Source of the DNA: Anaerolineae bacterium
GTDB lineage: Bacteria; Chloroflexota; Anaerolineae; B4-G1; DUEL01
DNA: 52,228 bases
NCBI GenBank assembly: GCA_034435295.1
Contig: DAOTYD010000072.1
Coordinates: 1-52,228, forward strand
Direction of reading: 5' to 3'
The translations under genes were made by a program, and so were the position numbers. Positions within the stretch are counted from its first letter, which is position 1, and each line of letters begins with the position of its first letter. The notes beneath the pieces were generated by a model that searched no databases, was not told the DNA's origin, and saw nothing but the letters and a program-made list of their open reading frames with translations. Of the stretch, positions 1 through 52,228 are shown piece by piece.

Positions 1-43
1 CCGGTGGGGGCCGCCGGGTCTGTGACCCGGCGGCCCCCACCGG
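1..43. repeat. Perfect palindromic REP-like hairpin (20-nt arms, 3-nt loop)
   Basis: ccggtgggggccgccgggtc / tgt / gacccggcggcccccaccgg. The arms are exact reverse complements. The same gggtctgtgacccggcggcccccaccgg module recurs at 41010-41039. Confidence 0.85.
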
Positions 44-49
44 CAGGGA

Positions 50-185
50 TCACAGGCCACGAAATCCGTGAAATCTGTGTAATCTGTGGCCAAAAACCGG
101 CGGCCCCCTGGCGGGGGTCACAGGCCACGAAATCCGTGAAATCTGTGTAATCTGTGGCCAAAAACCGGCGGCCCCCTGGCGGGGG
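50..185. repeat. Tandem duplication, 68-bp unit x2 (tcacaggccacgaaatccgtgaaatctgtgtaatctgtggccaaaaaccggcggccccctggcggggg)
   Basis: Copy 1 is 50-117 and copy 2 is 118-185, read directly. A single copy of the same unit is at 41045-41092. The tail module cagactcccgcc..gcgtcctgcttcgaaca (189-238) matches 41094-41144. Confidence 0.85.
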
Positions 186-256
186 TCACAGACTCCCGCC
201 GAGCAGGGGATGCCCCACGCCAGCGTCCTGCTTCGAACAGCCGCGCTGCAAAACGC

Positions 257-284
257 TTGCGCGATCGGTCGGCGCGAGTATAAT
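257..284 (+). promoter_or_regulatory. Sigma70-like promoter candidate for comEA (TTGCGC-N16-TATAAT)
   Basis: The -35 ttgcgc is at 257-262 and the -10 tataat at 279-284, about 35 nt upstream of the ATG at 319. Confidence 0.4.
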
Positions 285-318
285 AAGGGCACAACGCAGT
301 CAGCAATGGAGAACAAAC

Positions 319-915
319 ATGGAGACCCGTGTCGCTCGTCATCGCAGCCTGTTGATCCTCTGCTCTGTCCTGAGCCTTGTTGTCGGGGGGGCGATTGGCT
401 TTTTCACCCCTCATCCGCAGAGCCACGCCCTGACGGTCCTTACGCCGGAGCCTACGGCGACCCCCTTGCCTACCGCGACGCCGTCGCCCCTGCGCGTCTA
501 TGTCAGCGGGGCGGTGATGGCGCCGGCCGTCTATCGCCTGCTGCCGGGCAGCCTGGTGGAGGATGCCATACGCGCTGCCGGCGGGGCCACGGCGGAGGCT
601 GACCTGGAGCGGATCAACCTGGCCCAGGAGCTATACGACCAGCAGCAGGTGTATGTGCCGCGAGTTGGCGAGGGCAGTGCGCTGCCCGTCCTCGTTGGCG
701 GCGTCCCCCCCACCGCCCCCCTCCGCGTCAACCTCAACACGGCGACGGCTGCGGACCTGGAGACCCTGCCCGGCATCGGGCCGGCGACGGCCCAGCAGAT
801 CGTGGCCTATCGAGAGACCTATGGCCCTTTTCCTTCCATCGAGGCGCTGCTGGAGGTGCCGGGGATCGGGCCGGCGACGCTCGAAAAGATGCGGGAGTAT
901 CTGACTGTTGAATAG
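319..915 (+). CDS. comEA: ComEA-type DNA-binding competence protein (N-terminal TM, SLBB-like domain, tandem helix-hairpin-helix)
   Basis: The C-terminus LNTATAADLETLPGIGPATAQQIVAYRE..LLEVPGIGPATLEKM is a double HhH. A TM segment LLILCSVLSLVVGGAIGFF is present. The ORF-track start at 154 runs through the REP repeats, so the internal ATG at 319 (METRV) is preferred. Confidence 0.8.
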   Translation: METRVARHRSLLILCSVLSLVVGGAIGFFTPHPQSHALTVLTPEPTATPLPTATPSPLRVYVSGAVMAPAVYRLLPGSLVEDAIRAAGGATAEADLERINLAQELYDQQQVYVPRVGEGSALPVLVGGVPPTAPLRVNLNTATAADLETLPGIGPATAQQIVAYRETYGPFPSIEALLEVPGIGPATLEKMREYLTVE

Positions 916-917
916 AT

Positions 918-946
918 TTGACATTGCCGCTTTCTTGTGGTAATCT
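918..946 (+). promoter_or_regulatory. Near-consensus promoter TTGACA-N17-TAATCT
   Basis: ttgaca at 918-923, a 17-nt spacer, and taatct at 941-946. It lies upstream of the Roadblock gene, which has RBS aaggag at 1001-1006. Confidence 0.6.
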
Positions 947-1012
947 CTACACAGATTTCGTTCGCCAGTCCACTCTGTCGGCGCAGGGTGGTGAACTTTT
1001 AAGGAGCGTGGA

Positions 1013-1387
1013 ATGGCAGAGAGATCCCGTACCGAAAGAATGGTAGCCCGCCTACGCGAGTTGCAGATGAGCACTACCGATATTGAAGCGTCGGCGATCG
1101 TCAGCGTGGATGGTTTGAGCATGGCGTCCTCTCTACCGGCAGGGGTGGAAGAGGATCGGGTTTCGGCGATGTCTGCGGCGATGCTCTCGCTGGGCGAGCG
1201 CATCGCCAGCGAGTTGGGACGCGGAACGCTCGACGAAGTGTACGTAAAAGGCGAAGGCGGCTATGTTATCCTGACCGCTGTCGGTGAGGAAGCTGTCCTG
1301 ACCGTCCTCGCCCGCTCGGGCGCCAAATTGGGGCTGGTTTTCCTCGAAATGCGTCGCGCGGCTGAGGAACTGGCAGACATTCTTTAG
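1013..1387 (+). CDS. Roadblock/LC7 (MglB-like) domain protein
   Basis: 124 aa with the typical Roadblock pattern (IEASAIVSVDGLSMASSLP..EDRVSAMSAAMLSLGERI..GTLDEVYVKGEGGYVIL). RBS aaggag is present. Confidence 0.75.
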   Translation: MAERSRTERMVARLRELQMSTTDIEASAIVSVDGLSMASSLPAGVEEDRVSAMSAAMLSLGERIASELGRGTLDEVYVKGEGGYVILTAVGEEAVLTVLARSGAKLGLVFLEMRRAAEELADIL

Positions 1388-1410
1388 CATGACGGGACAG
1401 GAGGCTAGAC

Positions 1411-2046
1411 GTGAGACGAATCGAGCCCAGCGGTTATTACTACCCCAATAAACTGGCCCGTATCTACATCCTGGCCATCGAAGAGGTCATGGGAAAGAAC
1501 GGCCTCAACGCCATTCTCAACCTGGCCGGTCTGCAGCACCTGGTCGAGAATTATCCTCCCGACAACTTTGACAAAGAGTTCGACTTTTCGGACTTTTCGG
1601 CGCTCAACTGGGCGCTGGAGGAAATGTACGGTCCGCGCGGCGGGCGCGGCCTGCAATTGCGTGCTGGGCGGGCTGCCTTCGCCCTGGGCCTGCCTGGCTT
1701 CGGCCCTCTGGCCGGTGTGGGCGACCTGGCCTTCCGTGTTCTGCCCCTCAGCGCCAAGCTCAAGGCTGGCGCTCCGGCTCTGGCCAAAATCTTTACCCAG
1801 TTCAGCGACCAGGTCAGTCTGGTCGAGGACAAGGGGGACTATTACACCTACACCATGAACCCCTGCCCCTGTTGTTGGGGCCGCACGGCTGATCGGCCAA
1901 TCTGCTTCGCCGGCATGGGCGTGATCGAGGAGGGCCTGCACTGGGTCAGCGGCGGCAAAAAGTTCCGCGTGGACGAGATTTCCTGCCACGCCGTAGACCC
2001 GAGCCAGATCTGCACCTACGCCATTTATAAAGAGCCTATCGGCTAG
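1411..2046 (+). CDS. V4R (4-vinyl reductase) domain protein
   Basis: GTG start with RBS ggacaggagg. The C-terminal Cys-containing V4R-like core is YTMNPCPCCWGR..PICFAGMGVIEEGLHWVSGGK..EISCHA. Confidence 0.6.
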   Translation: MRRIEPSGYYYPNKLARIYILAIEEVMGKNGLNAILNLAGLQHLVENYPPDNFDKEFDFSDFSALNWALEEMYGPRGGRGLQLRAGRAAFALGLPGFGPLAGVGDLAFRVLPLSAKLKAGAPALAKIFTQFSDQVSLVEDKGDYYTYTMNPCPCCWGRTADRPICFAGMGVIEEGLHWVSGGKKFRVDEISCHAVDPSQICTYAIYKEPIG

Positions 2047-2074
2047 CGGCTGTATCCGTTCATCGAGGTAAGCT

Positions 2075-2947
2075 ATGACGCCGCAACAGCATATTCTCAT
2101 CGTCGAGGACGAGCCAAACACGGCTGAGATGCTGGCATCGTACTTCGAAGCCCAGGGGTACCAGGTGACCACGGTGGGCTGGGGGAACGATGCCCTTTCT
2201 TTTGTCAAAAAGGTCCTGCCCGACCTGGTGGTGCTGGACATCCGCCTGCCGGACATTGACGGCTATGAGGTCTGCCGCCGCCTGCGCAGCCACCGGCGCA
2301 CCGCCCGCATCCCGATCATCTTTCTCACCGAGCGGCGCGAGCGCATCGACCGGCTGGCCGGCCTGGAATTGGGGGCAGTGGACTATGTGACCAAGCCCTT
2401 CGACATCCAGGAACTGCGGCTGCGCGTGCGCAATGTGCTGCGCCGGGCTGATGCGTTGCCTGTCGCTCATCCGGTGACCGGCCTGCCCTTTTCCACCCTG
2501 GCCGAGGAACAGCTCTCCCTGCTGCTACAGGTGCAGACCCGCTGGGCGCTGCTGGCAGTATCAATCGACGGGTTGGAGCCATTTGCCGACGCCTACGGCT
2601 TTGTCGCCCGCGACGATGTCCTGCGCGCCGTGGCGCTGATGGTCAAGCGCACCGCTGAAGAAGGCGCTGGCGACAAGGAGCCTTTCGTCGGCCAACTGGA
2701 TGATGCGGGCTTTTTCATCATCGTCAGCCCGGAACACGTCCGGCGCATCCAGGAACAACTGTCTGCCCGTCTGAGGGAGGCGGTGGCCTTTTTCTACCCC
2801 CGCGCCGACTGGGAAGCCGGCAAGAGCAAAGGGGGCGAGCCGCTGCCCAGGCTCTCGATTCTCCTGGGCGCCATCAGGGGCCCCGGCTCCTATCACAATC
2901 TGGACGAGCTGCGCAGTGCGATCAAGAACTCGTTGGCGCCGGCCTGA
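2075..2947 (+). CDS. Response regulator: REC domain plus degenerate GGDEF-like domain
   Basis: REC features are ILIVEDE, VVLDIRLPDIDG and DYVTKPF. The GGDEF-fold part has HPVTGLP and LLAVSIDGLEPFADAYGF, but the GG(D/E)EF position reads LDDAGF, so it is probably not a cyclase. Confidence 0.8.
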   Translation: MTPQQHILIVEDEPNTAEMLASYFEAQGYQVTTVGWGNDALSFVKKVLPDLVVLDIRLPDIDGYEVCRRLRSHRRTARIPIIFLTERRERIDRLAGLELGAVDYVTKPFDIQELRLRVRNVLRRADALPVAHPVTGLPFSTLAEEQLSLLLQVQTRWALLAVSIDGLEPFADAYGFVARDDVLRAVALMVKRTAEEGAGDKEPFVGQLDDAGFFIIVSPEHVRRIQEQLSARLREAVAFFYPRADWEAGKSKGGEPLPRLSILLGAIRGPGSYHNLDELRSAIKNSLAPA

Positions 2948-2965
2948 CCTTTTTTGCCGCGCCGG

Positions 2966-3008
2966 GGTGTGGTCTGGCTTTTGCCCACGGCCACACCTTT
3001 TTGTTTTG
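2966..3008 (+). terminator. Intrinsic terminator candidate after the response-regulator gene
   Basis: Stem ggtgtgg (2966-2972) pairs with ccacacc (2991-2997), followed by tttttgtttt. Confidence 0.5.
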
Positions 3009-3019
3009 GCATCCTTGCG

Positions 3020-3757
3020 ATGAACGTAACGGTCGTGATCCCCACCTACAACGAGGCCGAGAACGTCGAGGCGATGGCCGAGGCGCTGTGGGGCCTGGGC
3101 ATCCCTGACCTGCACGTCCTCATCGTCGATGACGAATCGCCCGATGGGACCGGGGCCATCGCCGACCGGCTGGCAGAGGAAAACCCGGGCCGGCTGAGCG
3201 TGTTGCACCGCAGCGGACCGCGCGGCCTGGGCCGCGCCTATGTCGACGGCTTCCGCTGGGCCCTCCAGCACGGCGCCGACGCCATCGTGCAGATGGACTG
3301 CGACTTTTCCCACGCCCCCGCCGACGTGCCGCGCCTGCTGGCCCACCTCCCTGACTATGACGTCGTCATCGGTTCGCGCTATGTCAGGGGGGGGCGGACC
3401 GACGAAAAGTGGAGCTTTGGGCGGGTGCTGCTTTCGTGGTGGGCCAACTTTTACGCGCGGGTCATCCTGGGCTGCCGCGTGCGCGACATCACCGCCGGCT
3501 TCAAAGCCTGGCGGCGCCAGGCCCTGGCGGGCATCGACCTGGACTGCATTTTCTCGCAGGGCTATGTCTTCCAGGTCGAGATGATCTATGTCGCCGAGCG
3601 GCTGGGCTACCGCATCCTGGAGGTGCCCATCTACTTCGAAGACCGGCGCATCGGCCGTTCCAAGATGACCATGCCGGTCAAGTTCGAGGCGGCCTGGCGG
3701 GTATGGCAGGTGCGCTGGCGACACCGCCATCTGCAACCGCGCCACGGAGAGGTATGA
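3020..3757 (+). CDS. GT2 polyprenol-phosphate glycosyltransferase (dolichyl/undecaprenyl-phosphate mannosyl- or glucosyl-transferase type, Ppm1/GtrB/CsbB-like)
   Basis: [15 protein letters not shown].., VDDESPDGT and DCDFSHAP (DxD-type) motifs. The stop overlaps the next ATG (ATGA at 3754-3757). Confidence 0.8.
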
Positions 3758-6700
3758 TCCGCCGACTGCTTCCCACCGCCGTCGCCGCGCTCATCCTGCT
3801 GCTGCTGCCCCTGCTCCTCTTTGCCCCCGTCGCCCTGGGCAACCGCACGCTGCTTCCCGTCGACGCCCTCTTCCTCTTCGAGCCGTACCGCGCTGCCGCC
3901 GCTGAGCTGGGCGTGACGAGGGTGCAAAATGGCCTGGTTGCCGACCTGATCCTGGAAAACTATGCCTGGAAGCGCTTTATCCTGCAGGCGCTGCAGAACC
4001 ACGAGCTGCCGCTGTGGGATCCCTACATCTTTGCTGGCCATCCCTTTCTCGCCAACGGCCAGCACTCGGCCCTCTATCCGCTGAGCGTCGTCTTTTACGT
4101 CCTCCCGCTATGGCGGGCCTTTGGCGTGTTTGCCTGGCTGCAACTGGGGCTGGCCGGCCTGTGGACCTATCTCTTCGCCCGCGTGCTGGGCATCCGCCGG
4201 CTGGGCGCTCTGCTGGCCGGCATCGTCTTCCAGTTCAGCGGCTTTATGGTCGTGTCGGTGGTCCACCCCATGATCATCGCCGGGGCCTCGTGGCTGCCCT
4301 TTATCCTGGCGATGGTCGAACTGATCGTCCGCCAGCGCCCGGCGCTGGGCCAGCGACCGTCCAGCCTGCCCTGGGCGCTGCTGGGAGCGGTCGGCCTGGG
4401 CTGCCACATGCTTGCCGGGCACGCCGAGAACACCTACTTTGTCCTGCTGGTCACGGCGCTGTATGTGGCCTGGCGGCTGAGCGGGCTGTTCGTCGGCGCG
4501 CTGCGCGAGCACAGGGCCGCTGGCGCAGCGCGGCGGCTGGCGCGGCCGCTGTTCTGGCTGGCGCTGATGCTGATCCTGGGGCTGGCCCTCGGCGCGGTCC
4601 AGTTCATTCCCCTGTACGAGGTCGCGGCAGATAGCTTCCGCTCCGGCGAGGCAGCGGCGACGCTGGCGCAGGTGCGCGGCTGGGCTTATCCCCCCCGCCG
4701 CCTGATCACCTTTGGCATTCCCAACTTTTTCGGCAACCCGGCCCACCACAGTTACTTTGACCTTTTCCAGTGGCGCACCGTGCCCGTCACCACGAACGCC
4801 TACGACCACCCCATCGACAGCACCGACTGGGGGATCAAGAATTATGTCGAGGGCGGCGCCTACCTGGGACTGCTGCCATTGCTGCTGGCGGTGTTGTCTA
4901 TCGCGTATCGCCCATCGCTTATCGCTTATCGCCCATCGCTTATCGCTTATCGCAAATCACACATCGCGGCAAGCGATACGCGATATGCGATAGGCGATAC
5001 GCGATATGCCGTTCTCTTCTTCACCCTGCTCAGCCTCTTTTCCCTCGGCTGCATCTTTGGCACGCCGCTCTATGCCCTGGTCTATGCCCTGCCCTACATC
5101 AGCCAGTCGCACTCTCCCTTCCGTTGGGTCTTTCCGCTGACGCTCTCGGTGGCAGTGCTGGCGGGGTTCGGGGTCGAGGAGGTGCGCAGACGGAATGGGG
5201 CGCAAGGGGTAAGGAGTGAGGAGCAAGGGACAAAGGGCAAGGGACAGGGGACAGCGGGCAGGTGGTTTCTTCTCGGCGCGTCGCCCTCGCTGGTCAGCGC
5301 GTTGGCGGCGCTGGCGTTCTGGGGCGGCCTGCTGACGCTGGCGGGGCTGGCGCTCAGCCGGCTCTTTTTCGCCCAGATCGAGCCGCTGGTGGAGCGCCTC
5401 TTCCTCGGCCTGGCGCTGGCGCCCAACGCCTTCCCCGACCACCGCGCCTTTTATTCCTACGAGTTCAAATGGATCGCTCTCTTCGGCCTGTTGCTCGCCG
5501 GGACGGGCATCGTCCTGCGTCTCAGCCGCTGCCCGATCACCCTGAAGCGACGGCCGCTGTGGGAGTTTCTGGCGCTGGGCCTGCTGGTCGTCGATATGGT
5601 CTCGTTCGGCGCGGGATTCCACCCCGCTGTCGACCCGGCGCTGCTCGACTATACCCCGCCCGTGGTCGAATTTCTGCGCCAGGACACGACCCTCTGGCGC
5701 TATGCCACCTTCACCCCGCCCGGCACGACCAAGACGATGAACGCCAACACAGGGATGTTCTACAACCTGCAGGCCGTCAACGGCTACGACTCGCTCTTTT
5801 CGCGCCAGTACGCCGACTATATGGGCCTGATCGAGGAACAGGACGAGTTGCAGTACAACCGCATCGCCTCGTTCAGCGACTGGTCGAGCCTGGACAGCCC
5901 GCTCATGGACCTCCTCAACGTCAAGTACATCCTCAGCGAGGTCGAAATCCCCAACCCGGCCAAATACCGCCTGGTCTACCGCGACGAGTCGCTCTATGTC
6001 TACGAGAACCTGGCGGCGATGAGCCGTGCGTTCACCCTGCCGGCGTCGGCGGCGGTGGTCATGCAGGACGTGGCCACGGCGCTGCGCACGTATGACCCGC
6101 ACCAGTTTGTGGTCCTGGAGAGAGAAGCGCCAGCCGCGCCAGCCGCCCCCCAGCCGGCCACGGCAACTCCCCAGACGGTCGTCGAGTACACGATGGACCA
6201 GGTGACGGTCGACGCGACGCTGGCCGGGCCGGGCTGGCTGGTGCTGGGCGACTCGTACTTTCCCGGCTGGAAGGCGTTCGTGCGGCCACAGGGAGCCGGC
6301 CCAGAGGCCGAGCGGGAGGTCGAGATCCTCCGCGCCGACGGCAACTTTCGCGCCGTCTTTCTGGAGGCAGGCGCGTGGACCGTTCGTTTCAAGTACAGCC
6401 CCAACAGCGTCAAGGTTGGCGCCTTTGTCTCTTTCATCGCCGCGATGACGCTGCTCTTCTTGAGCGGCCTCTACCTGTGGCGCTTTTTCTACCGCGAGGA
6501 GGACGACGCCAGCACGGTGCGGCGCGTGGCCAAGAACTCGCTGGCGCCGATCGTGCTCAACCTGTTCAACCGCGCCATCGAGTTTGCCTTTGCCGCGCTG
6601 GCGGCGCGCATCCTGGGGCCGGTGGGCAACGGCCGCTTTGCCACGGCAGCCAACATCTACATCTGGTTCGACATTATCGCCAACTTTGGGCTGGACATGT

Positions 6701-7980
6701 ACCTGATGCGCGAGGTGTCCAGCGACCGCAGCCGCGCGCGGCGGCTGCTGGTCAATACGAGCGTCCTGCGCCTGCTGCTCTACCTGGCGGCGGCGCCCGT
6801 CCTGGCCGCCTTCCTGGGCGGCTGGCAGGGATTGGGCTCGCCGCTGGCCGACGAGACGCTGTGGACGGTGGCTCTGCTCTACATCGGCCTGCTGCCGAAC
6901 ACCTTTGCCTACGGACTGGCGGCCCTCTTCCGCGGTTTCGAGAAACACGAGATCCCCGCCGCCATTCAGACGGTGACGACAATTGTCAAGGTGACGCTGG
7001 GGGTGCTGGCGCTGGTCGCCGGGCTGGGCATCCGCGGCATCGCCGGCGCGTCGGTCCTGACCAACGGGACGACGCTGCTCATCCTGGCCGTGCTGGCGCG
7101 GCGGCTGATCTGGCCGCACCTGCCGCCAGCGCGGGAGCGCGTCGCCTGGCCGCTGCAGCGCCTGATGCTGGCCGAGAGCTGGCCGCTGATGGTCTCGTTT
7201 CTCCTGCAATACCTCTTCCCCGGCATCAACATCCTGCTCCTGCAGCGGCTGCAAGGCGACGCCGTGGTTGGCTGGTACGATGCCGCCCGCAAATGGGTCG
7301 ACGCGCTGAATCTGATCCCGTCGGTTTTTACCTTCGCCGTCTTTCCGGTCATCTCACAGCAAGCGGCGCATGACCGCCTCGCCATGCGCCGCACCTATCA
7401 CCTGTCGGCCAAGCTGCTGCTGATCGTGGCCCTGCCAGCGGCGGTGCTCGTCAGCCTGCTGGCGACGCCGCTGGTCGGCCTGCTCAGCGGGGCCGCCTTC
7501 CTACCCGACGGCGCCATCGCCCTGCGCCTGCTGATCTGGTCGATCCCCTTGGGCTGGATCAACAGCCTGACCAACTATGCGCTGATCGCGCTCAACCGCC
7601 AGCGCTACGTCCTGGTCGCTTCGGGGGCACGGGTCTTTTTTACCCTCGTGGCGAATCTGTTGCTGGTGCCGCGCTGGAGCTATACGGCCTCGGCGTGGAT
7701 CATGATCGGCGGCGAGTTGCTGCTGGCGATCCTCTTCTACCTCGGCCTGCGCCGCCAGACGGGGCCGGTGGCCTGGGGAGCGATTGGGGTCCGCCCTCTC
7801 CTGGCCGGCCTGGCGATGGCTGCCGTGGCCTGGCTGCTGGCTCCCGTCAGCCTGGCGCTGGCGCTGGTGGCGAGCGCGGCGATATATCCGCTCGCCCTGC
7901 TCCTCCTGCGCGCCCTGGACGCGGAGGAGCGGGCCGCGCTTTCCCCCCTGCTGCCCGCTCCCCTGCGCCGCGAACGCTGA
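3754..7980 (+). CDS. Fusion protein: YfhO-like GT-C membrane glycosyltransferase (about aa 1-920) fused to a MOP/Wzx-type polysaccharide flippase (about aa 920-1408)
   Basis: The N-terminus resembles YfhO ([23 protein letters not shown], many TM segments). From about 6510 the sequence is [38 protein letters not shown], typical of Wzx/RfbX. No stop codon lies between the two parts. The RBS is ggagagg. Two in-frame repeat tracts are inside (4899-5009 and 5202-5257). Confidence 0.7.
4899..5009. repeat. Heptamer tandem-repeat hairpin (atcgcNN x8, then inverted gcgatNN x5) inside the YfhO fusion CDS
   Basis: The left arm tatcgcgtatcgcc (4899-4912) is the exact complement of ggcgatacgcgata (4993-5006). 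Period 7 nt. It is translated as [38 protein letters not shown]. Confidence 0.85.
5202..5257. repeat. Purine-rich degenerate heptamer tract (8 x 7 nt) inside the YfhO fusion CDS
   Basis: gcaaggg gtaagga gtgagga gcaaggg acaaagg gcaaggg acagggg acagcgg, translated as [20 protein letters not shown]. Confidence 0.7.
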
Positions 7981-8012
7981 CCGCGGCGCGCAACAGCTCC
8001 AATTGTCGGCTC

Positions 8013-9230
8013 TTACTCCTCCGCCAGCAGTTCGACCTCGGCTACCAGCGCGTCGAAAGAGTGGCCGGAGGCATAGATCGTCATGACCTTGATCAGCGCC
8101 GGCGGTTCGTCAAAGACCTCGACCAGATTCTCCGAATCGAACGTTGCCCAGGTCTGGAAGGGCACTTCCTGCTCATAATCGTAGAGCACGTCGGGCGGGA
8201 CATGCGCCCGCCAGTAAAAGCCGTGATACCAGACGCGGTCGGTGCCGTAAATGTCCTTGTAGTCGATGCGCACCATGATGGGGCACTCGGTGCCCAGCGA
8301 ACCGCAGCCGGGCAGGCTCTGCTCGCGCACCTGGACGCTCATGTGGAGGACCAGCGAGGTGAAATCGCGCACGTCATAGTTGATCTCCTGGCGAATGCCC
8401 ACCTCGGCGTGGCCCAGCCCCGAACGGTAGAAGCGCGCCGCCTGACGGCCGGCCAGGTCGGTGATCTCCACTTCGCCAGCCGGCAGGCGCTGCTCGTCGT
8501 GATAGGCGCTCCAGCCCGTGCTCAGCGGCTCGCGAAAGTCGCCGTTGACCAGCAGATTGCGCTCGGCCGGCAGCGCCTCGGGCAGCGCCTGACCGGCCAG
8601 CACGCCGATGCGCTCCGAGTCGCCCAGGGTGACCGTCTCGCCAGAGGCCGAGACAACCTCTGCCTGACCGTAGCGCACGGTCAACTCCGAGGCATCCGAA
8701 CCGACGCGGACCTCGTAGCTGCCCTCCTCCAGGTGAGCGACCATGTGCGGCGTGCGCAGCTCTACCTTTGTGGGACGGTCGTCTACCGGCGATACCAGCA
8801 CGCGCACCCGCCCGGCCTGCACCTGCAAGACAACGCTGTGGGGCAGCGGACTGAGCGCAAAACGCGGCGAGTGGGCCGAGATCAGCCTGACCTCTGTGTC
8901 GCCGTAGATTTGCACGGTCACGGTCGTGTCGAGCTCGCCTTCGACGCGGGGGACATGCACGGTCAGCAACGCCTGGGCAAAGCGGTCCGTGGTCACCGCC
9001 GATGCCGCAGGCACATCCCATGTCGGCTCGACGAGAGCCAGGATCTCGCCGCGCCCGCGCCGTTGCAGGCCCGGCCGGCCCTGTTGCGGCTCCAGCAGGG
9101 CATCCTGCTCGACCCGCGCGGTGCGCAGAAAGGTGCGGATTCCCAGCGGCGTCCCCACAGCCAGGGCGACACAGAGAGCAAAAGAGACCAGGAGGATGAG
9201 CCAGGCCAGCCGCTCGCGGTTGTTGTTCAT
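8013..9230 (-). CDS. Membrane-anchored hypothetical protein (N-terminal TM, FecR-like beta region, C-terminal CBM/jelly-roll-like domain)
   Basis: The TM is [18 protein letters not shown]. The C-terminal [19 protein letters not shown] resembles starts of carbohydrate-binding modules. The ATG overlaps the acyP stop (ATGA at 9227-9230). Confidence 0.5.
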
Positions 9231-9529
9231 AGGCGGATCACGCCAAAGTCGGAGAATTCGCCGCTGGCTTTTTCCCAGCGGAACTCGACGTGCTGCACCC
9301 TGGCGGCGGGCGGCCCCTCGTGGAGGAAGGCCAGGAACGCTTCCAGGGCGGGCCGCGGACCCTCTGCGACGGTCTCGACCTTGCCATCCCAGCGGTTGGC
9401 GACCCAGCCGGTCAGCCCCAGCCGCCGCGCCTGATTCATCGTGAAATAGCGGAAATTGACCCCCTGCACCAGGCCCGAGATGACGGCGTGCAGGCGGAGC
9501 GTGTCGGGTTGTCTGGATTCTTCTCCCAT
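9227..9529 (-). CDS. acyP: Acylphosphatase
   Basis: 100 aa with [36 protein letters not shown] (the acylphosphatase V.G.VQGV.FR signature). The internal ATG at 9529 was chosen over the Arg/Pro-rich extension to 9829. Confidence 0.85.
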
Positions 9530-9557
9530 TGTGCTTTCCTTTTTTGCAGTGGAGTCT

Positions 9558-10499
9558 TTACCCAAAAAGCGCCCGTCGCGGCGCGCGCCGGTCGAAGCGG
9601 TGCAGGCCAGCCTCCCGCGCCTCGGCCATGGCTGCCTCGACTTCGGCGGCGGTGACCGGCCGGTCGAGCGGCGGGTGCTGCCGCGCCTTGTAGCACGGGC
9701 GGTACTGGTCCATGATGTTGATGTACGTGTCGGGCGAGACCTGGCGGGCCAGAAAACGGGCAATCTCGGCCGTGCCGGCCAGACCGCCTGGCAACACCAG
9801 ATGGCGCACCAGCAGCCCGCGCCGGGCAATCCCCCGCTCGTCCAGCACCAGATCCCCCACCTGTCGGTGCATCTCCTTCACCGCGGCCTGGTTGACCGTC
9901 GGATAGTCCGCGATGCCGGAAAGGCGTCGCCCCGTCTCGGCATCGGCGTACTTCATGTCGGGCATGTAAATGTCGACGACGCCGTCCAGCAGGCGCAGCG
10001 CCTCCAGCGAGTCATAGCCGCCCGTGTTCCAGACCAGGGGCAGGCGCAGCCCCGCCTGCGCGGCGACGAGCAGCGCCCCCAGGATCGGCGCGACGACGTG
10101 GGTGGGCGAGACCAGATTGATGTTGTGGCAGCCCAGCGATTGCAACTCGAGCATCATCGCCGCCAGCGCTGCCGGCTCTGTCTCCCGCCCGTGGCCCAAC
10201 TGGCTGATGTCATAGTTCTGGCAATAGAGACAGTTCAGGTTACACCAGGCAAAAAAGATCGTCCCCGAACCGCGATAGCCCCGCAGCGGGTCCTCCTCAC
10301 CCATATGGGGGCCGTAGCTGGAAACCAGCGCCTGCGTGCCGGTGCGGCATGCCCCTCGCTCTTTGTAGCGGTCGACGCCGCAGGCGCGCCCGCAGAAATC
10401 GCAGGCCGTCAGCCGTTCATAGGCCGCTTCGACCCGCCGCTTCAGCTCGCCCGACGCCAGCAGGGCCAGGTAGGCCGGCTCGAAGCCCGCGTTCACCAT
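9558..10499 (-). CDS. Radical SAM protein, PflX/pyruvate-formate-lyase-activase-like
   Basis: [15 protein letters not shown] CxxxCxxC motif follows an N-terminal Cys cluster ([18 protein letters not shown]). The start ATG at 10499 overlaps the upstream gene stop by 7 nt. Confidence 0.75.
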
Positions 10500-11026
10500 C
10501 GCACCGGCACCAGCCGCTCCCGCCAGGAGCGGTCCAGGATTTTGACATGGCCGTTCTGCCGGCCATAGTCGTAGACGCGCCAGGTGACCTCGACGTCGCG
10601 CCGGCAATAGTCGATCACTCGCTCGAGCTGGCCCTGGCGGAACCAGCGCACGGCGTCCAGCCCATCGCCGCTCTTGGCCAGGCCCAGCGTTGCCGCAGCC
10701 ACATCGTTCAGCTTGGGCCGCCAGCCGAGCCGGTCGGCCAGGTCGCGCAGCATGTCAACCGTCGGCAGGTCGTCCAACGGGTCGGCGGTATAGGCGCGGA
10801 GCACTTTATAGTCGAAGCCGTAGAGATTGTAGCCGACCACTTTGCGGGCAGCGCGCAGGTCGGCGATCAACCGGGCCACCTCGCCCTCGGTGTAGACACG
10901 GTAGCCATCCTGGGCAGGGCTGTAGGTGACGGCGACGGCCAGGCGCATGTCGCGGATGTGGCTCCAGCCGCCGACTTCGTCGGCCAGCTTTTGCGTCTCC
11001 AGGTCGAAAACCAGCAGACCTTCCAT
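10493..11026 (-). CDS. RNase H-fold 3'-5' exonuclease (DEDDy-type) domain protein
   Basis: The three Exo motifs are VFDLET, GYNLYGFDYKVL and YCRRDVEVT. The start is at MEGLL (cat at 11024-11026). Confidence 0.65.
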   Translation of the reverse strand: MEGLLVFDLETQKLADEVGGWSHIRDMRLAVAVTYSPAQDGYRVYTEGEVARLIADLRAARKVVGYNLYGFDYKVLRAYTADPLDDLPTVDMLRDLADRLGWRPKLNDVAAATLGLAKSGDGLDAVRWFRQGQLERVIDYCRRDVEVTWRVYDYGRQNGHVKILDRSWRERLVPVRW

Positions 11027-11031
11027 CGCCG

Positions 11032-12237
11032 TCAGGGCCTCCGGGGACGCCGCAGCGCGCCGGCGATCGGCAGCGCCAGCAGCAGACTCAGCGCCCACAA
11101 CAGCAGCCAGGGCAGGTGCTCGGATATCCAGGTCAGCCAGCCGCTCAGGCCGGCCAGGTCGGCCCGCCAGGCCTGGTCGAGCTGCTCCATCGTGACGCCC
11201 AGGGCAATCCGCACCCCTTCCTGACAGCCGGTGCCATCGGCGTAGGCTGCGAGCAGGGCGCGGATGCCCTCGCCGCCATAGCGCTGGCGGATGTAGCGCA
11301 CCAGGCTGGCGCTTTGGGCGTAGGCGAGAAGAGCACGCCGGGCATCTTCGGGGAAGGGCTGGCACAGTTGCGCGGGGGTGAACAGGGTCCCTTCCGAGCG
11401 GGCCTGTTCCAGCAGCGAGTCGAGCGTGGGGTCGCGCCGTGGTTCGTTGGCCGTCGCCAGCCCCTCATCCAGCCAGTCCGGTATGTGAGTGTAACCCTGT
11501 GCGCCGACGGAATCATAGACCAGCAGATGGCTCAGCTCGTGGCTGATGTCCCGCTCCATCTGCGCGTAATAATTGCCGCTGGGGGGGATCGCCACCAGCG
11601 CCACGCCCAGTTCGGGCCGCGCCTGACCGGCGATCCATTCGCGCCCGGCCATCTCCAGCGCTGCCTGCAGATCGGCCAGCGAGGGGTAGACATAGACATC
11701 GACCGGCCCGCTGACGGCAAGCTGGGGGTTGCCCAGTTCCCAGGCAATGCGGGCCAGGCTGGCCTGTGCCACCTCCAGCGCCGCCTGGCTATAGGCGGGG
11801 TCCTCCACGACGGTGTGGACAGATAGAGCGCCCGCGGTGTGGCTGCGCCAGCGGAAACGGTTGTCCACATAGTGCAGGGTGGCCGCCTCGTCCTCGAAGC
11901 GCCCGTCGTCGCCGTACCACACCTCCCACCACCAGCGCACCTGGCTGAAAGGGGGAAAGGGTTGCAGGCGCAGGTCGCGCCCGTACTCAGCCTGGACGGT
12001 CAGGGCCGGCTCAACGGCCAGGTGGACGACCTCACCCTGCCCGGTCGCGGCAATTTCCAGATGGAGGTACAGGTCGCGGACCGGTTCAGGGGCAGTGACA
12101 GTCACGGCAAAAACCGCCTGTTGGCCAAAGGTATGGTAGGCCGAGGCGGCAATTTCGACGGGAGGGCGTTCCTGCGCCCGGACGGGTATTGTCAGCAGCG
12201 CCGTGGCAAGCAGGACAAGCCCGGCGACTTTTCTCAC
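11032..12237 (-). CDS. Peptidase MA-like zinc metallopeptidase (signal peptide, C-terminal TM)
   Basis: HELSH (HExxH) plus a downstream EGLATANE glutamate. The N-terminal signal is VAGLVLLATALLTIPVRAQ. The GTG start overlaps the upstream stop (GTGA at 12234-12237). Confidence 0.65.
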   Translation of the reverse strand: MRKVAGLVLLATALLTIPVRAQERPPVEIAASAYHTFGQQAVFAVTVTAPEPVRDLYLHLEIAATGQGEVVHLAVEPALTVQAEYGRDLRLQPFPPFSQVRWWWEVWYGDDGRFEDEAATLHYVDNRFRWRSHTAGALSVHTVVEDPAYSQAALEVAQASLARIAWELGNPQLAVSGPVDVYVYPSLADLQAALEMAGREWIAGQARPELGVALVAIPPSGNYYAQMERDISHELSHLLVYDSVGAQGYTHIPDWLDEGLATANEPRRDPTLDSLLEQARSEGTLFTPAQLCQPFPEDARRALLAYAQSASLVRYIRQRYGGEGIRALLAAYADGTGCQEGVRIALGVTMEQLDQAWRADLAGLSGWLTWISEHLPWLLLWALSLLLALPIAGALRRPRRP

Positions 12238-13175
12238 CACGGGTCGTTTTCCTCTTCGTCCTCGTCGAAAAAGTCGAACATCAGAAAAGCGCCGATGTCG
12301 CCGTGGAGCAGTTCGAACTCGCGCAGCGCCTCGCGGGCAGCGGAGCGGACCGCCTCGTTTTCGGAGCGGCTGCAGGCAGTGAGCGTGCGACGGGCCTCCT
12401 CGCCGCCAATCTGTCCCAACGCCCAGATGGCGGCTTCCTGCACCTCGCTGTCCACGTCGTCGACCAGTTCGAGCAGCGTCGTGATGGCGGTTTCCAGCCC
12501 CAGTTCGCCGCAGGCCCGCGCCGCTTCGTAGCGCATGGCCGGGTTGGGATGGTAGAGCTCGCGCAGCGCCTCCGGCGCCCAGCGCTCGTCGGCGCTGCGG
12601 CCCATGGCAAAGACCGCGCTGACGCGCATCGATTCGTCCTCGTCCTGATAGGCCTGGCGGATCAGTTGGGCGACGGTCTCTTCCCCCGAATAGGCCAGCG
12701 ATTCGAGCACGCGCCGCCGCACAGCAGGAACTTCGTCGGCGACGGCGTAAGCGGCCAGCAGCGCCTGATAGGTCTGCTGGAACGGCTGCGGGCGGATCTT
12801 GCCCAGCTCGCCCAGCAGCATAAAGCGCCCCAGCGAGGTCGCCGCGGCGGCGCGGACCGAGGCATCGACATCCCGCAGGCGCGCGATCAGCGGCGGGATC
12901 AGGCGCACGTCCTCGTCTTCCCACAGCCCTTCCACGGCAACGCGGCGGACCTCGGCGCAGTCATCCTCCAGGGCCAGGCGGAAGAGCTCGCCAAAGTCGA
13001 CCTCGAAATCGCTCTCGGCCACCTCAACCATGCGCTCGACCAGGCGCAGGCGCACCTCGGGAGCAAAGGCAGAGATGGTAGCCCATGCTTCCTGTGCCTC
13101 CACCCGACTGAGGTTGGAAAGGCCATAGATGTCCGGCAGCGCGGCTTTTTTCGTTTCGTCCGCTAACTCGTTCAT
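12234..13175 (-). CDS. HEAT-repeat protein
   Basis: Repeated ..D.D..VR..A...LG.. units (DCAEVRRVAVEGL, DVDASVRAAAATSLG, DESMRVSAVFAMG, NPAMRYEAARACGELG, DSEVQEAAIWALGQIG, NEAVRSAAREAL). The ATG overlaps the rseP stop (ATGA). Confidence 0.75.
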   Translation of the reverse strand: MNELADETKKAALPDIYGLSNLSRVEAQEAWATISAFAPEVRLRLVERMVEVAESDFEVDFGELFRLALEDDCAEVRRVAVEGLWEDEDVRLIPPLIARLRDVDASVRAAAATSLGRFMLLGELGKIRPQPFQQTYQALLAAYAVADEVPAVRRRVLESLAYSGEETVAQLIRQAYQDEDESMRVSAVFAMGRSADERWAPEALRELYHPNPAMRYEAARACGELGLETAITTLLELVDDVDSEVQEAAIWALGQIGGEEARRTLTACSRSENEAVRSAAREALREFELLHGDIGAFLMFDFFDEDEEENDPW

Positions 13176-14482
13176 CGGCTCAACAAAGACCAGGGAATGA
13201 CCGGGTTGAAGATGTCCTGGGTGATGATCAGGAGAGAGAGAGCAAGCAAAACGATCATGCCAACCGCATGGATCTTGAACTCGAGCGCCGGGTCGATGCG
13301 CCGGCCGCGGATGGCTTCGATCAAGACGAAGAGAGCCCGCCCGCCGTCCAGCGCCGGCAGCGGCAGCAGGTTGGTGAAACCGATGGCAAAGCTGACCACG
13401 GCCAGGAACTGGAGAGCGGGATAGGCAACCCGCCATTCGACACTCTGTTTGAGGGCCAGCCCCAGCCATTGCAGGATGGCCGGGATGCCGGCAGGGCGAA
13501 TTTCGGCCGGCTGAACCTGGCCCGACGAGACCATACCTGGCAGGCGAAAAAGGTTGACAAAGAAGGCAGCGAAGCTTTGCAGGGCAAGCTGGCTGGCGTG
13601 GGGCAGGGAGTAGCGGACCAGGGAACTCGTGTCGGGATAGTCCAGCATGGCGATGCCCAGGAAGCCCTGGCCGTTCTCCGACTGGCGCGGCGTGGCGACG
13701 ATGGTCATGGGCGTGCCCTCTCGCAGGATGGACAGCTCGATCGGTTGGAGGGGCGAGGCCACGATGCGCGGGCGCAGGTCAGAGGGGCCTTGCCGCAGCA
13801 TCTCCCCGTCGACGGCGACGATGACATCGCCGGCCTGCAGGCCAGCCGCTTCGGCGGCCGTTTCCGGCACCACATCCTGCACCTGGACGAGAAAGTGCTC
13901 AGGGATGCCGGTCATGAAAGAGGCGGTCATGAACAGAAAGGCGGCGATCAGGTTCATCACGCTGCCGCCGAGGAGCGTCACCAGCCGCCAGCGCCTGGGC
14001 TGCGCGGCCAGGCTGCGCGGGTGGGTGGGGTCTTCCTCGCCCAGCAGGCGCACAAAAGCGCCCAGCGGCAACAGGTTGAGCGAATAGATCGTGCCTGGTT
14101 CGAGCACTTCCAGCCGGCCGCGCACCTGCACACCGTAAGGGATGTCCCGGCGGTACGGTTCGCCCTCTGACGGGGACAGGACGCTCACGCACAGTTCGCC
14201 CCTGTCGTTGTAGCGCGCCCGCGCCATAACCTGCTGCCCCTCTTCCAGGTTTTCGGGCAGCTTGAATCGGGGTGGCAGGACCATCCGTACCCCATTGATT
14301 TTGACCACGCCTTTGCTCTGTCGCAGCGTCAGCAGGCGCGGCGGCAGGCCCAGGCCAAACTCGATCACCCGTGCCCCGGCCAGCTTGCCAGGTATAAAGT
14401 GCCCCAGTTCGTGGAGCACGATCACCGGCCCCAGCAAAAAGACCAGGGCCAGGGCCAACCATTTCAGAATCTCAATCAGCAT
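13172..14482 (-). CDS. rseP: Site-2 protease, M50 family with PDZ domain (RseP-like)
   Basis: HELGHF is in the first TM segment. A PDZ-like segment is GLQAGDVIVAVDG. The NLLPLPALDGG motif lies near the C-terminus. Confidence 0.85.
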   Translation of the reverse strand: MLIEILKWLALALVFLLGPVIVLHELGHFIPGKLAGARVIEFGLGLPPRLLTLRQSKGVVKINGVRMVLPPRFKLPENLEEGQQVMARARYNDRGELCVSVLSPSEGEPYRRDIPYGVQVRGRLEVLEPGTIYSLNLLPLGAFVRLLGEEDPTHPRSLAAQPRRWRLVTLLGGSVMNLIAAFLFMTASFMTGIPEHFLVQVQDVVPETAAEAAGLQAGDVIVAVDGEMLRQGPSDLRPRIVASPLQPIELSILREGTPMTIVATPRQSENGQGFLGIAMLDYPDTSSLVRYSLPHASQLALQSFAAFFVNLFRLPGMVSSGQVQPAEIRPAGIPAILQWLGLALKQSVEWRVAYPALQFLAVVSFAIGFTNLLPLPALDGGRALFVLIEAIRGRRIDPALEFKIHAVGMIVLLALSLLIITQDIFNPVIPWSLLSR

Positions 14483-14500
14483 GCTCTTTCACCTGCGTTC

Positions 14501-14529
14501 ATTATACCGCAGGGGAGGGGTTATCGCAA
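14501..14529 (-). promoter_or_regulatory. Promoter candidate for the rseP operon (TTGCGA-N17-TATAAT on the minus strand)
   Basis: The reverse complement reads ttgcga (14529-14524), 17 nt, tataat (14506-14501). The ATG at 14482 follows about 18 nt after the -10. Confidence 0.5.
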
Positions 14530-14554
14530 CAACAGGGGCGGGTGGGCGTTCGTA

Positions 14555-14800
14555 GCAGAACGCCGGCGTGGAGCCCCCCATTGCTCGGCGGGGGTCTGTG
14601 ACCCCCGCCAGTGGGGCCGCCGCGTCACAGACCCGGCGGGAGCAGGGCGGGCGAGGCATTCTATCCTTTGGCTTCGAACACCCCGGCGCAGGACAGCTAC
14701 AAGCAGTTGTCCTACGAATCAGTGTCGCAACGAGACCCTTCGCTCCGCTCAGGGTGACATGGGTTTCGCTCAGGGTGACATCGCTCTTGCTTACCAGGAG
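14555..14800. repeat. Composite REP/MITE-like element (module a inverted, module b direct, relative to the 40708-40975 locus)
   Basis: 14555-14641 is about 85-90% identical by eye to the reverse complement of 40708-40802. 14691-14785 (ggacagctacaagcagttgtcctacgaa..gtgtcgcaacgagaccc..cgctcagggtgacatgggttt x1.7) matches 40815-40975. Confidence 0.8.
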
Positions 14801-14948
14801 CGAGACCCCTCGTCTCCTTGTGCCGGGTGAGCTGCCATTCAAAGCCCTACAGGCCGAAGGCCCAGAGCGGGGTACAGGCAAGGCGGCGCCTCGCCCCTTC
14901 AGTCGGTGTGGGCAGGCAGTTACCCTCCGATGTCTCGAAGACCTCGGA

Positions 14949-14986
14949 GGGTGCTGGGCGCGGTCTCCTGACCGCGCCCAGCACCC
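14949..14986 (-). terminator. 16-bp perfect hairpin 9 nt downstream of the saccharopine-DH-like gene stop
   Basis: gggtgctgggcgcggt (14949-14964), loop ctcctg, accgcgcccagcaccc (14971-14986). There is no clear U-tract, so it is either a terminator or a 3' stabiliser. Confidence 0.45.
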
Positions 14987-14994
14987 CCATACAG

Positions 14995-16200
14995 CTACAT
15001 TTCCTTCACCCGGCAGGGAAAGTCATACTGCTCTGTCAGCGCCATGAACGGGTCGGGGTCAAAGGCCTCCGGCCCCAGCACCCCCACGCCCTTCCAGGCG
15101 CCGCTGTTGAGCAGGTCCCAGGCGATGACCGGGTTGACCGCCGTCTGCCAGACCACCGCCTGCACGCCGTACTTGCGCATGCAGGTCTCGTTATCGGCCA
15201 CCTGGTAGATATAGACCTGGCGCGGCTTGCCGTCCTTGATGCCCTTGACCCAGGTGCCGGCGCAGGTCTTGCCGAACATCTTGTCGCCCAGGTGGGCCGG
15301 GTCGGGCAGGCAGGCGGCGACCACGTCGCGCGGGGCCACCATCACCCCCTTGACGTTGATCGGCTCCTTGTTGTCCAGGCCGAGCATCTTGATCGTCTTC
15401 AGCACGCCGATGAACTGGTCGCCCAGGCCGTACTTGAAGGTGACGCGCTTGCACCTGACCCAGCGCGGCACCAGCAGCACCTCCTCATGCTCGACGTTGA
15501 CGCACTCGACCGGGCCGATCCCTTCGGGGAACTCAAAGACCTCCGGTTCGGAGAAAGGCTCGGTGGTGAACCAGCCGCGATCCTTTTCCCAGATCACCGG
15601 TGGGTTGAGGCATTCCTCGATGGTCGTCCAGATCGAAAAGTTGGGGGCAAACTCGTAGCCGCGCACTTCCAGGTTGGCCCCGTCGCGCACGCCGATCTCC
15701 TCGATCTCGTCGAAGAGATGCTTCTCGGCGTAGCGGGCAAAGACATCCGCCAGGCCTGGCTCGACGCCCATCCCCAGCAGCGCCAGCAGCCCCTTCTTCT
15801 CCCACTGTTCGGCGCGCTCGAACTGGTAGTCCCCCAACTTGACCCCGCACTGGCGATAGGGATCGGTGGGATGGGGCTGCGAGAGGGTCATGGCCATATC
15901 CATGTAGGTGCAGCCGTATTCGAACGCCGCGTCAAAGATCGCCTCGTTGAACACCGGGTCAACGGCATTCATGATGAGGTCCACCTGATACTTGCGGGCC
16001 ATATCGATGATGAGTTGCCGGTCGCTGGCGTCAATCCACTCCTCCGGGAACTTGTCTGGCATGCCCAGTTTCTGGCCCACCTCGCGGACGCGCTCGCGAT
16101 TATAGTCGGCCAGGACGACTTTCTCCACCCACGGACGGTCCCTGGCGACGACGGCGATCGCCTCGCCCACACCGCCCACACCGACAAGCAGAACCTTCAT
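14995..16200 (-). CDS. Saccharopine dehydrogenase family NAD(P)-binding enzyme (also resembles carboxy(nor)spermidine dehydrogenase)
   Basis: MKVLLVGVGGVGEAIA Rossmann start, about 400 aa, with the architecture typical of the Sacchrp_dh N- and C-domains. The ATG overlaps the symporter stop (ATGA). Confidence 0.7.
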   Translation of the reverse strand: MKVLLVGVGGVGEAIAVVARDRPWVEKVVLADYNRERVREVGQKLGMPDKFPEEWIDASDRQLIIDMARKYQVDLIMNAVDPVFNEAIFDAAFEYGCTYMDMAMTLSQPHPTDPYRQCGVKLGDYQFERAEQWEKKGLLALLGMGVEPGLADVFARYAEKHLFDEIEEIGVRDGANLEVRGYEFAPNFSIWTTIEECLNPPVIWEKDRGWFTTEPFSEPEVFEFPEGIGPVECVNVEHEEVLLVPRWVRCKRVTFKYGLGDQFIGVLKTIKMLGLDNKEPINVKGVMVAPRDVVAACLPDPAHLGDKMFGKTCAGTWVKGIKDGKPRQVYIYQVADNETCMRKYGVQAVVWQTAVNPVIAWDLLNSGAWKGVGVLGPEAFDPDPFMALTEQYDFPCRVKEM

Positions 16201-17780
16201 TTGTCACCTCGTTTCCCCAGTTGGAACCCCAGCGGATTGCGCATATTCAGCGGGTTGCCATCCAGATCGGTCATCACCTTCGGCGGGTCGATCTTCTGGG
16301 TCAGCAGGGAGACAACGATCAGCATCACCACAGAGATGACGAACGCAGGGAACGAAGCGATGTAGACCGCATCCCAGGTGGCATCCTCGACAAAGCCCTC
16401 GCAGATTTCCAGAGTGATGGGATAGTAGGCGAAGGTCAGGATCACCCAGGAGACCGTGCCGACGATCATGGAGCTGAGCGCGCCGATGTGGTTGGCCTTT
16501 TTCCAGTACATGCCGATGATGTAGGGGGCGACCATGCCGACCAGGATCGCCGTGCAACTCAGCACGGCCAGCCGGTATATTGTCGCAGCGTACAGGGCGA
16601 TGAGCAGGCTGATGATGCCGGTCACCAGCAGGCTGAGCCGCGTCAGCCAGAGCTGGGTCTTGTCGGACAGGTCGGGCTTGAAGACCTTGACGATGTTTTC
16701 GGTGAACATCGTCGCCCCGGCAAGCATAGAACTGTCGGAGGTGCTCATCAGCGCCGAGGCCAGAGCGGCGATAAAGATGGCGACCAGGAGGGGCGGCAGG
16801 TACTGCATAGTCATGGAGACCAGCACGAACTCTGTCTGCTCGACCTCCAGATCCGGGCCGATCGCGCCGTAGGCGGCCACGCCGATCAGCGGCGGAAGGA
16901 TGCCAAAGATCAGGTAGAGGATCGCCGCCAGGTAGGTCGCCTTGACCGCCACCGACTCGTCCTGGGCGGCGCAGGTGCGCTGCAAATAGTCCTGCGCCGG
17001 GATGCTGCCCAGGCCGATGGCCATCCAGGCGGCCAGGTAGTAGAAGATGCCCAGGTAGCCAGTGTACCCCAGGTAGCCCTCGTCGCGGATGGGCCAGAGG
17101 GCAAAGGGTTGCGAGACCCCCTGCGCGCCGGCCAGCCCCAGAAACTCGCTCAGGCCGCCCACCCGGCTGACGATGATGCCGAAGGTCACTGCCAGGCCGA
17201 TGCAGATGAGGAACATTTGCAGGAAGTCGAGCGCGGTGTCGGCCCACAGGCCGCCCATCATCGTGTAGAGGGTGACCACGGTGCCGACCAGGATCATGCC
17301 GGCCTGAAGCGGCCAGCCCAGGAGGACGTGGAGGATGCTCCCGCCGGCGACGATCTGCGCCGCCGTCCAGCCGAAGTAGGTGATGATCTGGATCACCGCG
17401 CCGATGATGGACATCGTCTTGCCGAAGCGGCGCTCGTAAAAGTCCATCAGCGTCAGGTAGTTGGCCCGGCGCGCCAGGCGGACGACCAGGAAGCCGGAGA
17501 GGATCAGGCACAGCGCCGCCCCAAAGGGGTCGAACACCACGCCCTGGAAGCCGAAGCGGTAGGCGCTGGAGCTGGAGCCCATCAGCGTCTCGGCGGCGAA
17601 CCATGTGGCCATGATGGAGGGCCCGGCCATCCATATCGGCAACCGCCGGCCGGCGACCACATAATCTACCGTGGTCTCAACGCGCCGCGAGGCCCAGTAG
17701 CCGATGGCCAGCCGGACCAGGAGGATGACCACGATCCCTCCCACAATCAGGCCAGCATACTCATAGGTTGGTCCTGGCAT
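16197..17780 (-). CDS. Sodium:solute symporter family (SSF) transporter
   Basis: 527 aa with about 13 TM segments. The N-terminus ..GYWASRRVETTVDYVVAGRRLPIWM.. is typical of the PutP/PanF/SglT family. Confidence 0.8.
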   Translation of the reverse strand: MPGPTYEYAGLIVGGIVVILLVRLAIGYWASRRVETTVDYVVAGRRLPIWMAGPSIMATWFAAETLMGSSSSAYRFGFQGVVFDPFGAALCLILSGFLVVRLARRANYLTLMDFYERRFGKTMSIIGAVIQIITYFGWTAAQIVAGGSILHVLLGWPLQAGMILVGTVVTLYTMMGGLWADTALDFLQMFLICIGLAVTFGIIVSRVGGLSEFLGLAGAQGVSQPFALWPIRDEGYLGYTGYLGIFYYLAAWMAIGLGSIPAQDYLQRTCAAQDESVAVKATYLAAILYLIFGILPPLIGVAAYGAIGPDLEVEQTEFVLVSMTMQYLPPLLVAIFIAALASALMSTSDSSMLAGATMFTENIVKVFKPDLSDKTQLWLTRLSLLVTGIISLLIALYAATIYRLAVLSCTAILVGMVAPYIIGMYWKKANHIGALSSMIVGTVSWVILTFAYYPITLEICEGFVEDATWDAVYIASFPAFVISVVMLIVVSLLTQKIDPPKVMTDLDGNPLNMRNPLGFQLGKRGDK

Positions 17781-17819
17781 TTCTCGCTCCTTTCTCCTAT
17801 AGTGGGTTGTTATCCCTGG

Positions 17820-19097
17820 CTACGAGAGGCACTCCGCCAGGGCTTTTCCAAACGCAGCGACAGCCGTCTCGATCTGTTCTTGATTGACGATCAGCGGCGG
17901 GATCCAGCGGACGACGTTGTCATACGTGCCGCAGGTGAGCAACATCAACTGGTGCTTGAGGGCGGCCTTGACGGCAGACTTGGCCACGGCGGTGGCCGGC
18001 GCGCCGTCGGCCCCGGTGAACTCGGCACCGACCATCAGCCCCAGCCCGCGCACGTCGCCGATGATGGGAAACTCTGCCTGCAACGCCTGCAACCGCTCGA
18101 TGAGCAGCGCGCCCATGCGTTGCGCGTTCTCCAGCAGCCCCTCCTCGCGCATGACGCGGATGGTGGCGACAGCGGCGGCGCAGGCGACGGCGTTCCCGCC
18201 GTAGGTGCCGCCATGCGAGCCGGGAATCCACTTCTCCATCAGTTCCCGTCGCGCCGCCACGCCGGAGAGCGGCAGGCCAGAAGCCAGCCCTTTGGCCATC
18301 GTCATGATGTCCGGCACCACGCCAAAGTGCTCGAAGGCGAACCAGCGGCCGGTGCGCCCGAAACCGCACTGGATCTCATCGGCAATGAGCAGGATGCCGT
18401 GCTCGTCGCAGATGCGGCGCACCCCCTTGAGGAAACCCGGCGGCGGCACCAGGTAGCCCCCTTCCCCCACCACCGGCTCGATCAACATTGCCGCGGTCTC
18501 GAAGGGAGCAGTCTGGCTCTTCAGCAGGAACTCGAGTTCACGCAGGCAGAACCGTTCAGCCTCCTCTGGGCTCCAGCCGTAGCGGTAGTAGTAGGGATAG
18601 GGAGCGACAAAGACCCCCGCTGGCAGCGGCTGGTAGCCGGCGCGGTAGATGGTCTTGGAGGTGGTGAGGGCCATGGTCATGCCGGTGCGGCCGTGGAAGC
18701 TGCCCTGGAAGACGATGATGTTGGGCCGGCCGGTGGCGTGGCGAGCCAGTTTGACCGCTCCCTCGATGGCCTCCGCGCCGCTGTTGGAGAAGAAGAAGCA
18801 GTCGAGCGCTGGCGGCACGATAGTGCGCAGTTCGCGCACCAGCTCCAGCAGCGGCTTGTGGTAGACGATGTTGACCTGGCCGTGCAGCAGCTTCGCCGCC
18901 TGCTCCTGCACCGCCTGCACGACCTTTGGGTGGCAGTGGCCAGTGTTGGTCACGCCGATGCCGCAGGTAAAGTCCAGGTAGCGGCTGCCGTCCTGGTCAT
19001 AGACATAGGCCCCCTCCGCCCGCTCAGCGATGATGGGCGTGTAGCGGGGCCAGATGGGGGAGATGAGTTTCTCCACGTCGGGGGAGAGGTTGGTCAT
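17820..19097 (-). CDS. Class-III PLP aminotransferase, 4-aminobutyrate/omega-amino-acid type
   Basis: The motifs are GIGVTNTGHCHPKVV, LIADEIQCGFGRTG and the PLP lysine in DIMTMAKGLASG. The start is at MTNLS with RBS aaggagga. The upstream extension to 19145 is encoded by the octamer repeat. Confidence 0.85.
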   Translation of the reverse strand: MTNLSPDVEKLISPIWPRYTPIIAERAEGAYVYDQDGSRYLDFTCGIGVTNTGHCHPKVVQAVQEQAAKLLHGQVNIVYHKPLLELVRELRTIVPPALDCFFFSNSGAEAIEGAVKLARHATGRPNIIVFQGSFHGRTGMTMALTTSKTIYRAGYQPLPAGVFVAPYPYYYRYGWSPEEAERFCLRELEFLLKSQTAPFETAAMLIEPVVGEGGYLVPPPGFLKGVRRICDEHGILLIADEIQCGFGRTGRWFAFEHFGVVPDIMTMAKGLASGLPLSGVAARRELMEKWIPGSHGGTYGGNAVACAAAVATIRVMREEGLLENAQRMGALLIERLQALQAEFPIIGDVRGLGLMVGAEFTGADGAPATAVAKSAVKAALKHQLMLLTCGTYDNVVRWIPPLIVNQEQIETAVAAFGKALAECLS

Positions 19098-19117
19098 AGG
19101 TCCTCCTTGGAAAGTGT

Positions 19118-19165
19118 GCAAGTATGCAAGTATGCAAGTATGCAAGTATGCAAGTAAGCAAGTGG
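19118..19165. repeat. Octamer tandem repeat (gcaagtat x4, gcaagtaa, gcaagtgg)
   Basis: Read directly. It lies 20 nt upstream (minus sense) of the aminotransferase start codon. It shares the gcaagt core with the pheT in-frame repeat. Confidence 0.9.
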
Positions 19166-19367
19166 GGCGACGGATTGGGGCGAGGGTTGGGCGCGGTGCT
19201 GCTCGTGTTCCTGGGCCAGCCGCTGGAAGAGGCGGTAAACCCGGCGGATAGGCAGCCTGGCGGCAGCGCCGCCGGTCGGACGATGTAGTTCTTCAGCGTT
19301 CTGTATTCCACGACGATCCCCTCCTGGCGATGGACGCCAGCCCACAGACAACGAACCACGCGACACG

Positions 19368-19397
19368 CTTTACGTTTTACGTTTTACGCTTTACGTT
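19368..19397. repeat. Heptamer tandem repeat (ctttacg ttttacg ttttacg ctttacg)
   Basis: Read directly. It lies about 24 nt downstream of the stop of the 19421-20734 gene. Confidence 0.85.
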
Positions 19398-19420
19398 CCC
19401 CCTGTCCCCCTCCCGCTCGC

Positions 19421-20734
19421 CTATCCTCCCTCCGCGATCTCCAGAGCCTGGTCGATGAGCGCCAGCCCCTCTTCCAGTTGCTCGACGGTGATGCACAGCG
19501 GCGGGACGACAAAGATCACGCTGACGTTGAAGAAGGTGAAGAGGCCCTTCTCCCGCAGGAAAGCGGCGATGGCATTCATCTCGGCGCTCTTGCCTCCCCA
19601 CGGGACCAGCGGCTCCTTTGTCTCCCGGTTCTTGACCAGTTCGATGCCAGAGAAGAGGCCGATGTAGCGCACATCGCCCACCAATGGGTGACGGGCCTTG
19701 ATCTCCTCCAGCCGCCGCCCCAGCACCTCTCCCACCTTCGCGGCGTTCTCGATCAAGCCGTCCTCTTTGTAGACCTCCAGCGTGGCAACGCCAGCGGCGC
19801 AGGCCAGCGGATGGCCGCTGTAGGTCAGCCCGCCCCACAGCATATGGTCGTCGAAGTAGCGGGCGATCGGCTCCGAGACAATGACCGCCCCCAGCGGCAC
19901 GTAGCCAGAGGTAAGCCCCTTGGCGCAGGTGATGATGTCCGGCTGCACCCCCCAGTGGTCCACCGAGAACCACTTGCCTGTACGTCCAAAGCCGCTCATC
20001 ACCTCGTCAGAGACCAGGAGGATGCCATACCGGTCGCACAGCTCGCGCACGCGCGGCCAGTAGTCTGGCGGGGGGACGATCAGCCCGTTCGATCCCGTCA
20101 CGCCCTCGAGGAACAGCGCCGCGACGTTCTGCGGCCCCTCGAAGCGGATGACGTCCTCGATGTGGGTGATACATTCGCGGTGGCAGGTCTGCGGCGTCCA
20201 GCCGAAATGGCAACGGTAGCAGTAGGGGTCAAAGACGTGCACCACGCCGGGGATCGTCGGCTCGGCAGGCCAGCGACGGGGGTCGCCGGTGAGGGCCACT
20301 GCCCCGTGGGTCGCGCCGTGGTAGGAGCGGTAGCGGGCGATGATCTTGGGGCGCCCGGTGAAGGCGCGGGCGATCTTGATGGCGTTCTCGTTCGCGTCCG
20401 CGCCGCCCAGGCAGAAAAAGGCCTTCTTCATGTTGGCCGGGGCGACCTCGGTCAGCATCTGCGCCAGGCGTCCGCGTGGTTCCGTCGCCATCGCGGGGTG
20501 GGCGAAACAGAGCCGTGCCGCCTGCTCCTGGATGGCCCGCACCACCTTGGGGTGCTGGTGACCGATGTTGAGGTTCATCAGTTGAGAAGAAAAGTCGAGA
20601 TACCGTTTGCCGTTGGCATCCCAGAAGTATACCCCCTCCGCCCTGACCATCGGGATCGGGTCCACGGCGGACTGCACCGACCAGGAGTAGAGGGTATATT
20701 CGCGGTTCAGGCGGACAATCTCTGCGGCATCCAT
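19421..20734 (-). CDS. Class-III PLP aminotransferase, omega-amine:pyruvate (beta-alanine/taurine-pyruvate-like) type
   Basis: The motifs are NIGHQHPKVV, LVSDEVMSGFGRTG and the PLP lysine in DIITCAKGLTSGY. RBS aggag is present. Confidence 0.8.
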   Translation of the reverse strand: MDAAEIVRLNREYTLYSWSVQSAVDPIPMVRAEGVYFWDANGKRYLDFSSQLMNLNIGHQHPKVVRAIQEQAARLCFAHPAMATEPRGRLAQMLTEVAPANMKKAFFCLGGADANENAIKIARAFTGRPKIIARYRSYHGATHGAVALTGDPRRWPAEPTIPGVVHVFDPYCYRCHFGWTPQTCHRECITHIEDVIRFEGPQNVAALFLEGVTGSNGLIVPPPDYWPRVRELCDRYGILLVSDEVMSGFGRTGKWFSVDHWGVQPDIITCAKGLTSGYVPLGAVIVSEPIARYFDDHMLWGGLTYSGHPLACAAGVATLEVYKEDGLIENAAKVGEVLGRRLEEIKARHPLVGDVRYIGLFSGIELVKNRETKEPLVPWGGKSAEMNAIAAFLREKGLFTFFNVSVIFVVPPLCITVEQLEEGLALIDQALEIAEGG

Positions 20735-20755
20735 TTTTTTCTCCTGAGCTTGGCT

Positions 20756-22063
20756 CTAGCGCCGCACGGCGCGTACCGCGTCGGCCATGACGTTCAGCGT
20801 CTCGTCAATGTCGGCGTCGCTGTGCGAGTAAGAGAGGAACCACGGTTCGCGGGGGTCCATATCTGGCATAACCCCCCGCTCGATAGCCGCGGCGATCAGC
20901 CGCAGATAATAGTCCCGCTCACTGACCGCCCAGGAACGCTGGTCGGTCGGCTTCTGGTCAAGGCCGATGGAGAAGGAGAACATCGCCGGCTGGCCCGTGA
21001 ACACCACCGGCATGCCGGCCTCCTCAAAGATGCGTTGCAGTCCAGCCATGAGCCGCTGCCCGCGGCTGGCGATGCTCTCCAGGATGGGCTGGTTCTGCAG
21101 CAGTTCGAGCGTGGCGGCAGCAGCGTTCGCACCGACGACGTTGCCGGCATAGGTGCCGCCGCAGACCACCCCCACTCCGACGACGTCCATGATCTCCCGT
21201 CGCCCGCCGAAGGCGGCCACGGGATAGCCATTGCCCAGCGCTTTGGCGTAAGTGGCCAGGTCGGGCAATACCCCATAGACCTCCTGTGCCCCGCCGCGGG
21301 CGATGCGGAAGCCGGTCTTGACCTCGTCGAAGATGAGCACGATGCCGTACTCGCTGCACCGCTCGCGCAAGAGTTCCAGCCAGCCCGGCAGCGGCTCGAT
21401 GCCGGCGCAGTTGCCCAGCATCGGCTCGACGATGACCGCCGCCACGTCGTGCCAGGCGCGACGCACGGTAGCCTCAAAGACCTCGAAATCGTTGAAGGGC
21501 AGGGTGATGATCAGATCATGCAGACAGCGGGGAATGCCGGAAGTGGAGGGGGCCGGGATCGGGCTGCGGCGGTTGCCGTAGGACTTGACATCGGTGTAGG
21601 TGGAAAAGAGGACATAGTCCGACATGCCGTGGTACTGTCCTTCGAACTTGATGATCTTTTCCCGGCCGGTGTAGGCACGCGCCACGCGCAGGGCGTGCAG
21701 CACCGCTTCGGTGCCGGTGTTGGTCAGGCGCAGGGACTCTATCGCCGGGCACATTGCGGCGATGTGCTCCGCCACGGTGACCTCCACCGGGTTAGTCAGG
21801 GCATACACCACGCCGTTGCCGAGCGCCTCACGCACCCGGGCGTCCACGGCGTCGTAGGCGTGGCCCAGGATGACCGGGCCGAAACCCAGACGGTAGTCAA
21901 TGTAGCGATTGCCGTCTACGTCCCACACATAGGCGCCTTTCGCCCGCTGGGCAAAGATCGTCTCCTCCGGCCCCCAGAAGCGAAAGTTGGAGTTGACACC
22001 CAACGGCATCACTTGCGTGGCCCGTCGCCACATAGCCTGGCTGTTCTCGCGGTTGAGATTCAT
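20756..22063 (-). CDS. Class-III PLP aminotransferase, glutamate-1-semialdehyde aminomutase-like subgroup
   Basis: The motifs are GFGPVILGHAYDAV, TNTGTEAV, IFDEVKTGFR and the PLP lysine in DLATYAKALGNGY. RBS ggagg is present. Confidence 0.8.
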   Translation of the reverse strand: MNLNRENSQAMWRRATQVMPLGVNSNFRFWGPEETIFAQRAKGAYVWDVDGNRYIDYRLGFGPVILGHAYDAVDARVREALGNGVVYALTNPVEVTVAEHIAAMCPAIESLRLTNTGTEAVLHALRVARAYTGREKIIKFEGQYHGMSDYVLFSTYTDVKSYGNRRSPIPAPSTSGIPRCLHDLIITLPFNDFEVFEATVRRAWHDVAAVIVEPMLGNCAGIEPLPGWLELLRERCSEYGIVLIFDEVKTGFRIARGGAQEVYGVLPDLATYAKALGNGYPVAAFGGRREIMDVVGVGVVCGGTYAGNVVGANAAAATLELLQNQPILESIASRGQRLMAGLQRIFEEAGMPVVFTGQPAMFSFSIGLDQKPTDQRSWAVSERDYYLRLIAAAIERGVMPDMDPREPWFLSYSHSDADIDETLNVMADAVRAVRR

Positions 22064-22090
22064 GACTCCTCCAGAAAGAGCATTTGCGTC

Positions 22091-22519
22091 TCAGGGTTGA
22101 TCGGCGGCTTCCGACGGCTGGAAAGTGACCGCGCCGGGGTAACAGAAGCGGACGCACTGCGGGTCGCCGCCGCACAGGTCGCAGGCCAACGCCTTTTGCG
22201 TCGGCACGTCGAAGCACATCGCGCCGTAGGGGCAGGCCGGCACACAGGCCGGGTGGCCGCCGCAGCCGTCACACTTTTGCAGATCAATCACCAGCGGCTG
22301 GCGCGGCGCAGGGCGGGAGATCGCCCCCTGCGGACAGGCGGCGATGCAGGGCGCTTTGGGGCAGGAGAAGCAGGCGATCACCTCGCTCTTGCCCTGCAAA
22401 GGATGGTTGGAGACGCGGATGCGCGCCCGGGTGGGGGCGAACTCTTCAAAGTGTTGCGCCGAACAGATCATCTCACACAGGTGACATCCGGTGCACAGCG
22501 TGTTTTTGAACTTGAGCAT
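22091..22519 (-). CDS. Poly-[4Fe-4S] ferredoxin-domain protein (electron partner of AOR)
   Basis: Four Cys clusters: CTGCHLCEMIC, CFSCPKAPCIAACP, CDGCGGHPACVPACP and CDLCGGDPQCVRFC. The start is at MLKFK with RBS aggagg. Confidence 0.8.
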   Translation of the reverse strand: MLKFKNTLCTGCHLCEMICSAQHFEEFAPTRARIRVSNHPLQGKSEVIACFSCPKAPCIAACPQGAISRPAPRQPLVIDLQKCDGCGGHPACVPACPYGAMCFDVPTQKALACDLCGGDPQCVRFCYPGAVTFQPSEAADQP

Positions 22520-22537
22520 GGCTCCTCCTGACAGATA

Positions 22538-22607
22538 GGACGTGCTGCGTGCTCCGTGTTCCGTGACCCAGGCGCCACACAACACGTACCACGCATCACG
22601 CAGTATG
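22538..22607. repeat. Imperfect hairpin built from inverted heptamer arrays (cgtgNNN x4 / cacgNNN x4)
   Basis: acgtgct gcgtgct ccgtgtt ccgtgac .. cacacaa cacgtac cacgcat cacgcag. It fills the AOR-ferredoxin intergenic gap. Confidence 0.75.
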
Positions 22608-22609
22608 TT

Positions 22610-24394
22610 TCACACCAGCCCCTCCAACCCCAGGGCCGCCAGCTTCTCTGCCGTGGGCACGCCGTCCTCATCCCAGCCGCGCAGGCGATAGTACTCGCTC
22701 AGCGCGGCATCGTACTCGGCGCGGGTAAAGTTCTTGCCCGCCGCAGGCCCCTCCGGCAGCGCCCGGTCGAAGAGGGCCGCTGGAGGAATGTCATCCTTGC
22801 GCCGGAAGCCCTCGCGCACGTTAAAGATGCGCCCCAGGTTCCAGATGCGCTCGCCGACAACCAGCATGTCCTGCTCCGAGTAGTCACGGCCGGTGCCAGC
22901 CGAGGTCAATGCGGCGATGTCCTCCATGCTGATGGCCCAAAAGTCGCAAAAGATGCCGGTCCACTTGGCCGCGCTGGAGTTCTGGCCATTCATCACCATC
23001 TCCGCCTTGCCCTCCAACGTGAAGGGGTTCACGGTGCCAAAGGCCTCCTCCGCCACCGGGAAGGCGCGCATGTGGCAGCCGCCGCGGTCGGAAGTGCAGT
23101 AGGCCAGCGCCATGCCGTAGGAGCCGCGCGGGTCGTAGGCGGGGAACTCCAGTCCCTTGTTCTCCATCACCAGATGGGAGGCGCCGTATTTCTGGGCGAT
23201 GTAGCGCGCGCCGTTGGCCAGTTCTGCCCCCACGCCGCGCCGATAGGCGATCTCCTCCACCGCGTTCAGATACCCCTCCACGTCGCCGAAGCGCAGGCCA
23301 AAGTCATGGATGCCCTCCTGGGCCATCAGCATGGCCAGGCCGATGACGTTGCCGGTGGAGATGCTGTCCAGCCCCAGGTTATCGCAGAGGCGGTTGAAAG
23401 AGATCACCGCACTCAGGTCGCCCATGCCGCAGTTGGAACCGCCCAGGCCCAGCGTCTCGTACTCCGGGCCCTCCATCAGTCCCTCGGCGTTGCTGACCAG
23501 TTGGCCGCAGGCCAGGGGGCAGGTGGCACAGGCGCGGTTGCGGATCTTGCGCGCCTTGATCGCGTCGGAGTTGATTCCCTTTGCGCCGTCAAAGACCCCC
23601 TGGCTGAAGCCGCGCGTCGGCAGGAGGCCGGTGCACTGCGACAGCTCCACGATCATCGGCGTGCCCATATCGTAGGCCCAGGTGTTGGCTTCAGTGAGCA
23701 GGTGGTTGTGGAAAATGTCGTCGTAGAGGCGCATAAAGGCCGCCATGTCCGGCACGCGGACGGCGCCGGTGCCGCGTATCGCCACTGCCTTGAGGTTCTT
23801 GCTGCCAAAGACCGCGCCGGGTCCGCCTCGCCCGGCCTGGCGGTAGGCCTCCGAGGTCAGGCAGGCAAAGAGGACACCGTTCTCCCCCGCCGGGCCGGCG
23901 GTAAGGGAGACCAGGTGCTCATCATTTGCCTGCTCCTTCAGCCAGGTATCTGTCTCCCAGATGCCCTGTCCCCACACCGGCGTGGCGTCGCGCAGTTCGA
24001 CGCGATCGTCCTGGATGAGCAGGGCTGTAGGGCCGGGGGCCTTGCCGGTGATGACCACGCCGTCATAGCCGGCCAGTTTCATCTGCCAGGCGAACGCGCC
24101 GCCGACGTAAGAGTCCAGGATCGTGCCGGTAGCGGGGGAACGGGTGCAGACGACCGTGCGGGCGGTGGTGGCCACGCAGGTGCCGGCCAGCGCGCCGGAG
24201 AAGAGCACGAGTGCATTCTGCGGCGAGAGCGGATCGGTATGAGGGAGCAGCACATCGAAGAGGTAGCGGAAGCCCAACCCTTTGCCGCCCACAAAGTCCG
24301 CCGCCCACGCGGCGTTCAGCGGCTCCGTCTGCACCTTCCCACTCGTCAGGTCCACTCGCAAGACCTTGCCTGCATAACAGTTCTTTCTTTCCAT
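22610..24394 (-). CDS. aor: Aldehyde:ferredoxin oxidoreductase (tungstopterin AOR family)
   Basis: AOR N-terminal domain (YAGKVLRVDLTSGKV), EYETLG, the [4Fe-4S] ligand motif CATCPLAC, and DRGGCH. The start is at MERKN with RBS aaggagg. Confidence 0.85.
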   Translation of the reverse strand: MERKNCYAGKVLRVDLTSGKVQTEPLNAAWAADFVGGKGLGFRYLFDVLLPHTDPLSPQNALVLFSGALAGTCVATTARTVVCTRSPATGTILDSYVGGAFAWQMKLAGYDGVVITGKAPGPTALLIQDDRVELRDATPVWGQGIWETDTWLKEQANDEHLVSLTAGPAGENGVLFACLTSEAYRQAGRGGPGAVFGSKNLKAVAIRGTGAVRVPDMAAFMRLYDDIFHNHLLTEANTWAYDMGTPMIVELSQCTGLLPTRGFSQGVFDGAKGINSDAIKARKIRNRACATCPLACGQLVSNAEGLMEGPEYETLGLGGSNCGMGDLSAVISFNRLCDNLGLDSISTGNVIGLAMLMAQEGIHDFGLRFGDVEGYLNAVEEIAYRRGVGAELANGARYIAQKYGASHLVMENKGLEFPAYDPRGSYGMALAYCTSDRGGCHMRAFPVAEEAFGTVNPFTLEGKAEMVMNGQNSSAAKWTGIFCDFWAISMEDIAALTSAGTGRDYSEQDMLVVGERIWNLGRIFNVREGFRRKDDIPPAALFDRALPEGPAAGKNFTRAEYDAALSEYYRLRGWDEDGVPTAEKLAALGLEGLV

Positions 24395-24430
24395 TTGCCC
24401 TCCTTCTCTCCGCAACTCTGTATCTCGGAT

Positions 24431-25243
24431 TTATGCCCAGTCCGACACCTCGTTGTACCACGGCTTTTTTGTTCCCACCTGGGCGCGCCGCTTCCAACGG
24501 CCGGACTTGGGAGCGTCCTCGATGGCCCGGAGGATCAGGTCGGCCTTGGTGCTGATGATGGCCCGTTGTTCGTCGCTCAAGGCCGCCACGCCCGCCATCG
24601 CCGCCTTGACCCGTCCCAGGTTGGTGGTCGCCGTGTAGTAAAAGCCCCAGTCATCCGCCATGATCCTGGCCACGTAGCGGCGGTTGATCTGATCGCGGTC
24701 GTCGTCCCCCACCGGCGCGGCCAGCAGCAGAAGCATGCCATCCTTGAGGTCCTTGTCGTTGATCTGCACGATCTGCAATTTCTGCAGCAGCAGGTCCGTC
24801 AGCGAGACACAGTAGGGGTGGATCTCCAGGCGACCCTTGTAGTCCACGCAGTGGTTCATGTCCAGCCGGTCGAAGAAGACATCGATCATCGGGATGCGCT
24901 CGCTGAAATAGATGTGGCGGTTCTGGCCGAAGAGCATCATCGTGCGCCGGTCATAGTCGTACCCCTGGGACTGGAAGAAGCCGACCAGTTTGCCCCGGTG
25001 CTTGCCGTAAGCAGCATAGTCGATGTCGGTAAAGACCCGCTCGCCGAGCCGTTCCATGCGCTGGTAGAGGTCCACATAGTCGGGAAAGTAGTAATGCAGG
25101 GCGATGGGGCCCATCACGCGCAGGATCAGCCCCTGCTGTTGCGCCGCCTCGATCAACCGGCGTGCCTCCTCCAGATAGGTCTCCGGTTTGGGATACTCCT
25201 CCAGCGGAATATCTTTGGGTAGCCTGAACTTCCTTTCAGCCAT
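24431..25243 (-). CDS. Hypothetical protein, possible nucleotidyltransferase-fold (NTP_transf_5-like)
   Basis: 270 aa. LRVMGPIALHYY....ERVFTDIDYAAY resembles a G[GS]-x(n)-D.D NTase motif. The assignment is weak and made only by eye. Confidence 0.35.
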   Translation of the reverse strand: MAERKFRLPKDIPLEEYPKPETYLEEARRLIEAAQQQGLILRVMGPIALHYYFPDYVDLYQRMERLGERVFTDIDYAAYGKHRGKLVGFFQSQGYDYDRRTMMLFGQNRHIYFSERIPMIDVFFDRLDMNHCVDYKGRLEIHPYCVSLTDLLLQKLQIVQINDKDLKDGMLLLLAAPVGDDDRDQINRRYVARIMADDWGFYYTATTNLGRVKAAMAGVAALSDEQRAIISTKADLILRAIEDAPKSGRWKRRAQVGTKKPWYNEVSDWA

Positions 25244-25270
25244 ATCATGCTCCGTGCGGTGTACTTTGTC

Positions 25271-25340
25271 TTTCGTGTTGCGTGTTGCGTGGTGCGTGAC
25301 GCGTGCCACCACGGAACACGCACCACGCAACACGTCACCC
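25271..25340. repeat. Heptamer-array hairpin with an 18-bp stem
   Basis: gtgttgcgtggtgcgtg (25282-25298) is the exact reverse complement of cacgcaccacgcaacac (25317-25333), plus one flanking C-G pair. The arms are tgcgtgN / cacgcaN heptamers. Confidence 0.9.
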
Positions 25341-25343
25341 ACA

Positions 25344-26273
25344 TCAGCCCGAGGTGAACACATAGTCCTTCAGTTTGCCCTTCTGCATGATCAACACCAC
25401 ACCCTTGAGGATGCCCTCCGAGTACTCGCTGCCGGGGTTGACGATGGTCGTGCGGCCGATCTTCTGAACACCCCGCGACTCGTGGATGTGGCCGTGAAGG
25501 CCGAGGAGGGGCTGGTATTTCTGGATCATCCTGGCCACCGCCCGGCTGCCCACGTGGATCTTGCGGTCCGCCGCCTGTACCAGGTCCTTGGTCAGCTCTG
25601 GAGCCAGGTCGAGCGCATAGCCATAGGGCGGGGCGTGGAAGTTGAAGATAGAGTTGGGTACGTTCTTGATCTGCGCGATCAGCGCCTCCAACATCGGCTC
25701 CAGTTCCTCATCGGGCTTCTCCCGCGGCGTGTCCCACGGCGTCGGGTTGGTCCAGGCGAAGGTGGCCATCTCGTGCTCGCCGACCATCACCACGCGGTCG
25801 TTGCAGTTGACGATGGCCGCCGAGTCGGAGATGACGTCGTCCACTTCCAGATGGTCATCGTTGCCCGGAGCCATGTACACCTTGAACGGGCTGCCAGCCA
25901 GCCGCTCGTCGGCCAGGGCGATCCATTCCTTCAGACGGGCCAGCATCAGTTGTTTGAACAGCTCGTCCTGGGCCTGCTGGTCGACCTTGAGCGCGTGGAA
26001 CTCGTCGGGGGTCAGGTGGACCCAGTAATAGCCCACCATCTCGATGGTCTTTTTCAGTTTCGCCAGTTCCTCTTCGGTCTCCACCTGCATCGGCGAGCCC
26101 ATGAAGGTGGTCTCCCACCCCCCGCCGGCCCGCTCTACCAGGGGAATGAGCATCTTCCCGGTCAGGTCGCCGAGCAGGATGCCCACGTCCACCTGGTAGA
26201 TGCGCAGGGCGTTGAGGAACTTGCGGTAGCAGACGTTCGAGCCGTGAATATCCGTGACGAAGAATATCCGCAT
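25344..26273 (-). CDS. Calcineurin-like metallophosphoesterase
   Basis: MRIFFVTDIHGS, LLGDLTGK, GNDD, NFHAPPYG and GLHGHIHES are the canonical MPE motifs I-V. Confidence 0.8.
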   Translation of the reverse strand: MRIFFVTDIHGSNVCYRKFLNALRIYQVDVGILLGDLTGKMLIPLVERAGGGWETTFMGSPMQVETEEELAKLKKTIEMVGYYWVHLTPDEFHALKVDQQAQDELFKQLMLARLKEWIALADERLAGSPFKVYMAPGNDDHLEVDDVISDSAAIVNCNDRVVMVGEHEMATFAWTNPTPWDTPREKPDEELEPMLEALIAQIKNVPNSIFNFHAPPYGYALDLAPELTKDLVQAADRKIHVGSRAVARMIQKYQPLLGLHGHIHESRGVQKIGRTTIVNPGSEYSEGILKGVVLIMQKGKLKDYVFTSG

Positions 26274-26289
26274 CAGGCTTGTCCCCCTC

Positions 26290-27924
26290 TCACTCCGGCG
26301 GCAACTCGCCGTAGGTCATGCTCACGTCAACCCCCACTTGCCTGTTGCGCGCCTTCCAGAAATAATACCAGGCGATGCCCAGACCCCAGATGACGATGTA
26401 AAAGATCAGCGAGCCGATGGTCAGCCCCTCCAGGTCGGGCATGACGATGAAGAAGTAGAACAGGATCGCCAGGTAGATCAGGTTCACCACCGCCCCGATG
26501 GTGACCGCCGGGATGCCCAGGACGCGCCAGTGGCGATAGGGAGAGGCCTCCCAGATGTGGCGCGCCTTTTTGACGAAGGGGAAAAGCAGCGCGGCGATGG
26601 CCGTCACGCCAAAGACGGAAACGATCTCCATGCCGGTGACCGACAGCCCGCTCATCTGCTCCTGCCACAGAGAGTAGAGCAGGATGCCGATCTCTCCCAG
26701 CACGAAACACAGGATGTGGTTCTTCACCGGCGTGGCCCAGCGAGGATGGATGTCGGTGAACCACTTTGGCCCCATGCGGTCCATCCCCCAGGCAAAGAGG
26801 ATGCGCGGGAAGGCCATGTAGGACAGGGCCACCCACCACAGGTTGAAAAGGATGAAGGAGAGGGCCATCAGGAAGAGGACGATAAAGCGCAGCAGCGGGC
26901 TGGACAGGGTGTAGGTGACCACCGCCGCCAGGCCGACGAAATGCGGCGACCAGGGGAGCGCGTAACCGGCCAGTTCACCGCCCAGGGTCTCGTCCACATA
27001 GGCAGTGGCGCTCAGGAACTGGAAGCCGACAGTGCGGTAGAGGACAATGGACAGCCAGAGCATGAAAAAGGCCGGCACCAGGATGGCAAACAGATTGCCC
27101 AGGATGATGGATTTGTCCGGCCGCTTGACCTCGCCAGCGATGAAGGTGATGCAGTAGCTGTAGGCGAAGAGCCATGACCCCGCCACCATCACCCCCAACG
27201 TGTCGAACCAGTTCCAGGTGACCGGCAGCACATCCCCCGCCTCCTCCATCGCCGACCGCACCGCTGCCAGGAAGGAGTTATAGTCCAGCGAGCCGAACTG
27301 AGCCGACACGCCGTTCCACGCCTGGACGAACTGATCGTGCGAGGTGAAGGTAAAGACCAGCAGGATGACCAGCGCGCCCAGGATACCCAGGGCCATGATC
27401 ACCTTCTGCACGCGGGCGAAGAACTTGATGCCAAAGATCAGGAAAAGGAGCGCGATAAAGTTGACCAGGCTGGCGATCAGGAACAGCGCCCACGGCTGCG
27501 AGAGGAACTCTGTGGCGCGGTCCCAGCCGAGGAACTGGCACAACATCACCAGACCAGGGTCCACCGTCCAGGGGGCCAGGACGTAAATCCACATGATCCA
27601 GACAAAGGCGTTGCCAAAACTCTCGGCGATGCCGATCAGCGGGCTGATGATGCGCGAGTTGTAGATGTACTCGCCGCCGCTGCGCGGCATGCTCCCCCCC
27701 AGGATGCCCCACACCAGCGAGAAGCCGATGCCGCACATCACCGCCGAAAGAAGGGTGGCGATGATCAGGTTCCCTCCCGTATAGACCGACAGGCCCAGGC
27801 TGATCATCACCCACATGCTGGGGGTCAGTCCCTGATTCATAAAGCCAACACCAAAGGCGTCCAATAAGGACAGCCCCCGTACCAGGCCGCTCGCTTTACG
27901 GGCAAACACTCTTTCCTCAGCCAT
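26290..27924 (-). CDS. APC-superfamily amino acid/polyamine permease
   Basis: 544 aa and multi-TM. The APC N-terminal signature is FGVGFMNQG..GGSMPRSGGEYIY. The start is at MAEER with RBS ggaaggagg. Confidence 0.75.
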   Translation of the reverse strand: MAEERVFARKASGLVRGLSLLDAFGVGFMNQGLTPSMWVMISLGLSVYTGGNLIIATLLSAVMCGIGFSLVWGILGGSMPRSGGEYIYNSRIISPLIGIAESFGNAFVWIMWIYVLAPWTVDPGLVMLCQFLGWDRATEFLSQPWALFLIASLVNFIALLFLIFGIKFFARVQKVIMALGILGALVILLVFTFTSHDQFVQAWNGVSAQFGSLDYNSFLAAVRSAMEEAGDVLPVTWNWFDTLGVMVAGSWLFAYSYCITFIAGEVKRPDKSIILGNLFAILVPAFFMLWLSIVLYRTVGFQFLSATAYVDETLGGELAGYALPWSPHFVGLAAVVTYTLSSPLLRFIVLFLMALSFILFNLWWVALSYMAFPRILFAWGMDRMGPKWFTDIHPRWATPVKNHILCFVLGEIGILLYSLWQEQMSGLSVTGMEIVSVFGVTAIAALLFPFVKKARHIWEASPYRHWRVLGIPAVTIGAVVNLIYLAILFYFFIVMPDLEGLTIGSLIFYIVIWGLGIAWYYFWKARNRQVGVDVSMTYGELPPE

Positions 27925-28006
27925 TCCTCCTTCCCTCCTGTCTTTATAGATGGAATCTGGATATATCACTCACAGGGGAACTGTAACGGAGAAAGCACAG
28001 ATCACC

Positions 28007-28495
28007 TCATACTCCCTCCTCACTGACTACTGACTCAGGAATGCCCCAGTCCTGGATGTCTTTCACAATGACAGGGACAAGGATCGTGCTGGTGCGGCGC
28101 ACTCCAGGCACCTTGCCCACAACCTCGGTGACAAAGTGATAGAGGGACTCGTTGTCTCGCGCCTGCACCTGGATGCTCAGATCGCGGTCGCCCGTGGAGC
28201 AGGCGACGTAGGAGACTTGGGGGAACTCGGCCATCTTCCGCGCCACTTCCAACACGCGGCCCGGCTCGATCTCCAGCCACACATCGGCGCAGACGGGGAA
28301 ACCGATCGCCTTGGGGTTCACCAGCGCGCTGACGCGCAACACCCCACTCTCCACCATCCGGCGGATGCGGTGCCCCACGCCGCGCGCCGTGATCCGCCCC
28401 CCCAGGCGACGGGCAATGTCCGCACAGGACATCCGCCCATCCTCGATCAGCAGCGCCACAATTTCCCGGTCCAGCCGGTCAACCTTATGGCCCAT
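28007..28495 (-). CDS. Lrp/AsnC family transcriptional regulator
   Basis: The HTH is LDREIVALLIEDGRMSCADIARRLG, followed by a C-terminal RAM/AsnC_trans_reg fold (VWLEIEPG..YVACSTGDRDLSIQV). Confidence 0.85.
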   Translation of the reverse strand: MGHKVDRLDREIVALLIEDGRMSCADIARRLGGRITARGVGHRIRRMVESGVLRVSALVNPKAIGFPVCADVWLEIEPGRVLEVARKMAEFPQVSYVACSTGDRDLSIQVQARDNESLYHFVTEVVGKVPGVRRTSTILVPVIVKDIQDWGIPESVVSEEGV

Positions 28496-28527
28496 ACCTC
28501 TCCCCCGGAGCGCCGTTTATGCCGCGT

Positions 28528-28556
28528 ATTATAAGAAACTCTTCCGAAAATGTCAA
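28528..28556 (-). promoter_or_regulatory. Consensus sigma70 promoter TTGACA-N17-TATAAT for the Lrp gene
   Basis: The minus strand reads cTTGACAttttcggaagagtttctTATAATacg. The -35 is at 28556-28551 and the -10 at 28533-28528. The ATG at 28495 has RBS gggggagagg. Confidence 0.75.
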
Positions 28557-28557
28557 G

Positions 28558-28584
28558 CTTTGTGTTCTTTGTGTCCTTTGTGGT
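28558..28584. repeat. Three direct 9-nt repeats (ctttgtgNN) abutting the -35 box of the Lrp promoter
   Basis: ctttgtgtt ctttgtgtc ctttgtggt, read directly. Confidence 0.85.
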
Positions 28585-28722
28585 AGAGGAAAACGCGCCA
28601 CGCTATGCAGAAGATGCCCACGGCAAGCATTTACCCCAGATCAAGACAAACCGGTCCAGGGAGCTGTCAAGTACCTCTTCGCCGGGGGCGAGAGGAAGGA
28701 GACAAGGGGAGAGAGGCGGTTG

Positions 28723-29532
28723 TCAGGGAAAGAGGGGTGGGGCAGAGATGAGGGTGCCGGGGGCGAAGGAGGGATCGACCAGGGCGCGTCGCACCAGGTC
28801 AGGCTCCAGGCCAGAGAAGATGCGCACGCAGAGGGCGGGGTAGCGCTCGACCAGGGCGACCATACGCGCCACTTTGTCGGCCATGCCGCCGGTGACGTCG
28901 ACGCTGGCCGAGCCGCCAAGGACGGCGCGGAGCGCGCTCAGGCTCGCCGGAGAGATGTGCGCGACCGTCCGGCCCTGGCCGTCGAGCACGCCGGCCTCGG
29001 CGCCGACCAGCAGAATGCGCTGCGGGCCCAGCACATCGGTCAGGTAGACAAAGAGGTCTTCTGTGGAGATGATCGTCCCGCCGCGCACGCTGTCGAAAGC
29101 GACGTCGCCATAGACCAGCGGCACCAGGCCGTGGTCGAGGGCCTCATAGATCGGTTCGATGGCCAGGTGGCGCAGGACGCCATCCCGGCAGCGGGCCGAG
29201 GCGGAGGGCTGGATGCTGAGCACGGGCACGCCAGCCTCCAGGAGGACATCGGTCACGATGCGGTTGAGGCGGGCCGCCGCCGCTGCGACGTGAGCATAGC
29301 CGCGCCACTGGTCGGCGCTGTGCACGCCCTGGCGGGTGCCATAGGGCGCTGCCGCCTGATGGCCGAAGGAACCCGACCCGTGGCCCACCAGCAGACGCAG
29401 GTCGGGCCGCCCGGCCAGGGCCTGGGCGATCTCGGCGGCCAGACGCTGCAGGTGCTCAGGGCGCGCCGTGTAGGGACGGGCTTTGTCCGTAATGAGCGAG
29501 CCGCCCAGCTTGAGAAAGGCCAGTTCGGACAT
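28723..29532 (-). CDS. Isopentenyl phosphate kinase (amino-acid-kinase fold)
   Basis: The motifs are FLKLGGSLITDK, VGHGSGSFGH and VTGGMADKV. Confidence 0.75.
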   Translation of the reverse strand: MSELAFLKLGGSLITDKARPYTARPEHLQRLAAEIAQALAGRPDLRLLVGHGSGSFGHQAAAPYGTRQGVHSADQWRGYAHVAAAAARLNRIVTDVLLEAGVPVLSIQPSASARCRDGVLRHLAIEPIYEALDHGLVPLVYGDVAFDSVRGGTIISTEDLFVYLTDVLGPQRILLVGAEAGVLDGQGRTVAHISPASLSALRAVLGGSASVDVTGGMADKVARMVALVERYPALCVRIFSGLEPDLVRRALVDPSFAPGTLISAPPLFP

Positions 29533-29536
29533 GGTC

Positions 29537-30460
29537 TCAGACCACCGTCGTCGGGATCACCCGGGCGGCGACCGCTTCCAGCGCCGCCTGCACCGCAGCG
29601 GCCCGCTCCGGCTGCACCAGGGCGACGACCGAGCCGCCGCCGCCAGCGCCGGAGAGCTTGGCCCCGCAGGCGCCGGCCTGCCGCGCCGCCTGCACCAGGC
29701 CATCGAGCTCCGGCGTCGAGACGCCCATCTCCTGCAGCAGGGCGTGGTTGCGGTCCATCAGCGCCCCCAGCGCGGCGACCAGGCCGGCCTCGATGGCCTG
29801 GCGGGCCTGCTCGACCAGGCCGCCGATCTGGTCGAAGAGCGCCTCGTAGTGAGCCGGGTCAGCCTGCCAGCGCTGACGCACGCCGCCGACGACCTGACGG
29901 GTGGAGCTGGGAATGCCGCTGTCGGCGATCAGCAGCGAAAGCGGCGCGCCGACGGCAAAGGTCTGCGGCGGTTGCTGGCGCAAAAAATAGACGGGCTGCT
30001 CGTAGACGACGACGGTGTTGTCGATGCCGCTGGGGGTGCCGTGGTGGAGTTTTTCCACCTCCAGCACCAGGCTGCTGATCTCGGCTGGCGACAGCTCGGC
30101 GCCGACAAAGGCGACCAGGGCGCGGACGATGGCGGCAGCGACCGCCGCGCCGCTGCCCATCCCGCCGGCGATGGGGATGGTCGAACGGACCGTGACCAGC
30201 CCATCCAGCCCGGCCAGGTCGAGGTGGGCCAGGGTGTGATAGGCTGCTGCCGCCAGCGGGTCGTCCAGCGGCGCCTCGCCCAGGCGCGCCGTGCGCCCCA
30301 GGTCGAGCGCCACCAGCGTCAGGCCGCTGCCCGGCGGGAGCGGCTCGACGGTGGCCGTGGCCCGCACCTGCGAGACCGGCACGGCAATGGCCGGCCGCCC
30401 GTAGACGACGGCATGCTCACCCAACAGGATCACTTTTCCCGGCGCCGAAGCCTGAACCAT
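29537..30460 (-). CDS. mvk: Mevalonate kinase (GHMP family)
   Basis: The motifs are APGKVILLGEHAVVYG, the GHMP motif IPIAGGMGSGAAVAAA, and KLSGAGGGG. Confidence 0.85.
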   Translation of the reverse strand: MVQASAPGKVILLGEHAVVYGRPAIAVPVSQVRATATVEPLPPGSGLTLVALDLGRTARLGEAPLDDPLAAAAYHTLAHLDLAGLDGLVTVRSTIPIAGGMGSGAAVAAAIVRALVAFVGAELSPAEISSLVLEVEKLHHGTPSGIDNTVVVYEQPVYFLRQQPPQTFAVGAPLSLLIADSGIPSSTRQVVGGVRQRWQADPAHYEALFDQIGGLVEQARQAIEAGLVAALGALMDRNHALLQEMGVSTPELDGLVQAARQAGACGAKLSGAGGGGSVVALVQPERAAAVQAALEAVAARVIPTTVV

Positions 30461-30467
30461 CTCTGTC

Positions 30468-31337
30468 CTAGAAAAGATACATCGTCAACACCACGGCCAG
30501 GGCCCACAACAGCACAGTCGCTTGCAGTGGCCGGTCGTGCAGGACGATCTCTTCCGGCTCGCCGCCCAGCCCCTTCACCTGGACCAGGTAAAGGTAGCGA
30601 AAGACGGCATAGAGAACGAAAGGGATGGTCAGCATCATCAGGTGGTTGGCCGGCAGGTTGGGGGCGGAGAAGGTGTAGAAGGCATAGGAGACCAGCGTCG
30701 CCGCGCTGACGATGCCCAGGAGCTGGTCCAGCAGCGGCAGGCTGTACTCTTGCAGGCTCTCGCGGTGGCTGTTGGCGTTTTCCTGGAGCAGCGCCAGCTC
30801 GTGGCGGCGCTTGGCAAAGCCGAAAAGGAGGGACAGCAGGGCCATGCAGATGTACATCCAGGGCGAGAAGCGCTCGGCGTCGACGAGGGGGACGCCGGCG
30901 GCCACGCGCAGCACAAAGCCGGCGGCGATGACAAAGACGTCGAGAATGACCAGGTTCTTGAGCCAGAAAGAGTAGCCGATCTGGATGAGCAGATAGAGGG
31001 TGAGGATGACGCCAAAGGCGGGGTCGAGCAGAAAGCCCAGCGGCAGGCCGATCAGGAGGAACAGGGCGGCAGCGGCGAGGGCAATGCTGCGGGGGAGGCG
31101 GCCTGCGGCAATGGGGCGGTTCCGTTTGCGCGGATGCTGGCGGTCCTTCTCGGCATCGACCAGGTCGTTGATGATGTAGACGGTGCCCGAGATCAGACAG
31201 AGCAGCAGCAACCCCAGCACCGTGCGGCCTACGTAGGTCACCTGGCCCAGTTTGTGGTCGAAGACAAGCGGGGCAAAAACGACGACGTTCTTGACCCATT
31301 GCCTGGGGCGCATGGTTTTGAGCAGATCGATGAGCAT
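30468..31337 (-). CDS. UbiA-family prenyltransferase, decaprenyl-phosphate phosphoribosyltransferase-like
   Basis: MRPRQWVKNVVVFAPLVF and YIINDLVDAEKDRQHPRKRNRPIAAG (NDxxDxxxD). The start at MLIDLL was chosen because the longer ORF would overlap the divergent promoter. Confidence 0.7.
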   Translation of the reverse strand: MLIDLLKTMRPRQWVKNVVVFAPLVFDHKLGQVTYVGRTVLGLLLLCLISGTVYIINDLVDAEKDRQHPRKRNRPIAAGRLPRSIALAAAALFLLIGLPLGFLLDPAFGVILTLYLLIQIGYSFWLKNLVILDVFVIAAGFVLRVAAGVPLVDAERFSPWMYICMALLSLLFGFAKRRHELALLQENANSHRESLQEYSLPLLDQLLGIVSAATLVSYAFYTFSAPNLPANHLMMLTIPFVLYAVFRYLYLVQVKGLGGEPEEIVLHDRPLQATVLLWALAVVLTMYLF

Positions 31338-31346
31338 CACAGGGAA

Positions 31347-31375
31347 ATCATACCAGAAAGGGGCAGTTTGAGCAA
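31347..31375 (-). promoter_or_regulatory. Promoter candidate (TTGCTC-N17-TATGAT) 9 nt upstream of the ubiA-like ATG (near-leaderless geometry)
   Basis: The minus strand reads ttgctc aaactgcccctttctgg tatgat ttccctgtg ATG. Confidence 0.4.
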
Positions 31376-31393
31376 ACGGGGCAAGGGATACGC

Positions 31394-31422
31394 TTGACAA
31401 TCTTTCCCTTTTGCGGCATAAT
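31394..31422 (+). promoter_or_regulatory. Promoter TTGACA-N17-CATAAT driving the T-box leader
   Basis: ttgaca at 31394-31399, a 17-nt spacer, and cataat at 31417-31422. Confidence 0.7.
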
Positions 31423-31444
31423 CGCGTCAACAACCGGATCATGA

Positions 31445-31725
31445 CAAAGGCTGTGACGGAGAGAGTGGGCGGGACCTTTGGGACGCCAGGGAGGTGGGGC
31501 CTGAGACTGGAAGCCTCACCCGAACAAAGCCGCTGAAGTTCGCTCCCGAGCCGACGGGTGAAACCGCGTTGGCGGCAAGTAGCCCGCTCCGCAGGCCCGG
31601 CGTTATCGGGGCAGCCGATTGCGGTCCGACCGCCGTCGGCGCAAAGAGGGCTCGATACGAGCCAGGCGGGGTGGTACCGCGGGAGCCAGCGCTCTCGTCC
31701 CCACGGGCGAGGGCGCTTCTGTTAT
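31445..31725 (+). promoter_or_regulatory. T-box leader (tRNA-sensing riboswitch), specifier UUC = Phe
   Basis: gtga K-turn region at about 31453, AGAGAGU at 31460-31466, CUGAGA distal loop at 31501-31506, specifier GAAG-UUC-G (UUC at 31539-31541), F-box-like gcgttat, T-box core ggGGTGGTACCGCGGga at 31668-31684, and a terminator stem 31688-31699/31706-31717 followed by tctgttattc. Confidence 0.8.
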
Positions 31726-31762
31726 TCGAGAAGACAATATCGCCATAGGAGAAAGAGCTACC

Positions 31763-32307
31763 ATGTACCTGGCCTACCTTGATGAGTCGGGAGACACTGG
31801 CTTGGTGAACAGCCCAACGGCCTATTTTGTCTTGAGCTGCGTCCTGGTTCACGAGTCGAACTGGCTTGAGTCCCTGAATTGCAAAAAGGAGCAGCCGAAA
31901 AAGGATGGGAAGCCCGTTATGCCGCCTGGACGTTTGCGTTACAGCGCATCAATCGCTTCTGCGAAGGTCAGGAATGGGCCATGATTTTCCCTGACCAGGG
32001 ACACGGTTTCTTTATCCGCAGAAGGTTACGTCACATGCGCCGGTATCACAACGTGCCTCGCCATTGGGGAGGCGGGACGATAGCATTCCCCATCCACAGG
32101 ATCGTCGAGGACCCAAATGAGCGAGAGTCACAAGACTCCTATTTCATCCAACTGGCGGATTGGAACGCTTACGCCGCATTCCATTCCCAATATGTTTCGC
32201 CTATTCGGAGCGTGCCCGCTGACCTCTGGGACGAACTGGGTAACCTGTTTGTAAAAGAGGTGAACGCAGTCCGAGGCGGCCCGCCGGGTATCGTGCTATA
32301 CCCCTAA
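31763..32307 (+). pseudogene. DUF3800-family gene interrupted by a +1/-1 frameshift
   Basis: The N-terminal part MYLAYLDESGDTG..FVLSCVLV is in frame 2 (31763-31984). The C-terminal part ..SQDSYFIQLADWNAYAAF is in frame 1 (31870-32307). The switch is near the A5 runs at about 31883-31903. GC is visibly lower than the flanks. Confidence 0.6.
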
Positions 32308-32321
32308 ATAGGCAAAGAAAT

Positions 32322-32341
32322 GCTCCCGGTCAGCCGGGAGC
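32322..32341 (+). other. 8-bp GC hairpin (gctcccgg tcag ccgggagc) between DUF3800 and pheS
   Basis: Read directly. There is no U-tract, so terminator function is uncertain. Confidence 0.4.
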
Positions 32342-32468
32342 GGGGGAGCAGTCCTACCCCACGGCATCGGCCGGGATCAGACTGCACTCATATTGTATAG
32401 CAAGTCGAACACATTGTCAATACTGTGGATTACCATGTGCACCTTACCGATACAAGGAACAATGCAAG

Positions 32469-33491
32469 ATGGATGAGAAGCTAACACAAATCCAGGATCA
32501 GGCTTTATCCGCTTTGGAAGCAGTCCAACACGCCGACGCGCTGGCCGAGTGGCACCGCCGCTACCTGGGCAAAAAAGGCGAACTGACCCAACTGCTCCGT
32601 TCGGTCAAGGACCTGCCGCCCGAGCAGCGTCCCGCCTTTGGCCAGGCCGCCAATGAAGCCAAGGCAGTGCTGGAAGCCGCCTATCAGGCCCGCCTTGAGG
32701 CGCTGCGCCAGGAGGAACTGATGGAGGAACTGCAGCGCGGCGCCCTCGACGTCACCCTGCCCGGCCGCACCACGCCCCCCGGCCACCTCCACATCACCAC
32801 CCAGACGCTGCGCCAGATCTATGCCATCTTTGCCGAGATGGGCTTTCAGGTCTATGAAGCGCCCGACGTGGAGACCGACGAGCTCAACTTTGGCCTGCTC
32901 AACATGCCTCCCCACCACCCGGCCCGCGATATGTGGGACACCTTCTGGATCAGCGAGGGGGTGCTGCTGCGCACGCACACCTCGCCGGGCCAGATCCGCG
33001 TCATGCGCGAGCGCTGCCCCGAACCCATCCGCGTCATCCTCCCCGGCAAGTGCTACCGCTACGAGCAGATCACAGCCCGCTCCGAACACCAGTTCTACCA
33101 GGTCGAAGGGCTGGCGGTAGGCCACAACATCACCATGACCGACCTGATCGGCACGCTGAGCCAGTTTGCCCGCCGCTTTTACCGCACCGAAGGGCGCCTG
33201 CGCATCCGCAGCTCCTACTTCCCCTTCACCGAGCCCAGCATCGAAGCGGACATCGACTGCATCCTCTGCGGCGGCAAGGGCTGCCGCGTCTGCAAATACT
33301 CCGGCTGGCTGGAAATCGCCGGCGCGGGAATGGTGCATCCGGTGGTGCTCGAAAACGGCGGCTATGACCCCGCCGAATGGAGCGGCTTTGCCTTCGGCCT
33401 GGGCGTCGAGCGCCCCGCCATGCTCAAGTACGACATCGACGACATCCGCCTCTTTTACGACAACGACCTGCGCTTCCTGCGCCAGTTCTGA
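32469..33491 (+). CDS. pheS: Phenylalanine--tRNA ligase alpha subunit
   Basis: 340 aa with the class II aaRS motifs HPARDMWDTF, LLRTHTSPGQIR and GAGMVHP..FAFGLGVERPAML. Confidence 0.95.
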   Translation: MDEKLTQIQDQALSALEAVQHADALAEWHRRYLGKKGELTQLLRSVKDLPPEQRPAFGQAANEAKAVLEAAYQARLEALRQEELMEELQRGALDVTLPGRTTPPGHLHITTQTLRQIYAIFAEMGFQVYEAPDVETDELNFGLLNMPPHHPARDMWDTFWISEGVLLRTHTSPGQIRVMRERCPEPIRVILPGKCYRYEQITARSEHQFYQVEGLAVGHNITMTDLIGTLSQFARRFYRTEGRLRIRSSYFPFTEPSIEADIDCILCGGKGCRVCKYSGWLEIAGAGMVHPVVLENGGYDPAEWSGFAFGLGVERPAMLKYDIDDIRLFYDNDLRFLRQF

Positions 33492-33512
33492 CACGGCAGA
33501 AGGAGACAAGCA

Positions 33513-36116
33513 ATGAAAATCCCCCTGTCCTGGCTCAAAGAATACGTCGACATCGACCTGCCCATCCCCGCCCTGGCCGAACGGCTGACGCTGGCCGGCC
33601 TGGAAGTGGAAACGGTCAACTATATCGGCCTGCCGGGCGCGGCGCTGCCGTGGGACCCCGACAAGATCGTCATCGGCGAGGTCGTCGCCGTCCATCCGCA
33701 CCCCGAAGCCGACCGCCTGGTGCTGGCCGAGGTGAACTATGGCGGCCCCGAAACCGAGGTGGTCGTCTCCGGCCCGCCCAGCCTGAAGCGGATCGAAGGG
33801 CAGAGCGGGCTGCACCTCAAAGTGGCCTTTGCCTTCGAGGGCGCCCGCCTGTGGGACCCCTATTCCGCCGAGCCGCAGATCAAGACGCTGAAAAAGTCCA
33901 AAATCCGTGGCGTCGTCTCGCGGGCGATGGTCTGCTCGGAAAAAGAGCTGGGCCTCTCCGACGAGCACGAGGACATCATCTACCTGCCCGACGACGCGCC
34001 GGTCGGCATGCCGCTGGTCGATTACCTGGGCGACGCGGTGCTCGAGTTCGACATCAAGGGGCCGTTTGCCCATCTCTACTCGGTCGTCGGCGTGGCCCGC
34101 GAGGTGGCAGCGCTGCTGGGCGTGCCGCTGCGACGCGACGCGCTGGAGGTGCTGGAGCGCCACCCGGCCGGGTTGACCGCTACCCCCTCTTTCATCGAAC
34201 TGGAGATCGCCGATCCCGACCTCTGCCCGCGCTACTCGGCAGCGATGATCCGCGGCGTGACGGTGCGCCCATCGCCGCTGTGGATGCAGATGCGCCTGCG
34301 TTATGCCGGCATGCGCCCGATCAACAACATCGTCGACGTCACCAACTATGTGATGCTCGAACTGGGCCAGCCGCTGCACGCCTTCGACTACCACGTCCTG
34401 CGGGCGCGACCGGGGGCAGAGACGCCCGCCATCATCGTCCGCCGCGCCCGCCCCGGCGAGCAGATGCGCACGCTCGACGGCGAGCTGCGCACCTTCGACA
34501 GCGAAATGCTGCTCATCACCGACGGCGGCGGGCCGGTGGCAGTGGCCGGCGTCATGGGCGGCCTGGAAAGCGAGATCACCGACGCCACAACCGACATCCT
34601 GCTCGAATCGGCCAACTTTCACTTCCTCAGCATCCGCCGCACCTCGCGCCTGCTGGGGCTGGCCAGCGAGTCGAGCGTGCGCTTTGGCCGGCGGGTCGAC
34701 CCCGAGCTGACGGTCAAAGCAGCCGCCCGCGCCGCTCACCTCATGGTCGAACTCGGCGGCGGCACGGTCGTCCCCCTCATCGGCGACCTCTACCCCGGCC
34801 GCCAGCCGCAGCGGGTCATCGAGCTCGACCCCGCCTACGTCGCCCGCATCCTGGGCATCGAGATACCGGTCGAGGAGATAACGCGCATCCTCACCTCGCT
34901 GGAGTTCGAAGTGGGCAAGGAGGCAAGTGAGCAAGTGGGCAAGGAGGCAAGTGAGCAAGTGGGCAAGTCGGCAAGTACGCAAGAACCTGCAAACTTGCAG
35001 ACTTGCAAACTTGCAAACATCCCCGCGTCTCCCCCTCTCCGCGTCTCCATTCCCTCCCACCGCCAGGACGTCACCCGCCCGGTGGACCTGATGGAGGAAG
35101 TGGGGCGCATCTGGGGCTATGACCGCTTCCCGGCGACGCTCATCCGCGACGAGATGCCGCCGCAACGGGCCAATCCTCGCCTGGAAGGGATCGAACGGCT
35201 GCGCGACCTGCTGGTCGGCCTGGGCCTTGACGAGGTCATCACCTATTCGCTGGTTGACGCCGAAGAGGAGCGTCCCTTCCATCCCCCCGCCGCGCCCTTC
35301 GACGCAGAGAGATACCTGCGCCTGCGCAACCCCCTCTCCAGCGACCGCTCCGCCCTGCGCCAGACGCTGCTGCCTTCGCTGCTGCACGTCGCGCGCAAAA
35401 ACCTGCGCTTCCTCGACCGCGTCGCCGTGTTCGAGATCGCCGCGGTCTATCTGCCGGTGGAGGGACAGACCCTGCCCGAAGAGCCGCGCCGGCTGGGCAT
35501 CGTCATGACCGGCCCCCGCGAGGAGCGTTCGTGGATCGCCGGGCAGGACCGCTCGCCGATGGGCTTTTACGAGCTGAAGGGCGTGGTCGAGACGCTGCTG
35601 GCGCGCCTGGGGGTGGAGGGGACGTTCGTTCCGCACCAGCACCCGGCTTTCCACCCCGGCCGCTGCGCCCGGCTGCACATCGGTGAGCAGACGCCCGGCG
35701 TGATGGGCGAGCTTCATCCGCAGGTGCGAGAAGCTTTCGGCCTGCCCTCCCAGCCCGTCTGCGCCCTCGAGTTCGATCTGGAGGAGCTGTTGGCCGCCGG
35801 CGACCGGGCGCGCAAGATGAAGCCCATTTCCACCCATCCGCCGGTCTACGAGGACCTGGCGGTGGTGGTGGACGAGGCGCTGCCGGCGGCGAGTGTGTAC
35901 CGGGTCATCATGCAGGCTGGCGGCGCGTTGCTCCGTTCGGCCGAACTGTTCGATGTCTACCGTGGCGAGCAGATCGGCGCCGGGCGCAAGAGCCTGGCTT
36001 ACCGCCTCACCTACCAGGCCGACGACCGCACCCTGACCGATCAGGACGCCAGCAAATTGCGCGCCAGGATCGTGCGCACGCTGGAGCGCGAGCTGGGCGC
36101 AGCGCTGCGCGGCTAG
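33513..36116 (+). CDS. pheT: Phenylalanine--tRNA ligase beta subunit (with an in-frame repeat insertion)
   Basis: MKIPLSWLKEYVD.., tRNA-binding, B3/4, B5 and FDX-ACB domains are recognisable (IPSHRQDVTRPVDLMEEVGRIWGYD; KSLAYRLTYQ). RBS aggaga is present. Confidence 0.95.
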   Translation: MKIPLSWLKEYVDIDLPIPALAERLTLAGLEVETVNYIGLPGAALPWDPDKIVIGEVVAVHPHPEADRLVLAEVNYGGPETEVVVSGPPSLKRIEGQSGLHLKVAFAFEGARLWDPYSAEPQIKTLKKSKIRGVVSRAMVCSEKELGLSDEHEDIIYLPDDAPVGMPLVDYLGDAVLEFDIKGPFAHLYSVVGVAREVAALLGVPLRRDALEVLERHPAGLTATPSFIELEIADPDLCPRYSAAMIRGVTVRPSPLWMQMRLRYAGMRPINNIVDVTNYVMLELGQPLHAFDYHVLRARPGAETPAIIVRRARPGEQMRTLDGELRTFDSEMLLITDGGGPVAVAGVMGGLESEITDATTDILLESANFHFLSIRRTSRLLGLASESSVRFGRRVDPELTVKAAARAAHLMVELGGGTVVPLIGDLYPGRQPQRVIELDPAYVARILGIEIPVEEITRILTSLEFEVGKEASEQVGKEASEQVGKSASTQEPANLQTCKLANIPASPPLRVSIPSHRQDVTRPVDLMEEVGRIWGYDRFPATLIRDEMPPQRANPRLEGIERLRDLLVGLGLDEVITYSLVDAEEERPFHPPAAPFDAERYLRLRNPLSSDRSALRQTLLPSLLHVARKNLRFLDRVAVFEIAAVYLPVEGQTLPEEPRRLGIVMTGPREERSWIAGQDRSPMGFYELKGVVETLLARLGVEGTFVPHQHPAFHPGRCARLHIGEQTPGVMGELHPQVREAFGLPSQPVCALEFDLEELLAAGDRARKMKPISTHPPVYEDLAVVVDEALPAASVYRVIMQAGGALLRSAELFDVYRGEQIGAGRKSLAYRLTYQADDRTLTDQDASKLRARIVRTLERELGAALRG
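34915..35017. repeat. Octamer tandem-repeat hairpin (gcaagNNN x9, then NNNcttgc x3-4) inside pheT
   Basis: An exact 24-nt duplication (34911-34934 = 34935-34958). The inverted arm is cctgcaaacttgcagacttgcaaacttgcaaa. It is translated as GKEASEQVGKEASEQVGKSASTQEPANLQTCKLAN. Confidence 0.9.
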
Positions 36117-36129
36117 AGGCGGCGATCCG

Positions 36130-37386
36130 ATGGGCCGCATCTGGCGCTGGTTCTGGCGGAGGCTCGACCTCTGGCTCGTGTTGTTGCTGCTCCTCTTCCT
36201 TCTCCAGGCGGAGGGGCCGCCGCCGGGCGCGCTCTCTACACGGCTGGATCGTTTTACCGCTGACCTGCGCTTCAACTTCTGGAGTTGGGAGGCGGAGGCG
36301 CTGGCGGGCAAGCTGGCCCACTGGCTGGTGCAGCCGCAGCGCTACATGAGCGAAGCCGACCGCACCGCCTTTGTGCGCGATTACGCTGCCCAGATCGAGC
36401 AGATCTGGTCGCTCCAGCGGCAGATCGAGACGATCTATGCCGATCCGGCAGTCGCCGATCCCGACGTTCAGGCGGCCGATCTGCGCCAGGCGCTGGAGGA
36501 GCTGCGCGCGCGGATGGCATGGCGGCAGCCGGTCTTTGAGGCGATCATCGAGGAGCAGGTCAGTGTTGCCCTGGCCGACGAGGGCCTGGACATCCTGGGC
36601 CAGCCCTTCCCGCCCGTGGGGGCGCGCTTTACGCCGCTGCCCTACGCCCTCATCGTCTCCCCCCGCGAGCGCATCGAGACGATCTACAGCCAGCACCTGC
36701 AGCACGGGCTGGACGCGGCCCAGCAGACGGCAATCGAGTCGCGCATCGATGAGACTTTCGACGTCTCATCCTACGTGACCGCCATCGGCGGCCTGTCGGC
36801 CTGGCCGGCGATGATGCTGGAGCATTCGTACCTGCCGTGGGTGATGGAGGTCGCCGCCCACGAGTGGACGCACCACTATCTCTACCTTCACCCCCTGGGC
36901 TGGCGCTACGACCGCAGCCAGGAAGCGCGGACGATCAACGAGACAACGGCCTCCATCGTGGGCAAGGAGGTTGGACGGGCGGTCGTGGCGCGCTACTATC
37001 CCGACCTGCTGCCGCCGGAGGAGACGGCCACGCCGCAGCAGCCACAGGAGCCGCCGGCTTTTGACTTTCGCCGCGAGATGCACCTGACGCGGGTGGAGGT
37101 GGACCGGCTGCTGGCCGAGGGCCGGATCGAGGAGGCCGAGGCGTATATGGAAGCGCGGCGTCTCTTTTTCTGGGAGAACGGCTACCGCCTGCGCAAGCTC
37201 AACCAGGCCTATTTCGCCTTCCACGGCTCGTATGCCGACGAGCCGGGCGCGGCGGGCGAGGACCCGGTCGGCCCGGCGGTGCAGCGCCTGCGGGCGCAGA
37301 GCGCCTCTCTGCGCGCCTTTCTGACGCGCATCGACGCGATCACGTCGCTGGCGGAGCTGGAGGCGATGCTGGCAGAAGCGCCGTAG
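36130..37386 (+). CDS. Hypothetical membrane-anchored protein with HExxH motif (putative metallopeptidase)
   Basis: The N-terminal TM is LWLVLLLLLFLL and the motif is AAHEWTHHY. It lies 13 nt downstream of pheT. Confidence 0.45.
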   Translation: MGRIWRWFWRRLDLWLVLLLLLFLLQAEGPPPGALSTRLDRFTADLRFNFWSWEAEALAGKLAHWLVQPQRYMSEADRTAFVRDYAAQIEQIWSLQRQIETIYADPAVADPDVQAADLRQALEELRARMAWRQPVFEAIIEEQVSVALADEGLDILGQPFPPVGARFTPLPYALIVSPRERIETIYSQHLQHGLDAAQQTAIESRIDETFDVSSYVTAIGGLSAWPAMMLEHSYLPWVMEVAAHEWTHHYLYLHPLGWRYDRSQEARTINETTASIVGKEVGRAVVARYYPDLLPPEETATPQQPQEPPAFDFRREMHLTRVEVDRLLAEGRIEEAEAYMEARRLFFWENGYRLRKLNQAYFAFHGSYADEPGAAGEDPVGPAVQRLRAQSASLRAFLTRIDAITSLAELEAMLAEAP

Positions 37387-37407
37387 GACGGCGCTTGCGG
37401 GGCTGCC

Positions 37408-38904
37408 TTACTGCCAGCCGCGGACGAACTCGATCAGCAGGCGCACGCCAAAACCGGATGCCTTCCCTCTGGCGATGTAGGGATGTTCCTTTTCCCCCAC
37501 CGCCATGCCCGCCATGTCGATGTGCGCCCAGGGGTAAGAGACAAAGCGCTTGAGGAACGTCGCCGACGCCCCGACGCCGGGGAACTTTTCCCTGCTGCTG
37601 TTGACCACATCGGCGGTGTCCGACTCGATCATCTTCTCGTATTCGGGAAAGAGCGGCAGCGGCCAGAGCCGTTCTGCCGTCCTGGCTGAGGCGGCCAGCA
37701 GCGCGTCGCGCAGGGCGTCGTCGTTGCTGAACAGCCCGGCAGCGACGCCGACGCCCAGGGCGGTCATGCACGCGCCGGTCAATGTGGCAATGTCAACCAC
37801 GGCAGTGGGCTGGAAGCGCGCGGCATAGACGAGGGCATCGGCCAGCAGCAACCGCCCCTCGGCGTCGGTGCTGACAACCTCGATGGTGGTGCCGTTGCTG
37901 GCGGTGATGACTTCCTGCGGGCGGTAGGCGCGGCTGCCGATCATGTTGTCGGCGGCCGGCGCCAGGCCGACGACGTGGAGGGGCAGGTCGAGCGCGGCGA
38001 CCGCCTGCATCGCGCCGATGACGGCGGCGGCCCCGGCCATGTCCACCTTCATGTTCGCCATCCCTTCCCGCGTCTTGAGGTCATAGCCGCCCGTGTCAAA
38101 AGTCACCCCTTTGCCGACAAGGACGACGGTCTTGAGGTCGGCGGCGCGGTCGGCGTTGTGTTCGAGGACGATAAAGCGGGGCGGCGTGTCGCTGCCCTGG
38201 GCCACGGCCAGCAGCGCGCCCATCTTGAGCGCCTCCATCTGCTTGCGCTCCAGCACCTCGACGCGCAGGCCGCTCTGCTGCGCCATCTCGACGGCGACCT
38301 GGGCCAGGTAAGCGGGCGTGCAGATGTTGGGCGGCAGGTTGACCAGGTCGCGGGTCAGGGCGACGGCGGTGGCAACGACCTGCCCTCTGGCGGCGCCCTC
38401 CGCTGCAGCAGCCATCTCGGCCTCGTCCGACGCCATCAGTTCCAGGCTCTGCGGCAGAGCTGGCGGCGGGGGAGCGGTCTTTTGGCCGTGGTAGCTATAG
38501 AGCCCCAGCTCGCTCCCCTCCACCGTCGCCTGAGCGGCCTGTTCAGCGGGGAGCTTGCCGGTGCCGTGCAGGACGGAAGCCAGGCGGGAGACTTGGAGCT
38601 CGCGGGCCTTTTTGGCAGCGACGGCGGCCGCCTGGCGGACAGCGTCGGCGTCGAATGTTTCCGCCGCGCCCAGGCCGACCAGGATGACGCGGCGGGCGGG
38701 GATGGCGCCGCGTGGGTAGAGCACGGCGATCTGTTGGGCCTTGCCGCCGAAATCGCCGCTGGCGATCAGCCCGGCGACGGCACCTCCCAGCGCCTCATCT
38801 ACAGCTTTGACAGCGCCTTCGAGCGGTGCGCCCTCGAACAGGCTCAGCACGATCCCGTCGGCATCGCTGGCCTGGATGGGGCCGTAGAGGACCTCGATTT
38901 GCAT
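37408..38904 (-). CDS. pepA: Leucyl aminopeptidase (M17)
   Basis: The motifs are VLVGKGVTFDTGGYDLK, NMKVDMAGAAAV and VSTDAEGRLLLADAL (M17 signature). Confidence 0.9.
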   Translation of the reverse strand: MQIEVLYGPIQASDADGIVLSLFEGAPLEGAVKAVDEALGGAVAGLIASGDFGGKAQQIAVLYPRGAIPARRVILVGLGAAETFDADAVRQAAAVAAKKARELQVSRLASVLHGTGKLPAEQAAQATVEGSELGLYSYHGQKTAPPPPALPQSLELMASDEAEMAAAAEGAARGQVVATAVALTRDLVNLPPNICTPAYLAQVAVEMAQQSGLRVEVLERKQMEALKMGALLAVAQGSDTPPRFIVLEHNADRAADLKTVVLVGKGVTFDTGGYDLKTREGMANMKVDMAGAAAVIGAMQAVAALDLPLHVVGLAPAADNMIGSRAYRPQEVITASNGTTIEVVSTDAEGRLLLADALVYAARFQPTAVVDIATLTGACMTALGVGVAAGLFSNDDALRDALLAASARTAERLWPLPLFPEYEKMIESDTADVVNSSREKFPGVGASATFLKRFVSYPWAHIDMAGMAVGEKEHPYIARGKASGFGVRLLIEFVRGWQ

Positions 38905-38944
38905 AGAACGACTCCCTTGCGTCGATAGCTTTCAAAAGCATCTT

Positions 38945-38973
38945 ATTATAACCCGCCGTGGCAACGGTGGCAA
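38945..38973 (-). promoter_or_regulatory. Promoter TTGCCA-N17-TATAAT for pepA
   Basis: The minus strand reads cTTGCCAccgttgccacggcgggtTATAATaag. The -35 is at 38973-38968 and the -10 at 38950-38945. Confidence 0.6.
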
Positions 38974-39075
38974 GCGAGGATTTCCAACAGTGGGGCTGCG
39001 ATAGCTTTCCTCTTTCCCGCAAACTATGCTATACTATATCACGAAACCAACTCCCAGAAGGTGTGTTTCGTGTCG

Positions 39076-39897
39076 ATGAATATAACAGAATTAGGCCCCA
39101 GAGAAGCCGAGTTCCTCTCCCGGCTGGCCGGCGAGGGGCGGTCGGTCTTTACCGTCAGGCAGGCGCGCCGTTTCTGGGGCAACCCGGCCTATACGACCAA
39201 CGTGCTGGGCCGCCTGGAAAACAAGGGCTGGCTGCGCCGCCTGGAACGCGGCACGTACCTGATCATCCCACTGGAGGCCGGCCCCACCCGTGACTGGTCG
39301 GAGAGCGCGCTCGTGCTCGCGCCGTACCTGATCCAGCCAGCCGCTATCGCCTATTGGTCGGCGCTGCACTTTTGGAACATGACCGAGCAGATCCCCGACA
39401 CGTTCTTTGTCCAGTCCACCCGCCGCAAGCACCGCCGCCAGATCGAGGTGCTGGGTGTGCCCTTCCGCTTCGTCACCATCCCCGAGGCCCGTTTCTTTGG
39501 CGTGGCCCAGCGCACCCTCGACGGCAAGTCGATCTACGTCACCGATCGCGAAAAGACTCTGCTCGACGCTGCCGACCGCCCCGACTTGAGCGGCGGAATC
39601 GGCCAACTGGCACACGCGCTGCGCGCGGCCTGGAGCGACGTGGACTGGCCGCGGCTCGACGAGTACCTGGCCCGTTGGGGCATGGGCAGCCTGGTCAAGC
39701 GACTGGGCTACCTGGTCGAAACGCTGGAACTGCCGCTGCCCGACCGCGAGGAGCGGCTGGCCCGCTGGCAATCGGCGCTGACCGCCGGCATCGCGCTGCT
39801 CGAAAGCCGCAGCGGTCACAGCGGCCGCATCGTGACGCGCTGGCGGCTGCGCGTGAACGTGGCCGAGACCTGGCGCGGCGGGGAGGCCGGGCCATGA
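39076..39897 (+). CDS. abiEi: AbiEi-family type IV toxin-antitoxin antitoxin / transcriptional regulator
   Basis: The N-terminal wHTH-like part is FLSRLAGEGRSVFTVRQARRF..VLGRLENKGWLRRLERGTY, and the C-terminal AbiEi_4-like part is IAYWSALHFWNMTEQIP. In-frame GTG starts at 39061 or 39070 are also possible. An extended -10 (tgctatact) is at 39027-39035. Confidence 0.7.
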   Translation: MNITELGPREAEFLSRLAGEGRSVFTVRQARRFWGNPAYTTNVLGRLENKGWLRRLERGTYLIIPLEAGPTRDWSESALVLAPYLIQPAAIAYWSALHFWNMTEQIPDTFFVQSTRRKHRRQIEVLGVPFRFVTIPEARFFGVAQRTLDGKSIYVTDREKTLLDAADRPDLSGGIGQLAHALRAAWSDVDWPRLDEYLARWGMGSLVKRLGYLVETLELPLPDREERLARWQSALTAGIALLESRSGHSGRIVTRWRLRVNVAETWRGGEAGP

Positions 39898-40631
39898 TCA
39901 GCGAGGCCGAACTGCGCCGCCTGGCGGCGCGCTGGGGCGTCGACCCGATGGTGGTCGACCTGGATTATAGCCTGGGCTGGTTCATCGCCGCGCTCTACAG
40001 CGCCAACGCGCTCGCCGATCGGCTGTGCTTCAAAGGCGGCACCGCCCTGCGCAAGTGCTATTTCGCCGATTATCGCTTTTCCGAGGACCTGGATTTTACC
40101 GCGCTGGCGCGCGTCGAACCCGACCAACTCCTGAGATGGGTCGAGCGCGCCGCGCGCTGGGCTGCGGAAGCGAGCGGCCCTGACTATCGCGCCGCCCCGC
40201 CGCGCCTGGAGGTCCTCCGCGACGAATACGGCAGCGAGAGCTACCAGGTGCGCGTCTATTACCGCGGGCCGCTGCACTGGAGCGGCGACCCGCGGGCGAT
40301 CCGTCTGGACGTGACCCGCGAGGAACGGCTGCTGCTACCGCCTACGACATCTACCGCCTGGTTCGATCCGGCGTGACGGCCGCCGACGTCGCGCCGCTGC
40401 TGGAGCAAGTTCCAGGCGCGCGGCCTGGACGTCGAGACCATGGCTGTCGAACCGCTCGCCGCCCGGCGCGCGGCCTTTGAGGACGACTGGGCGCGCCGCC
40501 TCAGTCACCTGGTGCGCGACGCCAACGCTGTGACTTTCGAGACCGCCTGGCAGACAGCCGTGACGCTGCTGCAACAGGCAGTGGAACGCCTGGGCCTGCC
40601 GCCCGACCCACAGGAGGCGAACCGCCCATGA
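39894..40631 (+). pseudogene. abiEii: AbiEii-family nucleotidyltransferase toxin, internally deleted and frameshifted
   Basis: The N-terminus is intact (CFKGGTALRKCYFADYRFSEDLDF) up to a stop at 40374. The YDIYRLVRSGVTAADVAPLLEQ segment is in another frame (from 40343). The C-terminal fragment MAVEPLAARRAAFEDDW is again in the first frame (40440-40631). It starts by ATGA overlap with abiEi. Confidence 0.65.
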
Positions 40632-40707
40632 CCCACCCAGACGACCTTGCCGCTTTTCTCGCCCGCCCCTACGACCCCGCCACGGACGACTGCCGCCACC
40701 CGCCCTG

Positions 40708-41150
40708 CTCCCGCCGGGTCTGTGACCCCCGCCGGGCCTCCACTGGCGGGGGTCGCAGATCCCTGCCGGGCAAGGGATGCCCCACGTCGGCGTTCTGCTA
40801 CACCCCCCTGGTGTAGGACAACTGCTCGCAGTTGTCCTACGAACTGTGCGGGTCACAGAGCCGGCGGGAGCGGGGAGTCATCCGTGTCGCAACGAGATCC
40901 TTCGCTTCGCTCAGGATGACATGGGTTTCGCTCAGGGTGACATGGGTTTCGCTCAGGGTGACATGGGTGTTCGTGGCAAAAAGGTAGAGCGCCCCCCGTC
41001 CTGTTCCCGCCGGGTCTGTGACCCGGCGGCCCCCACCGGCGGCGGTCACAGGCCGCGAAATCCGTGAAATCTGTGTAATCTGTGGCCAAAAAACAGACTC
41101 CCGCCGGGCAAGGGTTGTCCCACGTCGGCGTTCTGCTCCGAACACCCTTC
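40708..41150. repeat. Composite REP/MITE-like array (modules a, b and c)
   Basis: Module a (40708-40802) equals the reverse complement of 14555-14641. Module b is the hairpin gtaggacaactgc/gcagttgtcctac (40813-40841) plus a 21-nt unit cgctcagggtgacatgggttt x3 (40908-40970). Module c (41005-41144) equals 17-43, one 68-bp unit, and 189-238 of the window start. Confidence 0.85.
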
Positions 41151-41226
41151 CAAGAAGGCGACTTGCGAAGAATCAGAGTCGTGGTAGAATATCAATCAGT
41201 AAAAATAGCAGGAACAACGTTAACCC

Positions 41227-41300
41227 GCCGAGGTAGCTCAGCCTGGTAGAGCACCTGACTGAAAATCAGGGAGTCGCCAGTTCAAATCTGGCCCTCGGCA
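41227..41300 (+). tRNA. tRNA-Phe (anticodon GAA)
   Basis: Complete cloverleaf read by hand: acceptor gccgagg/cctcggc, D arm gctc/gagc, anticodon stem cctga/tcagg with loop ctGAAaa, T arm gccag/ctggc with ttcaaat, and discriminator A. The 3' CCA is not encoded (the next bases are cct). Confidence 0.95.
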
Positions 41301-41311
41301 CCTGGTCGCTG

Positions 41312-41342
41312 GCGGCCCGGCCTGCAAAGCCGGGCCGCTTTG
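41312..41342 (+). terminator. Intrinsic terminator after tRNA-Phe
   Basis: gcggcccggc (41312-41321), loop ctgcaaa, gccgggccgc (41329-41338), then tttg. Confidence 0.6.
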
Positions 41343-41374
41343 CACGAGAGGCCGGACCTCCCCCCAACCCCGAC

Positions 41375-41403
41375 TTGCGCAGAACGGCGTCCCAAGGCAT
41401 AAT
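41375..41403 (+). promoter_or_regulatory. Promoter TTGCGC-N17-CATAAT immediately upstream of pgeF (leaderless-type geometry)
   Basis: The -10 ends at 41403. Candidate ATGs are at 41407 and 41413, only 3-9 nt downstream, and no RBS is present. Confidence 0.5.
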
Positions 41404-41406
41404 GGG

Positions 41407-42189
41407 ATGGGCATGCACAGGGAAAACCACGACGGCGTTGTTTTATACCGCTTCGAAGGACTGGCAGGGGCGGGAGTCACCCATGCCGCCTTCACCCGCC
41501 TGGGTGGGGTGAGCCAGGGGCCGTTCGCCACGCTCAATCTGGGCAGCACGGTCGGCGATGACCCCGAAGCGGTGAAGGAAAACCACCAGCGGGCGCTGAA
41601 GGCGCTGGGCCTGCGCCGCGAGCAGACGGTCAGCCCCTACCAGGTGCACTCGGCCAACGTGCGACGGGTGGGCCGCGCTGAGCTGGGCACCATCCAGCAG
41701 GAGACGGACGGCCTGCTGACCGCCGAGCCGGGGGTGGCCCTCCTCTTTCGCTTCGCCGACTGCGCGCCGCTGATTCTCTTCGATCCCGTGCGCCGGGCGG
41801 TGGGACTGCTCCACGCTGGCTGGCGCGGGGCCGCCAACGGCGTCGCTCGCGCTGGCGTGCAGGCCTTTGTCGAGCACGTCGGCAGCCGGCCCGCTGACCT
41901 GTGGGTCGGCATCGGCCCGACCATTGGCCCCTGCTGCTACCAGGTGGGAGCAGAGGTCGCCCAGGCGGTCGAGAGAGCCTGCCCCGCCGGCGCCCAGGTG
42001 GTGCAGCGGCAGGACGGCGCGCTCTACCTCGATCTGCCCGCCGCGCTGAAGGCGCAGCTCCTGGCGGCGGGCGTGGAGACGGTGGAGCTTTCCGGCCTCT
42101 GCACTGCCTGCCGCACCGACGAGTGGTTCTCCCATCGCGGCGAGAGGGGCAGGACCGGGCGCTTTGGCGTGGTCGTGATGCTGGAATAG
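41407..42189 (+). CDS. pgeF: Peptidoglycan editing factor PgeF (YfiH/YlmD, DUF152 laccase-domain protein)
   Basis: The motifs are HAAFTRLGGVS..PFATLNLG, ADCAPLILFDP, HAGWRG and GPCCYQVG. The start may be the ATG at 41413. Confidence 0.85.
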   Translation: MGMHRENHDGVVLYRFEGLAGAGVTHAAFTRLGGVSQGPFATLNLGSTVGDDPEAVKENHQRALKALGLRREQTVSPYQVHSANVRRVGRAELGTIQQETDGLLTAEPGVALLFRFADCAPLILFDPVRRAVGLLHAGWRGAANGVARAGVQAFVEHVGSRPADLWVGIGPTIGPCCYQVGAEVAQAVERACPAGAQVVQRQDGALYLDLPAALKAQLLAAGVETVELSGLCTACRTDEWFSHRGERGRTGRFGVVVMLE

Positions 42190-42198
42190 GGTGACAGG

Positions 42199-42927
42199 TT
42201 GATCGCTCAGAACCTGAAACAGGTCCAAAATCGCATTGCCGAGGCCGCGCTGCGCGCCGGGCACGATCCCGCCGCCATAACCCTGGTGGCGGTGACCAAA
42301 ACCTTTCCGGTAGAGGTGATCCTGGAAGGCTATGCCGTCGGCCTGCGCCACTTTGGCGAAAACCGTCCCGAAGAGGGCGCAGCCAAGGTGCCGCAGGTCA
42401 ATGCGTCCGTGGACGGGCCGCGCCCCACCTGGCACATGATCGGCCACATCCAGAGCCGCAAGGCGGACCTGGCGCTGGCCCATTTCGACATCGTTCATTC
42501 GATCGACCGACCCAAGATCGCCCGGCGGCTGAGCCGCCTGGCGGTCGAGGCCGCGCGGGAGCTGCCGGTGCTGCTGGAGTGCAACGTCAGCGGCGAGGCG
42601 ACCAAGTTCGGTTTCGCCGTCGACCGCTGGGCGTCCGACGCGGCGCAGCGTCAGGCGTTCTTCGCCGCCTGCGCCGAGGTGCTGGCCCTGCCGGGCCTGC
42701 GGGTGGAAGGGCTGATGACCCTGGCCCCCTTTGTCGATGACCCGCAGACAGTCCGCCCGGTCTTTGCCAGCCTGCGCGCGCTGCGCGACGCGCTGGCGGA
42801 GCAGTTCCCCGCCGTCGCCTGGCGGCATCTGTCGATGGGCATGAGCGACGATTTCGAGGTCGCCGTCGAAGAAGGCGCGACGATGGTGCGCATCGGTCGC
42901 GCCCTGTTTGGAGAAAGAGTCGAATGA
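42199..42927 (+). CDS. yggS: YggS/YlmE-family pyridoxal-phosphate homeostasis protein
   Basis: TTG start. The motifs are LVAVTKTFPVE, HFGENRPEE, WHMIGHIQSRK and LSMGMSDDFEVAVEEGATMVRIG. Confidence 0.85.
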   Translation: MIAQNLKQVQNRIAEAALRAGHDPAAITLVAVTKTFPVEVILEGYAVGLRHFGENRPEEGAAKVPQVNASVDGPRPTWHMIGHIQSRKADLALAHFDIVHSIDRPKIARRLSRLAVEAARELPVLLECNVSGEATKFGFAVDRWASDAAQRQAFFAACAEVLALPGLRVEGLMTLAPFVDDPQTVRPVFASLRALRDALAEQFPAVAWRHLSMGMSDDFEVAVEEGATMVRIGRALFGERVE

Positions 42928-43193
42928 TCGCAACCGTTCTGACGTGGTCGATCCGTGCCGCCTTCAACGTCTATGTGCTGTTCCTCATCGCGCGGGCAGT
43001 GCTGCCGATGCTCGGCGTGAGCTATGCCCATCCGGTGATGCGCTTCCTGTGGAACGTCACCGAGCCGCTGCTGGCGCCGCTGCGCCGACGGCTGCCCCTC
43101 GCCGGCCCGCTCGATTGGAGCCCGCTGGTGCTGATCTTCCTCCTCTGGGTCGCCGAAGGATTGCTATTGGCTTTGGTGCAATGGGCGCTGTAG
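42924..43193 (+). CDS. yggT: YggT/YlmG-family membrane protein
   Basis: 89 aa with YVLFLIARAVLPML.....TEPLLAPLRR. ATGA overlap with yggS. Confidence 0.8.
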   Translation: MIATVLTWSIRAAFNVYVLFLIARAVLPMLGVSYAHPVMRFLWNVTEPLLAPLRRRLPLAGPLDWSPLVLIFLLWVAEGLLLALVQWAL

Positions 43194-43495
43194 GACGGTT
43201 CGAGATCGCAGAAACGGCGGGGGGCTGCACCTTCCGCGTCCACGTCGCGCCGCGCAGCCACCGCGACGCGGTGGCAGGTCTGCACGGCGACGCGCTCAAG
43301 GTGCGCCTCAAGGCCCCGCCAGTCGAAGGCCAGGCCAACCAGGCGCTGCAAAGTCTGCTGGCCGACCTGTTGGGCGTGTGCCGAGACGACGTCGAGATCG
43401 TCGCCGGGCACACTTCCCGCAGCAAGACCGTGCGCGTGGCCGGGGTGCAGGCCGCCCAGGTCCGTGCCCTGCTGGAAGGAACGGACGCAGAATAG
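43181..43495 (+). CDS. DUF167 (YggU-like) protein
   Basis: 104 aa with FRVHVAPRSHRDAVAGLHGDALKVRLKAPPVEGQANQAL..LL. It overlaps the yggT end by 13 nt. Confidence 0.75.
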   Translation: MGAVGRFEIAETAGGCTFRVHVAPRSHRDAVAGLHGDALKVRLKAPPVEGQANQALQSLLADLLGVCRDDVEIVAGHTSRSKTVRVAGVQAAQVRALLEGTDAE

Positions 43496-43541
43496 CCTGG
43501 CGGGCCCTGCTTTTGGAACGGTCAGGGGGCGAGGGGAGAGC

Positions 43542-44294
43542 ATGAGCAGAATCATCGGCGTCCTGAATTACAAGGGCGGCACGGGCAAGACGACCACGGT
43601 GGTCAACGTGGCCGCCGGGCTGGCGATGCGCGGGGCGCGCGTGCTGTGCATCGATCTGGACGCCCAGGGCGGGCTGGCGCTGAGCCTGGGCACGCGCTAC
43701 CTCTACACCCTCACCGACCTGTTGCTGGGCCGCGCCGAGCCGGAGGACTGTGTCGTCCGCGCGCGGCACAACCTGGACATCATCGCCAGCGACCGCAGCC
43801 TGCTCGCCGCCGAGGGTGAACTGTGGCGCATGGGCGACGAAAAGGCCGCCCGTCGCCGCCTGGCCGACGGCATGCGCGACATCCGGGGGTATGACTATAT
43901 CCTGCTCGATTTTTCACCCTCGGTCAACATCGTCAGCGAGAACGGGCTGCTCTTTACCGAGGAAATGATCGTGCCGGTGGCGACGGACTATATGGCCCTG
44001 GCCGGCACGCGCCAGGTGATCGATACGCTCAAGTCGGTCTATTGGGAAATGCAGCACTATATCAAGCTCTACCTGGTGCTGCCTTCGTTCTACTACGAAC
44101 AGCGGCGCAAAGATCGTGAAGTGATCGAGTTGTTGCAACGCTATTTTGGCAACCGTGTGGCCGAACCGATCCGGGCCAACGTCCGTCTGGCCGAGGCGCC
44201 AGGTTTTGGCCAGACGATCTATGAGTACGACCCTCGTTGCTCCGGAGCGGAGGACTATGGCCGCCTGGTGGAGAGGATTGTAAAAGATGGATAA
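43542..44294 (+). CDS. ParA/MinD-superfamily ATPase (orphan ParA-like)
   Basis: Deviant Walker A NYKGGTGKTTT, CIDLDAQG, and Walker B YDYILLDFSP. RBS gaggggagag is present. Confidence 0.85.
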   Translation: MSRIIGVLNYKGGTGKTTTVVNVAAGLAMRGARVLCIDLDAQGGLALSLGTRYLYTLTDLLLGRAEPEDCVVRARHNLDIIASDRSLLAAEGELWRMGDEKAARRRLADGMRDIRGYDYILLDFSPSVNIVSENGLLFTEEMIVPVATDYMALAGTRQVIDTLKSVYWEMQHYIKLYLVLPSFYYEQRRKDREVIELLQRYFGNRVAEPIRANVRLAEAPGFGQTIYEYDPRCSGAEDYGRLVERIVKDG

Positions 44295-45522
44295 CGAGTT
44301 CAGCACCTTCGGACGTGACCCTTTCGAAGGCATGGAGTGGCCCTTCGAGCCAGGGGAGCCGCCGCCAGCCGGGCCTGCGGCGGTCGGCACCCCTGCGCCA
44401 GTTGGCCGCCTGCGCGGCAAAGGGGTCTGGCTGTTCGACTCGGGCGACGTCGACATGGCGATCGAGATGGCCCTGGCCATCGGCGCGACGCACGTCTTTT
44501 ATCGCGCTGGCCACCGCGGCATGTTCTTTGTCGATGCGACGCGGCGAGTCTGCGCGCGCCTGCAACAGGCAGGGCTGGTGCCCTTTGCCTGGTTCCAGGC
44601 CCGCTGCGACGATCCCAACGCCGAGGCGGCGCTGGTCACCAAGTCGCTGCGGGCGGGCTGCCAGGGCGTCGTCCTGGAGGTGGGGCCTTTGGCAGCAGGA
44701 AAGACGGTGGGCGCGGCTGCCCTCGGCCGCCGGCTGGGCGAGGCCGGCGTAGACCCCGAACAGCTCTACTACGCCTCGCTGCCCAACATCTGGCAGCACC
44801 TGGACCTTCCCTACCGCGAGATGAACGCGTTTTGCCAGGGCGGCTTTATGCCCCAGTGTTTCCCCAGCCACGGGCGCACGCCGCGCACGGTGATCGGCAA
44901 GTGGGCCTATGGCGAACACGCCCGCTGGTCTGCCGAGTGGGGCGGCATGCCGCCGCTCTACCCGGTGCTGGCAGCGCACAAGGATGAGCGCGGCACGCCG
45001 CTGAGCGCGCCCGAGTTCGTGGAGTGGGCCGAGGCGCTGGCGGCCTATGATCCGCCCTTCTTCAGCGTCTATCACACCCGCACCACACCTTCCGAGCTGT
45101 GGGCGATCCTGGCGTCGATGGGCAGGCCGCCGGCAGCGCCAGCCGAAGCCGTTCAGCCGCCGTCGGTCGTCGAGGTCGTGCCGCCGCCCATTGAAGCCGT
45201 CCTGCCGCCGCCGCCCGTGGAGGCCCGCCCGGCGCCACTCGCGGCGCCCGTCGAGAGCGAGCCGGCGCCAACGCGCGCGCCTGCCACTGCCGCCCCCGCA
45301 CCGCGACCTGCCGCTGCGCCGCCCCCGGCTCCCGCGGCGGCCGCCGAGCCCGCTGTTGTCTACCACCAGGTCACAGTCAACGACTCGGTGTGGAACATCT
45401 GCGAGCGCTATGGCATCAGCCGCGACCAGTTCTGGGAGTGGAACGGTCACCTGTGGGACGAGCACGGCCTGCCCCGCGACGGCCTCTATATGCAGGAAGG
45501 CTGGCGGCTGCGGGTGGGATAG
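44287..45522 (+). CDS. Hypothetical protein: unassigned about 270-aa N-terminal domain (possibly TIM-barrel/glycosidase-like), Pro/Ala-rich linker, C-terminal LysM domain
   Basis: The C-terminus YHQVTVNDSVWNICERYGISRDQFWEWNG...GWRLRV fits LysM. The start overlaps the ParA stop by 8 nt. Confidence 0.55.
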   Translation: MDNEFSTFGRDPFEGMEWPFEPGEPPPAGPAAVGTPAPVGRLRGKGVWLFDSGDVDMAIEMALAIGATHVFYRAGHRGMFFVDATRRVCARLQQAGLVPFAWFQARCDDPNAEAALVTKSLRAGCQGVVLEVGPLAAGKTVGAAALGRRLGEAGVDPEQLYYASLPNIWQHLDLPYREMNAFCQGGFMPQCFPSHGRTPRTVIGKWAYGEHARWSAEWGGMPPLYPVLAAHKDERGTPLSAPEFVEWAEALAAYDPPFFSVYHTRTTPSELWAILASMGRPPAAPAEAVQPPSVVEVVPPPIEAVLPPPPVEARPAPLAAPVESEPAPTRAPATAAPAPRPAAAPPPAPAAAAEPAVVYHQVTVNDSVWNICERYGISRDQFWEWNGHLWDEHGLPRDGLYMQEGWRLRVG

Positions 45523-45523
45523 C

Positions 45524-45552
45524 TTGAAAGCACAGCCGTTTTGTGCTATGAT
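45524..45552 (+). promoter_or_regulatory. Promoter TTGAAA-N17-TATGAT
   Basis: ttgaaa at 45524-45529, a 17-nt spacer, and tatgat at 45547-45552, about 30 nt upstream of the ATG at 45583. Confidence 0.6.
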
Positions 45553-45582
45553 TCGCCCACTCTGAACATACGAGGCTGACGG

Positions 45583-45942
45583 ATGTATCCAGAAAGTGAG
45601 ATTCTGTTTCCGCCGCGTTGCATCCCGCTCCTGCGCGACCTGCGCGGCAAGGAGTGGGCCGCGCTGATCGACCGCCTGAGCGCCCTGCCCGACGAGCACG
45701 AGGACGTGCTGGCGTTCTCGCTGATGATGATCAACATGAGCAGTTGCCTGACCTGCGACCTGGATTCCTACCGCGCGTCGCTGGGCTGCTGCACCTGCGC
45801 CCGCCGCACCGTCGGCGGCTTTAAGGGATCGGACGCCGAGACGATGGCGCTCTTCGAGGGCGCCCGCGAGCAGGTGCGGGCCTACCTGGCCCAGGGCAAC
45901 CTCCCGCCAGGGGTGGCGGCGCTCGTCGGCGCGGCGAAATAG
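45583..45942 (+). CDS. Hypothetical small Cys-rich protein
   Basis: 119 aa with a CLTC-x11-CCTC motif. RBS gagg is present and codon usage is consistent with neighbours. No family was recognised. Confidence 0.45.
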   Translation: MYPESEILFPPRCIPLLRDLRGKEWAALIDRLSALPDEHEDVLAFSLMMINMSSCLTCDLDSYRASLGCCTCARRTVGGFKGSDAETMALFEGAREQVRAYLAQGNLPPGVAALVGAAK

Positions 45943-45954
45943 AGCGCCGTAACC

Positions 45955-47664
45955 GTGCACAAATCCGCCGCCAGACTGCTGAGCTGCCTGCTCCTCCTGA
46001 CGCTCGCTGGCTGCACAGCCAACCCCCTCTTTGCCTGGACGGGCGAGGACGACCTGAGCAGCCAGCTCTACGGCCTGTTCCAACTGGCGGGCAATCCCCT
46101 GCGCCCCCAGCCGCGCACCGCCCGCTACTCCCCCGTCGACAACGCCGGGGTCAATCCCTTTGGCATCAACGTCTTTCTCGAACAAGAGGTCGAGCCGGAG
46201 AAGCGGGCGCAGACGCTGCAGATGATCGCCGCGGCTGGCTTCCACTGGATCCGCCAGGAGTTCCCCTGGGAGGACATCGAGATCCACGGGCGGGGCGATT
46301 TCGTCGACCGGCGCAACGATCTGGACGGCGACGGTCAGGCCGACGCCGTGGACGCCTGGGCCAAGTACGACCAGATCGTCGCCCTGGCCGAGGAATATAG
46401 GCTGGAGATCATCGCCCGCCTGAGCAACCCTCCGGCCTGGTCGCGCGCCGACGGCAACGAGCGCGGCACCTACGCCCCGCCCGATGACCTGAACGACTAT
46501 GGCAACTATGTCCACACCGTCGCCGCGCGCTACCGTGGCCGCATCCGCTACTACCAGGTCTGGAACGAACCCAACATCTACCCCGAATGGGGGGAGCAGC
46601 CGGTCGACCCGGAGGCCTACACCGAACTGCTCTGCCTGGCCTATCGGCGGATCAAGGAGGCTGACCCGCAGGCAGTGGTCATCAGCGGCGCGCTGGCGCA
46701 GACGATCGAGCTGAGCGGGCGCGATCTGAACGACCTGATCTTTTTGCAGCGCATGTACGACGCCGGGGCAGCGGACTGTTTCGACGTCCTGGCCGTCAAC
46801 GCCTATCTGCTCTGGTCCGGCCCCACCGACCGCCGCCTGCAGCCGCTTTATGTCAACTACAGCCGCCCGCTCTACCTGCGCGACATCATGGTCGCCAACG
46901 GCGATGCCCACAAGCCCATCTGGATCAGCGAGATGAACGCCAACGCCGTGCCCAACGACCCCGCCATCCGCGGCCTGGGCAGCTATGGACAGGTCACCCT
47001 GGAGCAACAGGCCCGCTACGTCCCCCTGGCCTACCAGCGAGCGATGGAAGAGTGGCCCTGGGTCGGCGTGGTCAGTTTCTGGTTCTTCAAGCGGGCCTCC
47101 GACACCGAGCGGGACCAGTCGTGGTACTATTTCCGCATGGCCGAGCCGGATTTCACGCCCATGCCTGTCTACGAGTCCATGCGCGCCTACATCGCCAGCG
47201 TCACACCGACCCTCTACCCCGGCGTGCACCAGGAGAGCCACTGGGCGCTGGCTTACGAAGGGGAGTGGGAGACCGTAGGGGACGAGCGGGCTGTGCTGGG
47301 CGCTTTTCGTCGCGCCCGCGCCGGGGCGGCGGTCGCCTTTCTGTTCGAAGGGCAGCAGCTCGTGCTCGATCCCGGGCCCGTGCAGGGCGCGATCGAGGTG
47401 ACGATCGACGACGGGCGGCCACGGCGCATCGTGCTGGATGGGCAGCCGGTGCGCCTCTACAGCGGCTGGCGGACGGCGCGCCATCAGGTGCGCATCGTGG
47501 TGAGGGAGGGCAGCGCCGGCATCGACAGCCTCACCGTCCGCCGGCCGGATGGAGGCCGATGGGCGCTGTTGGGCATCGGCCTGCTCGTCCTGGGCGGGCT
47601 GATTTACGCGGCGCGGCGCCAGCGCCGCTCGGCGGGGCGGCCGTCGCCGACGCGCAGGGCATAG
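45955..47664 (+). CDS. Lipoprotein, clan GH-A-like TIM-barrel glycoside hydrolase with C-terminal TM anchor
   Basis: GTG start. The lipobox is LLLTLAGC. The candidate acid/base is YYQVWNEPN and the candidate nucleophile IWISEMN. The family is not assigned. Confidence 0.6.
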   Translation: MHKSAARLLSCLLLLTLAGCTANPLFAWTGEDDLSSQLYGLFQLAGNPLRPQPRTARYSPVDNAGVNPFGINVFLEQEVEPEKRAQTLQMIAAAGFHWIRQEFPWEDIEIHGRGDFVDRRNDLDGDGQADAVDAWAKYDQIVALAEEYRLEIIARLSNPPAWSRADGNERGTYAPPDDLNDYGNYVHTVAARYRGRIRYYQVWNEPNIYPEWGEQPVDPEAYTELLCLAYRRIKEADPQAVVISGALAQTIELSGRDLNDLIFLQRMYDAGAADCFDVLAVNAYLLWSGPTDRRLQPLYVNYSRPLYLRDIMVANGDAHKPIWISEMNANAVPNDPAIRGLGSYGQVTLEQQARYVPLAYQRAMEEWPWVGVVSFWFFKRASDTERDQSWYYFRMAEPDFTPMPVYESMRAYIASVTPTLYPGVHQESHWALAYEGEWETVGDERAVLGAFRRARAGAAVAFLFEGQQLVLDPGPVQGAIEVTIDDGRPRRIVLDGQPVRLYSGWRTARHQVRIVVREGSAGIDSLTVRRPDGGRWALLGIGLLVLGGLIYAARRQRRSAGRPSPTRRA

Positions 47665-48344
47665 GCGCGCAGGCGCTTCCCCATTTCTTCCACGTCAGGC
47701 CAAAAAGAGCTGATCTGCGAGCGGTAGCAGGCCACCGCTTCGCTCCTGGCGGTCAGCGCCTCTTCATCCAGCAGGACGAGCTCTGCCGTCCAGCCCGGCC
47801 CCACCACTGTCTCGACCGCTGACGGATCCTCGGCGTAGGGATACTCTTCGTAGAAAACGAGGGCCCGGCCGCTCGCCTCGGCTGCCCGGCGCAGCAGGCG
47901 GTGGTCGACATGGCTGCCGGCGCCCAGCGGCGCATAGAGCGCGTCGGCTGTTGGCAGGGCGGCGATCCGCTGCGCCAGCGGTTCGACCAGCCTTTCGTCG
48001 GCCGGGTGGATGGCCCCCCACAGCGCCTCGTAGCCGGCATAGAGCGGCGCGTCGGCCGCGTCGCAGCGGTAGATGCAGTCGGGCAGTTCCCAGTGCAGGG
48101 CGACCGCTCCCAGCCGCGCCAGGGCGGCCAGGTCCTCTGCCCGCCGGGCGGCTGGGGCGTCGTCGCCCAGCTCCCAGCGCTGGTGCAAGGCCCGAGCGAA
48201 GGGCGAGAGCGGCCCGGGCGGGTCACCGGCAAAGACAGTGACCACCCAGACGCGGCTGCCCGTCCGCGTCTGCAGCGCGATCTGCCCGCCGCAGGAGAGC
48301 GCAGCGTCGTCCAGATGAGGGGAGAGGTAGACAAAGTGTGCCAT
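47604..48344 (-). CDS. PIG-L/LmbE-family N-acetylglucosaminyl deacetylase
   Basis: The N-terminus MAHFVYLSPHLDDAALSCGG is the family signature, with a downstream HVDH. Confidence 0.8.
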   Translation of the reverse strand: MAHFVYLSPHLDDAALSCGGQIALQTRTGSRVWVVTVFAGDPPGPLSPFARALHQRWELGDDAPAARRAEDLAALARLGAVALHWELPDCIYRCDAADAPLYAGYEALWGAIHPADERLVEPLAQRIAALPTADALYAPLGAGSHVDHRLLRRAAEASGRALVFYEEYPYAEDPSAVETVVGPGWTAELVLLDEEALTARSEAVACYRSQISSFWPDVEEMGKRLRAYALRVGDGRPAERRWRRAA

Positions 48345-48354
48345 GGGGAAGATT

Positions 48355-48420
48355 CTCGCTTCTCGCTTCTCGCTTATCGCTTATCGCGTATCGCGTATCG
48401 CGTATCGCGTATCGCGTATT
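48355..48420. repeat. Heptamer tandem repeat (ctcgctt x3, atcgctt x1, atcgcgt x5) flanked by a 30-34 bp direct duplication
   Basis: The repeat was read directly. The flanks 48321-48354 and 48421-48450 are identical except for a 4-nt indel (gaca), and both contain the ccat that is the PIG-L start codon. Confidence 0.9.
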
Positions 48421-48490
48421 GGAGAGGTAAAGTGTGCCATGGGGAAGATTATACCGCAAATCGGGCGCAGGGACATCTCTGCCTTTCTGG

Positions 48491-48731
48491 GCGCGGACGT
48501 CCCGTCCGCCGCCCTGGGAGCGCGGATGTCCCGTCCGCCGCCCTGGGAGCGCGGACGTCCCGTCCGCCGCCCTGGGAGCGCGGACGTCCCGTCCGCGCCG
48601 TCCGCGCTGCCGGCGGGCGGGGACGCCCGCGATCCCAGGAAACAGGGACGTCCCGTCCGCCGCCCTGGGAGCGCGGACGTCCCGTCCGCGCTGTCCGCGC
48701 TGCGGCGGGCGGGGACGCCCGCGATCCCAGG
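48491..48731. repeat. 29-nt head-to-tail tandem repeat (about 3.6 copies) ending in two long imperfect hairpins
   Basis: The unit gcgcggacgtcccgtccgccgccctggga starts at 48491, 48520, 48549 and 48578. Hairpins cctgggagcgcggacgtcccgtccgc / gcgggcggggacgcccgcgatcccagg lie at about 48571-48638 and about 48663-48731. Confidence 0.85.
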
Positions 48732-48778
48732 CCAGGGAACGCGGATGTGCCGTTCATAGCAGAATGCGCGGCAGGTGA

Positions 48779-48807
48779 TTCGCACATTCCAGCAATCGAT
48801 GTATAAT
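48779..48807 (+). promoter_or_regulatory. Promoter candidate TTCGCA-N17-TATAAT
   Basis: tataat at 48802-48807. This placement argues against the TTG at 48809 as the start codon. Confidence 0.4.
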
Positions 48808-48835
48808 CTTGTTATCATTCGGGGAGTATGCCGCT

Positions 48836-49660
48836 TTGTCGATCGTACGTGCCCTGATCCCCTACCTGCGCTGGGGAGCCATCGCGCTATTTGGCTTGGC
48901 TGCAGTAGCCCTGACGGTAGGCGTGCTCTACTTCCGGCGCGCCCGCCGCGCGCCCTACTATGTGCTGCGCGAAACGGCGCGCCGCCGTGGGGTGATTTGG
49001 TCAGCAGTGGCCTTGGGTTTGCTGCTCGTCGGGGCGCTTCTGTCACTGCTGCGGGCCATCGTTCCTGCGCCGGTTGTGGTCGCGCCGACGCAGCCTTCAC
49101 CCACAGAGACGGCCACGGCCGTTGTCCCGCCGACGCTGGCCCTCACCGTCATGCCGACGGCGACGCCGACGCCTATGCCTACCGCCACGGCGACACGCCG
49201 TCCTACGGCCACACCGCCGCTCATCCCCACGCCGACCCCTGCTGTCCCCCTGCCGGCAGACGCCGTGGCGCGCCTGCCGGACGCCGTTCCCGCCCCTGCC
49301 GATGCCCGCATCACCTTCATCGCCTTTGCCACCGAGGAGCGCAACGGCGCGCCGGTCGATCCCGGCGTCGAGTTTGCGCCAGGCGACCACCGCGTCTATT
49401 TCTTTTTCCAGTACGAGGGCATGACAAGAGGCGTCACCTGGACCTATCGCTGGTGCACAAACGGCGAATGCAGCGATGGATTGACGTGCCTGTGGGGCAT
49501 TCGCCAGGGTGAGTGTCCCGTTGTTTCGACCGCTTCCGGCAGCACCTATCTCTTCTTCAAGCCCATCAATGGCTACCAGCCCGGCCTCTACGAGGTCCGC
49601 GTCTGGATCGAAGACCGCCTGCAGGTCGCCGAGCCGTTTGTCATCCGCCAGACGCCTTGA
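48836..49660 (+). CDS. Hypothetical membrane protein with PT-rich linker and C-terminal beta-rich domain
   Basis: Two TM segments, a TPTATP-type linker, and a Cys-containing C-terminal domain. The TTG at 48836, preceded by ggggag, is preferred and the start is uncertain (the ORF-track start is 48809). Confidence 0.5.
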   Translation: MSIVRALIPYLRWGAIALFGLAAVALTVGVLYFRRARRAPYYVLRETARRRGVIWSAVALGLLLVGALLSLLRAIVPAPVVVAPTQPSPTETATAVVPPTLALTVMPTATPTPMPTATATRRPTATPPLIPTPTPAVPLPADAVARLPDAVPAPADARITFIAFATEERNGAPVDPGVEFAPGDHRVYFFFQYEGMTRGVTWTYRWCTNGECSDGLTCLWGIRQGECPVVSTASGSTYLFFKPINGYQPGLYEVRVWIEDRLQVAEPFVIRQTP

Positions 49661-49674
49661 AGATCCTAAAGGTC

Positions 49675-49702
49675 TTGTGCACGACAAAAATCAGGGTATA
49701 AT
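49675..49702 (+). promoter_or_regulatory. Promoter TTGTGC-N16-TATAAT
   Basis: ttgtgc at 49675-49680 and tataat at 49697-49702, upstream of the GNAT gene. Confidence 0.5.
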
Positions 49703-49750
49703 CAGTTTTGTAAAGGGCATAATGGAAGCAGAGGCTTGGAGACAGAATCG

Positions 49751-50254
49751 ATGGCCCAGGTTGCAGAAATCCGCGTTCGGCGCGCTCGACCCTCTGACGC
49801 AGAGCAGATCGCTGCTTTCGTGAACCAGGTCCGCCCCCAGGGGCCAGCGGTGACCCGTGAGGCTGTGCTACAACGGCTGGGGGTGGTCGGCTTTCTTATC
49901 GCCGAGGTGGAGCAAGAAATCGTCGGCTTGCTGGGGTGGCAGGTGGAAAATCTGGTCGTGCGGGTGGCCGATTTTCTGATCTACCCCCATCGCTATCGGG
50001 TCAGCGCGGGGCGCGCTCTGCTGAACGAGATGGAAAAGGCGGCGCAAGAACTGCAGGCCGAGGCAGCCATCTTGTTCATGCCGGCCAACACGCCGCAGGA
50101 AGTCATCGAGTTCTGGGAAGCCTTCGGTTATGGGTTCAGAGAAGTGGCCAGCCTGCCCAAAGCCTGGCGGGAGGCCGCTCGCGAGGCCAACCCCGCTGCA
50201 GAGTGGGTTGTGCTCAAACAACTGCGTGCCGACCGCGTGGTCAGGCCGCTCTAG
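49751..50254 (+). CDS. GNAT-family N-acetyltransferase
   Basis: IRVRRARPSDAEQIAAFV.., the acetyl-CoA-binding region R.SAGRALLNEMEKAA, and FWEAFGY. The ATG at 49751 follows ggaga. Confidence 0.65.
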   Translation: MAQVAEIRVRRARPSDAEQIAAFVNQVRPQGPAVTREAVLQRLGVVGFLIAEVEQEIVGLLGWQVENLVVRVADFLIYPHRYRVSAGRALLNEMEKAAQELQAEAAILFMPANTPQEVIEFWEAFGYGFREVASLPKAWREAAREANPAAEWVVLKQLRADRVVRPL

Positions 50255-50278
50255 GCTCTGTGGATGCGCGAGGTGAGT

Positions 50279-50497
50279 ATGGCGGTGCTGATGAACTGGA
50301 TGAAACGGCATCCTCGCCTGACCGCCTGGTTTGTCCTGGCGGTGGGCATGGTCGTGATCCTGATCTTTTCGGCGCGTAACGTGGGGCTGGAAGTGAGCCA
50401 ATGGATTGCGCTGATCGTCGCCACCATCGGCCTGGCCGGCCTGTGCGTCTGGATCATCGGCTGGGAAGACGAGGACACAGAAAAAGCCCAGCCATAG
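50279..50497 (+). CDS. Small two-TM membrane protein, hypothetical
   Basis: MAVLMNWMKRHPRLTAWFVLAVGMVVILIF...WIALIVATIGLAGLCVWIIGW. RBS gaggtga is present. An in-frame ATG at 50264 is also possible. Confidence 0.45.
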   Translation: MAVLMNWMKRHPRLTAWFVLAVGMVVILIFSARNVGLEVSQWIALIVATIGLAGLCVWIIGWEDEDTEKAQP

Positions 50498-50502
50498 AGC
50501 CA

Positions 50503-50531
50503 AACGGCCCCTGTTAGAAACAGGCGCCGTT
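50503..50531. terminator. Bidirectional terminator-like hairpin between convergent genes
   Basis: aacggcccctgt (50503-50514), loop tagaa, acaggcgccgtt (50520-50531), with 11 of 12 bp paired. Confidence 0.5.
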
Positions 50532-50550
50532 GACATGTGCCTTGTTCTCC

Positions 50551-51543
50551 TCAATACCAGGGGACGAAAAAGGTCTCGGCCGTCAAAGTGCGCCCGTCGG
50601 GCGTCACAACCGTCACATTGATGAGGATTTTGCGCCCCACCAGCAGCGAGTCGAAGGAAAAAGTTGTGCTGGCAATGCCACGTTGGTCTGACGGCCCCGC
50701 TGGATAAACCACTGTCCCCCATGGAAAGTACACCGTCACCGTTGCTGTGACGCCTTCAACGGGCTGGCGGTTGCTGTCGACCAGATAGACAAAGACAGTT
50801 TGCTCCCCTTCACGTCCAGTGATCATGCTACGGACATAGGCCGAAATGCGCGCCAGGTTGGCCGAAGTCTGAGGGCGGGGTGGTTCTGGCTCAGGCACCA
50901 GGTACTCTGGCGGGACCATCGACAGGAACTGTACCCCCAGAGAGCCCAAGACGACCCGGTCATCCCGCGGGCGTTCGGCATGCCACTCCATCCGCGCGCG
51001 CTGGAAATACTGCACAACGCGGTTGTTTTCTATGAACGGTTCCGTGATCGGATAGCCAAAGATATCCAGGGCGCCATTGTTGTCGTAAAAGGTCAGAAAA
51101 GCGAACGAGACCACATGGCCCGTTTCGGGAAAATAGCGGCGGAGGGGGTTGCCCAAGGGGACCTGGTTGCTGGGAATGGGCGGCATGCGCATCCCCAGTT
51201 CTTCCCCTAACAGGCCAAGCTGGACCCTGTAGGGTTCGGGGTTAGAGGGGTGCCACTCCATCCGCACGTTGTCGAAATACTGCACCCAAAGACCCAGCCT
51301 GGCATCGTAATAGAGACGCGAGCGCGGATAACCAAAGATGCGATAGCCACCGCGGGCGTTGTAGAAATCCAGAAAGGGCCCCCTGACAACGAACCCTGTC
51401 TGGGGAAAGCGTTGATTCGGCTCATCAGGAGGAGGCGGAGGTTGCTGCCGCAGCATGGCCCCTGCGGGAGAGGAGAGAACAGCGGCAAGGAAAATGATGC
51501 CAATGACACAGCTCAGTAGCAGCTTGCGTGCTGACGATTTCAT
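50551..51543 (-). CDS. Secreted hypothetical protein with two LGFP-like internal repeats and a C-terminal Ig-like/beta domain
   Basis: A signal/TM segment LLLSCVIGIIFLAAVLSSPAGA. The duplicated module is F..FY...GG..IFGYP......VQYF...RMEWH (aa about 45-115 and 140-210). Confidence 0.55.
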   Translation of the reverse strand: MKSSARKLLLSCVIGIIFLAAVLSSPAGAMLRQQPPPPPDEPNQRFPQTGFVVRGPFLDFYNARGGYRIFGYPRSRLYYDARLGLWVQYFDNVRMEWHPSNPEPYRVQLGLLGEELGMRMPPIPSNQVPLGNPLRRYFPETGHVVSFAFLTFYDNNGALDIFGYPITEPFIENNRVVQYFQRARMEWHAERPRDDRVVLGSLGVQFLSMVPPEYLVPEPEPPRPQTSANLARISAYVRSMITGREGEQTVFVYLVDSNRQPVEGVTATVTVYFPWGTVVYPAGPSDQRGIASTTFSFDSLLVGRKILINVTVVTPDGRTLTAETFFVPWY

Positions 51544-51622
51544 GGTTCACCCCAACCTGCCAAGAACCTCATTGCTGCCATTTATTCATTATACTCGATT
51601 TTCTCTCCTATAGCAATGGGCA

Positions 51623-51690
51623 AAAACGGCTAATCGCTTATCGCATATCGCTTATCGCTTATCGCTTGTCGCTTGTCGCTTGTCGCATAA
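51623..51690. repeat. Heptamer tandem repeat (atcgctt/atcgcat x5, gtcgctt x2, gtcgcat)
   Basis: Read directly. It shares the unit family with 4899-5009 and 48355-48420. A partial inverted copy cagcgataagcgat is at about 51917-51930. Confidence 0.85.
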
Positions 51691-51953
51691 TCGGCAAAGT
51701 GCGGAGATTGCGCCCAAACCTGCGGGAGGGCAGGCGGTTACACCAAGAGCTGTTCATCTCTACAAAATATAGAGAAAATCTGGCTATTTGGCAAAGTTCT
51801 GATAGGGAAAGGTAAAAACTCTCAATCAGGCATGCTCTGGCCTGGGTGTTCCGCTCAAACCTGCGGCGGTGGATATTTGCAGCTCATCGCTTATTGCATC
51901 ATCGGCAAAGCGTGTACGAGGGTCAGCGATAAGCGATCATGTCTTCAGCCGCT

Positions 51954-52228
51954 TCAGCGCAGCGCGGCCTCCAGCAGCGCCTGGCCGAGTTCGGCGGCGC
52001 GAGGGGGGGCAGCGGCGTGCTCCAGCAGTACCACGACGGCGTAGCGCGGCTCTTCCGCCGGCGCCACGCCGAGGAACCACCTGTGCGGCGGGCGGCCCTG
52101 CCCGGCGACGGCGAGTCCCTCGTGTCCCAGCACAGCAGGGCTATAGCTCTGCCAGCTCGACAGGATACGGCGGGCCAGCTCGGGCGAGAGCACCAGGCGT
52201 GATTCGCCCCTCGGCTGCAGCTCCCGCC
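51954..52228 (-). CDS. Penicillin-binding protein transpeptidase, C-terminal end (partial, continues beyond the window)
   Basis: HRWFLGVAPAEEPRYAVVVLLEH....AAELGQALL matches the conserved PBP2/FtsI C-terminal block (HAWF.GFAP...P..AV.V..E). The frame is open to the window edge. Confidence 0.6.
   Translation of the reverse strand, partial: RELQPRGESRLVLSPELARRILSSWQSYSPAVLGHEGLAVAGQGRPPHRWFLGVAPAEEPRYAVVVLLEHAAAPPRAAELGQALLEAALR

Follow-up and report, generated by a model that had tools for sequence, protein, structure and literature searches.

The start of the PIG-L gene has been duplicated in the Anaerolineae sequence analysed here, a stretch of 52,228 nt referred to below as the window. 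On the minus strand, a heptamer array at the gene start is bracketed by two direct copies of it, 34 and 30 nt long. This arrangement is rather likely to be a lineage-specific duplication scar in a leaderless promoter/start module, produced by slippage or tandem duplication and then by microsatellite growth. The mutation scar is real but local, and is not a general signature of repeat origin.

The proximal copy lies at 48321–48354 (plus strand ggagaggta-gaca-aagtgtgccatggggaagatt) and the distal copy at 48421–48450 (plus strand ggagaggta-aagtgtgccatggggaagatt). An exact 22-nt repeat is common to both (48333–48354 and 48429–48450), with a spacing of 96 nt. This is beyond chance: of 2000 pairs of flanks drawn at random in the window, only 5 shared at least 15 nt. 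The minus-strand ATGs at 48344 and 48440 are in the same frame, 96 nt apart. An earlier note on this DNA had described both the direct copies around the array and the two in-frame ATGs; the latter can be read from the sequence, and the former are also borne out by three independent assemblies of the window's lineage, H1 (NCBI, ENA and JGI), in which the structure is identical. A stretch of 175 nt is identical in the window and the independent assemblies L017 and L018.

Direct reading of the sequence was combined with comparison to a sister lineage, H2, which has TATAAT, 6 nt and ATG at the site equivalent to the proximal copy (L011). On this basis the proximal copy of an ancestral duplication of ~39 nt is placed at 48321–48357 (minus strand). 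It contains a degenerate -10 box (GAGAAT, 48357–48352), a 7-nt spacer, the ATG at 48344 and codons 1–8 (MAHFVYLS). The distal copy, delimited by direct reading and haplotype comparison at 48421–48453 (minus strand), contains TATAAT (48453–48448), which ends 7 nt from the ATG at 48440, followed by GCACACTTT and ACCTCTCC; it lacks four nucleotides (GTCT) present in the proximal copy. The sequence flanking it upstream, GATTTGCGG, matches that beside the single copy of the relative L014. The copies do not abut as in a simple tandem duplication – in every haplotype seen there is an array of 59–66 nt between them – and no haplotype was found that has the duplication and lacks the array. There is no obvious microhomology at the ends of the 39-nt unit. 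A tandem unit of 95–96 nt, comprising array and start, was ruled out, as a second array is missing both upstream of the distal copy and downstream of the proximal one.

The gene itself (47604–48344, minus strand) encodes a PIG-L/LmbE-family deacetylase of 246 amino acids that matches Pfam PF02585 from residue 7 (E 6e-13). Judging by the alignment of its N-terminus, MAHFVYLSPHLDD, with the N-termini of orthologs, the true start is the proximal ATG at 48344. The gene is under purifying selection in both lineages, with dN/dS of 0.19–0.22 (0.19 between H1 and H2, at a dS of 0.12). An exact-match search with the PIG-L protein of the window returned no record, and relatives were reached through a 96%-identical protein cluster.

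TATAAT followed by 7 nt and ATG occurs once in the window, with none expected from 100 shuffles; TATAAT itself was found 10 times, against 1.4 expected. No Shine-Dalgarno motif (GGAG, GAGG or AGGA) is present within 20 nt before the proximal ATG. The locus thus has the features of a leaderless gene, TANNNT 6–7 nt before the start and no Shine-Dalgarno, with the window's own proximal box degenerate, and the position of the box matches that published for predicted leaderless genes (PMC3160421). The earlier note's view of this spacing as leaderless geometry is upheld by its conservation in the orthologs L002, L003, L005, L014, L144 and L145, which have TAnnAT 6–7 nt before an ATG or GTG. A TATAAT 7 nt before the ATG would place the transcript start at or beside the start codon.

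Upstream of the distal TATAAT by 17 nt is a weak -35-like hexamer, ATGTCC (48471–48476, minus strand), recognised by reading the sequence and by comparison with orthologs; in the more distant of these (L002, L003, L144 and L145) the position is TTGTCA. Neither PIG-L promoter was picked up by a consensus promoter scan, nor was the -35-like ATGTCC, because the -35 elements are weak. H1 and H2 differ at only one position of the 44 nt that precede the distal box. The leader has no match in Rfam, and its fold z-scores (+0.9 and +1.2; energies weaker than those of shuffles) give no sign of a structured RNA or riboswitch. There is no terminator-like site between 48344 and 48440.

The array, a heptamer microsatellite called by TRF at 48353–48419 (no strand assigned), consists on the minus strand of (ATACGCG)5 (ATAAGCG)2 (AGAAGCG)2, with a period of 7 and 7.1 copies at 97% matches plus 5.0 copies at 96% matches. 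The units run head to tail without interruption, as in a heptanucleotide simple sequence repeat (SSR), and the last of them extends over the proximal -10 box. The array is not flanked by inverted repeats. The GCGATAN unit family is common in the window's genome, and GCGATAC/T/G/A units are also found in at least two other arrays of the window, at 4973–5006 and 51629–51686. The arrays of H1, H2 and a further haplotype, H3, differ in unit order and number (ATACGCG/ATAGGCG/ATAAGCG in H2), with flanks 94–96% identical. Within lineages the array is identical across three H1 assemblies and across six H2 samples, so there is no length polymorphism at the consensus level, where minority variants are hidden.

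H2 has 94–96% nucleotide identity to H1, and both outer junctions of the structure are common to the two. In H2, TATAAT is present in both copies, the distal start is ATA and the 4-nt deletion is absent; its point differences are lineage-specific and present in all six samples. The earlier note had TATAAT kept only distally, which is correct for the window and does not extend to H2. Because H2 keeps TATAAT in both copies, the duplication originally included that box, making a unit of ~39 nt with the whole leaderless module, and the GAGAAT of the window represents later erosion by heptamer units rather than the edge of the duplication. The earlier note had also proposed comparing the empty site in related strains, and L014, whose PIG-L ortholog has 85% amino acid identity, supplies it: a single copy without an array, with TATAAT, 7 nt and ATG, a homologous upstream flank and the same convergent 61-nt overlap with the downstream gene. 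Candidate independent start duplications in L015, L001, L002, L003 and L005 gave local alignments no better than shuffled sequence (for L015, 340 of 2000 shuffles).

One further haplotype, L016, has the array and the proximal copy only, next to a DDE_5 insertion sequence with 19-nt inverted repeats and an unrelated upstream context. L016 and L017 have identical proteins, so the event in L016 is very recent, and the join may be an assembly chimera; the haplotype was therefore not taken to show that the gene can do without its distal promoter.

The distal ATG opens a mini-ORF of 19 codons plus TAA (48381–48440, minus strand; MAHFTSPIRDTRYAIRDTR, with the TAA at 48383–48381), read from the sequence and restricted to the window's lineage. 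It stops 36 nt before the real ATG because of the 4-nt deletion in H1; if GTCT is put back in silico into the H1 sequence as it now stands, the distal ORF has 73 codons and runs out of frame across the real start. A decoy mini-ORF, as the earlier note called it, is therefore present in H1, but it is not conserved, since H2 has ATA at this position. With this start codon, no terminator-like site, folding no more stable than shuffled sequence and no Rfam match, the locus does not have the features of a leader-peptide or uORF attenuator. The distal copy is best described, from these comparisons, as a decaying relic with a different lesion in each lineage (ATG to ATA in H2, a 4-nt deletion in H1).

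In the history that we favor, the ancestral state would have resembled L014, with TATAAT, 7 nt and ATGGC. In the common ancestor of H1 and H2, ~39 nt (TATAATCTTCCCCATGGCACACTTTGTCTACCTCTCC) would have been duplicated, a unit consisting of the -10 box, a 6–7-nt spacer, the ATG and codons 1–8, and the junction would now be filled by a microsatellite of the GCGATAN family. The downstream copy, joined to the intact frame, would have stayed the real start, while the upstream copy, still within the native upstream context of the promoter, would have become a pseudo-start that decays along a different path in each lineage. For the origin itself we infer two steps in order: ordinary slippage of replication or a tandem duplication, and then microsatellite growth at the junction. 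The array unit adjoining the proximal box (GATAAGCGAG before TATAAT) and the native upstream flank (GATTTGCG-G before TATAAT) are alike at ~8 of 10 nt, a short match; this suggests that the duplicated unit was slightly longer and seeded the array. Because the -10 box and the ATG are just 6–7 nt apart, an array would be tolerated here only with an intact module downstream of it, and this constraint of leaderless geometry would be the reason that this array alone has flanking copies.

The duplication plausibly affects expression of the deacetylase. In H2, PIG-L expression is probably still leaderless, from the proximal TATAAT. In H1, expansion of the heptamers would have turned the proximal box into GAGAAT, and transcription is probably driven largely by the distal promoter; a distal start would give an unstructured leader of 96 nt without a Shine-Dalgarno, opening with the leaderless 19-codon uORF.

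The earlier note had taken the duplication as a footprint of how such arrays arise or insert, and this does not hold for arrays in general. In a census of 335 arrays with a period of 6–9 nt, from the window and 120 metagenome loci, the PIG-L array had the highest score for flank duplication and is an outlier. Nine of the arrays, including this one, were above the 99th percentile of the control (3.4 expected), and the other high scorers that were inspected (L052/L025 and L099) are compound or low-complexity repeats. Flanking duplications are absent from the other ~seven 7–8-mer arrays of the window. As a target-site duplication, 39 nt without element termini fits no known transposition mechanism. 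The array has an empty site in a relative, as a transposon or MITE would, but not defined ends or the same element elsewhere: there are no inverted repeats, and the arrays use 121 different heptamer units. With neither termini nor inverted repeats and so many units, the arrays are not one mobile element. A general mechanism of array birth is not revealed by the PIG-L locus. A motif found beside arrays, ACTTTG (three arrays in the window, ~0.2 expected), was dropped as a candidate after 183 high-GC arrays gave 6 against 3.9 expected.

These results bear on several other explanations. It is quite improbable that the array arrived in one step, with staggered nicks ~39 nt apart filled in around a heptamer tract so that the copies record its birth. 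The array does sit exactly between two copies of a unique sequence, L014 has the empty site, the duplication without the array is missing from the haplotypes, and a second indel, beside the array at 51629–51686, has a 34-nt direct repeat of 79% identity; however, transposase target duplications are usually 2–15 nt, far shorter than 39 nt, and the census, the bare flanks of the window's other arrays and the lack of termini all argue against it. A template switch (FoSTeS/MMBIR-like) is also unlikely. A strand would have left the PIG-L start, copied another GCGATAN array and returned ~39 nt upstream, and a single event would thus explain both the copies and the filler, in a region rich in other duplications and a window where at least two other arrays have units of this family. 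No donor array with a matching unit order was identified, though, and array turnover between H1 and H2 is too fast for a donor to be recognised now. Such switching is documented mainly in eukaryotes and at E. coli amplification junctions, and to our knowledge is undocumented for events of this kind.

The structure could instead be a selected regulatory device, with tandem core promoters around a mutable heptamer tract that tune or phase-vary the deacetylase and with the H1 uORF acting as a decoy or in ribosome delivery. The architecture has been kept in two lineages through a dS of 0.12, with a spacing of 96 and 95 nt despite turnover of the units, and the 44-nt stretch before the distal box is nearly unchanged. 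AAGGAG and TATAAT are enriched in array flanks generally, and the heptanucleotide tracts of hmw1A in Haemophilus influenzae are reported to be phase-variable (PMC8262952, PMC12721329). We nevertheless hold a selected device to be quite improbable: array length is constant in the three H1 assemblies and six H2 samples, the uORF is not conserved (ATA in H2) and encodes just the repeat in translation, neither an attenuator nor a terminator structure is seen in the leader, whose folding is no better than that of shuffles, and the nearest relative, L014, is without any such architecture. An assembly artefact, in which a repeat-induced misjoin created a false duplication, is negligibly probable. Heptamer arrays are hard to assemble, and the L016 contig, with its unrelated context beside an insertion sequence, may be chimeric, but the whole structure is only ~130 nt, is the same in three independent H1 assemblies and is present in six H2 samples with point differences of their own.

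The indel near the second array, at 51706–51920, is 3.3 kb from the PIG-L array and adjoins the array at 51629–51686. The 188-nt segment at 51694–51881 is not a repeated element in the sequences compared, where its sole other match is a partial one of 42 nt in L028. A direct-repeat-flanked indel beside a second array hints at something more regular than chance slippage. It is conceivable, but very improbable, that heptamer arrays are laid down by an active process that nicks the target 30–40 nt apart and leaves long target duplications; the repeat duplication of CRISPR spacer integration is formally similar. In most cases the duplications would be lost by decay or as the array overwrites them; the one at PIG-L would survive only because selection keeps the leaderless module intact, and the indel would be a second trace.

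Several known systems resemble parts of the locus. Heptanucleotide SSRs of bacteria include the STRR of cyanobacteria and the TAACTGA repeats of Beggiatoaceae and Cyanobacteria; heptamers are described as the most abundant class of 5–11 nt, and their origin is usually attributed to polymerase slippage (PMC4679880, PMC4692102). As far as those accounts go, the likeness lies in head-to-tail 7-nt units, mostly intergenic and near gene starts, in several unit families per genome and in fast turnover between strains. The host here differs – a member of the Anaerolineae (Chloroflexota) with ~65% GC and a GCGATAN unit family – and nothing specific was found in the literature on heptamer arrays in Chloroflexi. 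In the abstract and passages of PMC4679880 consulted, no flanking promoter/start duplication is mentioned, and the duplicated promoter/start module is the unusual part here.

There is also a likeness to hmw1A/hmw2A of H. influenzae. Their heptanucleotide tract sits between tandem promoters and the start codon. As at PIG-L, it is a 7-nt SSR in the promoter/5'-UTR region upstream of the start codon, and its repeat number is reported to affect hmw1A expression (PMC8262952, PMC12721329). The PIG-L promoters, in contrast, are duplicate copies of one leaderless module, and the PIG-L array, known here from sequence, has no length polymorphism among nine assemblies.

Leaderless uORFs of mycobacteria are short ORFs with which a longer transcript begins, and the H1 mini-ORF would likewise open a longer, predicted transcript; unlike them, it combines an accidental duplicate of the first PIG-L codons with translated repeat sequence and is absent in H2. 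Leaderless genes of Actinobacteria and Deinococcus-Thermus are described as having the same TANNNT 6–7 nt before the start without a Shine-Dalgarno (PMC3160421; PMC3898074, PMC12340547). The resemblance to a transposon or MITE target-site duplication is that direct copies of host sequence bracket DNA missing from a relative's empty site; the differences are the ~39-nt length, an insert with no termini, inverted repeats or constant sequence, and the lack of duplications at other arrays.

The locus is a clean natural example of duplication of a leaderless gene's compact promoter/start unit, with the redundancy resolved in two ways. H2 kept the leaderless proximal start and lost the distal ATG, while in H1 the proximal -10 box was eroded, leaving an apparent 96-nt leader that opens with a leaderless mini-ORF. 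It is thus a small, concrete test case for leaderless genes gaining 5' leaders and upstream ORFs, and for promoter remodelling by heptamer microsatellites in Chloroflexota. The intergenic region that contains the array also holds tandem repeats of 29 nt and 93 nt, whose copy number varies between strains, so the region is slippage-prone.

The PIG-L/LmbE family protein of the window (PF02585, E 6e-13, match beginning at residue 7) is encoded on the minus strand by ORF 47604..48344, and the start of this gene is present twice. On the plus strand, 48321–48453 reads ggagaggta-gaca-aagtgtgccatggggaagatt, the heptamer array, then ggagaggta-aagtgtgccatggggaagatt-ata. A repeat finder located an exact direct repeat of 22 nt (48333–48354 and 48429–48450) at a spacing of 96 nt, and TRF located the period-7 array at 48353–48419. 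Read on the minus strand, the distal module is TATAAT(48453–48448)-cttcccc-ATG(48440)GCACACTTT-ACCTCTCC, the array between the copies is A(ATACGCG)5(ATAAGCG)2(AGAAGCG)2A, and the proximal module is GAAT-cttcccc-ATG(48344)GCACACTTTGTCTACCTCTCC-CCTCATCTGGACGAC... The ORF from the distal ATG, MAHFTSPIRDTRYAIRDTR, ends at a TAA (48383–48381). An earlier note on this DNA had described the mini-ORF and its in-frame ATGs 96 nt apart, and both were borne out in the window; all of its coordinates proved correct. TATAAT occurs 10 times in the window (1.4 expected), and TATAAT-N7-ATG is found once (0 expected). Of 2000 flank pairs drawn at random from the window, only 5 shared at least 15 nt, and the longest such matches have the length of its known tandem repeats. 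The duplicated-start pattern is therefore not due to chance.

A predicted leaderless start for PIG-L is well supported by conservation. A TAnnAT box 6–7 nt ahead of the start codon recurs among the orthologs – TTGTCA-16-TAGAAT-6-ATG in L002, TTGTCA-16-TACAAT-7-ATG in L003, TACAAT-7-GTG in L144, TACAAT-7-ATG in L145, TAAGAT-6-ATG in L005, and TATAAT-7-ATG in the closer L014. The earlier note was right that a leaderless-type start had been duplicated, and its interpretation is upheld in part. The spacing agrees with that reported for predicted bacterial leaderless genes in a study that covered 12 Chloroflexi genomes and predicted ca. 4–6% of genes to be leaderless in four of them (PMC3160421). 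In the window, no GGAG, GAGG or AGGA precedes either ATG. A consensus promoter scan of the window called neither PIG-L promoter, the -35 elements being weak: ATGTCC stands in the distal copy at the place of TTGTCA in distant orthologs, and this position in the proximal copies is occupied by array sequence.

The nearest matches to the PIG-L protein in the genome collection were Anaerolineae/Anaerolineales MAGs with 64–68% amino acid identity, while the protein database held one 96%-identical cluster, one 85% relative and one 75% relative. Contigs of the protein-database relatives provided four states of the locus. The window lineage, H1, includes L017 (ENA) and L018 (JGI), identical to the window across the 175 nt compared. 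The sister lineage, H2 (L011-13 and L139-143, from six samples), is mutually identical at the locus and, across 17 kb of syntenic sequence, 94–96% identical to the window. Its distal side is ...GATTTGCGG TATAAT cttcccc ATA GCACACTTTGTCTACCTCTCC, its array is A(ATACGCG)2(ATAGGCG)2(ATACGCG)(ATAGGCG)(ATACGCG)(ATAAGCG)AG, and its proximal side is TATAAT ctcccc ATG GCACACTTTGTTTACCTCTCC CCTCAT... L014 (85% amino acid identity) has a single copy and no array, ...GATTTTGCAG TATAAT aacgctc ATGGCC..., and, as in the window, PIG-L and the convergent downstream gene overlap by 61 nt; this is the empty site. H3 (L016) has only the proximal copy, and a longer GATAAGC/GAGAAGC array abuts unrelated sequence and an IS (L016 730–2165) that encodes a DDE_5 transposase, ends in 19-nt inverted repeats and lies ca. 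27 nt from the enlarged array. H3 may have arisen by a recent rearrangement or may be an assembly chimera joined at the array, and for this reason was given no weight. Around the start codon of the 64%-identical ortholog L001, the sequence (2980–3010) is a 9-nt tandem duplicate (TCGATGGCT TCGATGGCT) after GGCAAG GGCAAG, perhaps a minor duplication that arose independently at this gene start.

Both outer junctions of the duplication are common to H1 and H2: GATTTGCGG|TATAAT distally, and CTCTCC|AATACGCG where the array begins to adjoin. It therefore arose in a single event, after the L014 lineage split off (dS 0.38) and before H1 and H2 separated (dS 0.12). The ancestral unit, TATAATCTTCCCCATGGCACACTTTGTCTACCTCTCC, is 39 nt long and spans -10 box, spacer, ATG and codons 1–8, ending directly before the PHLDD-motif codons. 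No position distinguishes both distal from both proximal copies in the two lineages, and each of the four has a private change – loss of GTCT in the H1 distal copy, ATG>ATA in the H2 distal copy, TAT>GAG inside the -10 box with two extra AAGCGAG units in the H1 proximal copy, and loss of one spacer T with a synonymous GTC>GTT in the H2 proximal copy. The claim that only the distal copy keeps TATAAT thus holds for the window but does not define the extent of the duplication, since H2 has TATAAT in both copies; by this comparison, the missing proximal box of the window is secondary erosion. Similarly, the decoy mini-ORF exists in H1 but is confined to that lineage, as the H2 distal start is ATA.

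The proximal ATG opens an intact frame of 246 codons, and the N-terminus from it agrees with all orthologs; the distal copy is a pseudo-start. The dN/dS of PIG-L is 0.19 between H1 and H2 and 0.20–0.22 against the unduplicated L014, which, with the intact, ortholog-matching frame, indicates that the gene is functional and expressed in both architectures. When GTCT is put back into H1 in silico, the distal ORF has 73 codons and crosses the real ATG out of frame; with the 4-nt deletion it terminates 36 nt upstream of that ATG. In H2 the distal start codon itself is lost. Two unlike lesions, two events only, both neutralise the distal start, which suggests selection against an overlapping decoy.

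Expression is predicted to differ between the lineages. In H2, the proximal TATAAT-6-ATG should still be able to yield a leaderless PIG-L mRNA, and distal-box transcripts would start at AUA, their leader being 95 nt long. The proximal box of H1 is GAGAAT (4 of 6 matches, with A at position 2 and T at position 6 kept), and most transcription probably starts from the distal promoter. Its transcript would have an AUG at the 5' end, a 19-codon peptide, and then 36 nt to the real AUG. The H1 leader has no Rfam match, a fold no better than shuffled sequence (z-scores +0.9 and +1.2) and no terminator-like site; in an unstructured, terminator-free leader of this kind, the real AUG would be reached via the open leader without a Shine-Dalgarno sequence, or through re-initiation once the uORF has been translated. 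Over the 44 nt upstream of the distal box, H1 and H2 show a single difference, compatible with continued use of the distal promoter.

The duplication had been proposed as a general footprint of how such arrays arise, and this was not upheld. TRF found about eight arrays of 7-8-mers in the window (4899–5006, 19112–19163, 19365–19397, 25274–25339, 34909–35048, 48353–48419, 51629–51686, and a few short ones); of these, the PIG-L array alone is bracketed by duplicated unique sequence. A metagenome collection scanned for the exact 21-mer (ATACGCG)3 gave at least 120 loci (L019-L138), 807 kb among the matches listed, on at least 120 contigs with GC contents from 32% to 75%. The listed matches hold 316 TRF period-7 rows of at least 3.5 copies, ca. 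one per 2.6 kb, though overlapping rows may be one array; heptamer-bearing genomes tend to hold many such arrays. Among 335 arrays with a period of 6–9 nt and full flanks, from the window and the listed loci, seven had flanks sharing at least 12 nt by exact match, and nine exceeded the 99th percentile of matched controls in local alignment of the flanks, with 3.4 expected. The PIG-L array had the top alignment score of the 335, and the other high scorers inspected (L052/L025, L099) were compound repeats. The duplication is thus peculiar to the PIG-L locus. With 121 different heptamer units among them, the arrays cannot all be copies of a single mobile element. AAGGAG (21, 5.8 expected) and TATAAT (7, 1.5 expected) are overrepresented in array flanks, and arrays therefore tend to sit close to gene starts. 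Because the leaderless -10 box and ATG of PIG-L are 6–7 nt apart, selection may act as a filter here, an array persisting only if a complete module stays downstream.

The PIG-L intergenic region is a hotspot for tandem duplication. Between the divergent promoters, 48491–48731 consists of GC-rich 29-nt tandem repeats (consensus unit GCGCGGACGTCCCGTCCGCCGCCCTGGGA, 6.7 copies) and a 93-nt higher-order repeat; only ca. 30 nt correspond to these repeats in H2 (L139), and copy number differs in L017 and L018. The favoured origin has two steps: the module would have been duplicated by a slippage-type event, and a microsatellite would then have grown at the junction. In H2, the array unit closest to the proximal box, GATAAGCGAG|TATAAT, is similar to the native flank, GATTTGCG-G|TATAAT, so the duplicated unit may have been ca. 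48 nt long and supplied the array seed. Against this order, no haplotype among those compared has abutting copies without an array, and no microhomology was found at the ends of the duplicated unit. Two rival origins, a one-step template switch copying another GCGATAN array and, slightly less probable, a staggered-nick insertion, are each unlikely. A mechanism more regular than slippage has a small probability because of a second repeat-flanked indel, of ca. 188 nt, at 51706–51920. It lies next to the array at 51629–51686 and is absent from H2 (L139); a 34-nt direct repeat of 79% identity, which takes in the first units of that array, borders it on both sides. The segment holds an internal 18-nt direct repeat (51708–51725 and 51849–51866) and is repeated nowhere else among the sequences compared.

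Heptanucleotide SSRs are a recognised, abundant bacterial class, including cyanobacterial STRR and TAACTGA repeats, and are usually explained by polymerase slippage (PMC4679880; PMC4692102). In Haemophilus influenzae, phase variation of hmw1A is reported to depend on a 7-nt tract that precedes the start codon, in the promoter/5'-UTR region (PMC8262952; PMC12721329). Both leaderless genes and short leaderless ORFs have been amply documented in Actinobacteria and Deinococcus-Thermus (PMC3898074; PMC12340547). The PIG-L locus combines these known features, and only their configuration is new – a leaderless module duplicated, split by an SSR, and decaying alternatively in sister lineages. A literature search found no description of heptamer arrays in Chloroflexota.

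Several other elements of the window were noted. The 8-mer array at 34909–35048 is in frame within an 867-aa ORF (33513..36116), whose syntenic gene in L139 encodes a PheT-like product of 853 aa (PF01588, B3_4, B5), and 4899–5006 is an inverted heptamer array pair (TATCGCN / NGCGATA) within a 1523-aa ORF (3409..7980). Lying inside long ORFs, both seem to be translated as part of large proteins that may be essential. The 2.2 kb at 38985–41201, opposite 265 nt in L139, contains ORF 39354..40376 and MITE/REP-like elements with CTGTGACCC...GGGTCACAG inverted repeats, 9-mer (GAAATCTGT) arrays and 21-mer (TTCGCTCAGGGTGACATGGGT) arrays. Noted together with this stretch were 27–191 and 40690–41140, and related copies lie at the window start and at 14744–14785. 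In the region 51541–51593, just downstream of a heptamer array, a perfect TATAAT (51593–51588, minus strand) lies 6 nt ahead of an ATG opening a very short ORF, and ca. 45 nt downstream of it follows another start, which has a Shine-Dalgarno-like sequence and an N-terminus resembling a signal peptide (MKSSARKLLLSC...); the short ORF may be a further leaderless mini-ORF ahead of a gene.
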